Source of the DNA: Podarcis liolepis
Taxonomy: Eukaryota
Assembly (NCBI GenBank): GCA_965112155.1
Contig: OZ218112.1
Length of the DNA stretch: 64,000 bases
Direction: 5' to 3' (one strand)
Made by a program: the position numbers and the translations under genes. The notes beneath the pieces were generated by a model. The model made no database searches, was not told the DNA's origin, and was given only the letters and a program-made list of their open reading frames with translations. How positions within the stretch are numbered: the first letter of the stretch is position 1; each line of letters begins with the position of its first letter. This document shows, in pieces, positions 1 through 64,000 of this stretch.

Positions 1-1435
1 ATATGTCCAAATGAGATAGATACCTCCAAATATTTTTTTTAAAAAATGCAGTAAAATCTTCAGACCATTGAGTAAAGTATGGTGGGTGTTTAGCCTTCAA
101 ACCTTGAAGTAGAAGTCTATTTTTAACCGCAAGGACTCGCTTTTGTTAGTGAGTCCCCAGACCCACTATTGTATGATGAGCGACTTTTTAGCTATTTAAA
201 TCCAAGAATGAGGCCTCTTGTTGAAATATGCTGGTGTCTATGGCATCAGTAACAACTAAAATGAAGTCCAGACCACACACCCCAAAATTTACTAAAGGGC
301 AAAGCCAATTGGTGGAGGACAAGTGCTCCTTATGAAATTAGTTTTTAAGATCTACCAGATGTTAACAAAGAGAAAAAGAGTGGAAGGAGCTGCTTTTATA
401 TCTGCTGTACCGTGGTCTCCTGAGAGACAATGCAGACATTTGAAACTTACCTGGAATTTGATACCTTAACTCTTTGTCTTGCATCAGGATGGCTTTGACC
501 CTTTTTTGTTGCTTTTCCATGGGAGAAGTTGGCCCTTTGAGATGACTGTATCCTATAGCTGGAGTCCTAAATCAGAGGAAGTGAGCCAAGACCCCACAAA
601 TTATTTGCTTATTTATCAGGAACTCTTTATAATCTGCCCTTCACTCAAAGGTACTACTGTGGAACAATGAAATTAAACAAAATATATATGCAGTGCCACC
701 TTGTTCCTCCCAAAGGTAGCTGAGGGTCAGCTGTGGACATCACTGGTGGATCAACATTAACTATGCTTCTTTCCAGGTGTCAAAAAGACTATGAACATCT
801 GAATGCCATCCATCCAGATTCACTACAATGGCAGGATCCAACATGCCAACCCACATTCAGAACCTACATTCTTAGATACTTTCTCCCAAATATTCTAGTT
901 TTGTTTGGTTTTCTGATGTTTTCACAGGAGATTGGAACAGAGCTCAGTTCCCCGACCAAGGCTGCAGTCATAAAAGGCAGGTTTACACTGGCTGGTTGTA
1001 TAGTTCCAGCTGATAGTGAAAGCTAGTTTGCATTCTTTTGTTGGTGAATTACTGGTGTCGATGGTGACAACAGATTTCCAGCTGCTGTGGCATTTTCTAC
1101 AGAGATGCCTCTGCATCTTCTTTTATGTTTCTTAATTCTTCAACACACTGAGGACTTGCTTCTAGAACTTGTTGAGAGTGACTACTGAGAAAAGATGCAT
1201 ATGGTCGCAATACAAAATGTACTTTACTCTTTGCCGTACTGGTGAGGGTCTTGAAAATTGTAATTATGACGATGATCTCAATGCAAATCAGCTAGGTATC
1301 GTTTGCCAGTGAGATTCTTCCTGGCCCACTGCTTGACACAATAAATAAACAACAAATAAATTCCATTATCCTTGGTCAGTGGGCATTTTGGCTAGGGCTG
1401 TTGGGAGTTAGAATCCAATGACATATGGAGTCCCT

Positions 1436-1815
1436 AATAATAATAATAATAATAATAATTTATTATTTATACCCCGCCCACCTGGCTGAGCCTCCCCAGC
1501 CACTCTGGGTGGCTTTCAACAAAATATTAAAATACAATAATGCATCAAACATTAAAAACTTCCCTAAACAGGGCTGCCTTCAGATGTCTTCTAAAAGTCT
1601 GGTAGTTGTTTTTCTCTTTGACATCTGGTGGGAGGGCATTCCACAGGGAGGGTGACACTACTGAGAAGGCCCTCTGCCTAGTTCCCTGTAACTTGGCTTC
1701 TCGCAGGGAGGGAACCGCCAGAAGGCCCTTGGCACTGGATCTCAGTGGCCGGGTAGAGTGGCCGGGGGGGGGGGGGAGACGCTCCTTCAGATATACTGGA
1801 ATGAGGCCGTTTAGG
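1436..1815 (-). mobile_element. L2 3' fragment
   Basis: Same 3' end as the 23439-26825 L2 (ccccagccactctggg, aaggccctctgcct, ggaaccgccagaaggccc) with a (TAA)n tail at 1436-1458. Confidence 0.85.
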
Positions 1816-2287
1816 TTTCCTATGAGAGAAGTTTATAAAATTATGCATGGCATGGAGACAGTGGATAGAGAAATGGTTTTCTCCCCCTCATAATTCTAGA
1901 ATTCATGGGCACTCAATGAAGCTGAATGCCGGAAGATTCAGGACAGACAAAAGAAAGTACTTCTTCATGCAACACATAATTAAACTATGGAACTCACTCC
2001 CACAAGAGGCAATGGTGGCCATCAACTAGCATGGTTTTAAAAGAGGATTAGACAAATTCATGAAGGCTATCAACAATTACTAGCTGGGATCACTATGTTC
2101 TGCCTCCACTGTTGAGGCATAATGCCTCTGAATACCAATTGCTGGGAATCACAGTTGGGGTGCATGCCATTGCACTCGTGTCCAGTTTGCAGGCTTCCTA
2201 CAGGCATCTGGTCAGCCACTGTGAGACAAGAATGCTGGACTAGATGGGTCATTGGCCTGATTGAGCAGGCTCATCTTAGGTTCTTAA
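1816..2287 (+). mobile_element. CR1 LINE 3' fragment with 3' UTR
   Basis: EVYKIMHGME..DRE and GHSMKL..GRFRTDKRKYFF..HIIKLWNSLP are CR1 ORF2 C-terminal motifs; UTR ends in a degenerate ttcttatg-type repeat. Confidence 0.85.
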
Positions 2288-3339
2288 TTTGTGGTTTGTG
2301 ACTGGTTAACTTTTAATCAACCTCACAGTGATGGAACATCATGATAAGCAATGTGTGCTGTGTGGTGCATGAATTCATTTTGTATACACTGACTGTTGTG
2401 TATGCAAAGGGTATGCAAAAGTCTATGAGGGTTGGTACAGACTAGGAATGAAGCAACCAAACCAAAGCAAGACCCTGATATGCTTGTGCCAGGAATCAAA
2501 GTCTGACAGCTCGGGAGATTCCCAAAGATTTAATGGTTTCCTGCAAATGTAGCTGCTTTACATATATATCTTTTAAAAATAAAATAAAAAAGCTTTCTTT
2601 TTAGAACAGATTCAGCCTTGTCGGCTGGTAAGAAAAGCTTTACAGTGCAAGCTGTGATCTATCTGTGTCCCTGGAGCCACAGGGGGCAGAACCACAAAGA
2701 AATGGGTGAGCCTCTAACATTCACACTGAAAAGAAGGGCCTATTTTATACTCCAAGGCCTAATTATGAACAGTTTAAGAGCTAACGTTCTTTTTATCCCT
2801 TTCACTATTGATTAGCATTGGCACAGAATGCAAGCTGGCACGATTGGAAGCTGTGATCAAGGGCAGCAGTGCTCATGTGATGATTCTGCAGTGTGAGGGC
2901 ACCGGTTGCCTGGAAATTCCTCGGGATTCTGGCTTGTGCTGATTTTGGACATCTGATTCTTATAGGGCATGATAAGCCATGATGCCAGACAGGCAGAAAT
3001 ATATTGTGTAAGCTGCTTCAGTTATTCTACAGACCGCTCCTGAAGAAGGAACCTTGTGTTCCAAAGCACACTGAACTGTAATAAATCTTCTGAGAACAAA
3101 TTTCTCCTTCCTGCACTCTTTCTTTCCTTTTTGCTGGGTAGAAATGCTTCTCAAGTTGTCACCAGCCCTCTTTGCCTGAGGAGCATGTCATTTCCAAGGA
3201 AGCTGAATGCTGGAAAATTCAGGTGAACTAAAGAAACTACTTCTTCAAGCAGTGCATTCCCATAAGAGGTACCAACCTCAGATGAATTCATGAAAAATGC
3301 TATTAGTGGGCACAAGTCATGAAGAGGTGTCTTTGCATA

Positions 3340-3493
3340 CCAGTCATTGGGAATCACAAATAGAGAAAGTGCTGTTGCATTCAGGTCTTGCTTGTGAGTT
3401 TCTCATGGCCATCTGGTTGGCCACTGTGAGAACAAGATGCTGGACTAGATGGTCCATTGGCCTGATCTAGCAGAGCTTTGCTTATGTTCTTAT
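3340..3493 (+). mobile_element. CR1 3' UTR fragment
   Basis: ggccactgtgagaacaagatgctggactagatgg...cttatgttcttatg, homologous to 2140-2287. Confidence 0.7.
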
Positions 3494-5621
3494 GGTATGC
3501 TTCTTAAGACTTCCAACCATGTTCTTGTTAACCCTGAGCCTATTTTCCATCCTAGCTGTTCCTTGCCTCCTTGCAACCTCAGCCTACCTTAGTCCCTTTG
3601 GCTGTGTCCTGCTCCTTACTACCCTTGCCCTAGGGCAGATCTTCAGCCAACCCTTTCCGCTCTCCCTTGCCACCATTTCTTGCCAGCTTCAGGCAAATCC
3701 CAGTGACTGAATCTCCGTTCATTGGGGATTCAACACATATGGCATAGGCTCCTTTATTGAACTTTCCCCATGCTAGCTATCTCTCTATCTTGAGTTGGTG
3801 ATTTATTAATTATCTGAAGTCTCGATCCTGTGGCCACATCTATCTAGGGCTATGGACCGGGTCTCCTATGACCCAGTGAGTGTTGGATGTGTGCACTATT
3901 ATGAAGAAAAAACTGCCAAAAATGGGTGTTGAAAACTTAATGGTGCCTGAGTACCACCCATTAAGTATTCTTGATGCACACTTGTACCTGTGCAGTGTTT
4001 CCAGCACTGCTTGGATGATCTTTAAGATTTGTCAGTTGTTGAGTCAGTGCTTGGTCTGTTTGGTTTCATCCAGTGGAAGCTCCAATGATCAAGATACACC
4101 CCTTGTACTCATTGTACATTCAGAATATGCTGATCTTTTAGTTCCGATCTCCAGCTCACATGAAGCTTAGTAAATTCACATTTACACATATATATACCAT
4201 CACCTGTGTTCCCCTGCTTTCAGCAATCTAGATCATAAAGCTCCTTGGGGCAGCAATCCCCCCTCCCGGCTTATTTTGACCTCCAAAGCAACATTGATGA
4301 CAACAATGGATAATAATATAAATATACAAAAATGATGACTACGGTGCACTCATCTTGCAATTAAACTCAGCCATTCGGGTTTTGAGTTTTGGACAGGCCA
4401 ACAAAATGCAGTGAAACTGCTGATTGTTTTGACAACTTTGCCACTTCTTTGAAAGAACTTTGCACTGATTTATATTTACAGAGCTATTCATTTTGCCCTG
4501 GCAGTTACACAATGCAGCTATTATGAGGATATGAAATGATGCCCTGAGTTATACCTTCCTTGCATGCCGAAAATAACAAGCTTTCTTCTTATGACTCTTT
4601 TTAGTGGCGGATGAATTTGAGAGCCATTCATCACTCGAGAGTACTTTAGGATGCTTAAAAGGAAAGGATAATAGGGTATTTCTGCTTTAAGAATCAAAAG
4701 ATTACTATTATGCTTTCAAAAACAGGCAGAGTTAAGAAAAGGAGTAATTTTGCACTGATAAAGAACAAACTCAAAAAGCAGTGGCTTGCTGGCATGGACA
4801 AATGTCTGCTGCATAGACCAAGGGGCAAAAAAAAAATCCACTTTATTAAAAATTAAGTACCCATAGTCATTCTCCAGGGGTGGCTAAAAACTAACACAAC
4901 TGGTGGGACCGTAGGCAGAGCATCTAATGGGGGGCAGAGACAGTCATCTGACTCTGATTACCCCCCCACCCCCCCATCCTTTTCCCTTGCAAAAATGCAA
5001 TGGACAGCTAAGTTATTCTCAGACACAAGCATCAGATATTTAAGACACAGCTACTGAAGAGAAACGTTGGACACTCTAGAATTTATTACAGCTCCAGGAG
5101 TTGTCATCAGATACCTAGATATGCTTGTGTTTCCTACACCCACCCCAAGTTCTTGTTATAATAAGAGAGATGAAAAGAAAAGACACCAGGACCATGAGGA
5201 ATTTATAAATATGGTTCTATGAGTTACAGGGCTGCTGTGCTATTTCTTTGGAACTTAGGGTTCAGGAAAAACAGCAGCAGCAGCAACAACAACAACAACA
5301 ACCACAACAATAGGGTTCTATAGATCAGTTTCTGCTGTGCTTTCCTTCTATGTCTTAGACATCATTTATTAGGTTCCACCAGTATTCAATGGTCTTCTGT
5401 TATAGCCTGCCAATCTTAGGGCCACCCTTAACCCTAAACTACAACACAGTGCTACTTCCTCTCTCCCCCCCCAAATCATATGTTACCATCTTGTTCATTG
5501 TTTGTTTTCTCTGTCTTTTTTATTATCAATATTTTATTAAAAGAATTTCAGTTATGGTGATGAAAGAGAAGGAAAGGGGGGGGGGAGTGAAAAAAAACCT
5601 ACATTAATAAAGAAAGATATA

Positions 5622-5860
5622 GTAAAGGATCCTTGGACGGTTAAGTCCAACTGAATTTGAATATGGGGTACAGCACTCATCTCCGCTTTCAGGATGAGGG
5701 AGCCGGCGTTTGTCCACAGACAGTTTTCCGGCCAACATGACTAAACCACTTCTGGTGCAATGGGACACCGTAACGATTTACCTTCCCACAGCAGCGGTAC
5801 CTATTTATCTACTTACACTGCTGTGCTTCCGAACTGCTAGGTTGGCAGGAGCTGGGACAG
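5622..5860 (-). mobile_element. Sauria SINE, degenerate partial copy
   Basis: gcggtacctatttatctactt...cgaactgctaggttggcaggagctgggac is the reverse complement of the core of the + strand Sauria SINEs. Confidence 0.8.
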
Positions 5861-7240
5861 ATGGCAGGTGGCAGATTTAGATTAGCAGCCATTGCAGAAG
5901 TTGAGACAGAAGATTGTGTAAGTAATGCATTATGGATTTTTTTTCTTTTTTTCATTTCCTCCAAACCTCTTCAGCTATATTAGGCGACTCTGGTTCCAGT
6001 ACACTTGAGTTTTATGAAATCCCTCTAATAATCTTTGTAAGTCTCTGTTGTGTTCCCCCCCCCCCCACTTTTTCATATATGAAAAAGCCAACAAATGCTT
6101 TGGCCTTTTCTAATGGATCAAGGGCCCCAACAGCAAAAGTAAAGAATATAGGGAGCTGCCTTAAATGGAGTCAGGCCAACATTCCATTAAACTCAGTTTG
6201 GCCAATGCATTGGCAGTGACTCTCCAGAGAACACTCACAGTCCTGCCTGGAGTTGCCAGGGGATGTACATTCTGCATGCAGAGCAAATGTCTTACAACTG
6301 AGTTATGGCCTTTGCCTTAGATTTAGGGCTTCAAAAGTGCTCAAAACGTGGCATAATCCTGGTTTCCCTTTCTGGTTCTAAGATAAGAAGTGAAAAAGAC
6401 AGTGATGCCTTTCCTTGAGAATCTGCTATACTTCAGCATCCTCAGTAACCATTATTGTTGCCTTTCTGAAATCTGATGGGGAAGAGAGAGGGGGGGGAAA
6501 CAACTCTGGCAATCTTTTTATTTTTTATTTTGTTAAAGCTAACCCTAAAAAGGTTGCTATTCCTCATGCTGTCACTTAGCTAATGGTGTGTATATTCGCT
6601 TCCAATGCTCTTCAGTCACCTACTTCTCTTAGTGTTGAATTCTCCAGAGAGATCCTCAGCAGATGGCTGTTGGGCTGCTGTTTCTCTGTTCTTATCATCT
6701 GCAATCTGTTGCTCTCAATCAGAATCTTCAAGCAAAATATATGTGTCACTCCCCCCAATAGCAAACCAGGGTGGTGAGTGCCAATAGAAATTGAGGGGAA
6801 ATGGGGCCACGGAATAAAAAGAGGGAAGTAAAGGCATGCTTGAGGGAACCCTGAAATATGAAAAATGCCTAAGGAGTCACCCCAAAACCCCCACAGCATA
6901 ATTAGGAATGTGCATGATTAGCAATCATCAAATGCTGGGTGTCATTTGGGGAAAATGAAAAACTGAATGAGGGGGAGGTATCCTGCTTCAGCTCCCTGTT
7001 GTATCTTGAAGCAGGTCACAGCTAGCTTTCAGAACTTACTCATGATAGGCAGGGCCAGCCCAAGACATCTTAGCACCTGAAGCGAACCACAAAATGGCGC
7101 TCTTGCATCAGGGAGGAAGGGGTGAGTGAATATCTTCATCAGGAACAAAGGAGAAATAAAGAGGAATGGGGTGGGGTGGGAGAAGGAAACCAGCAGTGTT
7201 TCCTATTCACCAAGAGGCTGCTGTAGAGGTAGCTTGGGGT

Positions 7241-7666
7241 CAGGGCCGGATTTAGGTTTGATGAGGCCCTAAGCTACTGAAGGTAATGGGGCCCTTTATA
7301 TGTCCAGCTGACCTTTGTTAACAACAAATTGTCACTGTTTTTTGTGTATGGTAATTTATCGACTTAATAGGCCATTTCATTTGTTTTTTATCTTATATTT
7401 TGGAAATGTACATCCACTTTTTGTCCTTTAAGAAGAAGAAGAGTTTGGATTTGATATTCCACTTTATCACAGAGAAGTGTGACTAGCCCAAGGTCACCAA
7501 GCAGCTGCATGTGGAGAAGCGGGGAAGCGAACCCAGTTCACCAGATTACGAGTCCACTCCTCTTAACCACTACACAACACTCTCTCTCTTTAAATTTTTT
7601 GGAGGCCCCCAAGAGAGTGGGGCCCTAAGCTATAGCTTGTTTAGCTTATATGTAAATCTGGCACTG
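7241..7666. mobile_element. hAT MITE (nested)
   Basis: TIRs CAGGGCCGGATTTA / TAAATCTGGCACTG; TSD CTTGGGGT / CTGGGGGT. Confidence 0.75.
7430..7590 (-). mobile_element. Squam3-like tRNA-derived SINE, internally deleted
   Basis: Homologous to 51282-51530; (CTT)n tail; lies inside the hAT MITE. Confidence 0.75.
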
Positions 7667-7846
7667 CTGGGGGTGCAGGCAGCAGATCCAACCTCCAAGG
7701 AGCACACCACAGCCATTGCTGTTATTGCAGCAGCAGTATCAGTGGGCAATGCATTCCTTGGAAGCCAGATCTGCTGCCCCTGTGGATTCTGCCACCAGAG
7801 ACAATCACCTCACAGGTGGGCTAACCCTCCTGATAGTAGGTGAGGA

Positions 7847-8024
7847 CATGGGAGCCAGCTCCTAGGGGCCGAGGGATCTTCGTCCCCCAATAAAATATTT
7901 GAGGGGATGCCACCCCTAAGTTGATGGGCATTGCCATTCAAATGGTGTCCATGTGCCACATCATGTGATTAATTATTCAGGGCAGGGCAGGGCTTACTTG
8001 GCCACCCCCAAGTTTGCACCCCAG
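7847..8024. mobile_element. hAT MITE
   Basis: Perfect 8-bp TSD GGTGAGGA at 7839-46 and 8025-32; decayed TIRs. Confidence 0.65.
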
Positions 8025-8865
8025 GGTGAGGATAAGCTGCAGCATTTTCTCATTTGTTCCTTTCCTGCCATGTTAGAAGTAACTTGAGGAAGTGGCCGAA
8101 AATGGGTTCTCGTGTTTCAATTCTTAATTGCCCTGGCTAAAGCTGGATCCAGAATTATGAAATAGATCACAGCAAGGCAGGGACCAGACTTGGACCTCTA
8201 CCCTGCACAGAGGCTTTGAAAAAGGTGGAATTATTAGTCAAAAACACAATTGTAGGAATGATTGGATAATTATAGAACTGCTTGATCTAAACAGGATTCA
8301 AATATTCTCGCCTGCAGTCTTGTGCATTAGGAAATGATTGCAGAGCAATCTATGGATGAAAGGTCCATTCGTATGCCTCTGCTCCTGGAAGCCAGGTCAT
8401 CCTTTTGTTTCTGATGAGAAATGGGGGAATTAATTTGAGCATTGGCCATGTCTGTGCATTCTTCTTCCTAATGTTCTATTAATATTTTTCTAAGCACTGC
8501 TTAATGCCAGGATTGGCTTCTAAATGGTTTACAAGTATCACAATGGATGACATACACATTAAAATAAGCATCTATAATTAAAATACACAATAAAATAATC
8601 CCATTAAAATATAAACATCCATAATTAAAATATGCAATGGAGTGATCCCATCAAAACAATGATGTAATTAAAACTGCATACTTGGGTCAAGAGATCAAGG
8701 GAATGCCTGTGTATATAGATGCATCTTCTAAAACAAGTGGAATACCAATGAAAAATAGGGGGCTGTCTTAATTAAGCAGGGAATGAATTCCATAATTATG
8801 GCACCACCAATGAAAAAGCCTAATGGGTCCATGCACCTCTCTACTGTGGGTGGTATTGCCAACAT

Positions 8866-8866
<1 letters not shown>

Positions 8867-8906
<40 letters not shown>

Positions 8907-8907
8907 T
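8867..8907. repeat. (CTA)n microsatellite
   Basis: Direct reading. Confidence 0.95.
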
Positions 8908-11900
8908 ACATGTTGCTCCTTTAGTCTTCATAAAGTTCTGTCAACCGGTTCAGAAATAGAGCTGGGGATGGGGAATTCAGTTCGGTTTGTCTGATAGGCA
9001 AACTTACATTTTCTGCAACAATATGCTAACTGAATTCACACTTCTTCAGATTTTACATCTCAATACTCCAGCCAAGTAATCTGTACAAAAATGCAATTAT
9101 TAGTGAAAGCAGCAAACAAAATGTGCTATATTAGAGGAAATTGCTTTACAAAAATATGTATATTAGGCAAACATGCATGCTAGGAAAAAAAATCACACTA
9201 AAATGCTGAATGATTTCCATGAGAACTTTTTGTAAAAAAAAAAAATCCAAACTAATGTGGGAATGTGGAGAACATTAAACCAGAAAAGTCAGAAACTAAA
9301 ATCAACAGATTTGCCCATCCCTACCCAAAGGTTTACTTTAGTAAATACAACTGGGATTTATGTGTTTGTGTCCATTGGTAACTGTACCTTCCAAATACAA
9401 TAATGAGAGGAAGAGAGAAAACTGAAATAAAGAAAACCGATACATTGGTCAATTCCACACATTTTGCAGGAAGGAGCTGTTTTATGCCAGTGCTTTTTCC
9501 ATGTACCTGATCAGGCTCTGATTTCTAAATGCATGCACATGAAACACTACCAGTATAAAACACCTGTATTTACTGCAGCAATCATAATTTTCAGAGCTAC
9601 ACTAATCTCTTATCATTTCTGCAGGAGACCAAGGCTTCCATTGCATTAACAACAACCACCCTTGCCTATGAATCCTGCAGGAAAGAAAATGTGTTCTTAT
9701 ACACAGCAGGATGGGAAAGATCGACCGGGCGCTATAATAATTGCCAAATGTCAGTGAATCTTGTGATTGTCTCTGCTTAATCATTGCCAGGGTTTTCTCT
9801 GACCAGACTTACGCAGTATTAATACACAATTAGAATATCTACACACATTAATACACAAACATTAACATACACATTAATACACAAACAAAATACGTATCTG
9901 TGAGAGATATGAACTCCGACTGTTCATGAAATGGATGGCTTTAGAACGCAAAACAGTAGGTGTTCAGCCTCTCTTGAATTAAAACAACATGCAATTTTTC
10001 CTGTTCCACTATACTGTCATATTATTCCAGAAGCTAACCTACACTATATAGCAACAGATATTATTTTGTCATATTAAATACCAATGACTCATTTCATTGT
10101 TATTATTTATGTTTGCTGCAAAGGAAGCTAGAAAGGCAGATCACATCAAGGGACTACAAACTTTAAAAAGCGTGGCTACTGGAATTGTTTGTTTGTTTGT
10201 TTAATTAGAAAATGAATTTTTAGGAATTCCCTGGCAACCTAGGAAGTGAAATTACTCTTTCGGAGTTTGTGCCTTTATGGCAAATTTTCCACCCGGGAAA
10301 TGAATGCTGAGTAGGGATATAAGGAGGGAGCAATTTCCAACCCATCCTGTCTTTGCTGCAATAGGCTCTATTTCCATTCTTCCATTCCAATTCTATACAG
10401 TTCCATACAGTCTGACATGCTAAAGTCCCTTTTAATTAACTGCTATGGCCAAAACTAACATAATTAATTGTGTAATCAATTTTAATGGAAGGGAAGCATT
10501 TAAAATTATGCAGATAATAATGTAATTATTTACATAACATTTGCAGGCTAAAATAACGATAAGTAATACTGCTCCTATTCACTTCCATGATTTCTGTTTC
10601 TGTATGACGAGCTTGCAAATTGAAGCAATTTCCACTCCTATTCCTGTTTCTGAAAGAATTCCCCGACACCCCTAATTTCTAGTAAACATGTTTAGAGGCT
10701 GGGTTACAGAAACCAAGAATGGTTTTCTACATGTTCACCACTACAGTCTATTTTATTTCTTCTCCTGCCTTTTGATCCAGAAAGATTTTCAAGGTGGCTT
10801 ACATAAAAAAAACTATTTGATGCAATAACATGAGAGATCCTTGTATCCTCCGCAGCAAATGTCAGCTAGAAAGGTTATGTAAACTGACTCCACTCAAAAT
10901 ATTCTATGCAAGGTTATAGTGAAGTTCTGTGCCTGGTGCTCACATCCATGGAAGTTTATTTACACATGCCAAGGCATCACTTGTTGGTGCTGTCATCTTG
11001 TGCACCACTTGTGTCTCTGAACCAGTCCTTGCTGGGAGGAAGCTGAATCTGTTAACTGACTCTGTTGAAAAGCATTGTCTTTTATATGGCAAAATGGAAA
11101 GTCTGAGTTGTGGCATTAGATCTGCAGGGTACCATTCACATCGTGATAACTTGATTGATGCTGTCACCATAAATATGCATTGTTCCTTGGCTCTGGTTGA
11201 GTTGCTTCTGATGTTAACTATACTTGGAGTTTAATTATTGAAATTGAAAGACATGACTAACTTAAGCATATTAATTCCAATGAGTCTACTCTGAATAGGA
11301 TTTAGTTGACTACAACCAAACCTATTTTTCCTCCATGAATGGGATTAACTATGGTGGGGGTGAAGTAACAATTATTTTCTCTGTAGCTTCTTTGAGTTAT
11401 CTGGAACTGTATTTTCTCTATAAATTACCCCTTTGTTACTCCTTTATCTCTCTTTTTGAGCCTCATGAGACTTTCACAGCCCAAAGATAGCGACAGCTGC
11501 CAGCTCTTGCTTAGCAGTCATATTTCCGTGACTTGATCACAGGAAAAAGACAGGGCAAAGATGGATAGTGAGATAGATTTGCCCTCTTATTTGAACTTAC
11601 AAAAACATTAGGCACTGTTCTTATTTACCTTTTTCACAGGATTCCCTACTGTGCAAGAAAATGTCAGGTTCGCGCCCCCCCTTTCCCCCCTTAAACGCTT
11701 TTGATTCATCCTTAATGGTAACTTTTCCTGATGCAATTTCATTTCTGCTAGTCAAAGCTACGCAGAGTGGCAGATTGACTTCATTCTCAATTTTCCTAAG
11801 CCATAAACATAGAAAAAAACTTCAGAAAAGATTTATAACTTTCCTCCCCCATCAAACTCATTTTGATGCAATAACAAGAAAAGAAGCTGAGAGATGAGAA

Positions 11901-13417
11901 ACATGGCACTACAGAATAATAAAAAGGGATGGAGAAGGTATAAGGACAGCCCTGCTGGATCAGGCCTTGGGCCCATTTGGGTGCATTCAGATGTACAGAC
12001 CAATGCACTAGTTTTCCTGGTTATATTGCTGGCACTGCTGCCCTGGCTTATAACATACATTTCACTCTGCATTAGCTGCCATGTTATGGAACCATGGCTT
12101 TTTGATTAATATGCCAACATGTCAAGCTACATTTCGTTCAAACCAATGGGTGTGGTGTGATACAACAGCAGACATCACAAAACATGTCAAACCCCCCCCC
12201 CAACACATTACGTATGCTCATATATGCTTCTCTCCCCCCCCCCCACCTTGATAAATGTGCTGGGAAATAATTATATATGATTATCTGGGATAATGGGATT
12301 GCAAATGGTTTTTTTTTTTCCTGGGAGCAAATAACATGGAAATGAGTGCTAAATTTCACAAGATTCTCCTAGATTTTCAGAAGGTGTTTTGTTTTGTCTT
12401 GTCTTTTTACATCGTAGGAAAGATTACATGACTATTCAGGTAAGGAAATATCAGGAAGATGGAATGCAGCCCTATCAGCAGTCCGTGCTCACTGTAGCCA
12501 ACCAGATGCTAGTCACAACAAGCCCCAAAGTAGGACAGAATGCAAGAGCAGTCTCCCTATTTGTGATTTCCAGCAGCTGGTCTTAAGAGGTGTACAAGCT
12601 TGGACAGTGGAGGACCAGCATAGGCATTGTGGCTACTGGACACTGCTAGCCTTCTGCTCCATGAGTTTGTCTAACTCTCTTTAAAATCTGCTCAGGTTGG
12701 TGGTGGCCATGCTCAAACATGAAGCTGGGATGCAGTCAAAGGCTGCTTCCAGACCATCAAACTTTGGTGCAGATATTTTACACATTTGGGTACAGGCCAG
12801 GGTAGGTTCTTTCGCACCAATTAGTTGCTGATTAGTGAATTTGCTCCAAAGAAGTGCCACCTTTAGGCTGAGGTAGGAGGACATTGGGCAGCGTACTATA
12901 TTTGGGTCCCATCACCCACTTGCTGAGCCCAATTTCTATTGCCACTTAAAGGAGACAAGGCAAGAGAATGGAACAGGCTGAAACTGCTGCTTCCCCTTTT
13001 CACAGGTGCTCTCCCTCTACCAATAGGTGAGGTAGCAGCAGGACCAGAGGTCCATTCTGGTCAGCTGTGGGCACCCTGCTGATGCTTTGGCATTGGCAGC
13101 TGCCCAACAACAATGGGATCATGTGCTGTGCCCGGTCCAAAGGTTATTTTTAACCCCCCACCAAACACAGCCTCATTGCAGATTCTTTTTAAAAGGCTTC
13201 CATTCCTCTAGAAGCAACATGAAGCTGATATGAAGCTAGCTAAAATTGCTACTCAGGAATTCCACCATGGTAGAAATATGAGTTTCATAGGCACCCTTTA
13301 GGAGACAGGTGTAGCAGTGATTGTGAATATTTCTATTGGTGAATCTATTCCTAGTGAACTCTCAATAGTTTTATATGGTTTGCAGTTGATGCTAGTCCTA
13401 CTCAGAGTAGGGCATGG

Positions 13418-13688
13418 CAGGGGTGTACCAAGTGGGGGGCGAGGGAGTGGTCTGCCCCATGTGCCACTTAGGGGGTGACAAGATGGCACCTGCCTCCCCC
13501 CAGCTGTAGAGCAACCGAGGGCATGTGCAGTCCATATGGGTGCCACTCATGTGGCGTCCATATGGGCTGCCTCTCGCACAGCAATCATACGGGCTGCAGC
13601 GCATGCGCACTTCGTATGGGATGTCACACATGCGCACTCTGTACGGGCTGCCCCGCCCCAGGTGCTGGAGAGGGTTCCTCTGCCACTG
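13418..13688. mobile_element. hAT MITE with internal CCGTATG/CATACGG-type motif array (short copy)
   Basis: Ends CAGGGGTGTA / TCTGCCACTG; perfect TSD GGGCATGG (13410-17, 13689-96); homologous to 60610-61102. Confidence 0.85.
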
Positions 13689-13769
13689 GGGCATGGCTAA
13701 CTCTGATTCTTTAATCTCAGTGGGTCTTCTGTGAGTATGACTCAGTTGTATGCCTGTAAAGTCTTTGTC

Positions 13770-14135
13770 CCCCCTGCCTTCCCAGGGGCTTTTAAATCGC
13801 CCCGGACAGCGGAGAAGTCCTCCGCTGTCCCGGGGCGATTTTAAAATGCCGCCCGCCAGCATTTTAAGATCGCCCGGACAGCGGAGAAGTCCTCCGCTGT
13901 CCCGGGGTTTTTTAAAATGCTGGGGGTGGGAAGAAAAGCCCTTGTCCCCCCCCCAGCCTTCAGAAGAGGTGCGGGGACAGACTGTCCCCGGACCTGGTCT
14001 GAAGGCGGTTTCCCTAGGAACGCATTAATTGATTTTCAATGCATTCCTATGGGAAACCGTGCATCGCAAGACGAAAAACTCGCAAGACGAAGAGACTTGC
14101 GGAATGAATTAATTTCGTCTTGCGAGGCACCACTG
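13770..14135. mobile_element. Tc1/mariner (Tigger/pogo-like) MITE, right part, with two tandem GC-rich hairpins
   Basis: Right TIR gaggcaccactg followed by TA at 14136-37; unit ccggacagcggag-aagtc-ctccgctgtcc occurs twice at a ~72-bp period; left TIR not found. Confidence 0.7.
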
Positions 14136-15369
14136 TATTTTAGTCTGTAACATGTTGAAGGTGCAGTGGTGCCATCAGACCAACACTTTGGGACAGAGAT
14201 CCAAGGTTTCACCCTCTAGAATGGGTAGGAGGGCTGTCAAATACAGCCATGCTGGCTTCCGGCAATTTGAAACAAGTGAAGTAATATGCATTGCCATCTA
14301 AAGCATTTTAAGGAGAGAGTCATTGAAAGAATGCACCCACCCCAGGGATGAAGCACAACTTTGGGACAGTTGACAGCAGTAGAGTTGAAAAAGTGAAAGT
14401 TCATGGGGCAGAGACGGTGACCTAATTTGTTTTTCCTAAAAAATAAAAAAAATAAAATCACATTTCCAGGCACGTGCAAAGTGCTAGTGGGGGAAAAAAA
14501 ATCTAGGATGAGGCAGATGTCGTGAAGGTGGGCGAGAGACAGAATTTGGCCTAAATAAATAATACGCTGCTGTGCATGTGAGCACATTCAGTACCTTTTA
14601 GCATTTCTAAGTAAAGAGACAGATGTCACTAGGAATGCAAGGGAGGAAGAGCAGATGTTTGCCATGGACCCATAAAAGCATTTTTCTCTTTGGTCTCTTT
14701 CTCTTTGAGTTTTGTGCAAATTTTGCTAATCTTATCATGTCGTATGGGTGGAAGTGTCCTCCATGCTATACTACCACACCCACAATATATTATTTAAGAT
14801 AACAGAAATCTAATATGTGGGAGAAATTCAAGTCATGGCACATTTTAAGGCAAATCTGTCTGACCTGCACTTTCTGAAACAGTACACAAGCCAACACGCA
14901 ACCACCCTCTGAAATTTGCTGTCCTCTCAATTTTGCAATGCTGTTCTTCAGGCAAGTAATGTGTACAGGAATCAGCACACTACAGTAAAATGTGGATGAA
15001 AATGCATATGTTAGTGAGAAAAGCATGCAAAAGTCCATTACATTAGGGTACACTGCTTTGCAGAAATGTGTGTATCGAGCGAAATTACGTACAAAATGGG
15101 TACATTAGAAGAAATTTCTGTTGAAATGCGGATGAATTGTCGTGTGGACATACTTGTGTGGAAATGTTGAGAACAGGATTTAAGGCTGGAAAAACAGCAA
15201 ACTCCAGTGAACTTTCAAACATTTTAAATAATGTTAATGTGCCCTTCATTGTCAAGGAGACAATCCCAGGGCAGGGTACATTTAAAGTGAAACAACAGCT
15301 TTGGGCATCTGGCAAGGAAAGCTAAAATATACACCTTTGCCATCATCTTCCATCAAGCAATCAAATCAG

Positions 15370-15405
15370 GTCCAGGCACTAATAGCTGTCCAGGCACTAA
15401 TAGCT
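15370..15405. repeat. 18-bp perfect tandem duplication
   Basis: gtccaggcactaatagct x2. Confidence 0.9.
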
Positions 15406-18403
15406 AGAAAAAAAGCTGGACAAATAACTTCAGCTGGCACAGAAAGCTCATAGGAATTGGTGCAACCCATATCTCAGAAAGGTGGAGATTCGAGGGCTGG
15501 GGTGCCACCACTGAAAGTGCCCTGCATAAATGTTTAGCACAAGGGTGGGAACCTTCCCAGCCCTTTCCAGGCCACAGTCCTCCCCAGCCTTGCTTCTCAC
15601 CTCCTGTGAGTGCTTTTTGCTTTGCTGGAATGTATCCTTGACTGTGTCTCTTGACTGCCTGTATGGAGAATAAGGAGGCAGAGAGGAAACTAGCCTACTG
15701 TACAGGAGTAACAATAACATTTGTTCTGCCCACATTTGACTCTGGCCCCACCCACCACTGGCATGTGGCCCCTGGAGGGTTGCCCAGATGGAAATGTGTC
15801 CCTTGGACTGAAAAATATAATATTACCCTGGTTTAGAAGGTAGTATTAGCAGCAGCATGCTAACTGCACCAAACTTCTGTTTGTGATCTGTGCTCTGTAC
15901 AGATTGTGATTCTCTTCACTTCAATTATGTCACCTTAAACATGTTGCTAACTAAACAGAAAGTTTAGAAGGGCAAAATGATCTTGCCACATCTAAGCAAA
16001 ACAAGGCCTGGGCTAATGTCATAGCTTGGTGGCAGTGTATGTATGTGTGTGCGCGCACACACACTGGATGAACTGCATTATAGAGCTACAAAGGCTTCTT
16101 GCAATATTGGCTTGATTACATTCTTGAGAGAACTGATTGCCTTCTGATTGCATTCTTCCTGATTGCTTTCCTTGCTGTTAATAATCAGGGACATCCTTTC
16201 TCCTCCTATTCAAAGGAAACAGTGGGAAACCTGTGACCGTGCAGATTTTCTTTACTCCTCCCAACTTCACTGACTACTGGAAATGCTGGGAGCTGAAATC
16301 CAGCAGCATCTAAGGTGCCACAGGGAGTGCCTACTTTGCCTTGCAATTCTGGGTGTCCAGGGCTGTGGATGCCATGCAGCATGCATGGCCCTAGCAGGCC
16401 TATGCCAGAGTGCCAGTCTTGTTCTGGAGCCTTTTGTTCAATGATGTAGGCAGCACAATCTTTTAAAATAAAATAAAATGAATATTATAAATATTTATCT
16501 TGCCCTCCTCCTCTGAATTCCAGTCCTGGAAATTCCAGTCCAGTCCTGGGAAAAGGCTACTTCTGGAACAACCAGTATATAATTAGAGATTATATTTCAC
16601 TTGCCCCTCATAAGTACTGTATAGAAGTTATTCAGGCTGTGTTTAACTCACCTCCCCCAACTGAGGCTGGCTACTTATTGTGGATCAAGTGTGGGAGGAA
16701 ATGGCTTGGGGATATTCACAGAAGTTGTGTCTATGTATGTGAAGTATTCAGTCCTTCATCTATTCTCCACCCCCATCCCCACACCCTATACTGCCCACCC
16801 ACTTGCTGTCTCAGCAAACATAATTTTGGGAGGGCTCTTATGTTGTGGGAGCTGTAGTCTTAAATCCTGCTCAAGTTCTATCTGTCTGCTCCAGTTTTCC
16901 CGGGTCTGATCCTACCGGCCAGTACTTACTGTGCAATACCAGTCCAACAATGTCCAAATATAAGTTTTGCAGTATCCAGTGTCTCTTCCTTGCTGTTGAT
17001 GGGACCTAAGGAGGCTAGAATATAACTGAATCTATCATTCCTTACAATCAGAATGAATTCAATTCAGTCTCTTTCACAATCGCTTTTTAAAAATGATGCT
17101 CAGTTGTGTTCGTTGTTTCCAATGCCATTGTTGTCCAAGGTAAGGTTTGTACTGAGTGATAACAACACTGACTGTGGAAGCATGGATTTGTTCATGGAGA
17201 TGAAAAAGTTGACAATAGCTGTAACAAAACCCACTCTCTTTCTGTTCTTTGAACTGCTACTTCTTGGAAAATGAGGTCTCTTATCACTCCTCATTTTTGA
17301 AGAGTCACTTTACTTAATCTGTTGAATCCGCCTGTGAAACTGTATTATCCTACTTTGCCAAGCATGGGTACTTGAAGGATGCCAAGGATGCATCAATAAT
17401 AAAACTGTCCAACCAGCTTGTAATTCTGTTTGGGGCAAAATAACCTCTATATATTTGTCAAGTTCAAAGAGGTAAAGGTAAGCTCGAATTTGTCATTTGG
17501 GCCATCTGTATGGAATACCTTTTTGCACTAAAAGGAAGACTGGTTTTATTGCAGTATTATTTTTCATGTACTTATCAACACTTCTGCTCTGAAAAGTAAG
17601 TCATCCACTTATCCCAAATACAAGGTCACTCCCTTTAGTAGCAAAGTCCATTGTGAAGTGCCAATAAAATTACATGCAAAGTGGAGCCACCCAAAAACAA
17701 AGAGGAAATATCAGCATACTTCAAACAGCATAAAAATGTTTGTTTGTTTTTTGGCAGGGGTGGGGAACAGATACAGAACTGACTCTATGCAGAGCAGAGC
17801 CTCTCACCTATCAATCACAAGACATCCTATGATGTCAGGTGTCAGAATTCAAAAGAAGAATTGGGAGTATACGCAACACATTCCTGATTCCGCCTTTGCT
17901 GCCCTGGACTGAATTCAGGCTACAGCTGACAATATTCCTGGTGAAAGCAGATCTTGCTTTCAGCAAATTCAGCTCTGATTGCAAGCCTTGGCTCCACCCT
18001 TTCTGGGAGCTCTGATCAGGAACTCCCAAGTGGATGTGATGCAAGTGGGTTTTGCAATCTGTGCTGAATTTAAATCAATCCTAATCCTTGCACCACGTGT
18101 TCCCCTCCTGTGCCCTAGATCGTGAAGCCCACTTGAAAGCAGAAGGCCCAGAAAACTCTTTCCAGTTGATCTTTCCAGAAGTTCCCCAAGGGTGTTGCCA
18201 CACCATGCTAAGCTCTATCCTTCCATCCTGTAACTCAAGTTGGTGTACTTAGATTTTTCCCAATGTCCTGTGAAGTAACATAAGGTGATAGAGAATGACT
18301 GAATGAACAGAGATATGAACTGTAGTCCAAGACCAACTATCTACTGACTACATTATAGTTGCTTGCATACCTCTCTGATCACAGTAGCAATTTGGGTTCA
18401 GTG

Positions 18404-18407
<4 letters not shown>

Positions 18408-18450
<43 letters not shown>
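18408..18450. repeat. (AG)n microsatellite
   Basis: Direct reading. Confidence 0.95.
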
Positions 18451-18453
<3 letters not shown>

Positions 18454-21044
18454 TCCTAAGGCCAACCACTGAACATCTTGTCTGAACTGGGATTTGAATC
18501 CTGCTCTGCGCATGTCCGCCCAAGCCATCAGATTTTGACCTCTGCCTCTTCTGAAAATGCAAAATGCATTTTGAAAGCAGCAATGACTCCTTCTCTGTGC
18601 AATCAAATACTCATTGTTCAGTTTCCCTCCCTGTTTCTGGTGTGCGCATTACTCAGCAGTGCACCAGACATCTCTTTTGTTATGTGTCAATTAACTGAGC
18701 TCGATAAATACTGATTATGCATAATTTACATTGAGAAATCTTTTTCTTTTCCTGTGAATGTGTTTGGTTTTTGGTTTTTTGGTTTTGAATTGTCCTGTGT
18801 TATTATGTTGAAGAAGAAGAAGGGCCCTTTTGAGGGCTAAAATTGATACAGCATCTGGATCATCCCCCCTGCACCTTTGGAAAGACTCATGGGTCAATTC
18901 CCACAAAAGACTGAACCTTTGTCCTCCACTAGGGATAGACATGCAATCACAAATATTGCTTCTTGTGTCTTTTTTCCCTTCCCCCCCCCCCTTTCCCTTC
19001 TTTTCTTTCTGGTCTTTTCTGGACTAAATGTGTGAGGGGGTTATTTTTGATATACATTGTTAGAGCCTGCAGATTTGACAGATTTCTTCCGATTCTAGTG
19101 CAGAGCTGGGGAACCCGTTGCCCTCTTGATGTTGCTGGACTACAGGTCCCTTCACCCCTGATTGTTAGTCATGCCGGCTGTGGGCGATGGGAGCTGAGAG
19201 TCCAAGGTTACATCAAACACCATACATGTGCACATTTATACCACAGTTATTGTTTTCCCTCAAAGAATCCTGAGGACTGTAGTTTAGCCCTTCACAGAAC
19301 TATAATTATCAGCATCCATAACATCCCAGGATTCTTTGGGGACCCAACAGCATCAGAAAAGCCACAGGTTCTCTCCTCCCACCCTGCTCTCATAGATGCT
19401 TAGTGTGGAAGAACAATATTACAAAATTATTATTGCTGGCAGTATCTGTTGGGAAAATAACCAGGGATTGTAAGAGCTGGTCAGCTGACCAACAGAAATT
19501 AATTGCCCTAAGTTAACCATGTCAATTGATTTCAGTGGGTCTAATCTGGGTAGGACTAGCTTTGACTACAACTCCTAGATTACTGGTCCTTCTCCTTGTT
19601 CAATGACTTCATGATGAAATAACACACTTTTTTCCTTTCATAAGAGGTCTTAATTTCTGTTCATCAGCAAAGAAGCCATTAAGCAAGGTTGCATTTCATA
19701 AACTAGAGCCCAACAGCTGCTTTGGAGCTGTGAAGTTAAATGATAGCTCCCTCTGGAAATGGCCCCTTGCAATAGATATTCCAGAATTGATCCATGAATG
19801 CGACACACAGCATTCTTCTAAGTATTCTTTTAATGGATATAAGCCTACAGTTGTATATTAGTCTAGCAGGTGCCTTACACTGCCAATTGATTTTATTTTC
19901 TTTCTCATTTTTTCCTTCCCTTATGCTATAAAATTCTTGTTTAACTGTTTGCTTATTATTTAAAGTATTGATCCAGCATATGGTGTACAATGCAGTTGGG
20001 GCAACAACAAAAATAATAATACATCCAAGAGGGAGGGAAACAAGCAATAGGCAGCATTTGACCTGTCAGAAATTTTGTCTGGCCTAGTGGAACAAAACTA
20101 GGAGAATTTCAGCTCCCCCCCCCTTTTTCCATTTGAGAAAAACAAACAAATGAATGAATAGTATAAAACTCTCAGAACACTTTTTCTGAGATAATTTCTG
20201 TGACTTCCCTTTTATGCACTCATACCCACACACACACCCAGAAAAAGAAAGGTGCTTTGTACAACTGTCCCTGAGGCCTTTTCTTAAATATACATTTAAA
20301 ACAGTTAAATGTTTCCCAGCTCTACTTGAAGATGTTGGGGATTGAACCTTGGACCCTCTGCGTGCAAGGCAGATTCTCTGCCATTGGGCTATGGCCCTTC
20401 CCCCAAACCCACCACAATATCCACCCAATGGTGACCAGACACTGAAATCTGCTGCTGCCAGGCTCCAGTTTGGGCTGACACTTGTCTTCAACATATTGAG
20501 CTAGCTTTGTGTGTTGGGGAAGACATTAACCTGCATACTGTCCTCTCTCCTTAAAAAACAAAACAAAATTTAAAAAACACACACCAATTGCCCGGTTGTC
20601 CTCATTTTTAAGACCTTGGGAATTAATGAAACCTGCTTGCTGGCTTGACAGCAAGGAAGTTTTACTTGAACGGAATGGAAAATTAGGTGTCGCTGTGCAA
20701 CCCCTGGCTCCAGCTTTTTGGCACAATCTGGCCTAGCTGCAACGGAGCTATTAAAACCCTAATCAGCTTGCCTGCTTACCTGAAATTTGGCCGAGTTCCT
20801 AATTGCAAGCCCTTCTAATTACCACAATACCCAGCAAAATAACAAGGATAACTCTCAGTGGTTAGCATTTAAGCATAAATTCCTGAGATAAAAACTTTAG
20901 TTCGTGTTGCAACATCCCACAAAAACTACTATTAATAGCATGGTGGGTTCTTGTATCTTCTGTTGCTTTTTAATCCACCCTGATCCTTAAACCTCCATTT
21001 TAGATTTTGGCAAAACTCCCAGGGGCAGTGGAGGCCAGTTTATT

Positions 21045-21205
21045 AGGTTGTAGCTCAAGGTCCAGGTTCAAGCCCCATCATCTCCAGGTAGGGCTGGGAA
21101 TGCCCCTCCTCTGAAATTCTGGAGAGACACTGCCAGTCACTGTAGACAACACTGAGCTAGATGGAGCAATGGTCTGATTCAGGATAAGACAGCATCTTTT
21201 GTTCT
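21045..21205 (+). mobile_element. tRNA-derived SINE, representative of many decayed copies (e.g. ~20290-20400, 35020-35190, 46550-46690, 52770-52900, 60140-60440)
   Basis: B-box-like ggttcaagccc followed by the recurring body ctgccagtca.tgtagacaa.actgagctagatgg. Confidence 0.65.
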
Positions 21206-23107
21206 AACACAACCTCACCTGCTCTGCTTTTTTACTTACAGACAGTCAAGAGGGTCACATTGCCTGTCAGCTTCCTCTTTCTCAGTCTCAGTGTCAGCCT
21301 TGTAAAATTCACCATGGAGAAGGATGGAGACAAATGTAGAATGAGTTGCCCCTACCTGTCATGGCTTCTGGTACCACCTACTGGTGGCGTCTTTGCCTTT
21401 CACCCAACGGGCACTAGCCGCTGCTAGACACAAATTGCCCTCATATCCAGTGAAGACAATTTGTTAAATATTCCTTTGACAAGGAATGTCCTGCTAAAAT
21501 GCTGAACTCTGCATGGTTGTTTTTTTAAAGAATAGAATAAGTAATGTGGGCTGTTGGTTTTGTTTTGTTTTTTGAAAAAACCAAAGAGAATAGGTTTGTG
21601 AGCTCAAGGCAAAAATGATGCTTCCCTTATTTTTATATTAAATCTGACAGTAAGCTAGAGCAAAGGTGATATTCTGCATGTTTTCACATATTGAAAATAA
21701 CACTCTGCAAATAGAAAACTTAGCATGTTAAGGAAAAGGATTCTCTCTCCCGCCCCACCCCACCCCTCAGCATGTCCATTTTCCATTTACAGGTTAATAT
21801 GGGGAAATAATCAGACATATGGTAGGTACCTCACCTTGGTCTGGGATATAAACTTGACAATGCTGTGCATGTCTACTCAGAAGTAAGCCCCTTTGTGTTC
21901 AGTGGACTTGCTTTCACATAAATGTATTGGTGCTTCCATATCAGGTTCAGTTTAAGAACACAATAAAAAATCTCTTGTTCTCACCATGGCTAACCTGATG
22001 CTTATGAGAAGCAAACAATTAGGATGTGACTGCAAGAACACTCTCCCCACTTGTGATTCTCGCAGCTGGAGGTAAAACATGGCTACTGAAGCTAATAGCC
22101 TCCTTGAATAGGTAATTGCAAATAAGTCATTGAGATATTGCAGGTACATTGTTGACCACAGAGGTTTGTTTGTTTGTGTACTTACATTCTCCAGAGGAAA
22201 GATAAATCCAGACTAAACAGAGAAAGGAATATGGGCAGGCATTCTGATTCCATTGAAGTTGTATGGATGCTGCAAAAAAACCCCACCAACTATCATCAAA
22301 AAAGCTTCCCCAATAAACACTCGCCTGGCAGTGTCCTATAGAGGATTGCTGCTTTCATGCCCGTTTTTCAGTTGCTATGAATGATCTAAGGCAGTGGTCC
22401 TATCCCCACATATATGGGAGTAAGCCCCATTGTTCTTGTTTGTGAAACTTGATTGACTAAACATGCAAGGAAATGCTCTGCATCGATGCATGTGCGGTGT
22501 TCAAAGGTGTGGGCCAGAGTATTAAAAATCCAGGCATGACTCTACAGACAATTAAAATATATTGAGGAGTTCTGCCTGTGACCTGTCTTGAACTGGCAGG
22601 AAATCGCTTGTTGTCATGGTATGAGTTCAAGAAAATGCAGCTTCTCACTTTCAGAATGACCAACCAATTAGCAAAGAGTGACCAAAGAGTCCAGCTGGTC
22701 ATTAGAACAACTTGAAACTAACAGTTTGAACCAGAGTTTGCTTATTTCCTCCCTTACCTCCCACCCAAAGCATCTCCCTTTTGTGTCATGTATTTTTGAA
22801 ATTGTAAGTGCTCTCACACACACGCCCTCTCACTCTCTCTCTTTAGTGATTTGGGATCTGCTCTGGGAACGTTTCCTGTCTGAAGTGTGGGATAATTTAT
22901 TGTTTTAATGAATACCTTTTCTGTTTCCAACCTCTGTTTCATGAATGTCTAGCCATGTTGTTGTTGGTTCATCTATGCAGCTTTTAATTTCCATAAGGAG
23001 AGATGCCGAAATGATCTGCCTGGAAACTTTATCAGTAAGAAAAACACCACCACTCTCTTCCAATCCCTCATATCTGTGACTTTATACTTACTTGGGTCCA
23101 TGTAGGT

Positions 23108-23433
23108 CAGCGGTAGGCAACCTAAGGCCCGTGGGCTGGATGTGGCCCAGTTGCCTTCTCAATCCGGCCCACGGACGGTCCGGGAATCAGCGTGTTTTTA
23201 CATGAGTAGAATTTGTCCTTTTATTTAAAATGCATCTCTGGGTTATTTGTGGGGCCTGCCAGGTGTTTTTACATGAGTAGAATGTGTGCTTTTATTTAAA
23301 ATGCATCTCTGGGTTATTTGTGGGGCATAGGAATTCATTCATTTTTATTTTCCCCCCAAAATATAGTCTGGCCCACCACATGGTCTGAGAGACAGTGGAC
23401 CAGCCCACAGTTGAAAAAGGTTGCTGACCCCTG
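23108..23433. mobile_element. Non-autonomous hAT element (MITE) with an internal ~72-bp tandem duplication
   Basis: TIRs CAGCGGTAGGCAACCT / AGGTTGCTGACCCCTG; 8-bp TSD ATGTAGGT (23100-07) vs ATCTAGGT (26828-35, displaced by the L2). Confidence 0.8.
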
Positions 23434-23436
23434 ATC

Positions 23437-23438
<2 letters not shown>

Positions 23439-23484
<46 letters not shown>

Positions 23485-26400
23485 TCGTTATTTGTACCCC
23501 GCCCATCTGGCCAGGCTTCCCCAGCCACTCTGGGCGGCTTCCATAGTTCCATAGAAACCAAAAATACACTAAAATATCACACATTAAAAACTTCCCTGAA
23601 CACTCTGGGCTGCCTTAAGATGTCTTCTGAATGTCAGGTAGTTATTTATCGCTTTGACATCTGATGGGAGGGCGTTCCACAGGGCGGGCGCCACTACCAA
23701 GAAGGCCCTCTGCCTGGTTCCCTGTAGCTTTACTTCTCACAATGAGGGAACGGCCAGAAGGCCCTTGGCGCTGGACCTCAGCATCCGGGCAGAACGATGG
23801 GGGTGGAGACGCTCGTTCAGGTATACTGGGCTGAGGCCATTTAGGGCTTTAAAGGTCAACACCAGCACTTTGAATTGTGCTCGGAAACGTACTGGGAGCC
23901 AATGTAGGTCTTTCAAGACCGGTGTTATGTGGTCTTGGCGGCCGCCCCCAGTCACCAGTCTAGCTGCCGCATTCTGGATTAGTTGTAGTTTCCGAGTCAC
24001 CTTCAAAGGTAGCCCCACGTAGAGCACATTGCAGTAGTCCAAGCGGGAGATAACTAGAGCATGCACCACTCTGGCGAGACAGTCCACGAGCAGGTAGGGT
24101 CTCAGCCTGCGTACCAGGTGGAGTTGGTAGACAGCTGCCATGGATACAGAATTGACCTGCGCCTCCATGGACAGTTGTGAGTCCAAAATGACTCCCAGGC
24201 TGCGCACCTGGTCCTTCAGGGGCACAGTTACCCTATTCAGGACCAGGGAGTCCTCCACACCAGCCCGCCCCCTGTCCCCCAAAAACAGTACTTCTGTCTT
24301 GTCAGGATTCAACCTCAATCCATTAGCTGCCATCCATCCTCCAACCGCCTCCAGGCACTCACACAGAACCTTCACCACCTTCACTAGTTCTGATTTGAAA
24401 GAGAGGTAGAACTGCATATTGATGGACACCCAGTGCAACCCCCCTGATTATCTCTCCCAGCGGCTTCATGTAAATGTTAAAAAGCATGGGGGAGAGGACG
24501 GAACCCTGAGGCACCCCACAAGTGAGGGCCCAGGGGTCTGAACACTCATCCCCCACCACCACTTTCTGAACACGGCCCAGGAGGAAGGAGCGAAACCACT
24601 GTATAACAGTGCCCCCAGCCCCTCTAGACGGTCCAGAAGGATGTTATGGTTGATTGTATCAAAGGCCGGTGAGAGATCCAGCAGAACTAGGAAACAACTC
24701 TCACCTTTGTCCCTAGCTCGCCAGAGATCATCAGCCACCATGACCAAGGCAGTTTCAGTCCCATGATGAGGCCTGAATCCTGATTGGAAGGGATCCAAAT
24801 GGTCCGCATCCTCCAGGCGTGCCTGGAGTTGTTCAACAACCACGCGCTCAATCAACTTGCCCAAGAATGGAATATTTGAGACTGGGTGATAGTTGGCTAT
24901 ACTGGCCGGGTCTAAAGATGTTTTTTTAAGAAGCAGTTTAATGACCACCTCTTTCAGCGGATCTGGGAATGTTCCCTCACAGAGGGAAGCATTCACCACC
25001 CCGCAGAGCCCATCACCCAGCCTTTCCCGGCTTGCTTTTATTAGGCAGGATGGGCAAGGATCAAGGAGACAGGTGGTTGGTTTCACACGTCCAAGCAGCC
25101 TGTCCACATCCTCGGGGGTAACGGATTGAAATTGATTCCATACAACTTGACCAGACAGAGCTGTAGCATCTCCCACCCCAGTCCTGCTCCCACTGTGGTG
25201 TCTAGCTCCTTCAGAATATGAGTGATTTTATTTGCAAAAAACTTTGCAAAATTGTTGCAGGAGATCTTGGGGTCTTTACAAGGCCCCGGTGGTAAAGGTG
25301 GTTCCGTTAAATTGCGAACCACCTGAAAGAGTCTCCTGCTACTATTTTCTGCAGATGCAATAGAAGCGGTGAAGAAAGTCTTCTTTGCAGTCGCTATCGC
25401 CACTTGGTAGGCTCGACGTTGAGCTCTAACCTGTCTCCGGTCAGATTTGGAGTGAGTTTTCTGCCACCGGTGCTCTAGCCATCTCAGCGATTGTTTCATC
25501 ACCCTCAGCTCCGAAGAAAACCACAGGGGTGTCCGGGCTCCATGCAATCGGAGAGGGCGCTTCGGAGCCAGACAGTCGATAGCCCTGGTTAACTCCGCAT
25601 TCCAGCGGGCCACCAGGGAATCAGCTGAAAGGCCATCAACATGGGATAGAGCATCCCCTACCACTCTCTGGAAACCATTTGGATCTATTAAGTGGCGGGG
25701 GCGGACCATCCAAATTGGTCCCACCTCCCTGCAGAGGGGAAGGGTTGTGGAGAAGTCCAGTTGCACCAGGAAGTGATCTGACCATGGCACTTCTTTTGTT
25801 TCACTTTTACTTAGTGTCAGATCACCCACGTCACTAGAGGTGAACACCAGGTCTAAGGCATGTCCATGACTATGAGTTGGGCCAAACTTATTCAGGGAAA
25901 GCCCCATGGAGGCCATGCTTTCCATGAAGTCCCGAGCAGCCCCTTGTAATGTCATGTCGGCATGGATGTTAAAATCCCCTAGGACAACCAAACTAGGTGT
26001 CTCCAGGAGAAAATCCGCCATGACCTGAAGCAGCTCGGACAGGGAATCCTTGGTGCAGCGGGGAGGTCGGTACACCAAAAGGAATCTTGTACTGCCCCTA
26101 TTGCCCAACTTCCAGAACATGCACTGGATCTTCCCAGTAGGACGCCTGGTGCAAGCTAGTGACTTCCTAAAAATCACTGCAACCCCCCCCCCTCCCAGAC
26201 CACATGACCTGGGTTGCTGTGCATAAGAGAAACCTGGTGGGCAAGCAGCGGCAAGGACAGGCCCGTCTGCTTCCTCCAACCAGGTCTCTGTCACACATGC
26301 CAGGACAAATCCTCCATCCACAATCAGGTCGTGGATGGCAGTGGTCTTGTGAATCATTGACCTGGCATTACACAGCAACACCTTCAGGTCATGTGGGTTT

Positions 26401-26825
26401 CCCCTGTTGATTCCAGTATCCATCTGGTCAAGGCCAAACCCGGAGGCAGGGATAGTCTTCAAACAACGACTAAACCTGCCTCCTCGGTAATGACATGGTC
26501 TGGTCTTAGCGTAACTCCGCCTCCTGCCCATGATCACCGAGATCGGATGTCCCAGTGCTTCCCCCCCATGGAACTTGTCCCGGCCATCGTGTTGGCTGGG
26601 GCCCCACTCCCAGGCAGCCCTGATCCCACCCCTTAAAAACAAAACACAAACTATACAAAACCAATAAAACAACAACAACAAAAAAGGAACAGAACAATTA
26701 AACTAAAATTAATCCCCAACCAAATATCCATCCCACCCACCCACCCCCAACAAAGGAAAAAGGGGGAAAAAGAAATAAAAATTTAAATTGCCACCGACTG
26801 CTTGAGGACATTTTAAAGCACATAT
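23439..26825 (-). mobile_element. L2-clade LINE, ~3.4 kb, ORF2 (APE endonuclease + RT) disrupted by frameshifts
   Basis: ORF pieces 25083-26681, 24466-25176, 24359-24562 and 23737-24438 carry LLCNARS, CVTETWL, VLGDFNIH, LDLVF, WSDH, DPFQSGFRPHHGTETAL, LLDLSPAFDT, GVPQGSVLSP and LHWLPVRFRAQFK; (TTA)n tail at 23439-23483; candidate 7-bp TSD TGATCTA at 23432-23438 and 26826-26832. Confidence 0.92.
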
Positions 26826-26835
26826 TGATCTAGGT

Positions 26836-26970
26836 CAATATTGTCTGCACTTTTTAGCAGCAGCTCTCCAGGGTCATGGGGGATGTATCCAGCCCTACTA
26901 GGAGATGCTTGGGTTTGAACCCAGGACCTGCAAGCCAGACTAGTGTTCTAGCACTGAGCCACAGCCCTTT
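26836..26970 (-). mobile_element. tRNA-derived SINE remnant, host of the hAT and L2 insertions; continues at about 23085-23107
   Basis: Joining ggtccatgtaggt to caatattgtctgcac... restores the SINE body seen in the opposite orientation at 21130-21180; B-box-like gggtttgaaccc near 26911. Confidence 0.6.
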
Positions 26971-28917
26971 GAAGCTGTTGAAGCCTTGTCTTGTCTGTTC
27001 TCTATGTGTTTCAGGATTAAGATCTGACAACAGGCTGAAGCTTCTGAGCCCTAGCCTAAATTAAGACCTGCAGTACTTTCTGCTCAAGCAGAAGGAGCTG
27101 TCCAAGGTGCTAGAGGTCTTTTTTTAAAAAAAATTAAAATGTTTTAGCTGGAGATGCCAAAGACTGAACAGGGAGCTTCTACATGCAAAGCATGCACTCT
27201 ACCCCTGAGCAATGTCCCTTGACCATCAATTATCAGGCTGCATTCAAGCTAAAACAATAGACAAGCTATCAGACCTTAAGGAATGTTATTAAATGGCTGT
27301 AGCGTTTATATAGAAACTCCAACACTGCCTGTTCTGAGGTTATTTTAAAATGCTGCAACCTTTCCATTTTGATGATGCCCAAACACCTATTAATACTACA
27401 GCTAATTATATAATTAATTATAGTTAAAGTATTTCCCTGATTTTAAGGGGGGGGGGAGTGCCCCAAGTACCTGGAATATCCTAAGTCAGTGGATCCCATC
27501 AAAAAATTCCCTATGAAATGCTTGGAAATTGCTGAGGGTGTTCACAAAGCACTTAATGATTTTGCTCCCTGTTGTTTCAGAATTGCAGTGGTCTTTTTAA
27601 GCTCTCCTCCCCCCTCTTTCTTACTGCTTCCTCCATTCCCATGTATTGAATCTCCACTCCTTTCAAGTGCCTTGACAGCCTCTTTTAGCAGCTTGGGACT
27701 TTTGTCTTCTGAGGATGAGAAGGCAGAGCCTCTTCTCACCCTCCACTACCTCCACAGACCACCTGAAGCTCACTGGTGGTCTATAGGCCCACACTTTGGG
27801 AACCCCTGAGTTAAGTGAGCAAAATGAAGATACTGCTTTTAAAATGAGTGAGGTGTCCCTGAGTTATTTAAACCAGAGAGGATCTAGCAGAGGGAGGGAG
27901 TTTGGAGGGCTTTTGTTCAAATCTGGCAGGTTGCAGACTAAAGTGCCAATTTCATGCTTGAGTTTCTCTCTCTCCCCCCCCCCGCCCCTCCCAAAAAAAC
28001 AACCCTTCTGCATAATGTTTAGCTTCCCAGGCAATCTGCTCAAATAAAGGCTGCATCATGGCTCAACGTCTACACAAATTTTGGCTTTGTGAACTGAGCT
28101 CAGAAATGAAGCAGCAAACAAATAGTGGGTCGCAAATGTAAGCACGTCTCTTTTTGTCCTGCACTTTATTGAAAATAGCTCTTGCTATTCTGTCGCAATC
28201 CCCACCCCCAGAGGCAGCATAGAATGAGGATTTCAAAAGCATCTCCCCCTCCAAAGAACCCAGACAAATGGTACAGCAACGTGTGGAGTCTTCTCAATTA
28301 TGCAGCTATTAGTATTACAGGGAGGGGGAACCTGATGCCTTGTTGGACTTCAGCTCCCATCATCCTTGACCATTGGCCATGCTGGCTAGGGCTGCTGGGA
28401 GTTGGAGTCCCGTAACAGCTGGTGGGCTGTAGGTTTCCCACCCATGTCATTTTGCCTCCTTCTGTCTTACATAATGCCATTTCTAGGAATGGCGGAGTTG
28501 CCAACATACTGAAAAAAGTCTTCCCTGAATCCACATTTGATGCTCCATTGCTCTGCCACCCTTTTCTTAACCTTTCAGTTTTGAATAAGAAGGATGCTCG
28601 TAAAATGCCCCCCTCCTAGAGAAGAAAACAAGAACAAAAACAGAACTGCAGCAGCAGCAGCATACTCTTGCACCCAACAGAGGCTAGTCCATTAGGGTGA
28701 ATGGGGCACTCAACCATCTCCCTGCTTTCTTTCTGACAAGTTCAAGGACTGTCAGCTTTCCACCTCCTTAGTCTCAGTGTCGTCGCTACAGAACTCATAA
28801 GGGAGGAGGATGGAGATGAAAAATTAGTCAGCTCAGCCTGCCAATGGCTCTACGTCCACCATTACATCCACCACTGTTTCCATCTGATGTCCAAAGAGCA
28901 AATGGTAGCAGCAAATG

Positions 28918-28919
<2 letters not shown>

Positions 28920-28970
<51 letters not shown>
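28920..28970. repeat. (TC)n microsatellite
   Basis: Direct reading. Confidence 0.95.
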
Positions 28971-28973
<3 letters not shown>

Positions 28974-29593
28974 ATTCCACAGATAATGTTCTATCTCTGG
29001 TCATCACATACCTAAGCTCTTCAGGCTCTTGCACACTGGTAGAACACATAGCTTGCCATGGGGCATGATGCAGTCATAATTGCTGATCACTTACAATTGG
29101 TCAGTGGGATTCATTCCTGCATAAATGTATACAGGAGTGGAGACTTGCTGTGTCTTCCATGTTGAGGTGTAGACTGTAAGTCCCTCAGGACAGGGACCTG
29201 CTATCTTTTGTTGCTTTATTTTAATAGCACAATAAATGTATTGGTGGTGGTGGTTGAGTAAATGCACTGTCATACTTATTTATTATTAGCATGTTAACAA
29301 CCGCTTTGGCCACACCTTCATGACCTCTTTGCCCTGCTGCCACATAGCCACTACCCCTTTAGATCCAAAGATCTAATGCTTTGCATTCAGAAGGTGGTAG
29401 GTTCCATCACTGGTTTCTGAGGTTAAAAGGAGCAGATAATGATAGGAGGTTTAGTGCTCCTTGAGGGTTCTGCATTGCGGTGTAGAATTCAGTTCCATCT
29501 ACTTTGCAAGTCCATTTCTGCAAATGGCTAACCACAGCATAGAAACGGGGGGCAGAAAAATATCCATGTTAGATAACCAGCATGCAGATCATT

Positions 29594-29754
29594 AGAGAGT
29601 TGCTCTGTGTTTTGCTTCATGCAAGTGGAACTAAAGCATGCAAAATCGATGGGATCTGCAGGTACACTAGGGTTAAACAGTGGGATCAAATGCTGCCATG
29701 GTTATCCTACCCTAAAAATAGCCTTGTAAATGTGATGTCTTCAGTTTGTGCTGG
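29594..29754 (+). repeat. Copy 1 of a diverged ~160-bp direct repeat containing a MEF2-consensus site
   Basis: Colinear with 30621-30778; CTAAAAATAG at 29712-29721. Confidence 0.75.
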
Positions 29755-30620
29755 GATGTTTTTAGAATTCCACCATATTCAGACAGAGAGAGAAGCCCAC
29801 AAAGCCCATTGTTATAGTGCAGTTCTCCAGCCAGGCAATTTGTACCCCAAAAATGCCTATACTAGGGTAAAGCATGCATGAAAATGCATATGAATTAGGG
29901 AAACCTGCTTTGCAAAAAAAGAGTATATTAGGCAAAAGTGTTGCAAAAATATATATATTAGGAGAAATTCATATTGACATGCTGATAAATTTTCATAAGG
30001 ATTTCAGAAACTGATGTTAAAATATGAAAGCCTAAATTTAAAACTTGAGAAGCTGAGTGAAGTCAAAACTGGCAGATTCACACATTCCTAGGCTCAGCCT
30101 ATCTGGACCTATTCCTACTTCTTCCCATGTCATCCTTAGCAAATATTCCTCTCTGTTCCAGTACAAGCAACTGCAGCACAGAGGAGAGAGATCTTCTGTG
30201 CATTCTAAATAATGTACTGTCCTTCACTGCACTGTCAAAAGGACAATCCACTCTGCTGAGAAATTCCCTGTACTGGAAAGACTAAAATAAAATAAAAATG
30301 ATTAGTGTCCTTAAAAAAAATAATCCTCTGAAATAAATATTACAGTGTTAAGTGAATAAAAATGGAAAGCATTTCCAAGGAGCAATAATTATTAAGGAGA
30401 TGAGCCTGTTGAGGCCAGAATTTATTTAAAGAATATTTTATTGCTGTTTGCTCCATCACGACTTACCAAAACTGCTTATTTAATAACCTGTTTATGAGCT
30501 TCCCGTTCTGACCACATGTCAAATGGAGATGAAAAATGCATTGATGCTGTTGGGCAGCAGGGAGAGGGGAGGGAGGGTTTTACCTGAATTACATGGAAGC
30601 AGTAGGGAAGGGCAGCAGAC

Positions 30621-30778
30621 AGAGAGTTGCTCCGCATTTTTCTTCATGCAAACAGCACTAAAGCATATGTAGAATTGATGGGAATTTTGTGTACAGTGCA
30701 AGGGAGAGATCAAATACCACAATGGTTATACTGCCTTAAAAATAGCCTTGTAAATATGCCGTCTTTAGTACCTGCTGG
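30621..30778 (+). repeat. Copy 2 of the diverged ~160-bp direct repeat
   Basis: Shares agagagttgct, cttcatgcaa, actaaagcat, gatcaaat, atggttat and taaaaatagccttgtaaat; TTAAAAATAG at 30736-30745. Confidence 0.75.
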
Positions 30779-32614
30779 CTTTTCCCCATGTTCTTCACAT
30801 TCTAAACTTAAAAGTCCATTTGCTTTTTATTTGCATGCATGCATTCTGATCAGCATCTAAGTAAGCCAGATGTGTTCCCTGCAGCAATCACAGTCTTCTA
30901 TTTATACTTTATATTATAAAACAACCATCTGAGAGAATCCTCTTCCTTACAGTTTGGTATGTATGCGTGGTAGATGAGGCCCAAATATTGTTGCCAGATC
31001 TAAAGAGGTTTGCAGTGCAATCCCATGCAGGTCTACTTAGAGGTAATTCCTGTTGAGTTAAAAGGGACGTATCCCTAGGTAGGTAAGGTTGTCTGGCTAG
31101 TTGAAGTTGGCAGTTCCAAACATTTGAAGGCCACCAGATTCAGGAAGGCTATTGTGTAAGACTGCACCTTAAGGAGAGAAAGGGGCAAGGAACAGGGTAG
31201 GCAACTCAGGCAGAAGAACCACTCACCCACAGTGCCTCCATGGTTCAAGCTCAGCTTGCTTTTGCTCAGATCCATGGAGCTACCCAAGAGCTTCTTCCTA
31301 CTTGGGTCCATTGTTAGAAGCAAGACTTTTACTCTGCTGTGCGTATTCAGAAACACCCCTCGTTGTAGAATTATAAGACCATCAACCATTTCTACAAATA
31401 ATTTTTGAGTGCTTCAACTGTAAATTCTCAGGACCAAGCCTGGACTCTTGAGCATACATAACATGCATTCTTACCATTAAACTATTGCCATTGGATGACA
31501 AAGAGGCATGGGTTGCAAAAGTTGCAGATGATAGTGCTTACTCGCCTCCAACACATGAACACTTAAACGTTTTCCCCCACTCTATTTGCCCATGTTTATT
31601 TGTTTACAATGTTGAAAAATCCTCTTTCTTTCATGTATACTTTTAGCAAAAGATCTAACAGTTCTCTTCAATCTTGGAGAAGAACCAAATGAAGTATTCT
31701 ATGTGCTTTTATATCTTCATTTCAGCTACTGAGGCTGCTCTTAACATTTTTATCTTCATTTAAAGTGTGTTCTTTATTTCTTCAGTGTGTCTGGTGGTGA
31801 TCGACTCTTTATCCAAATGCACCTGCCCTTTTCTTAATATCCACATGCCCTTTTTGCTTTGTACTCATTCACAGTGTGTAACCACTCCAGAATAAAACCT
31901 CTTCTTACCAGTTTTATATTTTTGCATCTGTGTTTCATGAGGATGAGAAAAGATGTGTTTTAGTTTCTCTTTCCTAAGGTATTCTTTTGATTCTATGTCA
32001 ATGAGCTATTGTGGATAATATTTTTTCCCTTCTAAAATTATTTTAGCAGACTTCAGAGATTCTAAATATTATGATTTGTGGAAATAATGAATGCTCTGGG
32101 ATCTGGTACTTGGGAATGCAGCATCGTATATTTACTGCAAAGGTTGTAGTCTCTATCCCTTGCAATTATTCCTCCATGAATCTTGGGCAGTTAAATATAT
32201 CATTACTAGGAAATGGTTGGTTTCCAAGTACAATGAAGATTATAGCTGTAAAGGGTGTTTCAGATGGCACAAAACAGATTTTCAAAAACAGATGCATAGA
32301 ATGAGGTCTTCATAGATATCAAATGCTAAGGGCTCATAAGTTCCAATTGTATGTTTTGAAACATAAAATTGTGTTGTTGTTGTTTTGCTTTTTTAAGTGT
32401 AAAATTAGCAATAGAAGAATTCTAGTGACCCAAGTTTATGAGTCTCTCCATTCTAAATCTGGATTTTCTTCTTGGCCTGAAAGCAAAGCAAACAGCAATC
32501 ATCTTTGCAACTTGCCTTGTTAGTGAAGATGATTGTGACTTGCTTGCTATATAAGCATCACTGAAACTTCTTCATGTTTCTCATGCACTGTCATCCATCC
32601 TTGCCCATCCCTGA

Positions 32615-33109
<495 letters not shown>

Positions 33110-33909
33110 TAACCTACCTCACAGATTTGTGTACCCCTGCATACCCCCAGAATAAAAGGCACTGGGTATACATAAAATAATAATAAAAATTAAATAAATA
33201 ATTCTTACACACTTTGGCACAATTTGATTAGGCGAAAATTGTTTCACAAAATTTGGAGAAAACCTGGGTGATGTTCTGATCTATTGATTAGTCCAGGAGC
33301 TTGGTTTACTGAAAAGCATGGACCAAACAAAAACAAAAGCTACCCTCTATTCCTACTCTATACTGATTTAGAGTTCTGCTGCCTCTTTATATAAGGCCAA
33401 AGTGACAATTTGGGTACCACCATCAAGAAGCAAAGAGTTGAGTTTTGATAGAGTGAAGCTTTTCAGCTTTGGGGTTTCTTGTGGGCTTATAAAGTCTGTG
33501 CAAAGCTGATAAAAAAAGCCTTTGGCTGGGGGCTAAAATGACCTGCACATCACTCTTTTATCTTGGGGGGGTGCTGTATTCTACTCTGCACAGCAGTTTT
33601 ATCATCCACGAGTCAGTGGTGGTAGGCGTGGCCAGAGGCAAAAGTTGTTGGAGCAGTAACAGTAAATTTTACTTTTGCAGAGTAGGCTAGTTTCTACCTG
33701 TAGTCACATGCCCTTCTATATCCATCATCCAGGCAAAAACATTTGAGGAGAATGCAAAGCAGGACTGGTGAGAGGTGTGTGGCCTGAGGAGTCACAAGAC
33801 CACATTTTGCTCCGAGGCCTGAGATTTCCCATCCATGGTATAGGGTGGGGAGCAGGGAGGAATAACCCTTGCTTTGTATGCACTTTTAGCACAGTTTATG
33901 TTAAATTTT

Positions 33910-34256
33910 GGGACGCGGGTGGAGCTGTGGGTTAAACCACAGAGCCTAGGACTTGCCGATCAGAAGGTCGTGATTTGAATCCCCATGATGGGATGAGCTC
34001 CTGTTGCTCGATCCCTGCTCCTGCCCACCTAGCAGTTCGAAAGCACATCAAAGTGCAAGTAGATAAATAGGTATCGCTCCAGCGGGAAGGTAAACGGCAT
34101 TTCTGTGTGCTGCTTTGGTTCAACAGAAGCAGCTTAGTCATGCTGGCCACATGACCTGGAAGCTGTACGCCGGCTCCTTCGGCCAATAAAGCGAGATGAG
34201 CGCCACAGCCCCAGAATCGGTCATGACTGGACCTAATGGTCAGGAGTCCCTTTACC
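33910..34256 (+). mobile_element. Sauria SINE, full length
   Basis: gggacgcgggtgg head, conserved core, (ACCTTT)n tail; 14-bp TSD TTTATGTTAAATTT at 33895-908 and 34257-270. Confidence 0.92.
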
Positions 34257-35553
34257 TTTATGTTAAATTTAGCAAAGCTCTTGAGGAACTAAAAGACATC
34301 TCAAAGCCAGGTTCTGTAAAACAAATTGCTGAGATATACACTCATACAAATATAAAGTTCACTGCAGTGCTTTTTCCCAACCTTTTGCTAAAAATGAGGT
34401 GCTAGTACTCATATCTTGATAACAATGATTGAAAGAAAGACAAGGGTACAGTATACCACTGGGCACCATCACACACAAAAAATATACTGCTCTTATCTAA
34501 TCCAAGACAGTATGGCGAGCTCCAAAATTAGTTGCTGCTTGGAAACCGCAGGCTAGGTATTCAAATAGCTTTGACTACCCACAGATTTCAGATAGGGGAA
34601 AAACTGGCTTGGAGCTCCTCCGCTTTTTCTTTTAGCTGGGGAAGAGAACTTGGTCTGATTTTGTAAATATCTATAAAAATATAATTGCCTTACAGTTTCA
34701 CCAAAAAAAGCGAAGACAGTTTGTGTTTTGGGCAGATACAACCGCAGTCAGAACATCTGTTTCATCTTTTTTGTGCTGTTAATGCCCTGTGAGGATATCT
34801 TTCCCAGACTAAGAAATTAAAGAAGTGTTGTAATTACTGCCCGAGGTCTTTAAATCCATAAAATGTAATAGAGATGCTTAGGCCCCAATACACACACACA
34901 CACATTCATATGCACAGCTCAGTTGCTAGCAGTTGTTTGGGAAGCGTGCCCTGATTCACTTTGTAATATAGGCCTATCAGCACATCCTCATGCACAGGTG
35001 GGTGGCAGTGGACATGGCTCACAGGTAATGCACATGCTTTCTATGCAAATGGTTCCAGGTTCAACCTCCAGGAAAACATCTGTTAAAAGGTTTAGGTGGT
35101 AGGTGATGGGAAAAGCCTCTGCCTTAGACTCAGAAGAATCACTGTCACAGTACACAAAACTGGACTAGATATGATATAAGACAACTTCCTATTTTCCTAG
35201 TGGTGTGTATTTTAATTGACCTGTAGCTGTAGACCTGTAGACTGACTACAGCAGAGAGTGTGCTGTCATCTAAAACTGTACTCTCTGAGTCAAGGAAGGC
35301 AGAAATCTTGCTCCACCTAAACTTTGCTCTGCTACTAGGGTATGCCAGTGGCAGAACAGAGGGAGCTACGTACAGTCTTGCTCCATGGTTGATGAATGAC
35401 CAACGGATGCCACAATGGACCCCCCAACCCATGCAAACCTCTTTGTCTCTACCATGTCCCACCTTGAAAATGCCCTTGCACAGTGTAACTTTTGCAGAAG
35501 GTCCATAGCACATGTTCTGCATGCAGAAAGTCCCAGTTGTGACCACTGGTATC

Positions 35554-36170
35554 TAGGGTTGCCAACTTTGGTCGGGCAAAAAAGGGAAAGATCAGGCAAA
35601 ATAAAGGACAGATTAGGGGGGGACTGGGGGGAGAGGCACACACATTCTCATGACACCCAATTCCTGCCTCCCGGCTTCCTCACCAGCCTGGTCCCGCTCT
35701 TCCCCTCGACTCATGTAGACGGACAGGGTCCAAGGGTAGATAGCCAGCTCCGATAGGCAATTTGAGCTGCAGCTCCTAACTCTCTCCTTTGCTGGCATTG
35801 GAAGATACTCGAGTGGGAAGGAGGAGGAGGGATGAGGGAGGAGAAGTCAGGTCAGGGTGGTGGAAGGGGCCAAGCAGTGGCAGACCCACACCATGCTAGA
35901 CCAATGGGCAGCAGCTGGCTGAGGAGGAGAACCAGTGAGAGGGAAGGAAGGAGGGAAGGAGGGGGAGGAGGTCACTCCTTACCCCTTCTCTCTTGTGCTG
36001 CACCAGGCTCCTCATCAGCTGCACCAACAGTGATGCAACTGCCATTTTGGGCCAGCCAAGCTCAAATATAGGGGGGAAAGACACCCCATTTTAAGTCCAA
36101 ATGGGACAGGGGACACTTTTGTTAAAAAGCATGGTGATCCCATTTTTCTAGGGACAAGGTGGCAACCCTA
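35554..36170. mobile_element. hAT (Blackjack-like) non-autonomous element, 617 bp, inside a tRNA-SINE
   Basis: TIRs TAGGGTTGCCA / TGGCAACCCTA; perfect TSD CTGGTATC (35546-53, 36171-78). Confidence 0.88.
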
Positions 36171-37692
36171 CTGGTATCCCCAGTTACAAGGTTCAGGTAA
36201 TGGGCAATGTCTCTGCTAGAGACTCCAGCATGGTATGGTAAGTCAAGAATAGATGGTGCTAAGTTAAATGGAGATATAGTTTGTACTGGTATAAAGGCTT
36301 CTGTGTTCCACACATTCAAATGTGCATTGCAGCATAGATGTATCTCTGGTTCTGGTACCTAGGTCCTTCTGCTAGTGATGCCTAGGATAATGTCTCCATG
36401 AAATCTCAAAGCCTGTAGAATCCGCCAGGCATGGTATGAGAGAGGTGTCAGCTCAGGTCTTTCCGATGAGCAATCTAAACTGGCCCACCCAGAACTCTTG
36501 GCTCCCCATGAGAGATTTGAGAACACAGAGGGCGCAATCTAAGGCTGCTCAAGTCCTAGAACTGAAGAACACCAGCTTGGTAGAGGTTTGTTCTAAGACC
36601 ATGTGGAAGTCAGTAGAATTTCCAAGGGTTTTTTGTTTTGGTTTGTTTTGGGGTTGTTGTTGTTGTGTTTTTTTTAACTTTCCATCTACTTTTATTGTTT
36701 CTGGGGGAAACCAGAGCAAGCTGGAGTTGCAGGACAAGTGCATTACCTTTTGGAGCTGGAGACCCTAAATCCCATCTTCTTGAGAGTTGTAATTGTATTT
36801 GACAGCATCTGAAACATTTGGCAGTTTGGGTAGCCTGCCTAATCTATTGTGATGGGTCTTCAAATAAGGGAGCATCGCAAGAGCCTCCCCAGTAATTGTG
36901 GTGAGTGATTGCTTGTATCAGATGGTTCAGTAAAAGACCTCATATACGTCACTGCCAAAATCCCACTGAAAATTGGGGAGGGCGGGCAAGGAGAGGAATC
37001 TGGAACTGTCATACTTTTTAATAATTTGTTCTGTCAAATCTTTGCTTGCTCGGGGCACTACTGGGAGACGGTACTGAGCAATTTTCTGTCGGTTCTTGAA
37101 ATACATTATCATTTAAATACAATCTCTCTCTCAGTGTGTAAACATTATTAGCTTACTAGGCTGTTGTTAGAATGGGGTGATCGGTGAGAAATCGCAGGCT
37201 GTTGAGCTGTTTCCTCCTTGGCTTGACTATTGAGTTGCTGGGAAAGACAGATAGAAAGCATTAAACTCTGGATTTACCAGTGGAATGGCAAGTAGCATAT
37301 TACAGGTGTTTGCAAAATAAGAATGTGTCTTTGTAGAGGGGTATATTATATTGTAAGCTCCTTGGAAGGCAGGGACTTATTTTGCTCATGTTCTGTAAAG
37401 AGCTCCAGCACTGTGATCTATGTCCTTAACACTGTGTCACACTTTGGGGTGATCAAAATTCGAAACACAGGATGCAAACTTGATTTCAGCATGGCTAGGA
37501 TCACTAAGGATGAAGAGCAAGCTTAAATAGTCTGCTGTAACTGAGTCCATAGGATATACCCAGGTTTAGTTGTACCTAGAGTGGATCCACTGGAGATACT
37601 GCTACTTAAAACTGAGTTATGGTTTCAGTGGGACTACTCTAAGCATTATAAGGTCTCTCACTACAACCCTTTATTTTCTCCCTTTAATGAAT

Positions 37693-37697
<5 letters not shown>

Positions 37698-37739
<42 letters not shown>
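37698..37739. repeat. (TA)n microsatellite, left flank of Penelope
   Basis: Direct reading. Confidence 0.95.
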
Positions 37740-37741
<2 letters not shown>

Positions 37742-37821
37742 TTTCGTAGATTTTCACGGGTACAGGAATGCAGGTTTTGGTGTCTTCGGGTGTCTTCCCG
37801 TGTAAGAGTTGGGGTGTCTAG

Positions 37822-37861
37822 GCGACGTTTCGACGAGGTCTCACTCGTCATCTTCAGGCTG
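37822..37861 (-). ncRNA. Minimal hammerhead ribozyme-like motif, mirror copy in left Penelope arm
   Basis: gcgacgtttcgacgaggtctcactcgtcatcttcaggctg is the exact reverse complement of 40031-40070. Confidence 0.65.
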
Positions 37862-38094
37862 GTGCTTTCGGCTTCTTGTTACTGGAACAGAGCAGGATCT
37901 CAGTGTTTGAGTTCCTATAAATACTGTTGAGGGGGTGTGGTGTATAGCCTCCAACGTTCTGGGCAGAGAGGAAGTTCCCAGGTTAGTGTGCCTTTTCTTC
38001 TTTTGTTCCTTAATTACTTGAGGGATATCTTGAGTGATTTCTTGAGTGATATTCTGAGTACCACTTAGGTGGGTCATTAGGTGTGGATTAGTTG

Positions 38095-38783
38095 CTAAAG
38101 CTTTCGTGTCTTGACCTCTTGAGCTTGTGAAGAGTTTTTCTGAGAAGATGGCTGTACTGCACTTAGTTGTGCTCTGGCTTGGCTTCGTGTATAGGGGCGA
38201 GCTGTGGTTTTGTGCCCTGTGCCAGCCAGATCTGTGTAGGTATTGCAGGGGGGTGCAGCATCCGGAGGTGCCACTATGGTTTGGCTACTGGATGGTGTCT
38301 GTAATTTATCTGTGGAGAGGGTCTGGGTTTGGGTCTGGTGTGGTTGATTGGTGATGGCGTTCTGTGTGCCTCTGGTTCTGGTGTCGGTTTTTGTGGGGAG
38401 GGCTAATTTCCAGATGTCTGGCAGGCGGGACGTGTCGTCACGCTTGTTCATGTTGTGAGGGTGTTTCTCTATCTCGATGGCTTCCATGATTATTCTCTTG
38501 TGGTGATGTTCCATGTTAAAGAGCAATTTGGAATCTGCAAAATTAATTTCGTGTCCTGTTTCTTTCATGTGTTGGAAAAGAGAGGAAGTTTTTTCTTCTT
38601 TTTTGACGGCATTCTTGTGTTCTGCGATACGTGCATTTATTCGTCTGTTTGTTTGTCCAATGTACGTGGCTGGGCAGACTTTGCAGGGTATTTCATAGAC
38701 CCCTTGGTTTTCCAACTGGATTTTATCTTTGGGGTTTCTGAGGATATTGGCTATTTTTTGGTTGGTGCAAAAGGCTGTTTTGA
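38095..38783 (-). pseudogene. Inverted duplicate of the Penelope GIY-YIG endonuclease coding region
   Basis: ORF 38095..38853(-) is identical to the + copy from KTAFCTNQK onward except CNTY vs CNPY; its N-terminal part is antisense spacer sequence. Confidence 0.88.
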
Positions 38784-39797
38784 CACACCATCTACCGGAA
38801 AAAAACACACACCAACCGCTACTTACATGCACAATCACACCACCACCCTGCACAAATAAACTCCGTAGCCAAGACTCTCATCTCCAGAACCAAACGCCTG
38901 GCTGACAAAGACCACTTGACAACTGAGTTACAGAATCTCTCAAATGTGTTAATCGCCAATGGATACCAGCAAAACAGGGTTACGAAGCTAATCCAAAAAG
39001 AAACACCCCCCAAAAACCAAGACACAGAAGAAAACAATGGCATGGCCCTCCTTCCTTATATCAAGGGCACTACAGATAAAATTAGCAAAATCCTCCATAA
39101 ACACAATATCAAAACAGCCTTTTGCACCAACCAAAAAATAGCCAATATCCTCAGAAACCCCAAAGATAAAATCCAGTTGGAAAACCAAGGGGTCTATGAA
39201 ATACCCTGCAAAGTCTGCCCAGCCACGTACATTGGACAAACAAACAGACGAATAAATGCACGTATCGCAGAACACAAGAATGCCGTCAAAAAAGAAGAAA
39301 AAACTTCCTCTCTTTTCCAACACATGAAAGAAACAGGACACGAAATTAATTTTGCAGATTCCAAATTGCTCTTTAACATGGAACATCACCACAAGAGAAT
39401 AATCATGGAAGCCATCGAGATAGAGAAACACCCTCACAACATGAACAAGCGTGACGACACGTCCCGCCTGCCAGACATCTGGAAATTAGCCCTCCCCACA
39501 AAAACCGACACCAGAACCAGAGGCACACAGAACGCCATCACCAATCAACCACACCAGACCCAAACCCAGACCCTCTCCACAGATAAATTACAGACACCAT
39601 CCAGTAGCCAAACCATAGTGGCACCTCCGGATGCTGCACCCCCCTGCAATCCCTACACAGATCTGGCTGGCACAGGGCACAAAACCACAGCTCGCCCCTA
39701 TACACGAAGCCAAGCCAGAGCACAACTAAGTGCAGTACAGCCATCTTCTCAGAAAAACTCTTCACAAGCTCAAGAGGTCAAGACACGAAAGCTTTAG
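38784..39797 (+). CDS. 5'-truncated Penelope-like polyprotein: RT thumb, linker, GIY-YIG endonuclease, low-complexity C-terminal tail
   Basis: Frame is open from 38784 (HTIYRKKTHTNRYLHAQSHHHP, PLE RT thumb motif YRK.T.T..YL...S.HP) through LPYIKG, GVYEIPCKVCPATYIGQTNRRINARIAEH and RIIMEAIEI..H...MN to the stop at 39797. No Cys-rich linker, so Penelope/Poseidon rather than Neptune. RT palm absent. Confidence 0.9.
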   Translation, partial: HTIYRKKTHTNRYLHAQSHHHPAQINSVAKTLISRTKRLADKDHLTTELQNLSNVLIANGYQQNRVTKLIQKETPPKNQDTEENNGMALLPYIKGTTDKISKILHKHNIKTAFCTNQKIANILRNPKDKIQLENQGVYEIPCKVCPATYIGQTNRRINARIAEHKNAVKKEEKTSSLFQHMKETGHEINFADSKLLFNMEHHHKRIIMEAIEIEKHPHNMNKRDDTSRLPDIWKLALPTKTDTRTRGTQNAITNQPHQTQTQTLSTDKLQTPSSSQTIVAPPDAAPPCNPYTDLAGTGHKTTARPYTRSQARAQLSAVQPSSQKNSSQAQEVKTRKL

Positions 39798-40030
39798 CAA
39801 CTAATCCACACTTAATGACCCACCTAAGTGGTACTCAGAATATCACTCAAGATATCACTCAAGATATCCCTCAAGTAATTAAGGAACAAAAGAAGAAAAG
39901 GCACACTAACCTGGGAACTTCCTCTCTGCCCAGAACGTTGGAGGCTATACACCACACCCCCTCAACAGTATTTATAGGAACTCAAACACTGAGATCCTGC
40001 TCTGTTCCAGTAACAAGAAGCCGAAAGCAC

Positions 40031-40070
40031 CAGCCTGAAGATGACGAGTGAGACCTCGTCGAAACGTCGC
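40031..40070 (+). ncRNA. Minimal type I hammerhead ribozyme-like motif in the Penelope pseudo-LTR (right arm)
   Basis: CTGAAGA (40035-41), extra T, stem II GACGAG/tgagac/CTCGTC, GAAA, CG, TC (putative cleavage after 40068). Palindromic ACGT suits a dimeric stem III; stem I is only about 2 bp. PLEs are known to carry minimal hammerheads. Confidence 0.65.
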
Positions 40071-40119
40071 CTAGACACCCCAACTCTTACACGGGAAGAC
40101 ACCCGAAGACACCAAAACC

Positions 40120-40123
<4 letters not shown>

Positions 40124-40154
<31 letters not shown>
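40124..40154. repeat. (TA)n microsatellite, right flank of Penelope
   Basis: Direct reading. Confidence 0.95.
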
Positions 40155-40177
<23 letters not shown>

Positions 40178-41500
40178 GGGTGGGGGGGAACATAGTGTTG
40201 CCTTAAGAAGACAAAAAGATATCTGCTTGGGCAATAGCCTTCCCCTGCATTTGCTCTGTATCTGCTGCCCTGCAGGACATCTTCAAAATAAGATAAGGTT
40301 AAGGAGTAAGTCCTATACAAATCTTGAATAGAATCCCTAAGATGGAGGCACCTTGTATACCTCCTTCTACCAACTCCTGCCGCCCAGCTGATGTAAAACA
40401 TTTTGCTCTGCTTTCCTTTGGACCACATCAGCGGGTCCAACGTGTCAGCAAGGGTCTTAATGTCTGGGCAACCCAGGGCCTCCATGCACACTGCCCAAGC
40501 TTGCACCCCAGGGAGGTCACTTCAGTGCTGTTAACACAGTATTTGCTCTCCAGCAACAGGTATTCAATGGAATATTTCAGGTATTGGGAATGTTACACTC
40601 CAGCCTCTATATCTGGTCCTGCCTGGAAAGGAATGCAGTCCTCAGACTGGAAAAGTGTTACCTGCTTCAGGTATATCGGCATCGAAGATGGAGGTTCCAC
40701 TTGATCATGATGACTAAATGCTGTTGTATGCAGAAGGCTCCAGGTTTCCACCTAAAGTAGCAGCAAGTGATGGGAAAGGCTTCTGCCTAAGACCCTAAGG
40801 AGTTCTTGCTACTGAGTGTGAGAGTCCTTCATTTGAAGGGTTGTTCAGTCCTACTCCAGTTTAAAGTTAAAGAGCCCTAAGAAGGGTGAATAAGTGCCTT
40901 GAACTTATGCGTCAGCAATTAACACCTGGGCAATAGCCTAAGCTGGCAGACAGGATGCTTAGCTATAGTGGGAAAGACTGTCACATTCTGTTTAAGCTCT
41001 TTCTGTAATGGCACCAAGACATTCAGCATGGAATGTAGCACTAAGGAGATAGTTCCCACAGAGAAAGCATTTTCTCTCTCTGATCTGGGAAATCCCCAAA
41101 CACTGCAGAGCAAATCTGGGGGATGTGTGGGGAGAACCCCACTGTACCAATGAGAGTCCTTTCACTGGTTTCTGCAAGCGGAATAAGGTAGTTTAATCTG
41201 GTCCATAAATTAGCACACACACACACAGATAAATGAAAATATGGCTCCTTTTTTCTGGCAATGATTTGGGACCACCTACATATCAGAGTAGATAATTCTG
41301 GTCTAGATGGGCAGATACTCTCTTCTAAGACAGCTTCTCATATGTGAAGAGCAAGCTGTGAAGAACTACATGCAAAAACCCATGCTTCAGTATAGTATCT
41401 GATTTGCATGCAGAAGGTCTTAGGTTCAATTCCCAGTATCTCAGGTAGGACTGGGAAAGTCCTCTGTCTGAAGTTCTGGAGAACCACCACCAGTCAGTGC

Positions 41501-41590
41501 CATAGCTGTCAGCATTTCTCTTTTTTTAAGGGAAATTCCCTTATTCCAAATAGGATTCCTCACAAGAAAAGGGGAAAGTTGACAGCTATG
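41501..41590. mobile_element. 90-bp hAT MITE inside a tRNA-derived SINE (~41390-41660)
   Basis: TIRs CATAGCTGTCA / TGACAGCTATG; perfect TSD GTCAGTGC (41493-500, 41591-98). Confidence 0.88.
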
Positions 41591-42558
41591 GTCAGTGCAC
41601 ATAATACTGAGATAGATGGATCAAAACTCAGACTTAGTATAAGATAGCTACCTATGCTCCTATTCAAATGAGAGTAACAGTCAGCTGAGAATAAATAAAG
41701 ATGCAATAATATTATCCACACTATCTTTACATATTCTCATCTAAACAGGTAGAGAATCAGACCTTAAAGGCCTAATCTTGACTCTACAAGCTAAGAGGGT
41801 GGGAGGAATTTAAGTCAGCAATTATTGTTTTCTTACTTCATTGCTAAGTAGACCACAGGGTAAAACACCATGGTGGGAAATCTATTAATTTGATGTACAG
41901 AGGAGCCATGTTGAGAGTCAATAACAAAATGAATGGTTTTTTTCATGGTTCTTGGGGGGCTACTAAGTTGGTATTTATCCTAAACAATGATGGGGAGTTT
42001 GTGCTGCTTTCATAATCATACCTCTTTCACAAATAAGAGGCAAAACTTCCTAGACTTATAGCCAAATAATTTATTACCATCATGCAATGGAAGACCATCC
42101 ATGGAGGCAAGGAGATGTCATACGTTGAAAAAATATTTCCTGAAGATATAAAGCAGGTATTTCACCACCACTTTTAACAAGTCTTGTGTTTAGTTTTGGT
42201 GAGTTTTAGTAATATGCATGCATTTATTTATTTTCCATTATGTAAACATCACAACAAATAAATAAAATAAAAATACAACAAATAAAAACCAGATAAAACA
42301 GTTCTCAAAAGAACTCAACCATCTAGGCGAGCCTATAAGCCACTGAGCAGAACGTGTGGTCCTACTTTGCTAGTCATGGATTCTCCCAAAGGATCCTGGG
42401 AACTGTAGTTTGTTAAGAGTGCTGAGAGTTCAGAAAAGACTCCTATTCCACTCTCAGAGGTGCAGTTTCCATGGTGGTTTAACAATCAATCCCTCTACCC
42501 AAGGAACGCTGGGAATTTAGCTCTGTAAGGGAAATAGGGGCCTCCTAACAAATAGCAG

Positions 42559-42907
42559 GTGAGACGGGGGTGGCGCTGTGGGTTAAACCACAGTGCCTAG
42601 GACCGATCAGAAGGTCGGCAGTTCGAATACCCACGACGGGGTGAGCTTCCATTGCTCGGTCCCTGCTCCTGCCAACCTAGCAGTTCGAAAGCACGTCAAA
42701 GTGCAAGTAGATAAATAGGTACCACTCCAGCGGGAAGGTAAACAGCATTTCCGTGTGCTGCTCTGGTTTGCCAGAAGCAGCTTTGTCATGCTGGCCACAT
42801 GGCCCGGAAGCTGTATGCCAGCTCCATTGGCCAATAAAGCGAGATGAGCGCTGCAACCCCAGAGTCGGTCACGACTGGACCTAATGGTCAGGGGTCCCTT
42901 TACCTTA
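42559..42907 (+). mobile_element. Sauria SINE, full length, inside a Harbinger-like MITE (~42375-43024)
   Basis: Conserved core and tail; 15-bp TSD CCTAACAAATAGCAG at 42544-58 and 42908-22. Confidence 0.92.
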
Positions 42908-43743
42908 CCTAACAAATAGCAGAACCCTTAACAAACTCAAGTTCCTAGGATTCTTTGGGAGGAGTCATGACTCTTTGAAGTGGTATAATGTTACTGCCTT
43001 AACTGTGTAGTGCAGATAGGACCTTCATCAGGTGGTTCACAGACTCTGGAGGCCTCGCCTACTTCATCCTTCTAAGACCTCCCAAGCACATTTTGAGCAT
43101 GAGACAAGCATTGTGTGTTATGAGATAGGAGATACGGGCAGAGCTCTTCAGCTTAGCACAGAAAAACGGGGATGGGCTATGAACAAAAGATAAAATTTAG
43201 AAACAATATCTAAAATTCTCCAAAGCTTCTCATGCACTGATCAATATCACCAAGATTAATAAGGAAAGCAAACAGAATTATTTAGGGCATAAAGAGAGGC
43301 AGCACTGAATGCAAGATCTGCATGGAAGGCAATTCCAGTGCGCGGCCATTTGAGAGTTGCAGACATGCCATGTGTATAAGCAGGCGCTTGTTTTAATACA
43401 TCCTATTTAAATATTAACCAGATCATAAATATGCATGCTTGAGCTACTCTCACAGAACAGGATAAAGCATGTTTAATGTTCATGTTATGTGTAGATATGT
43501 AAATAATTTAAGGGAAAGATACTTTGTTCACTGAATTTTTGGAATGCATCTGTGGACCAATTCTAGCAATAAACATGCATGCAGATGAAATGATGGTTCC
43601 CCTCACCCTCCTCTACTTGGTCCCACCCCTGACCTCAACCTCCACCATCAGCACTATTTAGGGATATTTTTTATGTCCCTATAGTAAATATATAACCCCT
43701 TTTCTCTCCATTTCTCTCTTTGATTTATTTTATCACCAACTCT

Positions 43744-43746
<3 letters not shown>

Positions 43747-43787
<41 letters not shown>

Positions 43788-43826
43788 TATCATTCTGACT
43801 TTCTTGTGGACAATGTAATTCATTCA

Positions 43827-43872
<46 letters not shown>
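43747..43872. repeat. (GT)n and (TA)n microsatellite pair
   Basis: (GT)n 43747-43780; (TA)n 43830-43872. Confidence 0.9.
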
Positions 43873-43876
<4 letters not shown>

Positions 43877-43890
43877 CTATGTCAAATATA

Positions 43891-44081
43891 CAGTGGTACC
43901 TCTGGTTGAGAACAGGATCCGTTCCGGAGCCCCGTTCGCAACCTGAAAAGAATGCAACCCGAGTCTGTGCGTCTGCACATGGGTGGATCGCGATTCGCCG
44001 CATCTGCACAAGCGCACAATGTCATTTTGCGTGTCTGCACATGCACGAGTGGCGAAACCTAGAAGTAACCCTTTCCGGTTA
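43891..44081. mobile_element. Tc1/mariner MITE, left part
   Basis: TA followed by CAGTGGTACCTC TIR, as at 50777; right part absent. Confidence 0.75.
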
Positions 44082-44341
44082 CCGTTGCTTGGTCCCTGCT
44101 TCTGCCAACCTAGCAGTTCGAAAGCACATCAAAGTGCAAGTAGATAAATAGGTACCGCTCCGGCAGGAAGGTAAACGGCGTTTCCGTGCGCTGCTCTGGT
44201 TTGCCAGAAGTGGCTTAGTCATGCTGGCCACATGACCCGGAAGCTGTACACCGGCTCCTTTGGCCAATAAAGCAAGATGAGTGCCGCGACCCCAGAGTCG
44301 GTCACGACTGGACCTAATGGTCATGGGTCCCTTTACCTTTA
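44082..44341 (+). mobile_element. Sauria SINE, 5'-truncated
   Basis: Core from ccgttgcttggtccctgct to tail ccctttaccttt. Confidence 0.88.
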
Positions 44342-44342
44342 G

Positions 44343-44373
<31 letters not shown>

Positions 44374-47300
44374 CTAATAGATATAAATGGTAGAACTTAC
44401 CTTTCACATGATCTGACTCCTCTCCCACAATACCCGTTTTTGTTTTTTGTTGCCATCTGCAAAAGACATGTTTATGTCAATTCATGTTTCACTTTATGTG
44501 CATGTTTATGTTATTATTTTCTTACATTATCTGTACATAGTACTTAATTGAAAACATCAGCAAACAAAAAAATACACACACACAAACATAAAACACAAAA
44601 TCATCAACATTGGAAAAATAACAGGTTCACATGGGGGATAGCACCCAAATAAGGCTCTTGCCTCCAGGAGTGATTGGTCAGTTCTATACAGGAAGGTGAG
44701 CAAAATGAAGGCCACCTCCCCTTGTTTTCCTTCCATTAGTGGATGTTCCACTGATTATCCCAGAACATGGAGGTTCTGTTTATTGACTACTGCACTATGG
44801 TTATTGGCCATTGCTGGACGTACCATTGATTGGGTTGTCACAAGGATGGTCACACATTGGGTGAGTGAGTCAAACTACAAATGCACAAAACACTGAGGAG
44901 TTGATGGAGCTGAGGGGGAAGGAGTGAATTAATAATCTAGAACATGCCTTTTCTGTAAGACACAGTATTCAGGCCAAGCTGCAGGCTGCATGTGATTGGG
45001 TGCACAGGAGAATCAGTAGATTTGTGCAACAAAGGGGTGGATGCCACACATTAAAGGGGAACCTGAAATTTATGAGAATACTAGAAGAGGGGTAAGGAAG
45101 ACTTTTCAGCCCAAGGGTCTTTCTGAGCAGCTTTTTGAGGGCCATATGTCAGTGGGGGCAGATATGAAAAAGGGAAACACAACAAATGCAAAATTCACCG
45201 TTGTCACATAACTCTCCATTTGGCTCACTCAGTCATCTTCCCCCAACCATGCCTATCTGCCCACCTGTTCTCATAAGTGATGTCAGGTAGACAGAACTGG
45301 AAATTGCATCTGGAAAATCAGGTTTGAACTCTCCACATATCAGCGGATGGGCAGAGAAGTTCATTCCTGCTTGGTTAGGGTTCACAAGTTTCTTCTCCAC
45401 AGGGAACCTGCTGGTACACCTGAATCCTGCAGAAACCAGGATCAAACTCCCTGTATGTCAGCTGATATGTGAGGAGTTCAATCCTGCTTGGTCACTATTT
45501 CTCCCTATCTACACAGGTCAATTTTAACAAGTGGGCAGGGCCACTCACCTCGTGTCATTATGATTTCAGATGATTGGCTGGTGGTCCCACCTACCTGTCC
45601 ATTTTGGCCCACATGTTGGGGAGATAAATGTCTGTCCCACTGGGCCAAAAATGTTTCCATACCTGACTATACAGAAGTATGCGCACCCCTCTCTCCCTCT
45701 CTCTCCAGACACTCAAAAGGCATCCGCTGAGTTCAAGGGCAAATTCTAAGCAGGCAAAAACACTCATGCAAGGCCAGTGAGGGAGATGATCTGAAAAAAG
45801 TTCCAAGGAGTAGATAGAGAAGCTCGGGGGGGGGGCCTCATTTGTCCCCTAGGCCCCCTACCACTTCAGAAGACTCCCTCCCCTGAGTTTGAAAAATTCT
45901 GGAACATCACTGAGCTCCACTCCACTTCTCATTCTCTGCTGAGGCCTCAGGGAAGACATATTTCAAGGCCTCTGTGCGACTGCCATTCATAACTGCTGTA
46001 AAATAGGCCGAGGTCCCCATGAAACTGTTCTCAAGTTCCTCCTATTCTTCCCTCATTAAAAAAATAACAGTGCGGAGATGAATTCTTACGGCTGCTGTGT
46101 ATAAACATTTCCGCAGCTTCTCCTTTTCATATATCAAGGTGAAGGAAGAGCAGATAAAACTGCAGGTGCTTCATTTAGTATTGCCAAGTGTAAGACTTGC
46201 TACAGTAAAGATGGAACAGACAGGGGCTGATTAATTCTGCCATTCTTTCTATTATTTAGATGCCTAGAGCAATATATTGCATCCGAAATGCACATCTGAC
46301 ATTAATCATGGCGGAAGCCCCAGTTGACTTCCATAGAGCTACTCATCTGCTTAAATTTTACGAGAAGGATTGATCCCCTTTACCACGCTCTCCAATGAAA
46401 TATTTGGTGTTGCAGCATTAGACAAATTACTTGTGAGGTCTAATCCAGCTTGCCAGTAGTGTGCTGGCCATTTCCTGCCTCCTGCTCTCAAATTATAGAA
46501 GTGGGGTTCTGCAACAAAATGTTGCAGACCTTTAGTCCATCAAGCTCTGTACTGTCTACACGGGATGGCAGTGTGTCTCTAGGGTTTCAGACAGGGGACA
46601 TTCCTGACCCAACCTGGATATTCCAGGAATTGAACTTGTGACCTTCTGCATGCTAGGCAGATGCTGTACCACTGGGCTATATAGCCTTCCTGGCTTCTGT
46701 TGAGAGTTCAAATCACTCCATTTTCTTACCAGCACCCAAACCTTCACTCAGCATTCTGTGCTCACTGTGGCTGCTCAGTCCTCATTTTGGTTCCCCCTCC
46801 CTGTCTTTGTGTGCGCACAAATGTAAATTCTTGCATTTCATTTATTTTTATGGGCAACTCCCATTTATTTACTGAATTTCTATTCTACCCCTTCCTCCAA
46901 ATTCTGCAAAGCAATGCAAACATTGTGGTCGTCTTCTTTTTTAAGCATTTTAAAGCATCAGATAAATGTGTTAATTGTACAGGCAGCAAGTTTTTGCTCT
47001 ATGCTGCGGATACACTTCTTTACCTTGGCCCTTGGCAATTAAGGTATTTTGCTTTGCAAGTCCAACCTTATTTGCTGAATATAAATTGTTTTGTCCCACA
47101 TGGAATGGTTTTATGTGTTTTCTAATTGTTATGATTTTAGCTGTTTTTATAACTGCATTTTCTGTGAGATGGGTGAGTGAGAAAACTTATAAACAAATAG
47201 TAAGCCCAACCAAATTACATACTAATTATAATTAGCTGTATATACACAATTTGTTAATTTTTTTTGCACATTGACTGTTAAAACGTTTTTTAAAAAAGAA

Positions 47301-47867
47301 GCAACAACGCCAATTTTTTTTTCAGTGCAGAAAACACACATTCCTTCCCTAAGGACATTTAACCACAGCTTCTCAGTGTGAACCAGGAAATTGTTCATCT
47401 AGGCAATGAGAAGGGTTCTCCTCGTGTTTTCTACAACTGTTTGTCTTCCTTCATCTTCCTTTTCCAGTTACTGCATTCCTTTCCTCCCTCCCCAGTATTT
47501 TGCTTTTCAGTCAGTCTACAGATGGCAGCTGAGCATTGATTGGGCTGTTTGGGGGGTTTTCCCTCTCCTTTCTGAAGACTTCTGCAAACCTTGGGGGTTA
47601 TTCTGAGTCTGCTAATATCTCCCTCTTGCCCATGGGGGAAGCCATTTTTGCTTCGTTTGTACAAGCACAAAAAGACTTGATTCAGAAACAGAGTCAAGAA
47701 TGACAGCTGATAGCCGGTTTGTATATAGAAGCAAACAGCTACAGGCCCCTTTCTATAGAATGACGAGGGATACAGTCCCTTCATGTAAACTCTACCTCTT
47801 TGGCACTAAAATGTGTGTCTTCACTCAACGAGGCTGATAATTTCTTGTACTGAGCCAAAGCATGTAG

Positions 47868-47870
<3 letters not shown>

Positions 47871-47920
<50 letters not shown>
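47871..47920. repeat. (TTA)n microsatellite
   Basis: Direct reading. Confidence 0.95.
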
Positions 47921-47921
<1 letters not shown>

Positions 47922-48544
47922 CTCAAAATTCACACAATGGAATCAGCTGTTTTCTTTTACCTGTTTAATTATCCATGTCATGTTTTCTGGGAAAGCATTA
48001 ATTCCCTTAGTGGAGCATAATGATGACTCAGATGTTTTATAGGGTGGGGGGAGGAACACAAACATGACAAACTTTGTGCATCTGGAGGATGAAATGATCT
48101 CGTTTTGAATTAATTTTAAAGCAATTTGTAAAGTGTTTCCCTCTTACAAAGATGGATTTTGTTTGGCATTCCAATGAGATGTTTAAAATCGTAGTCATCC
48201 CTCCTCCCTCATATATCCTTGCTTCTAGTGAGTCACAGCTTAATTTCCTAGCAAATGTGGTAAACAGACGATATTGTATTCTTGGGGTAATTCTCCTTGT
48301 AAAGTGAATATGGATTGGTTCAATACCATCCAGAGAATCAGATAAATCTGTGAATAACAGTTGATGGGTTAGTGGGGTGGGAGGTGGGAGAGCTGAAGCC
48401 CTCATACCATGGAATGGACTCCAACTCTCCTTCATTGGAGGTTTTTTAAACATATGTTGGAAAGCCATCCCAATCAGAGATTCTTTCAATGCAATTCCTG
48501 CATTGTAGGGGTTGTACTAGATGACCCTTGAAGTCCATTCGATT

Positions 48545-48938
48545 ATTTATTTATTCATTCAGACATACATACATACCCCACCCATCTGGCTGGGTTTCCC
48601 GGGCCACTCTGGGCGGCTCCAAACAGAATATTAAAAGCACAATAAAACATCAAACATTAAAAACTTCCCTAAAGAGGGCTGCCTTCTAAATGTCAGATAG
48701 TTGTTTATTTTTTGACATCTGGTGGGACAGTGTTCCACGGGGCAGGCGCCACTACCGAGAAGGCCCTCTGCCTGGTTCCCTGTAACCTCACTTCTCGCAG
48801 TGAGGGAACTGCCAGAAGGCATTCGGACCTGGACCTCAATGTCCGGGTTGAACAATGGGGGTGGAGATGCTCCTTACAGGGCCGAGGCCATTTAGGGCTT
48901 TAAAGGTCAGCACTAACACTTTGAATTGTGCTCAGAAG
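48545..48938 (-). mobile_element. L2 3' fragment
   Basis: Homologous to 23490-23885. Confidence 0.85.
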
Positions 48939-49862
48939 CTCAACAATCCCAACTCAACACGTCTATGATTCTGTGCCCTGCTTGTGAACTTCCTTGAGAC
49001 ATTTGGTTTGCCTGTGTGAGTAACAGAAAACTGGGCTAGATGGGCCATTGGCCTAAAACAGGAGGGCTCTTCTGGATTGTACTAGTAGGCAATCCATTAT
49101 TTACATGAATGAAATGCACTACTCTGTTCCAGCTTGACCTGAACAGGAGCGCTCCACTTTTTTTTACTTTTTTTTTTACTAGTACCACAAAATAGGATCT
49201 TAGCTTGAGGATTTTGTTACTAAAAGTCAGCATGTTCCCAGGAATCAGCTCCTAGTCAAGGCTTGATGTCGTTAACAATGTCTACATGCTGTTGACACTG
49301 ACAGCAATACACAGTTAGACAGAGAAAGATTGTGGAAAGAGCTGGATTTGGATTGTATTATCAATTAATTAATTATATTATTAAATCTGCGGACAGATTT
49401 AATAATATAGTTAATTACATTATTGTTATATGATTGCACATCATTAATTTAAATGGGGCACACCATCAATAATATGTTGTTTGTGTAGTGGGGGGAAATA
49501 ATAGCGAATTGCAGACTGTGGAAGAAAATGAGGGCAGCAAATATTGATTGCATTTGCCTGCCTGATTACCATTCCTACTTGCAGATGGACACACAAACTG
49601 ACCCAGTTCCTAGCACCATTCTTCATTTCCATGGAATTCTCTGACATACCCAGGAAGATCTCAAGCTAGCCTTTCTCATGGACAGAAAAAAATGGAGGAG
49701 GGAACCATTTTGATGAACATTTTCTCAGGGAATTGTTATTTTTCCTGAGCCACTTCCACTCAGCTCTAGTCTGAATTTTCCAAATGTGCTACAAGAAATC
49801 AGCCCTGGGTCCCCCAAAAGCACTGATTGGCTAATGGAAACTTGTAGCAAACATGTTTGCCT

Positions 49863-49896
49863 CAGAGCATAGTGCAGCCCAGAGCATAGTGCAGCC
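49863..49896. repeat. 17-bp perfect tandem duplication
   Basis: cagagcatagtgcagcc x2. Confidence 0.9.
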
Positions 49897-50776
49897 CAGG
49901 AGCCAGACTTGTAACTAATGAAAACATAAACCCCAGCTCTGTTTCCTTAGCCCCATAGGGAGCATATTTTATTAGAATCATAAATTTGAGTTTAGCTACT
50001 GGGGCTGCTGCTACGGCAAGGCATGGCACTCAGATAAAAGGGAGATCCTCCTGGGAAGGTTAAAGGAGTCCCAAGCACCAGTTGTTAAGGATTCTGCAGG
50101 AGTCTTGCAACTGTATGTCACAAAAGCTTTAACATGTCTTTTGCCTTTGAGATAGTTCTGTCAATGCCACACGCGGCACCTGATGGTATCGCTAGTCTAG
50201 TATACGTGCGCCTATCTACATGAATGTTACTGAGACTGGAGATGTGTTTGCTGAGAGTATTTAATTCAGTGGGTTTATAGAGATGGCTCTGCCTTTCAGT
50301 TGCCATGTTGGTCTTATTTGCTTTCTTCCTCTCTCTGCTGCTGAGATGGCAATTGGCAACAGGCCTCTTTGAGTCTTTTTACTGTCTAATGAAGGGATTA
50401 GACCTGGGTCACCCCTGGATTGAGTCTGCCCCCCCCCAAAAAAAACCTTTTAGCCCAGGGCATTTCCTTCTGAGCAATCTTCTGGGAGCTACGTGACTGT
50501 GGTGAGTGGGGCCAAAGTGAGGTAAGTTGTACATGTCATCATCTGAGACCCTTCTTTGGGTGGCTCCTCCATGAGAGATCTGGAAGGTGGCAATGCAAGA
50601 ACAAGCCCTCTCTGCAGTAGCAGGCAAAATCATTCTGCTTCTCCCAGGCCTTTGGCTAATCAAACAATCTACGAGCTTTTAAGTTATGAGGGGGCATGGT
50701 TTTGGTTGTTGGTATGTTATGTGCTTTTGGGTTTTTAATTGTAAACAGCCCTGTGACTCTTGGATTAAGGGCAGTA

Positions 50777-51017
50777 CAGTGGTACCTCAGGTTAAGTACT
50801 TAATTCGTTCTGGAGGTCCGTACTTAACCTGAAACTGTTCTTAACCTGAAGCACCACTTTAGCTAATGGGCCTCCTGCTGCTGCTGCGCCACTGGAGCAC
50901 GATTTCTGTTCTCATCCTGAACCAAAGTTTGTAACCTGAAGTACTATTTCTGGGTTAGCAGCATCTGTAACCTGGAGCCTATGTAACCTGAAGCGTATGT
51001 AACCCGAGGTACCACTG
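50777..51017. mobile_element. Tc1/mariner (Tigger/pogo-like) MITE, complete
   Basis: TA|CAGTGGTACCTC...GAGGTACCACTG|TA. Confidence 0.9.
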
Positions 51018-51281
51018 TATAGAAATGCAATTAATAAAATAGTACTAGTAGTAGTAGTAGTAGTAGTAGTAGTAAAATACCTCCCATCCTTCTTCCTCTG
51101 CCCCAGCCTCATCTCCTGCTTAAGTCCTCTCTTCATCCTAATCAGCAGCAGACATTTTGGATTTCCAGACCTGACAAGGAGGAAGCCAGCCAGGCAGGGG
51201 CCCCAAGGCTGTCAGGTAGATGTGTCCATTAAACTAGGGGGCTGCTGCAGTCTGTTCAAGCCATCTGTCTGTGGCTTGCAG

Positions 51282-51530
51282 GAAGAAGAAGAGTTTGGAT
51301 TTGATATCCCGCCTTTCACTCCCTTTAAGGAGTCTCAAAGCGGCTAACATTCTCCTTTCCCTTCCTCCCCCACAACAAACACTCTGTGAGGTGAGTGGGG
51401 CTGAGAGACTTCAAAGAAGCGTGACTGGCCCAAGGTCACCCAGCAGCTGCATGTGGAGGAGCGGAGACGCGAACACAGTTCCCCAGATTACGAGATTACC
51501 GCTCTTAACCACTACACCACACTGGCTCTC
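51282..51530 (-). mobile_element. Squam3-like tRNA-derived SINE, full length
   Basis: Minus strand reads gagagccagtgtggtgtagtggttaagagcgg (A box) ... tgttcgcgtctcc (B-box-like) ... atccaaactcttcttcttc tail. Family name is from recall. Confidence 0.82.
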
Positions 51531-53925
51531 TCCTCTGGTCACACAGCAGTTAGCAGCGCCATCTGTTGGCAGCCTTACAAACTATGGCAGGACAACAGCC
51601 TTACACAAATATAGATATAGAAATATCACACACTTGTGTCCAAAATGAAATTGCTCAGAATGACTACTGAGATATGGACAGACAGACACACATTAAACTT
51701 CATCATTAAAACAATTATCAGAAACAGCCACAATAAAAGTCAGATGGTGGTTTTTTTACTTGTCCAATGTCTATAGGATACCTTCATTTTGGAAAGATGC
51801 AGTCACAAAATATCACCAAAGAGGATGGAGTAGGAGAGAAATCCATATAACAACCATAAAATGAAACTTGCACAAACACAACATACAATAATAATAATAT
51901 GGGGGTAGACAATAATACGGTTTCATCTTTGATCTTCCAAAACTCTCACAAAATGAATTGCCACTTCTTCTTTCAATATCCACTCACTTGTTATACGTTC
52001 TGGGTAGTTATCTACATTCCAGCCATTTATGCTAAGCATGAATCCCTGAGATGCGGACACATCCACGCATTCCCCTAATGTAATGCGGGCAATTTCTTTT
52101 GTAATGCCATTATTTTTAAATAGCAATGCATGAAACTCAGACTGTCACTGTGTACATTACAGCTGCCTTGAGGCAGCTATTGCTTATGTATCATTCGTCT
52201 TCTCCCCCTTCCTTTGCTTTTCTCCCTTGCCTCTCAAAATCTCTCCTTTTCTCAGAAATAATATCAAGCATCATTCCCTCTCCTGCCCGCCCACCCCCAC
52301 TCCCATTCCTACTCTGCATCCCTTCAGGGTAGCCATTTGAATGCCTGTGACACATGAGGTTAAGAAACTGAAGAAAATGGTACATAGATCAGAAACTCTT
52401 TTTATGCGGGGGGTGGGGGGCTCTGTATAAAAACTGTTCTTCCTTCAAGACAGGCTGTCATTATTGTATGTTGAGTAGGGAGGCTGAGGTGGGCATTAGG
52501 CTTTTAATTTCTTTAATAAGAGTTTCACCTAAATGTGGGTGGATGATTGTGGGTGCAGGCAAACGTGCAAGGCTGATCGATAATGTGTATTGCTTAGCTA
52601 TTTTCTGTCAGGTGATATGAAGGAGAAGATGTTGTCTTGTTGCCGGAAGGGGGAGGTGGTCAGAACACTGGTTGACAGGAGAGTCGGTACAACTAACTAC
52701 TACACCACACAGGGTGCAGTCAACTAATGCTGCAAGATCTGGTGACAGCCACTCACCTAGACACATTTAGAGGAAGGGCCACAGTGGAGCAACTGCTCCA
52801 CACAAAAGAAGTCCCAGGTTTGATCCACAACCTATCCAGGCAGGGCTTGAAGAGACCTTTGCCTCAAATCCTGTTGCAGGTCAGTGTAGATAATACCGAA
52901 ACAGGGTTGGTCTTAGGCAATATGGTGCCCTGTGCAAGGACACAATCCCCTCTCCCCCCCCCCCACATGATGGCAGAGCAAACCCAGCTACCCTACCAGG
53001 TTGTGACTAAAAATCTGCTAGATCCATTGCAAGGACTAGTTTCTTAATACAGTTAGATATGTTGGGTTCATCTCTGATAGATGAATCCTATATTGAGCAG
53101 TTCTCCTGATTTGTCTGTGTGGAGGTTATGACACTGTAGTTGAGGGGCTGTTCCCCCCCCCCTCCACACACACACACTATAGTTTTCTATCGCTTTCCTT
53201 ACAGCAAAAGGATCCTCCCCTCACCTTGACAGAGCAAATTCATTGTACAAGAGTGTTTACTTTGTGTGTCTTCGATGAAGGTGCTTTCACACACCCACCA
53301 CCCTACTTCCTGGCAAGCAAGAACCATTATCCTAGTTCAAGGACACTGTGCAAAAGGACCAGGCAGAAGTGCCCAAGGAAAGGATGGCCTGGAAGGGTTC
53401 CCCATCCCTGAGCTAGATAATCTGATTTGCTTTAAGGCAGCTTGCAACTTTCCTGACTGGCAAGGCCAATTCTGGCTGAATTTCACCGTGTTTAAATATT
53501 TACTTTCCCCAATCATTGTTAACATCCTTTAATTTCTTCGTGTTCTGAGCACATTTATTCCAAACTTTGGCTCAGAATGTCTTTACAGCAGTTGGCACTT
53601 GCTGGAGAACAGTTCCCCAAAGGATACTTTGTGCCATCTCTCTCCCCCCCCCCCCCGCCCCGTCTCTCCAAAGAAAATGAAATGAAATATTTTTCAGTTA
53701 CTTACATAGAACCGTCAGTGTGCATGGCTACAAGAGGGCTGCCAGAGATCTCCAACTCCAAGGAGCTAACATTTGTTAACAGAAACAACAAAGGAAGGGG
53801 AGATAAGGAGACAGGGAAGTATCTCCATGTAGAGAATATCCTCTCACAGAGGAAATCTGCAGATGGAATGCACAAAGGCTGAGTGGGGTGGCAGAACTTA
53901 GAACGTTGTAGATCACAAGGTTCTA

Positions 53926-54599
53926 GGGCTCCATTTGCACTATTGCATTTTAAACTGTATCATAACACCTTAAGCAGCCATGACTTCCCCCAAAGAATCC
54001 TGGGAACTGTAGTTTGTTAAGGGTGCTGAGCATTGTTAGGAGAGCCATATTGCCCTTAGGGGGCTACAGTTCCCAGGAATAATCAATGCTTCAACACTGG
54101 TGAGCTTTGCTTATTCCAGTGCACTGGCATTATGTCTTCCCAAGCGATGTGTAAAATTTTTTGGAGACACGATTGATGGAATCTTTCAAGGAGTTAGAGA
54201 TGGTATTTATAAGTGGTCCATGTTTCACAAGCATACAGTAAGGTTGGTAGTACAACAGCTTTGTAAACTCTCCTGCCTGGAAACCTATGTTCCCACTGTG
54301 GAAGGACGTGTGGATCCAGAATTGACCTCCACCGTCACTTACGGACTCACTGTTAAAACCGTGTTCATGGAAGACAATCTTACTCAGCTATGAGTGATCG
54401 CCCAAGACTAAGAAGATAATTCCCAGAGTGGTTTAGCAAACAATTCCTCTTCCCTGAGAACTTTGGGAATTATAAATCTCTGAGGAGAATAGGGATCTCC
54501 TAAGGATTCTGAGCATGCTTAACAATATTTGGGGGGTGGGATCCATAACTGTTTAAAGTGGCATGATACTGCTTTAAATATATAGTGCATATGGGGCCC
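53926..54599. mobile_element. Palindromic non-autonomous DNA transposon (PIF/Harbinger-like MITE) interrupted by an RTE fragment
   Basis: Termini GGGCTCCATTTGCACTAT / ATAGTGCATATGGGGCCC; related copies at ~42375-43024, ~57275-57614 and ~63503-63660. Superfamily is inferred from the termini. Confidence 0.7.
54077..54417. mobile_element. RTE-clade LINE short insertion with 5' inversion
   Basis: 54077-54267 on the minus strand encodes YKAVVLPTLLYACETW..LERFHQSCLQKILHIAWED; 54268-54417 on the plus strand encodes LCSHCGRTCGSRIDLHRHLRTHC* plus UTR and an AAG-type tail; TSD AGTTCCCAG / AATTCCCAG. Confidence 0.85.
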
Positions 54600-54814
54600 A
54601 GGGTGCAAAGGTGACATAACTACTGCACCTGCTACTGTAACCTTCAGTTTTTGCAAAGGGCTGTCAGGTGTTTGTGGGGAGCCATGGTGCTCTGTGGTGC
54701 AAAGCAAGGATAGCTAACCTGGTTCCCTTCAGGCATTGTCCAGATAGTACTACAACTCCCATCACAAACACCCCGCCAGCATGGCCAATGAGGAGAAAAG
54801 GTGGGATTCGTAGT

Positions 54815-55607
54815 TAGGGGTGGGTGAGAAATTTTATTCACTTCTTACTTACAAGGTTATCCTACCCAATTTGTTCTTTCTGAAACAATACACGAATGGA
54901 AAAAATAGCCATCCTTCAAAATTCACACTTCTTCCCATTTTGTACTGGTATTCTCCAACAAACGTGCGTAGAAACACATATACTAGGGTATGACGTGCAC
55001 AGAAGTGCGTGTATTCTTGAAAACGACACATGAAAATGCTTTCCATTTGGGGAAATTGCTTTGCAAATATTAGGTAAAATATGCTGGAGGAGACTCTTGA
55101 GAGTCCCATGGACTGCAAGAAGATCAAACCTATCCATTCTTAAGGAAATCAGCCCTGAGTGCTCACTGGAAGGACAGATCGTGAAGCTGAGGCTCCAATA
55201 CTTTGGCCACCTCATGAGAAGAGAAGACTCCCTGGAAAAGACCCTGATGTTGGGAAAGATTGAGGGCACAAGAAGAAGGGGACGACAGAGGACGAGATGG
55301 TTGGACAGTGTTCTCGAAGCTACAAACATGAGTCTGACCAAACTGCGGGAGGCAGTGGAAGACAGAAGTGCCTGGCGTGCACGAAGAGTCGGACACGACT
55401 AAACGACTAAACAACAACGTGTTTATTAGGAGAAATTTGTACTAAAATGCTGATTTGCTTTCATGAGGGCTTTTTAAAAAACAGGCGTACCCGTGCGTGC
55501 ACACACACACACAAACACACACACACACAAATTTGGAGAACTGAACTTAAGACTGGGAAAAATAAGAAACTGAGAGAAATCAAAACTAACAGATTTTCCT
55601 ATCCCTA
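54815..55607. mobile_element. AT-rich MITE-like repeat (TAGGG(A/G)TGGG ends) hosting BovB
   Basis: Ends TAGGGGTGGG / CCTATCCCTA; related copies at ~8965-9323, ~14820-15200 and ~29760-30090. Confidence 0.55.
55081..55418 (+). mobile_element. BovB (RTE-BovB) LINE 3' fragment
   Basis: CWRRLLRVPWTARRSNLSILKEISPECSLEGQIVKLRLQYFGHLMRREDSLEKTLMLGKIEG.RRRGRQR.RWLD; 3' end gagtcggacacgactaaacgactaaacaacaac. Confidence 0.93.
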
Positions 55608-56786
55608 CTTGTCCAACAACATATTGAGGACACCACACTGGCTCCCACTGGTCTAAAGCTACTACCTTCAGTGAAGCCAAAGCACCCACATTTAAAGGGG
55701 GCGATTTGATGTTCACTGAAGGTGACTTCAGTGGGGTTTCTTCACATCCTACAGACACATGGAGACTTTACTCTTCTCTGTATTTAAGTCATGCTTAAAA
55801 TTGTCACTCCAGCAGCAACAAAATTGTTCTTGAGTATCCATTGTTAAGAGCTGTATAGTTTTGCCTAGCAACCACATTTACTTAAAGAAGAATCGCTTAC
55901 ATTTTCATGCATATAATTGCTTTGAGTGTCAGTGGCCTTACTCTATAAATAGTGTCGGCATCTTTCCAAAGTGTTTTTCAATGAGTTTGCTGGGCTTTCT
56001 GATCTCTACGAAAGACACATGCAAATCAAACTATACACCAGAATGGAACATGGGCCAGATTATGTTGTGAAAAATCCAGCAGTACCTGGGATAAACTACA
56101 CTTAAAGCAACAACCTTGCTTGCTGGTTGGTAACAATGTAGTGTTTAGACAAGAGTGAATCTCTATCTCCCCTCTTAAACTTAGTTGTAAGGTGGAAGTT
56201 GAATGAGTAGTGTTTCCTCTGGATCCAACGTGCCTTGTTAACCAGCGCAGTACTAGAGTTGGTGCAATTTGACCTGATTGGACTCCTGTAGTTTTATTCT
56301 AGTTCTAACTGTGTGAACAGTGGCGTTCTAGCTTCCTGACTGACGTGTCCTCTATGCCTTCCATGACACATAAAACATGTTGAAAATAATGCAAAAAATG
56401 TTGAGCTTCCTTTCACAACGAGGGAGAAAGACTGCTTAGATCTCCAAGCTGTTTACATCAGCATAAATATATTTTTAAAATGCACATACAATATGATATT
56501 TTTTGGAGGGGGTTTAAAAAAATCAAAACAATATGTATTTTAATCAATATATTATCATTGTAATCAAACAGTTAATACTCACATCAATTCACTTGATTTC
56601 TGACATTCTGATACTGAATCTAAAGTAAATTTATTCCATTCTTCCAATGAGTCACCTTTTTCTTATATTTGATAGATAAACACTAGGATATGAAGAGGGA
56701 AAGTGATTGTTAGCAGGGAGGTCTGGTGAAAATGAAGTACAAAAATCAGAGATTATGATAATTATGTTAAAGTAGGTTTGACTCTG

Positions 56787-57136
56787 GGGATGCGGGTGGC
56801 ACTGTGGATTAAACCACAGAGCCTAGGGCTTGCCGATCAGAAGGTCGGTGGTTTGAATCCCCGTGACGGGGTGAGCTCCCGTTGCTCGGTCCCTGCTCTT
56901 GCCAACCTAGCAGTTTGAAAGCATGTCAAAGTGCAAGTAGATAAATAGTTACCGCTCCAGTGGAAAGGTAAACGGCGTTTCCGTGCGCTGCTCTGGTTCG
57001 CCAGAAGTGGCTTAGTCATGCTGGCCACATGACCCGGAAGCTGTACGCTGGCTCCCTTGGCCAATAAAGCGAGATGAGCGCCGCAATCCCAGAGTCAGCC
57101 ACGACTGGACCTAATGGTCAAGGGTCCCTTTACCTT
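56787..57136 (+). mobile_element. Sauria SINE, full length
   Basis: 14-bp TSD TAGGTTTGACTCTG at 56773-86 and 57137-50. Confidence 0.92.
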
Positions 57137-57274
57137 TAGGTTTGACTCTGCAAGTTGTTTGACTGCACCTCCCATCATCCCTGACAATCGGTCAAGAACA
57201 ATTGAAAAGTCATGTGTTTCTCACCCTCAAACAACAACAAAGCTCTAAGATATTAGAACAAGTCTTGTGTGTCC

Positions 57275-57614
57275 CTAGACCGCATGTGCACCATACATTT
57301 TAAAGCAATACCATACCACTATAAACAGCCATGACTTCTTTCTTGAAATGCTGAGAACTGTAGGCTGTTAAGGGTGCTGAAAATGGTCAGGCAATCTTTA
57401 TTCCCCTCAGAGAGCTACAATTCCCAGAGTCCCCCACAAAAATGAATTGATTGTAAAAACCACTTTGCAAATTGTAGCTCTGCGAGGGAAATATGGGTCT
57501 ACTCAGAACTCTTAGCACCTTTAACAAACTACATCTCCTAGGATTCTTTGGAGGGGAATTATGACTATTTATAGTGGCATGATACTCCTTCAAATCTATG
57601 CTGCAGATGGGTCC
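57275..57614. mobile_element. Harbinger-like palindromic MITE
   Basis: Same family as 53926-54599 but without the RTE insert. Confidence 0.65.
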
Positions 57615-59154
57615 TAAGAAAATTATTTGGTTCTTGGACATAGGTAGAATGTCAAGGTGGTAAAATGACTCAACGAAGTATGCAAAATAATGTATTCATG
57701 TATATATTCATTTATTAAAATGTTATTTATTTATTATTTATTTATTTATTTAGGAAGTATTTCTAATCTAAGTATTACTAGGTGATGACACAAGTAAAAC
57801 TTTCCTCTTGTATTAAAATTTTAATGCTTTTTTTTTGTAAATTGCTTAGAGCTTCTACTTGCAATCAGTGCTACATAAATTTTGTTAGATAGATGAATAA
57901 TTTATTTGAATTAAGCAGCCAAGTTTTTGCCTGCAGGCCACAAGCCAGACAATCAAAGTACAATTCCAGTAGGTGCCTAACATTGCAGTCCTAAGCCACT
58001 GTCCTTGGAAGAACAGGCTGTCAAATCCAGTGGAAGCTTGTCTCTGACTAAACCTGCTTAGGATCAGTCTATCAGAGAGTTAAATTAATAGGCATGGGGG
58101 GGGGAACTAACCTCTCCTTTCCCAGACTGACTGCCAGGCATATTCTCAAAATGAAATATTTGAATTTGATGCATCAGGGTTGTGTGTTTGTTTCCTTTTT
58201 AATGGTGCCTTGGAGCAACTAGAAACACATAATCCTTTTCCTTTCTTAATTGGATTTGGGCATTCCGCTATTGTGAATTGCTTTGCAAAACGCATATCGG
58301 AGCCTCTTGCCGCAGGAGTTCAATTAGAGTATGTCCGTCTCTTCTTAGCATTCCTGCAGGACAATTTCTAAACCTTAGCTCAGGTTTTGTTGTTGATCAG
58401 ACAGCAAATGAGAAGCTTACAGAAGCTGGACTTTTCAGTGACGTCCATCAGCACAGAATCCATTAATTTCTGTTCCAAGAGATGGCTTCAGCTGTGGAGG
58501 TTCTGTCCTAAGCTTGGAGTGGGTTCAGATCAGTAGCTCTGATTCCATCAAGCACAGCAAGGTCAGTCAACATATGGCAGATTTAGCTTCGGGAAAGGCC
58601 AAGGTTCAGGATTTGAATAGTGGCATATAAATAGCTCCATGTGGAAGTCAAGCTGCAGACTCATCCAGCCAGAACTCAGTTCTGCCACCTCTCACATGGA
58701 CACCATTGCCATTATAAGATTAAGAGCTCATCCCCACCTCCATTTTCTCTGCTGCATTCCCCTGGGAAATCCCACTGCTTACCACTGAGTCAGAGCAAAC
58801 TTCAAACGGGTTTTCCATGGCTTGATGTTTGTTCCAATTCAGTGGTAAATAATGTTGCTGTTTTTCCAGGGGAAACCTTGGGGCAAATGTAAAACCACTC
58901 AGACTTATGCCTAGAAAGCATGGGGCAAGCGGAAAACCTCTTGGACCCACACCCACAGAGAAGTATGGATGAGCCCTAAGCCTTAAACGGCAGCTGCAAC
59001 TCCATCTGGGTAGGAGTCTTCACATTTAAAAGGGACTGGCTGGCTTTGACAGTCATCAGCTCCAATGTGTCAGTTGAGAGTGAGATTTCATTAGGGCTTC
59101 TGAACTGGAGTCTTGGAGTCAGAGCAAAGCAAAATCCCTGGGCCTAAGAAGTGA

Positions 59155-59240
59155 AGTTTTTAATATTTGATGCTGTATTGTTTTTAACACTTGATTGGGA
59201 GCCACCTAGAGTGGCTGGGGAGGCTCAGTCAGATGGGCAG

Positions 59241-59290
<50 letters not shown>
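59155..59290 (+). mobile_element. L2 extreme 3' end with (TAA)n tail
   Basis: gggagccacctagagtggctgggg...agatgggcagggtaataataa, reverse complement of the L2 tail seen elsewhere. Confidence 0.8.
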
Positions 59291-59292
<2 letters not shown>

Positions 59293-59568
59293 TATTAATA
59301 TTATAATATCTGGGGCTGGCTCTGAAACAATGCCCATTCTGCACCCCAGGCTCAACATCCGAAGTTGAGGAGTCCAAGCAGAGTATTAATGAAAGTCTGG
59401 CTCTTTAAATTAGGTTTGTTTGTTTGCTTCTGAGTTTCCTCTCGTCCATATACTGGTTGCTATGGAGATCAGGCCTAGCTGGGAATAACTGGATTTTCAA
59501 CCCTCAGTAGTAGCTTGGCTTTCTTATTCTTCTTCCACACCCAACACCCAACATTCTTGTGACAGTGC

Positions 59569-59620
<52 letters not shown>
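59569..59620. repeat. Compound (AT)n(AG)n microsatellite
   Basis: Direct reading. Confidence 0.95.
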
Positions 59621-59622
<2 letters not shown>

Positions 59623-60609
59623 TATGGGAGGAGATTGTGTTCTCCATTCTAGGATGCATGGATGAGGAGTCCTCTACACAGTGGAACATGCTTTATTATT
59701 GCTGTTCTTATTAAAAGAAGAGGAGTGGATTAAGTATTTGGATCTTAATTGAAATAATATTGTGTTACTCTATTATTTGTTTCAATATTTCTACCCCACC
59801 CTAATCCAAAACAACTCCCAAACTAGCTTACTTAAAATCAATAAAAATAGCACATTCCCTGTCCATTCCATAAGCTTATAATGTGAAGGGCATGGCAGAA
59901 AAAGAAAGGGGGATGAGGAGCGAAGAAGAAAACAAGCAAATTCAGGCACTAATTCTGAACATTCTACAGTAGTTCTTAGAATGACCAGCTGGAATGGAAA
60001 CAGATTAGGGAGTGGGGAAATCCAACAGATGTGGTAACTCATCAGAGCCAAGTGAACCTGCTTCAGTAACTCTCAGTGCAGAGGCTCCACAGAATTATGG
60101 CATCCAGAGAAGGCTCCCCATTATGGAAGGGGGGCAATAGGTAGTGCACACTGTGCCTGCAGATGGTCCCAGTTTCAACCTCCTGTGTTTCCTGTCTGAA
60201 GTCCAAGAAAGCCACTGCAAGTGAATACTGAGCTAAGTGGACCAATGGTTTCCTAGTTCAGTCAGAGGTAGGTACCCATGTTCATTAGCAGCACCCATCT
60301 CTCAGTGGTGGAGCACATGTTTTCACTGCAAAATGTCCCAGTTTCCAAACCTGTCATTTCCAGTCTGCTGCCTAAATGAACCCATGCATTGTGAGCTAAA
60401 TGGGGCAGTGATCTGTCTCAGTCTAAAGCAATTTCCTATGTCCACTGGAGTCCAGAGGCATTCATATATATCAATCACATGAAATTTATTTTATTTTATT
60501 AGAGTGCCAGGTCCTAAATAAAGGGTTTTTTAAAAAAGATTATTTAAAAAAAGGAAAAAAAGCAAAGCGAGTCCAGTATCAGCAGCAATGGACCCTTGAG
60601 GCATGGGAC

Positions 60610-61102
60610 CAGGGGAGTACAAAGTGGGAGACAGAGGGGGTGTGTTACCCCGGGTGCCACTCTGGGGGGTGGGTGACAAGATGGCCCCTGCATCCCACCA
60701 GCTGTAGAGTGGCCGAGGGTGTGCGCAGTCTGTATGGGTGCTGCTCGCGCAGCGTTCATACGGGCTGCCTCTCACACGGCGACTGTACAGGCTGCCGCTC
60801 TTATGTGCCATTCATACGGGCATCCATATGGGCTGCCTCTCATGCAGCAGCCCGTGTGGATGCCATGCAAGTGGCAGCCCGTTCAGAGTGTGAATGTGTG
60901 GCATCCCGTATGGACTGCTCATGTGCGACATCGCATACGGAATGCGCACGAGCAGCATCCCATATGGTTGCCATGCGTGCGCACTCCGTATGGGATGCCG
61001 CACATGTGCAGTCCATACAGACATCACACATGCATCACCGAGCAGTTCACCCCGCCCCTCGGCATCCCACCCCAGGTGCCAGGGAGGGTTCCTCCGCCAC
61101 TA
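60610..61102. mobile_element. hAT MITE with expanded internal motif array (long copy)
   Basis: Homologous to 13418-13688; TSD CATGGGAC / CATGGGGC. Confidence 0.82.
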
Positions 61103-61756
61103 CATGGGGCCCCTGACATTTGTCCTACCACACCAGGTGCTGACCCCAGACCTGCTTGCTGTAAATCTTGCCCTCCACTAATGAAATCCCTTTCCCTCTA
61201 CTGAGATCTGAAAGGGCACTGCTGTGTTGAGATTATATTACACAACGTCCTCTGCAGTGAAGCACAGAGAGAATGCGCATGCTTTGCTTGGCTCTTCAAA
61301 CCAATGAAGTCGAGAACAAGTTTCTGAGAGCAATGGAGGTGCAAATTGAAAATTGATGAAGATCAATAACTTAAACGAGGGTGGTTCTGATTATTTAAAC
61401 TGAAGATTGAAGTCACTAAACGGTCTTGATTTGCACCCCACTCAAATCAATTCTTGCACTTGCACTCAATCTTGATTTCAATCCATCCATCCCAAAGGGT
61501 ACAATTCAAGTCTTTATGCAAAAACCTTGAGCATTAAAGAATGAAAAATACCATCATGTTCCAGCGGTGGTGTTTGCTACTAGAGAACAACTGCTTTCAA
61601 AACATCTGCTACGCTACCACTTTCAGTTGCAGCTTGCCCTCCACCCCAGTGCTGGTGTTTTTTATAAGGAAAAGAACCTCCTCTGAGCCAATTTCCTAGT
61701 TAGCCCTGCTAATTAAAGAACACATGTTGCAAAGTTCCTTTCTGCCTGCAGTAGCC

Positions 61757-61758
61757 AC

Positions 61759-61793
<35 letters not shown>

Positions 61794-62505
61794 ATAAATT
61801 TTATTTATACCCCGCCCGCCCTAGCCAAGGCCGGGCTCTGGGTGGCTAACGCCGAATATATAATGCATTAAAAACACAAAATCAAACAATTGATTAAAAC
61901 ATAGCTCAAAATCACAGTAAAATCAAAATAAAATGAAGTGGCCAACCCACAAATCACAGTCATGAAGGTAGGAATATTAAATATTCGCCAGGCCCAGTCA
62001 CCTGTGCTGGTTCCATATGGGCGAATAGAAACGGCCAAGGGGCCACTTACATACAGGGTTACATGGAAAGAAGGGGGGTCACACTGGGCCCGGACCAAAG
62101 GCCTGGCGGAACAGCTCCGTCTTGCAGGCCCCGCAGAAAGATGTCAAATCCCGCAGGGCCCTGGTCTCTTGTGACAGAGTGTTCCACCAGGCCAGGGCCA
62201 CAGCCGAAAAGGCCCTGGCCCTGGTCGAGGCCAGTCTAACCTCCTTGAGGCCTGGGACCTCCAAAGTATTATTATTTGCAGACCATAAGGTCCTCTGAGG
62301 GGCATACCAGGAGAGGCAGTCCCGTAGGTATGAGGGTCCTAGGCCATATAGGGCAGGCTCGGGCAAACTCAGCCCTCCAGATGTTTTGGGACTACAATTC
62401 CCATCATCCCTAACCACTGGTCCTGTTAGCTAGGGATGGTGGGACTTGTAGTCTCAAAACTTCTGGAGGGCCGAGTTTGCCTATGCCTGCTATAGGGCTT
62501 TAAAG
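61757..62505 (-). mobile_element. L2 3' fragment of a second subfamily, interrupted by a MITE
   Basis: ALYGLGPSYLRDCLSWYAPQRTL...RAFSAVALAWWNTL...FCGACKTELFRQAF is an L2 ORF2 C-terminus; different 3' UTR; (TAC)n tail. Confidence 0.8.
62354..62489. mobile_element. 136-bp hairpin hAT MITE
   Basis: Near fully palindromic; TIRs CAGGCTCGGGCAAACTC / GAGTTTGCCTATGCCTG; TSD ATATAGGG / CTATAGGG. Confidence 0.88.
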
Positions 62506-63226
62506 GAAGAACATTACTAGAACAAAGTAACGTGCTTTCTTCTTTGAAGAGCAACATATTTAACATTTTGTAGATGAAAACTGAAACACTTGCATTATTG
62601 AAGGGATGTGGAGCCTTTTTCAGCCCAAAGGCCACATTTCCTCATTGGCAACTTCCAGGGGTCATGTGTTCCAGTGATGGTTGGGGCCAGAGGCAAAGTA
62701 AGTGGAGCAATTAATGCAACTTTGGCCAGCAGGGTGCATTCCATCCATCCCAAACTCATAGGTTTCTACACATATGATTCCATCCAGCCAAGTAAGAGGT
62801 GCTGGAGTGATGGGATGAAACCCAGAGGTCCACCTGCCTTTTTTTTCCCTTTCCTGCTGCATCCTGTATTCATTTTCCCAACAATGGCCTATCATGCAAT
62901 GGCTTTTGAAACTCAGAAAGTTTTAGCATAAGGAATGAGAACCTTTGGCTCTCCATATGTTGCTGAACTACATCCCTCATCAGTCTTGGCCATTGGCCAT
63001 GCTTACTGGGGCTGATGAGAATTGTAGTTTTGCCCTCAGTCTATGGAGGTGTCTGGCTCACCCTTCAAGGACTCACGTTCTGGGTCAGAGATAGGCATGG
63101 CACTCAGCCCTCTCTGTTGCATTACCTTTAGTCAGCTTCCAGCCCTCTGTGAGCTTGAGTGTGGCTTTGTGAAGTGGGGAATCTCCTCCATTCATGGAAA
63201 CTTCCAACATATTTCAGGGTCTAAAG

Positions 63227-63359
63227 TAAGGTTACCAGATGTCCCTGTTTCCTGGGGACAGTCCCCAGATTTACAAATCAGTTCCCTGACAAAATCCATT
63301 CATTCCTACTGAAGCTGAAAGGTGTCCCCGGATTCACTGAAAAAAATCTGGTAACCTTA
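63227..63359. mobile_element. 133-bp hAT (Blackjack-like) MITE
   Basis: TIRs TAAGGTTACCAGAT / ATCTGGTAACCTTA; perfect TSD GTCTAAAG. Confidence 0.9.
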
Positions 63360-64000
63360 GTCTAAAGCACAACTGTATAAGTAGACACATCATCCAGTTT
63401 TCTGTTGTGGAAGGTGGGTGATTGCAGGGCGTACAACCAACAGAACAGAACCATCAGAAATACAGAACAGGATATTAACAGTAATCCTTGCTGTGACTAT
63501 AGGGACAGATCCATACAATGCATTTAAAGCACATGGCTTCTTCCACACACACCAAAGAATTCTGGGAGCTGTAGTTTGTTAAGGGTATTGGAGATTGTAG
63601 GTTTGTGAGAGGTGCCCTTGATTCTTTGGCGATTGTCATGTGCTTTAAATGTGCATTGGAATGTGTTTGAAATACCGTACATTTTTTCCTCTGGAATCCC
63701 CTCATTTTTTTCCTCTGGAATCAGAGTACGGATATTGGACTCCAGCCCCCATCATCCTCAGCCAGCATGGCCAATGGACAGGGATGGTGGGAATTGTAGT
63801 CCAACAACATCTGGAGGACCACAGGTCCCCCAACCTTGCCTTAGAGGGAATACTGCTTCCATATGATTCTAGCCTTAATAAATCTCAACAGAAGGGTTAC
63901 GATTAAATGGATGGCAAAAGGTAGCCAGAGAATTTGGTGTAGTCCCTGGAGTTGTTCCAAGCCTGTAATATCTGCAAGCGAATAATTGGCCATTTTACAT

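Follow-up and report, generated by a model that had tools for sequence, protein, structure and literature searches.

A tail-out inverted pair of 5'-truncated Penelope/Poseidon retroelement copies in an (AT)n microsatellite downstream of a Podarcis liolepis GRIA3 exon

Results

A kilobase-scale inverted repeat downstream of a GRIA3 exon

We analyzed a 64-kb stretch of Podarcis liolepis DNA (contig OZ218112.1; hereafter the window), which contains 0 N. The locus is built of an upstream exon, two remnants of a microsatellite, and, between these, two inverted arms with a spacer:

32646-32885, + strand: GRIA3 (GluA3) coding exon, amino-terminal domain, 240 nt, preceded by AG and followed by GT
37698-37739, no strand: left (AT)21 target remnant, in which a target-site duplication is indistinguishable from the repeat
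37769-38783, - strand: left arm, defined by arm alignment, an inverted 5'-truncated copy (endonuclease part, C-terminal extension, pseudo-LTR)
38784-39108, + strand: 325-nt "spacer", the end of the reverse transcriptase (RT)/thumb region, present only in the right copy
39109-40123, + strand: right arm, with element-only sequence up to 40122, which is +82 of the next ORF; the AT after it is common to element and target
40123-40175, no strand: right (AT)26.5 target remnant

The 240-nt exon matches GluA3 at 77 of 80 residues (E 1e-49) and GluA2 more weakly (E 5e-39), and its splice donor is 4.9 kb upstream of the element. An earlier, preliminary description of this stretch had placed the element in a GRIA3 intron. 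The upstream exon is confirmed; a mechanical exon scan and five peptide motifs found no following GRIA3 exon within the window, so that the intron is bounded on one side and the intronic position is deduced from the upstream exon.

The left arm (as reverse complement) and the right arm, 1015 nt each, align without gaps and differ at exactly three positions (38241/39651, 38080/39812, and 38039/39853; identity 99.70%), which reproduces precisely the arms, their boundaries, and the number of mismatches given in the preliminary description. Its 325-bp spacer and its outward-facing 3' ends were also recovered, with (AT)n on each outer side. Self-BLAST of the whole window revealed no other inverted pair of such size, the remaining inverted matches reaching at most 141-170 nt at 75-86% identity; the arm pair is therefore not a chance match.

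The spacer proved to be element sequence, in frame and continuous with the right arm, and at its 3' end the left copy is 29 element bases longer (37740-37768) than the right copy. Because these 29 nt are found only on the left and the 325 nt only on the right, neither copy is a subset of the other. Neither the inequality of the 3' ends nor the element origin of the spacer is mentioned in the preliminary description.

The arms derive from a 5'-truncated Penelope/Poseidon retroelement

The right copy, including the spacer, contains the principal coding features of the element:

38784-39797, + strand: open 337-codon frame, beginning at residue 364 of the Podarcis muralis relative, without the RT core
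39189-39482, + strand: GIY-YIG endonuclease with CCHH motif; R, E, and N residues present

Across the whole overlap, the 337-codon frame is identical to residues 364-683 of the Podarcis muralis gene model LOC144326219 (P0001), a Penelope-type RT-endonuclease ORF, at 311 of 320 positions (97%). P0001 was the top protein match (14 matches among 373 candidates) and belongs to the same family; unlike the present copy, it holds the RT core (PF00078), which is absent here through 5' truncation. This relative and the GIY-YIG match bear out the earlier identification of a Penelope-like element, and we regard a 5'-truncated Penelope/Poseidon retroelement as the identity of the sequence, its Penelope-type nature being virtually certain. 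In a PDB sequence search, the 337-residue frame gave only 17 weak matches (E 0.27-0.55), all to Taq polymerase, which we treat as noise.

The Pfam GIY-YIG profile matches with E 4.5e-4 and 20.9 bits, under its curated cut-off of 22.6. The domain displays two Cys of the CCHH motif between GIY and YIG, and the motif residues align with the Anolis protein. In the 135 residues before the endonuclease there is one Cys and no CX2-5CxxC zinc finger. The absence of this linker finger in Penelope/Poseidon is among the published clade criteria (PMC8557442), and by these criteria a GIY-YIG domain with CCHH and without the linker finger points to the Penelope/Poseidon clade; judged from its sequence, the copy appears to fit this clade on every feature that can be scored in a truncated element. 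The Neptune and Nematis clades are ruled out by the missing CX2-5CxxC linker finger, and the Naiad and Chlamys clades by the position of the endonuclease, which follows the RT in P0001 and in the present frame and is not N-terminal. A DNA transposon with terminal inverted repeats, or a foldback element, is likewise ruled out, as the arms consist of retroelement coding and pseudo-LTR sequence.

As the frame starts after the RT core, the copy cannot mobilize itself. It is to all appearances dead and non-autonomous, with the endonuclease kept and the RT core lost. The preliminary description had taken the open frame as a sign of a recently active family; the frame is indeed open over 337 codons, but the copy itself lacks the RT core and is non-autonomous. 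Self-BLAST found no further Penelope fragment or family copy within the window.

The family is distinct from the anole Poseidon

A search with P0001 returned 2358 matches among 8000 scored candidates. Identity of P0001 in the RT region amounts to 86% with a model from Vipera latastei, 67% with one from Diabrotica undecimpunctata, and 52% with a protein of Anolis carolinensis. We built a tree of the RT region only (LG+G4 without mixture) from 22 named rows of 123 stored proteins, omitting all unnamed rows, one MAG-labelled row, and the named Sitophilus2, Ischnura2, Mugilogobius, and Spirometra. Podarcis, Vipera, and the beetle Diabrotica formed a clade with support of 100/99, apart from Anolis. 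An AU test rejected Podarcis, Vipera, and Anolis as one clade (p 0.0005), a group that was chosen once earlier trees had been seen.

Over the thumb and endonuclease (236 residues), the family is 41% identical to Anolis P0055, which we take to be probably PAc (Poseidon_Ac, the Anolis carolinensis Poseidon) or a close subfamily. The PAc family itself is ruled out by this identity together with the AU test, and the element family is, as far as these comparisons reach, a lineage separate from the anole PAc. A literature search on Penelope with Podarcis gave nothing that pointed to the present family.

The 3' ends lie inside the next tandem ORF and differ by a tail

The 3' portions of the two copies carry the following features:

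37740-37768, - strand: Penelope "tail", 29 nt (28-30 given the AT common with the target), left copy only, ending at +112 of the next ORF
37741-37851, - strand: start of the next tandem ORF (37 codons), with 68% identity to P0124 residues 1-37
40035-40068, + strand: minimal hammerhead core (CUGANGA, one unpaired base, 6-bp helix II, GAAAC-GUC), helix I weak
37824-37857, - strand: minimal hammerhead core of the left copy, mirror of 40035-40068
39969-39976, - strand: match to the TATA-box consensus within the pseudo-LTR, in canonical form only on the element antisense strand (mirror 37916-37923, + strand)

The right copy ends at +82 of the next tandem ORF and the left copy at +112. The ATG of this ORF lies inside the hammerhead core (40041, mirror 37851), and 37 of its codons are open in the left copy. 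Among 1.84 billion representatives, P0124 (E 6e-4) was the only match of the 37-codon peptide at E<=0.001, and this match confirms the start of the next ORF; a word-indexed search with the N-terminal peptide gave 2 candidates, none at E<=10. P0124 continues past residue 37 into a conserved LYGE motif, which follows in full-length relatives; in Anolis P0055 the homologous motif is one residue further from the Met. The 3' end of the pseudo-LTR thus includes the start of the next tandem ORF.

These end positions recall the biochemistry of PAc. In PAc, cDNA synthesis begins between +111 and +118 of the ORF, a second RT start site exists, and the stretch between both sites forms the 30-40-nt genomic tail (PMC11167929). 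[quoted passage not shown] The outer end at +112 agrees with the measured PAc start region, and the extra 29 nt correspond to this tail; at 28-30 nt, on the left end only, it lies at the lower edge of the known tail range. PAc and the present family, although of different lineages, are also alike in a hammerhead core (here a candidate) over the ORF start, an outer end at about +112, a tail of about 30 nt, an AT-rich target, and a GIY-YIG endonuclease at the C terminus that has no extra zinc finger (PMC11167929). We considered and dropped the idea that the element RNA specifies ATAT where the tail ends and forms 4 nt of pairing with the target, since the Gln-Ile of P0124 supports 1 nt only; the flank beyond the tail end reads His-Ile, as in the Anolis protein, and Ile occupies this column in 19 of 27 relatives.

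The core, the unpaired base, and the 6-bp helix II of the candidate hammerhead fit the account of animal Penelope hammerheads in PMC4209133. Its helix III is a palindromic stub, and helix I shows only 2 contiguous pairs by eye. An Rfam scan of 37600-40300 returned 18 matches at E<=5, none of them a hammerhead, all below gathering scores and almost all on the (AT)n runs. Folding of the hammerhead dimer did not recover the hammerhead shape, and folding of the 3' region was not significantly stable (z -0.5 to -1.9).

The arms probably record one insertion event

Over the arm region, both arms share all of their amino-acid differences from P0001 (8/8), with 1 residue in that frame distinguishing the two. 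They also share a 1-nt difference near 39770, where the frame of P0001 departs from that of the present copy after residue 326. The preliminary description had named arms of different subfamilies as one of the findings that would speak against it; with these common differences, both arms belong to one subfamily. At the junction there is no (AT) remnant and there are no target bases; neither flank is a copy of the other, and both are unique. Together, the common differences, the absence of target bases at the junction, and the unrelated flanks favor one event and one subfamily, and we hold a single insertion event to be highly probable.

If all three arm-arm mismatches arose after insertion, the "young" of the preliminary description stands for an age of about 0.75 Myr (0.15-2.2) at a rate of 1.98e-9 per site per year (PMC8760935). 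RT errors or the use of two templates would give a younger age, and gene conversion between the arms would hide a greater one. None of the 3 mismatches lies at a CpG, though the arm has 26 CpGs, but three sites are too small a sample to read anything into this.

Proposed priming on both target strands and its alternatives

Two further features mark the point at which the copies meet:

38783-38784, no strand: head-to-head junction of the two 5'-truncated copies, with 0-2 nt of microhomology and no inserted bases evident
38768-38782, no strand: 5-bp hairpin, weak, separated by 1 nt from the junction of the inversion and no stabler than shuffled sequences

The junction microhomology, at most 2 nt, would require the preceding Gly codon to be GGA; GGA accounts for 3 of the 9 Gly codons in the 337-codon frame, and Gly precedes the junction motif in P0001 and in 64 of 78 motif-bearing relatives. 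The sequence GCAT occurs at both element ends when the AT of the flank is counted. Read inward from the 3' end of each flank, the arms are antisense, as first-strand cDNAs would be.

For this one locus, priming on both target strands with joining of the two cDNAs is our best model, and we consider it somewhat probable; it fits the geometry seen here and the biochemistry of PAc. In this scenario, a lacertid Penelope/Poseidon retroelement would have inserted once into an (AT)n microsatellite, with protein supplied by an intact copy elsewhere. The GIY-YIG endonuclease would have nicked both (AT)n strands, and each 3'-OH would have served as primer for reverse transcription from one of two start sites inside the element RNA: on the bottom strand at +82 of the next tandem ORF, with 1339 nt made, and on the top strand at +112, with 1044 nt made. 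The two unfinished cDNAs would then have been joined by their 3' ends at 38783/38784 through 0-2 nt of microhomology and filled in on each other, leaving an inverted repeat that is dead, faces tail-out, and bears the tail on a single arm. Two start sites about 30 nt apart in the next tandem ORF would explain why the tail is one-sided.

To the observed identity of the element, its geometry, its end positions, and the single subfamily of both arms, the model adds elements of two kinds. The nicking and extension of both strands and the two RT start sites that bound the tail are taken from PAc, another family studied in vitro, and are carried over by homology between families that are 41% identical over the shared region. 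From the structure itself we infer that both cDNAs arose in one event on the two target strands, as well as the route by which they were joined. The preliminary description had likewise proposed priming on both strands, from the 3' end. [quoted passage not shown]

An explanation that we judge unlikely is fold-back with self-priming, in which a cDNA or antisense template looped at the 5' truncation point and was self-copied, the tail then being lost from one end. Such a model has been published for rotifer Penelopes, where junction palindromes were read as a sign of self-priming (PMC3846280), and "EN-mediated resolution" of the tail has been described (PMC8557442). The hairpin at the junction would suit this course; a hairpin start so near the junction is expected at about 1% of positions (15/1339), a figure obtained post hoc, but the hairpin is weak and 41 of 200 shuffles fold as well. 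The canonical TATA match on the antisense strand could be counted in its favor, and the GCAT at both ends makes tail loss by slippage possible. Yet the strand that bears the loop is without a tail, so that an extra step of tail loss is needed, and a plain fold-back of a target-primed cDNA is excluded because that strand has no tail to copy. The loop of 325 nt would moreover have been held by at most 2 nt of pairing, and each end fits its own RT start site with no trimming.

A donor locus that was already inverted, and was retrotransposed whole from a read-through transcript with the 3 mismatches inherited, is improbable. Sequence foreign to the element, flanking or internal, can be part of Penelope insertions (PMC3846280), and transcription of the whole unit could be driven by the TATA match that faces antisense at 37916. 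Against this, the template would have been a 1-kb perfect duplex (predicted -2128 kcal/mol), no foreign flank was brought along, and the left end stops at the position expected of an RT start.

That one young subfamily inserted twice and independently into a single (AT)n, once in each orientation, is very improbable. Separate insertions would accommodate the three arm-arm differences, and a preference for AT-rich targets makes repeat hits possible (PMC11167929). However, no target bases lie between the 5' ends, and the arms are much closer to each other than to P0001.

We give slightly less credence still to an inverted duplication at the DNA level after a simple insertion, through a template switch at a stalled fork. 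The fragility of AT microsatellites and of hairpins counts for such a course, but no flank was duplicated, each copy has element sequence that is missing from the other, and the outcome is the typical Penelope layout. An assembly or fold-back read artefact is scarcely credible: such structures do trouble assemblies (PMC8557442), but an artefact could not create a 29-nt tail through which the ORF runs on correctly into a conserved motif, and the flanks are unique, the arms different at 3 sites, and the sequence free of N.

The layout is typical of Penelope elements and differs from LINE-1 twin priming

A 5'-truncated copy in inverted orientation, tailed at one end, is a textbook layout of Penelope elements (PMC8557442, PMC2377424), and in D. 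virilis large inverted terminal repeats of variable size are the most frequent form (PMC2377424). The inverted pseudo-LTRs that the preliminary description had called common in such elements are indeed described as frequent (PMC8557442, Fig. 2 legend; PMC2377424, Fig. 1C), and an inverted layout is among the features expected when curating (PMC8969392). Drosophila virilis Penelope and Adineta vaga Pen2a/Pen2 resemble the present locus in a head-to-head inverted 5'-truncated copy with variable arms (PMC2377424, PMC3846280, PMC8557442) and in a tail of 31-37 nt, optionally on one end; a rotifer Penelope bears a 31-bp tail on one inverted repeat (PMC3846280). They differ in that the elements drawn in those papers retain, between their arms, a full ORF or a partial tandem, whereas here both copies are truncated, and in that their junctions often show longer palindromes and countable target-site duplications.

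The single locus is ordinary: a dead retroelement copy in a layout that reviews draw as typical, with no host function implied. It is alike to LINE-1 twin priming under the best model, with two primed strands and head-to-head joining. In LINE-1 twin priming both target strands prime, and the two cDNAs join head-to-head via short microhomology; one L1 cDNA starts at the poly(A) tail and the other deep within the element, which yields two parts without overlap. Here, unlike in L1, both starts are 30 nt apart, and 1 kb is therefore duplicated. A twin-primed LINE-1 insertion as such is ruled out by the lack of poly(A) and the 1015 duplicated nt.

The family is of interest in its own right: it adds a second, different Penelope lineage of squamates to the single one characterized in vitro, and it has a near-intact member in Podarcis muralis. 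Since both RT start sites are visible in one insertion with sharp ends, it is well suited to a genome-wide test. The origin of Penelope inverted repeats is named as an open question in PMC8557442, and the inverted repeats and the one-sided tail may, as a tentative idea that we think possible without holding it probable, be one phenomenon. A dimeric protein would act on one RNA, each target strand being extended from one start site; RT from the inner site would lead, RT from the tail site would follow by strand displacement, and the tail-bearing arm would never reach further 5'. Here the tail-bearing arm does reach less far 5' (1044 vs 1339 nt). If this one-RNA reading were true genome-wide, it would provide a simple counting test for the origin of inverted structures, and it would replace the model of antisense self-priming. 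A targeted full-text literature search did not find the link between inverted repeat and tail stated, though papers of 2002-2006 may state it; nor was it found in the available text of PMC11167929, where the sole "inverted" concerns a blocking dT.

For the host gene, GRIA3 pre-mRNA would carry a 1-kb near-perfect duplex at the element. Such a duplex is a likely substrate for A-to-I editing, and the inverted repeat is predicted to be unstable as DNA.

Frame and repeats within the inverted arms

Both 1015-bp arms of the head-to-head Penelope/Poseidon insertion (37740-40123) share a 1-base difference, near 39770, from P0001, the Podarcis muralis LOC144326219 gene model that is its nearest relative. 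An alternative frame at 39768-40051 stays open for 93 codons and reaches the minimal hammerhead core of the pseudo-LTR (chance about 0.02 by composition), which suggests that the ORF of the source element once extended through the pseudo-LTR. The arms also carry a short tandem repeat, whose second copy is disrupted in the left arm by one of the three mismatches that separate the arms:

39840-39875, three copies of a 12-bp unit, right arm
38017-38052, mirror of the same repeat, left arm

Signals relative to GRIA3 transcription

The sole canonical TATA match in the unit lies antisense to the element (39969-39976; mirror 37916-37923), and its left-arm occurrence (37916-37923) points in the same direction as GRIA3. 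The GRIA3 sense strand also carries the right hammerhead core and two AATAAA motifs:

38855, GRIA3 strand, AATAAA
39251, GRIA3 strand, AATAAA

A transcript of 37740-40123 from the GRIA3 strand would be predicted to form a duplex of ~1 kb.

Lineage of the reverse transcriptase

We compared Penelope-type reverse transcriptases from Podarcis (P0001), Anolis carolinensis (P0055), Vipera and the beetle Diabrotica (P0015, P0119). The lacertid and viper sequences are 86% identical, and the family clusters with the element from the beetle, not with the Poseidon of Anolis. With few taxa sampled, this grouping of lacertid, viper and beetle may mark a paralogous lineage of old origin, or it may have come about by horizontal transfer.

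Chromosomal setting and neighboring elements and repeats

GRIA3 is X-linked in mammals. The lacertid Z is described as homologous to chicken 4p and the conserved mammalian X region (PMC8622242), and on account of these two correspondences the GRIA3 locus (exon 32646-32885) may be Z-linked.

Several further elements and repeats are found in the window:

13411-13917 and 60600-61018, related pair of GC-richer elements, 74% identity across 221 nt
23740-26702, minus strand, disrupted LINE whose AP-endonuclease and RT fragments lie in different frames
33909-34264, 42560-42906, 44082-44342 and 56787-57142, ~350-bp repeat present four times, 88-92% identity
35554-36170, non-autonomous DNA transposon of 617 bp, terminal inverted repeats matching at 14/16 positions, 8-bp target-site duplication

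We take the 617-bp transposon to be hAT-like, and the four-copy repeat resembles a squamate Sauria SINE. Inside each GC-richer element lies an imperfect palindrome 110-130 nt long. A third (AT)n run in the window, (AT)22 at 43830-43873, stands without an inserted element.
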